From the NCBI GenBank assembly GCA_000004985.1, contig GG739589.1: a stretch of DNA of 1,055 nt. The stretch is one strand, 5' to 3'. This document shows, one piece after another, positions 1-1,055 of the stretch. The translations under genes and the position numbers were made by a program. Source of the DNA: Naegleria gruberi. Lineage: Eukaryota. The notes below the pieces were generated by a model, which searched no databases, was not told where the DNA came from, and was given only the letters and a program-made list of their open reading frames with translations. How positions within the stretch are numbered: position 1 is the stretch's first letter; the number at the start of each line of letters is the position of its first letter.

Positions 1-19
1 TACCAACTCCCGAACGGCT

Positions 20-37
20 GCGATTCAGACGGTTCCG
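20..37. repeat. Internal 18-mer sub-repeat a (gcgattcagacggttccg) in module copy 1
   Basis: It matches 99-116 at 16 of 18 positions. The identical 18-mer is at 391-408 in copy 2. Confidence 0.7.
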
Positions 38-98
38 TAATTGCATAATCAATGAATGTATCGCGTAGCTGACGTTTCACAAATAGAAGTGAAGGAGG

Positions 99-116
99 GC
101 GATTCAGGCGATTCCG
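99..116. repeat. Internal 18-mer sub-repeat b (gcgattcaggcgattccg) in module copy 1
   Basis: It matches 20-37 at 16 of 18 positions and lies immediately 3' of gaaggagg. The identical 18-mer is at 471-488. Confidence 0.7.
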
Positions 117-159
117 ATTAAGAGACCGGTGTCCATAGATTTAATTTGATTATAAATAT

Positions 160-184
160 AGTGACTTTCGGAATCACTTTTTTT
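160..184 (+). terminator. Intrinsic-terminator-like hairpin plus T7 run at the 3' end of module copy 1
   Basis: The stem is agtga (160-164) paired with tcact (174-178), with an inner tt/aa pair and a cgg loop, followed by a T-run at 178-184. The stem is short and AT-rich, so it is thermodynamically weak. Confidence 0.35.
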
Positions 185-240
185 ATGTTTGAAACATGCT
201 CAAAAATCAATTTCTATAAAATAAAATCTTTACAAAAGGT

Positions 241-266
241 TATATAGATAATAGATAGATATATAT
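241..266. repeat. Low-complexity (ATAG/GATA)n-like tract
   Basis: tatatagataatagatagatatatat is visible directly in the sequence. Confidence 0.6.
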
Positions 267-282
267 TCATAAAAATCATTGT

Positions 283-299
283 CAACTTTTGAACGGCTG
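283..299. repeat. Solo partial copy of the module 5' terminus (caacttttgaacggctg vs caactcccgaacggctg at 4-20 and 375-391)
   Basis: The match is 14 of 17, with the 9-mer gaacggctg exact. The three differing bases are ccc to ttt. Loose similarity continues for about 10 more nt and then is lost. Confidence 0.5.
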
Positions 300-315
300 G
301 GTTCTAGCCATTTTT
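295..315 (+). terminator. Small GC hairpin plus T5 run (weak terminator-like)
   Basis: ggct (295-298) pairs with agcc (306-309) around the 7-nt loop gggttct, followed by ttttt at 311-315. It lies immediately 3' of the solo gaacggctg motif. Confidence 0.25.
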
Positions 316-329
316 GATATAATAGTTAT

Positions 330-357
330 TTGACTATACAATGATATATAATAATAT
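330..357 (+). promoter_or_regulatory. Possible sigma70-type promoter upstream of module copy 2 (TTGACT-16-TAATAT)
   Basis: The -35-like ttgact is at 330-335 and the -10-like taatat at 352-357, separated by a 16-nt spacer. This would put a start site around 364-366, just before the copy 2 boundary at 371. The region is AT-rich, so chance matches are frequent. Confidence 0.2.
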
Positions 358-390
358 CAATTTTTTGAGGTACCCAACTCCCGAACGGCT

Positions 391-408
391 GCGATTCAGA
401 CGGTTCCG
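391..408. repeat. Internal 18-mer sub-repeat a in module copy 2
   Basis: Identical to 20-37. Confidence 0.7.
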
Positions 409-449
409 TAATTGCATAATCAATGAATGTATCGCGTAGCTAACGTTTT

Positions 450-460
450 CAAAAAAAAAA
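450..460. repeat. A11 homopolymer tract inside the divergent patch of module copy 2
   Basis: aaaaaaaaaaa is at 450-460. The corresponding region in copy 1 (75-89) is cacaaatagaag, which is interrupted. Confidence 0.8.
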
Positions 461-470
461 ATGAAGGAGG

Positions 471-488
471 GCGATTCAGGCGATTCCG
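471..488. repeat. Internal 18-mer sub-repeat b in module copy 2
   Basis: Identical to 99-116. Confidence 0.7.
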
Positions 489-531
489 ATTAAGAGACCG
501 GTGTCCATAGATTTAATTTGATTATAAATAT

Positions 532-557
532 AGTGACTTTCGGAATTCACTTTTTTT
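532..557 (+). terminator. Intrinsic-terminator-like hairpin plus T7 run at the 3' end of module copy 2
   Basis: The stem is agtga (532-536) paired with tcact (547-551), with a 10-nt loop, and the T-run is at 551-557. The arrangement is the same as in copy 1. Confidence 0.35.
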
Positions 558-824
558 ACATTCGATTTAGACGATTTAATGGTAGTATAATTGAGTATAC
601 AGGTCTATTATAAAGAATATATTGGGTAGAAACGGGTTAATTTTTTTAATCGATTTTATGCATATATTACAAGAGGAATATAATGTTTTACAGTATTTGG
701 TTATTTTAAAATCGGCTAGAAATGAAGTGAGGACAAAAATTTTAAAAAATTTCAGTCAAAAATATGGTCATATTTATCAGTAAACTATATCTTGTGGATT
801 TATATATTAATAGATTTTTCGTTT

Positions 825-852
825 TTGACACCTCTATTGTAAACACTATAAG
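825..852 (+). promoter_or_regulatory. Sigma70-type promoter-like element (TTGACA-16-TATAAG) directed toward the GC-rich structured element
   Basis: A perfect -35 hexamer ttgaca is at 825-830. A 16-nt spacer follows, then tataag at 847-852 (5 of 6 match to TATAAT). The predicted start site is around 859-861, about 25-35 nt upstream of where the GC-rich structure begins. Confidence 0.35.
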
Positions 853-884
853 ATTATTTATTTATAGTTATTTCCATATCTACT

Positions 885-1055
885 TTCGAGTTCATCGAAC
901 CCCCCGAAATGTCTGAACTTCAGTTCCTAACCTTGCGGACAGCAGGATCCTAAGGGATTACCCTCATCGAGGGTATCAACGCCCTTCGGAGCCCCCAATG
1001 GGTCAACCACCCGTTGGGGCCTGCTGTTCACACCGGGGGTCGGTAACCCTCCCCG
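885..1055 (+). ncRNA. Unidentified GC-rich, highly structured RNA-like element (truncated at the window end). Alternatively an organellar-type GC cluster.
   Basis: GC content rises abruptly from about 25% to about 60%. A long-range helix pairs 937-946 (ggacagcagg) with 1020-1029 (cctgctgttc); it is 10 bp with one G·U. It encloses four hairpins. The first is ccctc/gaggg (961-965 with 969-973), which competes with aggg/ccct (953-956 with 961-964). The second is gcc-c(ttcg)g-gc at 981-992, carrying a C(UUCG)G tetraloop. The third is a 10-bp stem at 993-1002 with 1010-1019 and a 7-nt loop tcaacca. The fourth begins at 1035-1051 (ggggg/ccctc) and is cut by the window end. G·U pairs at 938·1028, 999·1013 and 1036·1050 would be A·C mismatches on the minus strand, which favours + strand transcription. 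I found no match to tRNA, 5S, tmRNA, RNase P, SRP or the common riboswitch cores from memory. Confidence 0.4.

What the first reader, a model, noticed from the sequence alone, without database searches (positions are those of the whole stretch)
1..558. Two near-identical non-coding modules of at least 185 bp, 370 bp apart, each ending in a hairpin plus T7
Two copies that differ by only a few point changes and one small variable patch imply either a recent duplication or ongoing sequence homogenisation.

Neither copy contains a conserved ORF. The only ATG-led ORF, in copy 2, is 10 codons long, and its ATG is absent from copy 1.

Each copy ends in a hairpin plus T-run, and copy 2 is preceded by a plausible -35/-10 pair. 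That is the architecture of a small self-contained transcription unit, so a duplicated sRNA gene of about 185 nt is one reading.

Alternatively, direct repeats of this size are classic substrates for homologous recombination. They could delete or amplify the 185-bp segment between them, as in subgenomic circle formation in AT-rich organelle genomes.

The module has no terminal inverted repeats, so it is not a MITE-type element.
Basis: seen in the sequence. Interest (0 to 1): 0.65.

Follow-up and report, generated by a model that had tools for sequence, protein, structure and literature searches.

The report
Naegleria rDNA-circle spacer tandem repeat
The two look-alike modules are two copies of a 373-bp tandem repeat in the non-coding spacer of the circular ribosomal-DNA plasmid of a Naegleria gruberi-type amoeba, an ordinary kind of spacer repeat and not a small-RNA gene, although it carries a short element conserved across Naegleria species.

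Summary
The repeat is real: window 1-185 and 371-557 are 95% identical. The interpretation needs changing. The window is eukaryotic. It matches, end to end at 99.3%, the non-ribosomal spacer (NRS) of a 13.8-kb circular rDNA element (CERE) of a Naegleria gruberi-complex amoeba, on the rRNA sense strand.

The modules are the 3' halves of a head-to-tail 373-bp duplication (186-bp AT-rich spacer plus 185-bp module). Close relatives carry one unit. One single-unit form is the hybrid expected from unequal crossover in a two-unit array.

The sRNA reading fails:
- Sigma-70 and intrinsic-terminator logic does not apply to a eukaryotic spacer.
- The hairpin is only -2.5 kcal/mol, no better than shuffles.
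- The module folds no better than shuffles.
- There is no Rfam hit.
- Only the first ~45 nt of the module are conserved in another species.

That conserved part, CAACTYYYGAACGGCTGSGWTTC, recurs 2-8 times in the NRS, 0.3-2.9 kb upstream of the conserved GC-rich block next to the 18S gene, in three or four Naegleria lineages. I read it as a protein-binding cis-element for Pol I control or replication. That function is inferred, not shown.

Verdict: a new member of a known kind, of low to moderate interest.

The parts
1..187 (+). 3' half of tandem unit 1 (module copy 1, about 3-184). The window begins inside the unit.
   Evidence: Window 3-1055 matches L003 13476-14530 at 99.3%. L003 13290-13475, upstream of the window start, repeats the spacer half.
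188..560 (+). Complete tandem unit 2: AT-rich spacer half (188-371) plus module copy 2 (372-558).
   Evidence: TRF on L003 gives period 373, 2.0 copies, 98%. Window 188-558 also matches L003 unit 1 at 98.7%. See alignment A3.
4..37 (+). Conserved upstream repeated element, module type: CAACTCCCGAACGGCTGCGATTCAGACGGTTCCG.
   Evidence: There is a third 34-nt copy just upstream of the array in L003 (13179-13212), L002 and L021. It is conserved in L014 at 4531-4561, with HMM E = 1e-5 from a model built on the L003 lineage only.
375..408 (+). The same conserved element in unit 2, 514 bp upstream of the GC-rich block.
283..321 (+). Conserved upstream repeated element, spacer type: CAACTTTTGAACGGCTGGGTTCTAGCCATTTTTG. 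It contains a 6-bp GC hairpin.
   Evidence: the repeat finder family D3. It is 87.5% identical over 40 nt to L008 5704-5743. L014 has CCGAAACGGCT about 90 bp upstream of its module-type element, the same spacing as here. The hairpin folds at -8.0 kcal/mol, z = -1.7.
99..116 (+). Half-element GCGATTCAGGCGATTCCG (two 9-mers) inside module copy 1.
   Evidence: The pattern GCGATTCAGRCGRTTCCG occurs 4 times in the window against 0.00 expected. Related ACTTGCGATTCAGAGGATTC copies lie further upstream in the NRS.
471..488 (+). The same half-element inside module copy 2.
562..590 (+). Degenerate further copy of the half-element (CGATTTAGACGATTT...) just after unit 2.
   Evidence: This is the best local match of the module's 5' motif downstream of the array. 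It is listed with 3 mismatches in L002.
71..90 (+). Variable patch, unit-1 type (CACAAATAGAAG). The unit-2 type at 442-461 is an A-run.
   Evidence: Alignments. The patch type marks the recombinant in L002.
161..184 (+). Weak 5-bp hairpin plus T7 at the end of the module (second copy at 533-557).
   Evidence: -2.5 kcal/mol, not better than shuffles. Not called by the terminator scan. No hairpin or T-run could be seen in L014 downstream of its conserved element (read by eye; no alignment there).
889..1055 (+). Start of the conserved GC-rich block that runs to the 18S gene. It is a probable 5' external transcribed spacer, and the junction motif TCGA(A)CCCCCCGAAAT is a candidate Pol I start region. 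It is context for the repeat, not part of it.
   Evidence: L003 14364-15263 aligns to L014 4962-5731 at 70% over 924 columns, starting exactly at the AT-to-GC junction. The junction motif is present in L003, L014 and L008. The region folds with z = -5.7 on the + strand. The GC profile is shared by 5 lineages.

Best explanation
The window is part of the non-ribosomal sequence (NRS, the spacer between the 28S 3' end and the 18S 5' end) of the closed circular extrachromosomal rDNA element (CERE) of an amoeba of the Naegleria gruberi complex. It reads on the rRNA sense strand and ends 732 bp before the 18S gene.

Shown:
- The two 'modules' are the 3' halves of a 373-bp head-to-tail tandem duplication, each unit being a 186-bp AT-rich half plus a 185-bp module.
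- The array varies in copy number between near-identical elements: two units in the window, L003 and L004; one unit in L002, L021 and L024.
- The L002 single unit combines the unit-1 patch with the unit-2 loop and unit-2 downstream flank. That is the expected product of unequal crossover in a two-unit array.

Inferred mechanism of the repeat: unequal homologous recombination or replication slippage among roughly 4,000 circles per cell generates and removes units and keeps the copies similar.

Payload:
- Each unit carries two copies, about 92 bp apart, of a 26-34-nt element, CAACTYYYGAACGGCTGSGWTTC..., plus a half-element.
- The element recurs, mostly in the same orientation, 0.3-2.9 kb upstream of the conserved GC-rich (probable 5' ETS) block, in Naegleria lineages whose spacers are otherwise unalignable.

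Inferred function: the element is a binding site for a sequence-specific factor acting in the upstream control region of the rDNA. My estimates are about 0.4 for Pol I enhancer, upstream-terminator or UCE-type control; about 0.3 for replication origin or fork-barrier function; and about 0.3 for no function beyond history. The duplication itself is probably a recent, near-neutral copy-number variant. It is not an RNA gene.
For: Context:
- The metagenome match L002 carries eukaryotic LSU, 5.8S and SSU rRNA plus a GIR1 ribozyme.
- L003 and L004 carry the full rDNA cistron. L003 is more than one turn of a 13,799-bp circle.
- Window 3-1055 matches L003 13476-14530 at 99.3%.
- Two primers that I recall as the Naegleria-genus ITS primers match exactly. 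The forward one is also printed, as its reverse complement, among the N. fowleri CERE primers in PMC13398248.
- The intron homing endonuclease is closest to those of N. italica, N. philippinensis, N. gruberi and N. andersoni.
- The ORF that starts 5 nt after the window end is in the same 90% cluster as BAF74738.1 and AUH25139.1 'hypothetical protein [Naegleria gruberi]', and is 94% identical to the former.

Tandem unit: TRF period 373 x 2.0 at 98%; sequence.

Copy-number variation and the hybrid unit.

Conserved element:
- AACGGCT-centred sites number 6, 4, 2 and 8 against about 1.2-1.5 expected.
- An HMM built only from L003-lineage sites finds L008 5704 (E = 1e-5), L014 4531 (1e-5), L014 2880 (1.4e-5) and further sites at E<0.01. 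All lie in the NRS upstream of the 18S gene and none in the rDNA.
- Between L003 and L014, upstream of the junction, a handful of short islands of 29-102 nt align. Those that fall inside the tandem array are confined to the 3' end of the spacer half and the first ~45 nt of the module.

Literature:
- Naegleria NRS are 'repeat-laden' and poorly conserved. N. gruberi EGB has 7 repeat families of 34-371 bp (PMC5805870).
- An N. australiensis 360-bp NRS repeat varies between 2 and 3 copies (PMC10586121).
- The sequences controlling CERE replication and rRNA transcription are unknown (PMC13398248).
Against: No experimental data were available here: no transcript ends, no protein binding and no origin mapping.

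The orientation bias and clustering of the element could partly reflect old duplications rather than selection.

The most distant lineages give only a marginal hit (L011, E = 0.02) or none (L015).

The assignment of the GC-rich block as 5' ETS, and of its start as the Pol I start region, rests on conservation and composition only.

I could not read the paper that maps the N. gruberi origin to a 2.1-kb NRS fragment. I therefore cannot say whether that fragment includes this array.
Confidence: 0.85

Rival explanations
1. Replication-origin domain. The tandem 373-bp units are the Naegleria counterpart of Tetrahymena rDNA 5'-NTS Domains I and II. Those are a tandem 430-bp duplication upstream of the rRNA promoter, each domain carrying an ORC-binding type I element. 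On this reading the conserved element recruits the initiator, and the flanking AT-rich DNA unwinds.
For: The architecture is parallel. Both are extrachromosomal high-copy rDNA with a tandem duplication of about 400 bp a few hundred bp upstream of the (probable) transcription start. In both, a short conserved element is present once or twice per unit and again nearby (the Tetrahymena layout is in PMC9967165, read). The units are 21-33% GC around the elements. A single origin lies somewhere in the N. gruberi NRS (PMC13315211).
Against: The location of the mapped 2.1-kb origin fragment relative to this array is unknown to me. One-unit variants exist, so two units are not required. Similarity to the Tetrahymena type I element was not tested. 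Most eukaryotic ORCs are not sequence-specific.
Confidence: 0.2
2. Pol I terminator or replication-fork-barrier sites. The element would bind a Myb-type TTF-I/Reb1-like factor, as a promoter-proximal terminator array. The nearby T-runs would serve as release sites for read-through Pol I coming round the circle.
For: The orientation is mostly uniform relative to rRNA transcription. T-runs lie next to several copies: T6 at 361-366 lies 8 nt before the element at 375, and T7 at 551-557 lies 4 nt before the degenerate copy at 562. On a single-cistron circle, the upstream spacer must stop polymerases before the promoter. That last point is my own inference.
Against: No copy lies within about 3.4 kb downstream of the 28S 3' end in L003, which is where primary terminators would be expected. 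In L014 and L008, A-runs rather than T-runs precede the element. Promoter-proximal terminators known to me are single sites.
Confidence: 0.15
3. Purely neutral spacer repeat. On this reading both the duplication and the short element are relics of past duplications in a fast-evolving spacer, with no function.
For: The duplication is recent (95-98% identity) and dispensable, since one-unit relatives exist. The NRS is full of other repeats with variable copy number. The elements all lie in one region and mostly in one orientation, as duplication history alone could produce.
Against: The element survives in L014 and L008, where its flanks no longer align with L003. In L008 and L014 the copies are dispersed with irregular spacing and unrelated flanks. 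The 90-92-bp spacing of the two element types is kept between the window and L014.
Confidence: 0.3
4. Duplicated small-RNA gene: a transcript of about 185 nt from its own promoter, ending at the hairpin plus T-run.
For: A T7 run could terminate RNA polymerase III (my own knowledge). The module ends are sharply defined in both copies.
Against: The sequence is a eukaryotic spacer, so sigma-70 and intrinsic-terminator signals are irrelevant. The hairpin is no better than shuffles. Module folding gives z = +0.67 to +1.29. There is no Rfam match at E<=1. Only the first ~45 nt are conserved in L014. The sharp module 'ends' are just the window start and the tandem-unit boundary.
Confidence: 0.03
5. 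Spacer promoters. On this reading each unit contains a duplicate of the rRNA gene promoter, as in the Xenopus, Drosophila and plant intergenic spacers.
For: By eye, ATAGTTATTT occurs at both 321-330 and 863-872, and CCCGAA..G.CTG occurs both at the module start and at the GC junction.
Against: Local alignment of 840-969 against the unit scores no better than 43 of 500 shuffles. The module motif's best downstream match is the degenerate copy at 562-590, not the junction. In L014 the equivalent comparison is at chance, with 707 of 1000 shuffles as good.
Confidence: 0.05

Closest known systems
Repeat families of the Naegleria CERE non-ribosomal sequence (N. gruberi EGB/NEG-M, N. fowleri LEE, N. 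australiensis, N. pringsheimi)
   Same: Same molecule and same region. These are non-coding direct and tandem repeats of tens to hundreds of bp. The copy number differs between molecules or strains: the N. australiensis 360-bp repeat has 2 versus 3 copies (PMC10586121), N. fowleri has a 168-bp tandem repeat (PMC7714845), and N. gruberi has 7 families of 34-371 bp (PMC5805870).
   Different: Contigs carrying the exact N. gruberi NEG-M ORF (L024), or a close variant of it (L021), have one unit. The two-unit array is therefore a variant of a distinct strain in the complex. I could not check whether the published '34 bp' and '371 bp' repeats are these ones.
Tandem subrepeats of rDNA intergenic spacers upstream of the Pol I promoter (for example the Didymium iridis 260-bp D-motif 'upstream promoter region' array, and the Xenopus, Drosophila and plant spacer repeats)
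   Same: The position is the same: in the spacer, a few hundred bp upstream of the (probable) transcription start. The units are head to tail, the copies are heterogeneous but similar, and the array shows strain polymorphism (PMC13182076 for Didymium; the others from my own knowledge).
   Different: There are only one or two units. There is no detectable similarity to the gene promoter. No palindrome is nested in the unit.
Tetrahymena thermophila rDNA 5' NTS Domains I/II with type I elements
   Same: Both are extrachromosomal high-copy rDNA with a tandem duplication of about 400 bp upstream of the rRNA start site. In both, a short conserved element is repeated in each unit (PMC9967165).
   Different: The Tetrahymena molecule is a linear palindrome, whereas this one is a circle. 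Origin and ORC-binding function is demonstrated there and untested here. Sequence relatedness was not tested.
Bacterial sRNA gene with an intrinsic terminator
   Same: A non-coding stretch of about 185 bp ending in a T-run.
   Different: The context is eukaryotic. The hairpin is not stable, the fold is not conserved and there is no family match.

Membership tests
Naegleria CERE non-ribosomal sequence (rDNA plasmid spacer) | Lies between the 28S 3' end and the 18S 5' end of a single eukaryotic rDNA cistron on a circular element of about 14-16 kb | tested here: met
   Window matches L003 13476-14530. The LSU ends at 7263 and the next SSU starts at 15262. The same features recur with a 13,799-bp period.
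Naegleria CERE non-ribosomal sequence (rDNA plasmid spacer) | Genus and species-complex assignment | tested here: met
   Two primers recalled as Naegleria-genus ITS primers match exactly. The intron HEG is 82-89% identical to named Naegleria HEGs. The flanking ORF is in the same 90% cluster as two N. gruberi GenBank proteins, at 94% identity. No direct comparison with AB298288 or MG699123 DNA was possible.
rDNA spacer tandem subrepeat | Head-to-tail repetition of a non-coding unit | tested here: met
   TRF period 373, 2.0 copies, 98%. No conserved ORF.
rDNA spacer tandem subrepeat | Copy-number polymorphism by unequal exchange | tested here: met
   Two units in the window, L003 and L004; one unit in L002, L021 and L024. 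The L002 unit is a unit1/unit2 hybrid.
rDNA spacer tandem subrepeat | Enhancer, terminator or origin activity of the unit | not testable with these tools
   This needs transfection, ChIP, run-on or 2D-gel data.
Spacer promoter (duplicate of the gene promoter) | Significant sequence similarity between the repeat and the gene promoter or start region | tested here: not met
   43 of 500 shuffles score as well. The motif's best match is not at the junction, and in L014 707 of 1000 shuffles score as well.
Bacterial sRNA gene | Bacterial host with sigma-70 promoter signals | tested here: not met
   The rDNA context is eukaryotic. Promoter-like matches number 8 against 4.4 +/- 2.0 expected.
Bacterial sRNA gene | Stable GC-rich terminator hairpin followed by a T-run | tested here: not met
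   -2.5 kcal/mol; 84 and 52 of 200 shuffles fold as well. Not called.
Bacterial sRNA gene | Conserved sequence and structure over the whole RNA, or membership of a described RNA family | tested here: not met
   z = +0.67 to +1.29. No Rfam match at E<=1. Only ~45 nt are conserved in L014.
Tetrahymena-type 5' NTS origin domains | Tandem duplication upstream of the rRNA start site, with a conserved short element in each unit | tested here: met
   The layout is compared with PMC9967165.
Tetrahymena-type 5' NTS origin domains | Replication initiates there, and ORC binds the element | not testable with these tools
   The N. gruberi origin paper (Protist 2019) is not held.
MITE or other transposable element | Terminal inverted repeats or target-site duplication | tested here: not met
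   0 inverted-repeat pairs in the window. The unit boundaries show only T-run or ATGTTT microhomology.

The most novel reading that the evidence does not exclude
The element of about 30 nt, CAACTYYYGAACGGCTGSGWTTC, is carried twice per 373-bp unit and is conserved in the upstream spacer of several Naegleria species. It could be the first defined cis-acting control element of the Naegleria rDNA circle. It would be either the initiator-binding site of the CERE replication origin, with the tandem units playing the role of Tetrahymena Domains I/II, or the upstream control or terminator site for RNA polymerase I.
Probability: 0.3. Interest if true: 0.55.

Novelty: new member of a known kind. Interest (0 to 1): 0.3.

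Why it matters
As found, this is an ordinary spacer repeat, and the small-RNA idea can be dropped.

Its value lies in the context. Recent papers on Naegleria, a genus that includes the brain-eating N. fowleri, state that the sequences governing CERE replication, origin licensing and rRNA transcription are unknown. They also say the spacer is too divergent to find them by comparison (PMC13398248, PMC13315211).

Two things here are conserved across species against that background. One is the short element clustered upstream of the conserved GC-rich junction. The other is the junction motif itself, TCGACCCCCC(C)NAAAT. Both are concrete, testable candidates for an origin or promoter. They could also help in building CERE-based vectors.

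Tried and rejected
- **Bacterial, phage or plasmid origin.** There was no blastn match in plasmids or phages. A 44-mer had no exact match in 185,579 prokaryotic genomes. The one viral-contig hit to the 18-mer is a chance match in unrelated GC-rich DNA.
- **Organelle genome.** I considered this because of the AT-rich, ORF-free 1 kb with a GC island. I dropped it once the nuclear-type rDNA context appeared. No tRNA was found. No long conserved ORF appears under alternative genetic codes.
- **Known RNA family.** None at E<=1 in the window. Only rRNAs and GIR1 pass the gathering thresholds in the relatives.
- **Structured RNA.** The module folds no better than shuffles on either strand.
- **Covariation within the module.** I did not attempt this, because the available copies are 95-99% identical and the only distant relative aligns over ~45 nt.
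- **Spacer-promoter duplicate.** Rejected on shuffle tests.
- **More distant CEREs through the ORF after the window.** The search returned only its own 90% cluster.
- **Origin location.** Neither the Protist 2019 origin paper, nor the Plasmid 2021 review, nor Clark and Cross 1987 is held.
- **Assembly artefact.** Unlikely. The two-unit array, with the same order of patch types, is present in the window and in two independent JGI assemblies.
Full report
**1. The observation**

The window contains two direct copies of a module of about 185 bp. The repeat finder reports 3-88/374-459 and 75-184/447-556, with start-to-start spacing of 371-372. A global alignment of 1-185 with 371-557 gives 179 matches, 5 mismatches and 4 gap columns, which is 95.2%. 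Four of the five substitutions lie in the patch at 80-89/452-461; the fifth is at 71/442.

Each module contains the 18-mer GCGATTCAGRCGRTTCCG twice. That makes 4 matches in the window against 0.00 expected. A partial copy of the module's 5' end sits at 283-299.

There is no conserved ORF. Both copies share an ATG at 56/427, but the frames diverge after an indel. No ORF exceeds 62 aa in the standard or bacterial code. The longer open frames seen under other codes, up to 123 codons, are not conserved.

The T7 runs are real. The 'hairpins' have 5-bp stems with 9-10-nt loops at -2.5 kcal/mol. Of 200 shuffles, 84 and 52 fold at least as well. They are not called by the terminator scan, and promoter-like matches are not enriched.

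**2. Where the window comes from**

Rfam (E<=1), the tRNA scan, plasmids, phages and prokaryotic genomes all gave nothing.

An exact 22-mer scan of metagenome records found L002 (VFQN01005947.1, 14.4 kb). Its minus strand matches window 188-1055 at 99.2%. L002 carries eukaryotic LSU, 5.8S and SSU rRNA genes and a GIR1 branching ribozyme.

The His-Cys-box ORF downstream of the 28S gene led to L003 and L004 from two JGI samples.
- L003 matches the window from 3 to 1055 at 99.3%.
- L003 contains the SSU, 5.8S and LSU genes twice with a 13,799-bp period. It is therefore more than one turn of a circle.
- The window's + strand is the rRNA sense strand.
- The window ends 732 bp before the 18S 5' end.

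Several results place the element in genus Naegleria:
- Two primers that I recall as the Naegleria-genus ITS primers match exactly. The forward one is also printed, as its reverse complement, among the N. fowleri CERE primers in PMC13398248.
- The SSU-intron homing endonuclease of L002 is 82-89% identical to those of N. italica, N. philippinensis, N. gruberi and N. andersoni.
- The ORF that starts 5 nt after the window end belongs to the same 90% cluster as two GenBank 'hypothetical protein [Naegleria gruberi]' entries, BAF74738.1 and AUH25139.1, and is 94% identical to the former.

[quoted passage not shown] The literature describes these NRS as repeat-laden and poorly conserved. It reports one origin in a 2.1-kb NRS fragment in N. 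gruberi and gives no defined promoter (PMC5805870, PMC7714845, PMC11008152, PMC13398248, PMC13315211).

**3. What the repeat really is**

In L003 the repeat is a head-to-tail duplication of a 373-bp unit (TRF: 13290-14033, period 373, 2.0 copies, 98%). Each unit is a 186-bp AT-rich half followed by the 185-bp module. The window starts in the middle of unit 1.

Copy number differs between near-identical elements:
- L002 is 99% identical to the window. L021 and L024 carry an N. gruberi-type flanking ORF, which in L024 is the exact NEG-M protein. All three have a single unit.
- The window, L003 and L004 have two units.

Alignment A3 is informative about history.
- The single unit of L002 has the unit-1 patch (CACAAATAGAAG) but the unit-2 loop (CTG) and the unit-2 downstream flank.
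- That is the product expected from unequal crossover between the two units of an L003-like array.
- L021's single unit has the A-run patch and may be the ancestral state.

That idea was a recent duplication or homogenisation, with direct repeats acting as recombination substrates on a multicopy circle. The molecule, however, is a nuclear rDNA plasmid and not an organelle genome. N. australiensis shows the same behaviour for a 360-bp NRS repeat, with 2 versus 3 copies (PMC10586121).

**4. Why it is not an sRNA gene**

- Bacterial promoter and terminator logic is inapplicable to a eukaryotic spacer.
- The hairpin is at chance level.
- The module folds no better than shuffles on either strand.
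- No RNA family matches.
- In the next-nearest species available (L014), only the last ~45 nt of the spacer half and the first ~45 nt of the module are alignable. The second motif and the hairpin/T-run are not.

**5. What is conserved**

Other-species CERE contigs were obtained through the intron endonuclease: L008, L011, L014 and L015. All of them have a GC-rich block of 0.5-1 kb directly upstream of the 18S gene, preceded by AT-rich spacer.

Between L003 and L014 this block aligns at 70% over 924 columns. The alignment starts exactly at the AT-to-GC junction, which is window 889. The junction motif TCGACCCCCC(C)NAAAT is present in L003, L014 and L008. The window's part of the block folds with z = -5.7 on the sense strand. 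In a 4-sequence alignment, 8 of 33 consensus pairs show a compensatory change. I read the block as the 5' external transcribed spacer and its start as the candidate Pol I start region. This is an inference.

Upstream of the junction, only a handful of short islands of 29-102 nt align between L003 and L014. Those inside the tandem array belong to one element family, CAACTYYYGAACGGCTGSGWTTC....
- AACGGCT-centred sites number 6 (L003 circle), 4 (L008), 2 (L011) and 8 (L014), against about 1.2-1.5 expected.
- An HMM built only from the three L003-lineage variants finds L008 5704 (E = 1e-5), L014 4531 (1e-5), L014 2880 (1.4e-5) and further sites at E<0.01.
- All of these lie in the NRS, 0.3-2.9 kb upstream of the 18S gene. 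None lies in the rDNA.
- In the window the elements sit at -885, -606 and -514 relative to the junction, with half-elements at -790, -418 and -327.
- The ~92-bp spacing between the spacer-type and module-type elements is also kept in L014.

**6. Mechanism**

Shown:
- Spacer location.
- Tandem structure.
- Copy-number variation with a recombinant unit.
- Cross-species conservation and clustering of the short element.

Inferred:
- Units are gained and lost by unequal homologous exchange or slippage among the many circles in a cell.
- The duplication itself is near-neutral.
- The element is a protein-binding site in the upstream control region.

I cannot separate three functional readings. My estimates are about 0.4 for Pol I upstream control, about 0.3 for a replication origin or fork barrier, and about 0.3 for no function.

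The spacer-promoter idea was tested and is not supported.

The closest architectural analogue is the Tetrahymena rDNA 5' NTS. There a tandem 430-bp duplication (Domains I and II) upstream of the rRNA start carries the ORC-binding type I elements (PMC9967165). The Didymium 260-bp 'upstream promoter region' array is another analogue (PMC13182076).

**7. Novelty and score**

Spacer subrepeats with variable copy number are a well-known kind, and Naegleria NRS repeats are already catalogued. This particular two-unit array appears to be a strain variant. I therefore call it a new member of a known kind.

The by-product may be of some use to people trying to find the CERE origin and promoter. It consists of a genus-conserved upstream element and a conserved junction motif.

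Overall interest is 0.3.

Noticed in passing
window 889-1055 (L003 14364-15263): There is a sharp AT-to-GC switch into a block conserved up to the 18S gene: 70% identity with L014 over 924 columns, starting exactly at the switch. The block is strongly structured on the sense strand (z = -5.7). The junction motif TCGACCCCCC(C)NAAAT is shared by three lineages. The block is a probable 5' ETS and a candidate Pol I start region, which has not been mapped in Naegleria as far as I could find.
   Followed up: partly
L002 13282-14434 versus L003 1463-3482: L002 carries a twin-ribozyme group I intron in the SSU gene, with a GIR1 ribozyme and a 254-aa His-Cys-box homing endonuclease. L003 and L004 are 99% identical to L002 in the spacer but have an uninterrupted SSU gene. 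This is an intron presence/absence polymorphism between very close rDNA circles.
   Followed up: partly
L002 6341-7408 (-), L003 7861-8916 (+): The homing-endonuclease-like ORF downstream of the 28S gene (PF05551) is intact in relatives at 99%, 81% and 58% protein identity (P0001-P0003). The N. gruberi EGB paper called it a likely pseudogene. Its preservation as an ORF suggests it may be expressed.
   Followed up: no
L002 5622-6335; L003 8960-9243: A second variable tandem repeat lies in the same spacer. It has a 119-bp unit, with about 6 copies in L002 and 2.4 in L003.
   Followed up: no
L003 736-1272 (begins 5 nt after the window end): The 173-178-aa 'hypothetical protein' annotated on N. 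gruberi CEREs (BAF74738.1, AUH25139.1) lies entirely inside the GC-rich 5' ETS-like block. It has no homologues outside its own 90% cluster and is probably not a real gene.
   Followed up: partly
L003 14529-14550; L014 5141-5160: The sequence CGCCTGATGAAGGGCGGTGG is identical in L003 and L014 inside the putative 5' ETS. It could be a processing or snoRNA-binding site.
   Followed up: no
L003 10706, 12624, 12844 and 13160 (-); L005 3181: A related family, ACTTGCGATTCAGAGGATTCTCTTAATCCAG, shares the GCGATTCAG core with the module. It lies further upstream in the spacer, inside larger repeats of 48-174 nt.
   Followed up: partly

Follow-up and report, generated by a model that had tools for sequence, protein, structure and literature searches.

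A strand-biased motif family in the spacer of the Naegleria rDNA circle as a candidate RNA polymerase I spacer element

Why does a stretch of Naegleria gruberi DNA carry the same 18-mer four times, and does that 18-mer matter apart from the longer repeat in which it lies? The window, by which we mean the whole stretch of 1,055 nucleotides that was analysed, contains GCGATTCAGRCGRTTCCG exactly at positions 20-37, 99-116, 391-408 and 471-488, all on the + strand, and none of the shuffled windows matched (0/200). The copies come in pairs, two in each of two modules. According to the first-pass annotation the paired copies differ at two purines, which is exact: only positions 10 (A/G) and 13 (G/A) distinguish the two 18-mers of one module, and the pairs are identical between modules. 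The same annotation gave their spacing as 79 bp and placed the two sites on opposite faces of the helix. Module 1 does have this 79-bp spacing, but an indel in an A-run brings it to 80 bp in module 2, and related contigs have 80 bp as well; the argument about helix faces therefore loses the fixed distance on which it rests. The sites had also been described as GC-rich islands in AT-rich DNA; they are so to a moderate degree only, with 38-48% GC in the modules vs 15-30% in the spacers.

The 18-mer itself consists of two tandem 9-mers. These agree at 8/9 positions where GCGATTCAG is followed by GCGATTCCG (site 2) and at 6/9 where it is followed by ACGGTTCCG (site 1). It is a lineage-specific tandem doubling of a 9-bp core, GCGATTCAG, which at site 1 directly follows a second motif, GAACGGCT.

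The window lies in a circular rDNA element of Naegleria type and covers part of its non-ribosomal spacer (NRS), some 1.8 to 0.7 kb before the start of the 18S gene. Contigs of 13.9 and 14.4 kb were reached through a spurious 41-aa ORF (window 658-783) that had been recorded as a called protein, and the window is 99% identical to the rDNA contigs. On two contigs (L123 and L122), Rfam identifies one set of eukaryotic SSU, 5.8S and LSU rRNAs. Window 325-1055 corresponds to L123 1-731 and the 18S gene begins at L123 1463, i.e. about 730 nt past the window end. The rDNA unit is 13,799 bp long (~13.8 kb) with 40.7% GC and a single 18S-5.8S-28S set. A 23-kb contig (L124) covers 1.7 rDNA units, and the ends of L125 overlap, in keeping with a unit that is circular or head-to-tail; the circularity of the element is taken from the literature. 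All rRNA genes of Naegleria are located on a circular plasmid of about 4000 copies.

Downstream of the 28S gene we found an ORF with a homing-endonuclease-like zinc-binding domain (PF05551), and another, unassigned ORF lies just upstream of 18S. The only homolog found for the latter was a 98%-identical relative, and a metagenome scan with an alignment of the endonuclease ORF gave no further contig. By its layout (unit size, GC, ORF order) the element matches the published N. gruberi EGB CERE, which is ~14 kb long with 40.8% GC and 7 spacer repeat families of 34-371 bp (PMC5805870). For N. gruberi EGB two ARS consensus matches are reported, whereas the window's lineage has no exact one and thus differs from EGB at the strain level. 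The 5' end of 18S shares 91% identity with the published N. fowleri TY sequence, and the 3' end of the ETS (last ~210 nt) is ~80% identical to it and colinear. Within the window no ORF is longer than 53 aa, a tRNA search found none, and Rfam at E <= 10 gave only a chance match outside the modules.

For comparison we distinguish three close lineages (A, B and C) and a set of distant Naegleria-type rDNA contigs, found through a spurious LSU ORF: lineage D (L137, L138, L140), lineage E (L142), an N. fowleri-like contig (L139) and L141. The N. fowleri TY sequence is from the supplement of PMC13398248. Lineages D and E align with the window over 895..1055 alone (67-71% identity), at the start of their GC-rich block. 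What we call the ETS start is a composition boundary together with a conserved fold, and site positions such as -531 are counted from this fold, with window 923 as the anchor. The features of the window are as follows.

1..184, + strand: module 1, the distal copy of a ~185-bp spacer subrepeat, clipped by the window start (direct repeats D1/D2).
12..19, + strand: GAACGGCT directly 5' of site 1 of module 1, a motif confined to the spacer and to the + strand, present in several lineages.
20..37, + strand: module 1 site 1, GCGATTCAG followed by ACGGTTCCG, exact pattern match.
99..116, + strand: module 1 site 2, GCGATTCAG followed by GCGATTCCG, exact pattern match.
161..184, + strand: weak hairpin GTGACTTTCGGAATCAC and T7 at the end of module 1, read from the sequence.
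185..371, + strand: AT-rich spacer half of a ~372-bp tandem unit (GC 15-30%).
291..315, + strand: GAACGGCTGGGTTCTAGCC, then A and T5, another kind of GAACGGCT element, located in the unit's spacer half (repeat family D3).
372..557, + strand: module 2, the promoter-proximal copy, found in all three close lineages.
383..390, + strand: GAACGGCT, the spacer-only motif, directly 5' of site 1 of module 2.
391..408, + strand: module 2 site 1; CGATTCAG begins 531 nt upstream of the conserved 5' ETS fold (anchor at window 923) and aligns with a decayed GGCTCGGATCCA of lineage D at -540.
471..488, + strand: module 2 site 2, -451 relative to the anchor; its counterparts in the alignment are L138 3511 and L142 3117 (CGATYCAGG, -448/-447).
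533..557, + strand: the same hairpin with a 1-nt insertion and T7 at the end of module 2, read from the sequence.
562..579, + strand: decayed third site and fifth copy, TCGATTTAGACGATTTAA, at -360 from the anchor; a 5-mismatch match to GCGATTCAGRCGATTCYG in L124.
895..1055, + strand: start of the GC-rich block, taken as the 5' ETS (fold z = -5.7).

The modules are spacer subrepeats whose copy number varies between strains. Module 1 is 93% identical to window 374-556. The ~372-bp tandem unit is made of the spacer 185-371 and the module 372-557, and in L132 the preceding unit (8756-9126) is likewise a match, 98.7% identical to window 188-558. Two full modules are found in the window and in L132/L125 (lineage B), and one in L122/L129/L136 and L130 (lineages A and C); the copy missing from the one-module contigs is module 1. 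All close-lineage contigs have, in addition, a truncated module copy upstream. This truncated copy contains a hybrid 18-mer, GCGATTCAGACGATTCCG, whose 5' portion matches site 1 and whose 3' portion matches site 2, the product expected if recombination between the two sites had caused a deletion. We also compared the module with the presumed gene-promoter region (window 781-905). The best local alignments are no better than those of shuffles (p ~0.6 and ~0.8), and the module is thus rejected as a duplicated gene promoter of the type seen in Xenopus spacer promoters and enhancer repeats.

This variability fits the view that the 18-mer has no separate function and is just the consensus of a fast-evolving subrepeat, shaped by slippage and unequal crossing-over, with the core as residual homology of old duplicates. 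We find this explanation doubtful but consider it the strongest competitor to a functional one. The exact 18-mer occurs only in the modules and in the one truncated derivative, the module number is one or two depending on the contig, and both the hybrid 18-mer and the decayed copies fit such a history. The distribution of more distant copies is harder to reconcile with it.

When one rDNA unit is scanned, 11 positions match GCGATTCAGRCGATTCYG with at most 5 mismatches, vs 1.8 in shuffles. Ten of these 11 fall in the spacer, from 3.7 to 0.33 kb upstream of the presumed start of the ETS, with 9/10 on the + (rRNA) strand. The decayed site at 562..579 reads TCGATTTAGACGATTTGA in L124, and ~1.8 matches of such quality are expected by chance per unit. 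Variants with 1-3 mismatches are found in three other sequence contexts of the spacer, with flanks unrelated to the module: the sites outside the modules are flanked by ACTTGCGATTCAGAGGATTCTCTTAATCC twice and by ACTTGCGATTCAGACGATTCTGTTAATCC once. One half-site is inverted and lies 34 nt upstream of the truncated module. The first-pass annotation would have been refuted by an 18-mer found in module copies alone; these variants and the inverted half-site lie outside them, and the exact form is module-bound. The shorter pattern CGATTCA[AG] has 9 copies in the spacer of lineage B and 7 in that of lineage D, where ~0.4 (~0.45 for lineage D) would be expected, and neither count was reached in 2000 shuffles. 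The core family is dispersed, nearly one-stranded (on the rRNA transcription strand) and confined to the promoter-nearer half of the spacer.

Towards the other end of the spacer the picture is different. No copy is found near the 28S 3' end, the first one in lineage B being 3.4-3.6 kb past the LSU end, and the N. fowleri spacer has no copy within the first ~4 kb past 28S. The ETS fold is preceded by three sites at distances of 350-550 nt. T-runs precede several of the sites, but such runs are common in AT-rich DNA.

The distant lineages have neither the module nor the 9+9 dimer, and their spacers do not align with the window. Nevertheless the core recurs. Five of the seven CGATTCA[AG] copies of lineage D are on the + strand, and one, GAACGGCTGCGATTCAGAC, is identical to window 12-30 over 19 nt. 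Relative to the ETS fold the sites are at -531/-451/-360 in the window and at -540/-448/-368, on the same strand, in lineage D. An alignment of the upstream regions of the two has 585 columns and 44.8% identity, and exact identity in it exceeds 6 nt at one place only, CGATTCAGG at site 2. This stretch is also the best 12-column window of the alignment, and site 1 is the fourth-best. The decayed site at 562..579 matches L138 3591, GGCTGCGATTCAAGAC (-368), in position; MAFFT did not align them. A cluster of three sites, ~350-550 nt upstream of the transcribed-spacer start, has been kept in spacers that are otherwise unalignable. The intact sites are the first and second in the window and the second and third in lineage D, and this variation fits selection on the cluster, not on each site.

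Among the non-AT-rich 8-mers common to the spacers of lineages B and D, GAACGGCT and CGATTCAG are at the top. All copies of AACGGCT in lineages B (6), D (5) and E (4) lie in the spacer and on the + strand (15/15). N. fowleri TY has 11 copies on the rRNA strand and 2 on the other, where 0.2 are expected per strand; all lie within the ~5.8 kb adjoining the ETS and represent about seven different contexts. N. fowleri TY and L141 lack CGATTCAG, which is weak in lineage E. Elements similar to the one at 291..315, which is the only terminator-like match of a terminator scan, are found at L137 8907 (GAACGGCTAGGGTCTAGTC) and in N. fowleri (GAACGGCTCGTTTCTAGGCG). In N. fowleri, GAACGGCT is located 43-52 nt upstream of a repeated TATAGG, for which no counterpart was seen in the window. 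Conservation is therefore layered: GAACGGCT is genus-wide, CGATTCAG is restricted to the N. gruberi-like group and the full 18-mer to the three close lineages. Only the first 9 bases of the 18-mer have a wider conservation, and the 18-mer as a unit is specific to one lineage group.

Within the close lineages the pattern is more ambiguous. Between lineages B and C the distal spacer is 62-92% identical, while the ~1.75 kb next to the ETS is 97-100% identical, with a sharp boundary. Divergence inside this block is too small for a site-level test among the three lineages, and a few of the changes fall in two sites: in lineage C the site at L132 8090 has 3 substitutions and the one at 8310 lacks its first G, in a block otherwise ~99% identical. 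With these substitutions the individual sites show no visible constraint.

For the view of the 18-mer as subrepeat consensus, the lineage-C substitutions within sites, the absence of module and dimer from lineages D, E and the N. fowleri-like sequences, and the sharp conservation boundary, which resembles recombination more than graded constraint, all count in its favour. Against it, the core is enriched and polar in spacers of ~45% identity, at matching distances from the ETS. The strand-biased enrichment of AACGGCT reaches N. fowleri, in about seven contexts, and a single best-conserved point in the upstream spacer is not expected of pure debris.

The reading that we prefer, with a probability of roughly 40%, is that the sites are polar binding sites: a sequence-specific spacer protein would recognise them and act on transcription by RNA polymerase I. 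The circle has a single gene, and a polymerase that is not halted in the spacer would come round to its promoter. The spacer protein would stop or pause the polymerases running through the spacer of the circle before they arrive at the gene promoter, and when bound it might also aid promoter loading, in the manner of the polar promoter-upstream terminator and enhancer elements of other rDNA spacers. Duplication of the subrepeat would then amount to a multiplication of sites. Pol I terminator factors are of the Myb class, and the AACGG core may point to a Myb-type protein here. A plausible candidate for the bound sequence is GAACGGCTGCGATTCAG. The protein-binding site suggested by the first-pass annotation survives in this restricted form: GAACGGCT and the 5' half recur in lineages without the module, which makes the motif a candidate, and the setting is not a bacterial replicon.

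Several features of the sites temper the Pol I reading. The lack of a copy near the 28S 3' end is not what is seen for a primary terminator, and many of the copies are not independent of each other since they have arisen by duplication. The lineage-C changes within sites count against it too, as does the absence or weakness of CGATTCAG in N. fowleri, L141 and lineage E. As to polarity, the direct orientation could stem from the mode of duplication or from the instability of inverted repeats on a circle, instead of from function. Our literature searches returned nothing on Pol I promoters or terminators of Naegleria, and among the papers searched the Naegleria spacer repeats are given by length, with no motif, polarity or cross-species conservation.

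Another group of explanations assigns the sites to replication of the rDNA circle, either as origin-linked repeats that load an initiator or ORC, or as polar fork barriers that prevent head-on encounters with Pol I. In Tetrahymena rDNA the origin domains are duplicated in tandem upstream of the promoter and contain repeated elements, and fork arrest is a second activity of the Pol I terminator proteins Reb1 and TTF-I. The Naegleria sites are repeated, polar and confined to the spacer, and most of them lie in the highly conserved ~1.75 kb by the ETS. The circle replicates autonomously, with a single origin within a 2.1-kb spacer fragment (PMC13315211), and a 636-bp fragment of the N. gruberi element serves as a vector origin (PMC12845041). 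The iterons proposed by the first-pass annotation keep some probability as an origin element, since the only origin of the circle lies somewhere in this spacer. However, spacings of 79-80 and ~293 bp are unlike iteron arrays, and the element carries no initiator (Rep) gene, its sole domain-bearing ORF being endonuclease-like. The lineage-B contig L125 lacks an exact yeast ARS consensus. As a candidate in its own right this consensus was rejected, with no exact match in the unit and one-mismatch matches in the window at chance level. On balance we regard a replication role of this kind as unlikely. It would be similarly unlikely, in our judgement, that GAACGGCT together with GCGATTCAG forms an element for a Naegleria nucleolar DNA-binding protein, perhaps Myb-like, that both stops Pol I read-through and arrests forks in one direction beside the single origin.

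The last alternative, a structured RNA encoded twice, as a small gene or as a leader that carries its own terminator, with the 18-mers as an internal RNA duplication, is very improbable. Each module does end on the + strand with a short hairpin and T7, and the 3' arm of this hairpin can base-pair with the latter half of site 2; at 161..184 the arm is CGGAATCAC, which nearly repeats the half-site GCGATTCCG in inverted orientation. But the modules are no more stable than shuffled sequence when folded (z = +0.67 and +1.16, and -0.64 on the opposite strand), no Rfam family is found at E <= 10 except the chance match elsewhere in the window, the hairpins at the module ends fail the terminator scan (and bacterial intrinsic terminators are meaningless in a eukaryotic Pol I spacer), and the sequence between the sites is not conserved across lineages and has no covarying structure. 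A bacterial small RNA or riboswitch with a terminator was rejected on the basis of Rfam, of the non-significant folds and of the eukaryotic rDNA setting. A phage or plasmid origin was rejected as well, since blastn of both collections gave no match to the window.

Of the other suggestions, an operator or a partition site is without support. In place of a replicon with the Rep, partition or recombinase genes that the first-pass annotation proposed to look for, the setting is the spacer of a eukaryotic extrachromosomal rDNA circle, on which no Rep-like ORF was called. Scanning bacterial and archaeal genomes with the bare 18-mer gave at least 120 chance matches in high-GC bacteria; among the matches listed, none extends past ~22 nt, and the only double match is a coding Ser-Asp repeat. 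A scan of viruses with the 18-mer gave one chance match.

How does the proposed Pol I element compare with known ones? Established Pol I terminator elements include the mouse Sal box T0/T1-10, bound by TTF-I, the Xenopus T3 box GACTTGC and the yeast Reb1/Nsi1 sites. Like these, the candidate Naegleria element is short (7-18 bp), polar and repeated in the spacer, with at least one copy upstream of the presumed gene promoter. Unlike the Sal box, T3 and Reb1 systems, Naegleria has no copy just downstream of 28S. The distance to the presumed ETS start is ~420 nt for the nearest intact site and ~330 nt for the decayed one, vs ~170-215 nt in known terminators, and the motif has no sequence similarity to the Sal box or to the Reb1 site. 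The Xenopus T3 heptamer does occur within GACTTGCGATTCAG, the sequence of two sites outside the window; this may well be a coincidence.

A second likeness is to the 5' NTS of Tetrahymena thermophila, which shares with Naegleria an extrachromosomal rDNA, a tandem segment of a few hundred bp upstream of the Pol I promoter and short repeated elements. There, the tandem ~430-bp domains 1 and 2 contain type I elements that are used in both origin and promoter function. The type I elements differ in being AT-rich ~33-mers of unrelated sequence, and the molecule is a linear palindrome. Bacterial iterons are similar in that direct repeats of ~18 bp lie on a self-replicating circle. The Naegleria element, in contrast, is eukaryotic, has no Rep gene and has its sites 79-80 or ~293 bp apart, unlike the iterons' phased array beside an AT-rich region and DnaA boxes.

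Subrepeats abound in the rDNA spacers of most eukaryotes, and part of what we describe is already known, namely the ~371-bp repeat of N. gruberi and the general existence of spacer subrepeats with binding sites. The repeat families of the Naegleria CERE (N. gruberi EGB/NEG-M, N. fowleri LEE, N. australiensis) concern the same molecule and region, and here the period is ~372 bp in one or two copies. In the N. australiensis CERE a ~360-bp repeat differs in copy number between assemblies (PMC10586121).

If the sites are neutral debris, the finding is an ordinary one. A short polar spacer motif that survives between unalignable spacers is, on the other hand, a concrete candidate for a control element. 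According to reviews, the sequences that control CERE replication, origin licensing and rRNA transcription are unknown (PMC13398248), and the undefined origin and promoter hamper the development of genetic tools for the pathogen N. fowleri (PMC13315211). Should the combined reading be true, with a nucleolar protein that acts on both Pol I and forks, the motif would be the first element in cis to be defined for CERE transcription and maintenance, and it could offer a handle for stable Naegleria vectors as well as a genus-specific target in N. fowleri.

The window ends within a GC-rich block that begins about 900 nt ahead of the 18S gene and probably represents the conserved 5' end of the external transcribed spacer (ETS). 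The first part of the block (window 895-1055) has a very stable predicted fold (z = -5.7), a few stems show compensatory changes, and four lineages share the segment CCTAACCTTGCGGAC-GCA-GATCC (window ~927-951) unchanged. An Rfam search of the block (window 895-1055 region) matched no family. GC-rich RNA-coding sequence probably accounts for the 173-182-aa "ORF" called in the ETS of L122, a related Naegleria-type rDNA contig, which would be an artefact.

Features of the GC-rich block and the ETS
Window 895-1055, extending beyond the window end; L122 10240-11130: GC-rich block, from its start
L122 10480-10570 and 10780-10880, beyond the window end: short tandem repeats in the ETS, of CCAACCAGCC type and ACCGCAGCCTTTTGGGCTGCCC type

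The similarity of lineages B and C, both close to the window, changes abruptly at L132 ~8108, some 830 nt before the window begins. The distal spacer is 62-92% identical between the two, versus 97-100% for the ~1.75 kb adjoining the ETS, the ETS itself and the rDNA. The promoter-proximal spacer may be under strong constraint, or the lineages may have recombined.

Within the spacer, and confined to it, GAACGGCT is found on the rRNA strand across Naegleria, with six copies per unit in lineage B, five in D and four in E. In the N. fowleri TY spacer eleven copies lie on the rRNA strand versus two on the other. Often a T-rich run precedes the motif on its 5' side, and the motif itself contains AACGG, which we take to be the core of Myb-type sites.

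Copies of GAACGGCT
Window 12-19, 291-298 and 383-390, rRNA strand
L137 (lineage D) 7929, 8907, 9449, 10892 and 11295, rRNA strand

A truncated module (L132 8645-8755) that bears a hybrid 18-mer, GCGATTCAGACGATTCCG, lies some 300 nt before the window begins. The half-site CCTGAATCGCAAGT, 34 nt upstream of this module, is inverted relative to the hybrid 18-mer, so that the two form an inverted pair. Among the bacterial matches listed, the only double match to the window's repeated 18-mer (L027 700-940, a Defluviitaleaceae MAG) falls in coding sequence, in a tandem repeat rich in Ser and Asp (GATTCAGACGATTCCGAC...), which shows that the repeated 18-mer arises by chance where low-complexity, acidic protein sequence is encoded.

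An ORF of 351-355 aa on the rRNA strand, located downstream of the 28S gene, has a homing-endonuclease zinc-binding domain (PF05551); it has relatives at 81% and 58% identity. Upstream of the SSU 3' end, VFQN01005947.1 carries a second PF05551 ORF, of 245 aa and presumably within an SSU group I intron, and this addition probably explains the greater size of the contig.

PF05551 ORFs
L136 383-1120 and 7027-8094
L125 7861-8916

The 18S 5' end of the N. fowleri-like rDNA contig L139 is 98.5% identical to that of N. fowleri TY. Directly upstream of its ETS (L139 1-4373) lie a gene for an MFS sugar transporter and an ORF of 474 aa, and the contig has zero copies of AACGGCT; since this differs from the published N. 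fowleri spacer, L139 may be a chimeric assembly. In the published N. fowleri TY circle (supplement of PMC13398248), the last ~1 kb of the spacer contains three consecutive copies of GAACGGCT, each 43-52 nt upstream of TATAGG(GGGGG). Since the same TATAGG motif is also located exactly at the GC-rich ETS start (CTACCTATAGGTGGGG), the sequence suggests that the Pol I start sites of N. fowleri are duplicated.

Follow-up and report, generated by a model that had tools for sequence, protein, structure and literature searches.

The GC-rich, folded element at positions 885-1055 of the window (the whole stretch of DNA analysed here, 1,055 nucleotides of Naegleria gruberi contig GG739589.1) is very probably the start of the 5' external transcribed spacer (5' ETS) that precedes the 18S rRNA gene on the circular rDNA plasmid of N. 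gruberi. In all likelihood it is in this segment that the AT-rich non-ribosomal spacer (NRS) meets the GC-rich 5' ETS of the one rRNA operon carried by an N. gruberi-type circular extrachromosomal rDNA element (CERE) of about 13.8 kb. The position and strand of the element, its continuity with 18S, its replicon and its organism were all demonstrated. The first-pass annotation had described an unidentified, stand-alone structured RNA, but the element is very probably 5' ETS and is continuous into 18S; as an ordinary component of a replicon that has already been sequenced and published, it most likely belongs to the rRNA precursor and is not a new RNA gene. The main value of the analysis is that a false lead is removed: a folded GC island resembling a new structured RNA is most likely a pre-rRNA leader. 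Mildly new are the ETS and its start, which are unmarked in publications, the finding that the annotated ORF upstream of 18S is probably spurious, and motifs at the boundary and in the upstream spacer that are found across species.

The GC content is 21-25% across most of positions 150-900 and 24% at 801-900, and rises to 55-61% at 901-1050, confirming the composition jump that had drawn attention to the element. The GC-rich block begins at about position 890 and, after about 890 nt without a break, reaches position 1 of an 18S of the same strand; 5.8S and 28S come next. It had been suspected that the window end cuts the element, and in longer contigs the block does extend another ~730 nt. The 18S start falls at window-equivalent coordinate 1787; in contig L018 the SSU begins at 10728, which is 732 nt beyond the window end. 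Contig L002 shows the same arrangement, with the element followed by about 820 nt of very GC-rich sequence and then by TACCTGGTTGATCCTGCCAG / TACCTGGTTGATCCTGCCAGTA, the 5' end of a eukaryotic 18S, where position 1004 of the contig matches position 1 of the Rfam SSU_rRNA_eukarya model. In both contigs the element immediately precedes 18S, on its strand and with no gene separating the two, as an ETS does. Rfam matches at gathering score in L018 and in contig L001 confirmed the unit order 18S - ITS1 - 5.8S - ITS2 - 28S.

A sharp GC island within AT-rich DNA is also what a mobile GC cluster of the fungal-mitochondrial type would look like, and many copies at unrelated loci had been named in advance as the sign of one. 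An exact 24-mer of the element matched only two metagenome contigs, both of which are rDNA elements, and there is one copy per 13.8-kb unit, on a nuclear rDNA circle and not on mitochondrial DNA. Within the collections searched, where the element occurs singly per unit and in rDNA contigs only, the GC-cluster reading is refuted, and we give it a vanishingly small probability. The suggestion of a low-GC bacterial or organellar origin likewise fails, as the element sits on a eukaryotic Naegleria rDNA circle.

The replicon was recognized from L018, which was retrieved with the open frame just beyond the window end as query. This contig contains the whole window at 99.3% identity, including both copies of a 372-nt repeat, and one SSU (10728-12747)-5.8S-LSU operon on the same strand as the element. 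It repeats itself with an exact period of 13,799 nt (4900/4900 positions) and one operon per period; a wrap-around contig alone would fit either a circle or a tandem array, and the circularity of the element is taken from the literature. L001 (14.4 kb) carries, on the window strand, a GIR1 branching ribozyme (Rfam, 202.7 bits) and a His-Cys box homing endonuclease (Pfam zf-His_Me_endon, 4e-37) inside the SSU, followed by the rest of the SSU, 5.8S, LSU, an AT-rich spacer of about 7 kb and the GC-rich block. Endonucleases of named Naegleria species share 82-89% identity with the one in its intron. A single rDNA unit in the range of ~14-16 kb (L018) and sequence identity to named Naegleria elements, the marks of a CERE, were thus both found.

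Published N. gruberi CEREs (AB298288 from NEG-M; MG699123 from EGB, 14,007 bp) have the same gene order and a similar unit size, their ETS ORF translation is 98% identical to that found here, and their repeats of 34 and 371 bp match ours. The L018 match, the ORF identity and these repeats together led us to assign the window to an N. gruberi-type CERE. The element is identical in the EGB-like contigs L002 and L026, and the adjacent ETS is near-identical to that of N. gruberi. The lineage of the window (L018 type) is slightly different from the published one, since its spacer shares 93% identity with that of L026, and the endonuclease-like ORF of its NRS 83% with the N. gruberi protein. For the EGB element, NRS repeats of 34-371 bp and an ORF upstream of 18S have been described (Mullican 2018, PMC5805870). 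In published accounts of Naegleria rDNA circles, whatever lies outside 18S-28S counts as "non-ribosomal sequence"; the region studied here carries this label, with an ORF in place of an ETS.

Two side observations concern homing endonucleases. The twin-ribozyme group I intron (GIR1 plus endonuclease) is present in L001 (13315-14242, minus strand), whereas the SSU of L018 (10728-12747) is uninterrupted; these contigs are about 99% identical over the spacer and ETS covered by the window, indicating an intron presence/absence polymorphism among very close lineages. An ORF of 351-355 aa in the spacer downstream of 28S (L001 6341-7408, minus strand; L018 3327-4382) encodes a second endonuclease domain of the His-Cys box type (zf-His_Me_endon, 1e-26). 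The ORF is open in several independent contigs and shares 83% identity with N. gruberi AUH25140.1, whose ORF was termed a likely pseudogene in a published note.

The extrachromosomal rDNAs of Didymium iridis (PMC13182076), Tetrahymena and Physarum offer a comparison. They share with the Naegleria elements a multicopy, non-Mendelian replicon with one transcription unit, a repeat-rich upstream spacer and a GIR1/homing-endonuclease twin-ribozyme intron in the SSU. The Naegleria elements are circular whereas the Didymium iridis rDNA is linear, and the Naegleria intron is located at S516, as opposed to S956 in the compared rDNA. In the compared systems the ETS and the polymerase I start have been mapped, whereas we found no RNA start mapping for Naegleria.

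An independent structured ncRNA gene that merely happens to lie upstream of the rRNA operon would also explain a strong and well-defined fold, and a sigma-70-like hexamer pair at 825-854 might be taken as its promoter. We consider this very unlikely. Bacterial promoter matches were not enriched (8 versus 4.4 +/- 2.0 expected), nor were terminator consensus matches, and because the host is a eukaryote such promoter matches are irrelevant. Searches with Rfam 15 covariance models returned no match for 885-1055 at E up to 10, and nothing beyond the 18S start for the extended ETS at E up to 1, in agreement with the earlier judgement that none of the familiar small-RNA families fits. On the whole window the one Rfam hit was a chance match to STnc170 at 206-311, whose 14 bits fall short of the threshold of 80. 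A tRNA/tmRNA scan, a blastn search of 860-1055 against phages and plasmids, and exact-pattern scans of prokaryotic genomes and viral contigs found none. The GC-rich block, and its homology to the contig L009 of a different Naegleria species, both extend to 18S unbroken by a terminator or an AT-rich stretch, which argues for the 5' ETS and against a separate gene.

Folding predictions nevertheless show that the element is strongly structured. RNAfold gave -75.5 kcal/mol for the plus strand of 885-1055, compared with -53.9 +/- 4.5 for dinucleotide shuffles (z = -4.8); the minus strand reached z = -2.7, so the plus strand is the more distinct. Transcription from left to right, as first proposed, is the best reading. 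For the core at 931-1037 the energy was -58.1 kcal/mol versus -36.1 +/- 3.6 for dinucleotide shuffles (z = -6.2, with 0/200 as good), and its MFE structure makes up 22% of the ensemble. The domain was retained when the whole 902-nt spacer (the ETS of L018) was folded (z = -8.8 with 20 shuffles). The predicted features are as follows.

915-918/923-926, plus strand: small hairpin in the boundary block.
937-1029, plus strand: first folded domain predicted for the 5' ETS; its closing helix (937-946/1020-1029) has 10 bp, among them G938-U1028.
948-990, plus strand: inner helix, 948-950 and 952-956 paired with 982-986 and 988-990; the UUCG at 985-988 lies inside the helix.
959-965/969-975, plus strand: 7-bp hairpin enclosed by the inner helix.
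993-1003/1009-1019, plus strand: hairpin of 11 bp, one of them U-G, formed by CCCCAAUGGGU / ACCCGUUGGGG around a 5-nt loop.
1036-1040/1046-1050, plus strand: possible small hairpin in the local fold.
From 1051, cut by the window end, plus strand: hairpin CCCCGCCU-GAUGAA-GGGCGGUGG, 100% identical in L009.

The long-range closing helix, GGACAGCAGG/CCUGCUGUUC with its single G-U pair, had been read from the sequence and was recovered in the plus-strand MFE of 885-1055. Other details of that reading needed revision. The supposed C(UUCG)G tetraloop hairpin is absent, the UUCG being paired within helix 948-956/982-990 and forming no loop. The hairpin at 993-1019 is real, but has 11 bp and a 5-nt loop and not the 10 bp and 7 nt originally assigned to it; the one at 959-975 is also real, with 7 bp where 5 had been counted. 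A hairpin beginning at 1035 is possible locally (1036-1040/1046-1050), but in the MFE positions 1034-1039 pair with 901-906.

Conservation of this architecture appears to be a matter of lineage. Six N. gruberi-type loci are identical over 931-1055 (125/125 positions), and this invariance is compatible with constraint; because the six copies are identical, they offer no covariation support. Immediately before this stretch, over 116 nt of spacer, 7 positions differ in L002 and 2 in L026, and none in the remaining four copies. The sole alignable diverged homologue of the element is in L009, a 14.7-kb contig. Its similarity sets in at window position 889-891 and extends as far as 18S, being 68% in the first ~490 nt and 92% in the final ~320 nt; upstream of 889-891 there is no alignable spacer except a 24-nt motif. 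L009 retains the blocks GTTCCTAACCTTGCGGAC and CCTCCCCGCCTGATGAAGGGCGGTGG, while the domain that they flank aligns only loosely. Conservation in L009 does not extend to the closing helix 937-946/1020-1029, and the equivalent of its 5' arm forms a perfect local hairpin, CCUUGC-GGAC-GCAAGG. The L009 region as a whole folds no better than shuffles (z = -1.06). In a two-sequence consensus, helix 948-956/982-990 was kept with one double and two single changes, and the inner hairpin (959-975) with two double changes, evidence that is weak because only the N. gruberi-type sequence and L009 enter it. At the place equivalent to 993-1019, L009 has a longer hairpin of different sequence (4268-4304). The GC-rich, hairpin-forming character and the position of the element are common to the second species; the closing helix is not. 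On these models the region appears to be a rapidly evolving, GC-rich, hairpin-forming 5' ETS whose exact architecture is lineage-specific.

More distant loci add little to the comparison of folds. The N. andersoni-type locus L006 shares only the boundary motif with the element, and the 5' ETSs of L003, L010, L012, L014 and L016, loci obtained via the intron endonuclease, start with sequence unrelated to it. The ETS ORF protein as query for diverged ETS homologues returned the same species only, and the NRS endonuclease-like ORF returned only N. gruberi-type contigs. As an observation beyond the window, the last ~300 nt of the ETS (L018 10441-10727) are 92% identical to L009 and 79-84% identical to L006 and L003. 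U3 snoRNA pairing and A0/A1-type cleavage sites likely reside in this conserved final ~300-320 nt.

The edge of the GC-rich block is more widely shared than the domain behind it. Every Naegleria rDNA locus that was fetched has an AT-to-GC jump 500-1000 nt before 18S, and in the window it coincides with one feature:

889-930, plus strand: conserved AT-to-GC boundary block, with TCGA(A)CCCCCC at 895-905; homology with L009 begins at 889-891.

N. gruberi-type loci, L009 and L006 each have a single TCGACCCCCC decamer, invariably at the AT-to-GC boundary; the window has it at 895-905 in the variant form TCGAACCCCCC. We regard the boundary block, ~885-930, as the putative site where RNA polymerase I initiates and the 5' ETS begins. 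Indirectly, a polymerase I start at ~885-905 is suggested by the composition jump, by the limit of homology at 889-891 and by the boundary motif, with its single copy per locus. In a separate clade of Naegleria-like rDNA, the motif TTTTTTCACTATAGGGGTACC was seen at the AT-to-GC boundary (L010 1665-1700, L012 850-880, L014 485-515); it may resemble the TATA(G)GGG-type polymerase I start regions of plants and Acanthamoeba.

Transcription may instead begin further upstream, for example with the 372-nt repeats acting as spacer promoters, in which case the element would be within the pre-rRNA and not at its 5' end, and the GC jump would reflect a change in constraint only. Spacer promoters are known in other rDNA systems, the repeats carry a motif conserved across species, and the literature yielded neither a mapped transcription start nor an annotated ETS for Naegleria. 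The repeats also resemble 885-935 weakly (score 10 versus 7.0 +/- 1.4), but this resemblance is not significant, as 149/3000 shuffles reach the score and stricter scoring gives nothing; local alignment against shuffles thus led us to reject the repeats as duplicates of the gene promoter. The abrupt end of L009 similarity at 889-891 is what would be expected at a transcript boundary, and each repeat ends in a hairpin and a T-run. We consider an upstream start unlikely, and favor a polymerase I start at the boundary block.

Under the favored reading, RNA polymerase I would initiate within ~885-905, around the conserved single-copy motif. If it does, the multi-helix domain 931-1037 would be the first domain to fold on the nascent pre-rRNA. 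Its 5'-proximal helices might form co-transcriptionally and provide a landing platform for early small-subunit processome factors of the UTP-A/t-UTP type, after which the 5' ETS spacer would be cleaved off and degraded. The platform role is proposed by analogy with yeast and vertebrates, where 5'-proximal helices of the 5' ETS are a platform on which the small-subunit processome starts to assemble; the yeast 5' ETS, of ~700 nt, is a scaffold of that particle. Like eukaryotic 5' ETSs such as that of yeast, the Naegleria spacer is several hundred nucleotides long, lies directly upstream of 18S on the same strand, is far more GC-rich and structured than the intergenic spacer, and evolves fast in its 5' part while being conserved near 18S, as the L009 comparison indicates. 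Unlike the yeast-type setting, the operon is carried by a 13.8-kb circle rather than a chromosomal array, and the sequence has no similarity to any characterised ETS.

The boundary at ~890 and its motif make a concrete candidate for the polymerase I start, and a defined promoter and leader would aid in turning the CERE into a Naegleria expression vector. A 2026 review (PMC13315211) states that the regulatory sequences required for a CERE vector are still unclear. The six copies of 931-1037 are invariant while adjacent spacer differs by up to 6-7%, and it is conceivable, but in our estimation quite unlikely, that this domain is a discrete unit of the N. gruberi lineage, either a stable ETS-derived RNA or a structure coupling polymerase I initiation to processome loading or copy-number control. 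Were this true, the domain, the boundary decamer and an upstream motif, AACTYYYGAACGGCTG, would constitute the first promoter/leader map of the Naegleria rDNA circle.

Open reading frames around the element raised the question of a protein-coding gene, an explanation that we rate as extremely improbable. On the minus strand, a frame that meets no stop between the window end and 927-929 had been flagged as a potential gene, and it does continue, reaching 129 aa in L001. It has no Pfam match and is not preserved in L009, where a net 14-nt indel between conserved blocks shifts it. On the plus strand, an ORF of 173-182 aa starts 5 nt past the window end (L018 10001-10537) and lies wholly within the 5' ETS. 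It is 98% identical to BAF74738.1 and AUH25139.1, two GenBank records of a "hypothetical protein [Naegleria gruberi]". This ORF too lacks a Pfam match; among 5.8 billion proteins its relatives are confined to N. gruberi-type elements, and in L009 it is closed by a stop after ~45 codons. Long open frames are expected at ~70% GC, and the annotated "hypothetical protein" upstream of 18S is probably spurious.

Two further features of this GC-rich stretch were seen in L002 (360-430 and 640-740), in the ETS past the window end. A CCAACC/CCAGCC microsatellite-like tract varies in length among strains, by 9 codons' worth between the L001 and L002 types, and three near-identical hairpins, CCGCAGCCYTTTGGGCTGCCC, stand in tandem.

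The AT-rich spacer upstream of the element contains repeats and a recurrent motif.

1-187, plus strand: NRS direct repeat, copy 1, of 371/372 nt (context, outside the folded element).
372-559, plus strand: NRS direct repeat, copy 2 (the same repeat).
4-37, 283-321 and 375-408: AACTYYYGAACGGCTG motif in the window; also at L018 8645-9350, L009 1977-3760, L006 2320-3600, and L003 2891 and 3461.

The two repeat copies (families D1/D2) are spaced 371-372 nt apart and are 93% identical. Both are present in L018, while L001 and L026 have one full copy. Each copy ends in a hairpin, AGTGAC-TTTCGGAA-(T)TCACT, followed by at least 7 T, and the repeats could act as a terminator, be related to an origin or form a spacer transcript unit. 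In the 0.5-3 kb before the ETS, several Naegleria species with spacers that otherwise cannot be aligned carry repeated occurrences of the motif AACTYYYGAACGGCTG(C/G)G: 5 in L018, 8 in L009, 3 in L006 and 2 in L003, versus ~1-2 expected for the 7-mer core. It is a candidate protein-binding site, and might act in polymerase I termination or enhancement, as a fork barrier or in an origin.
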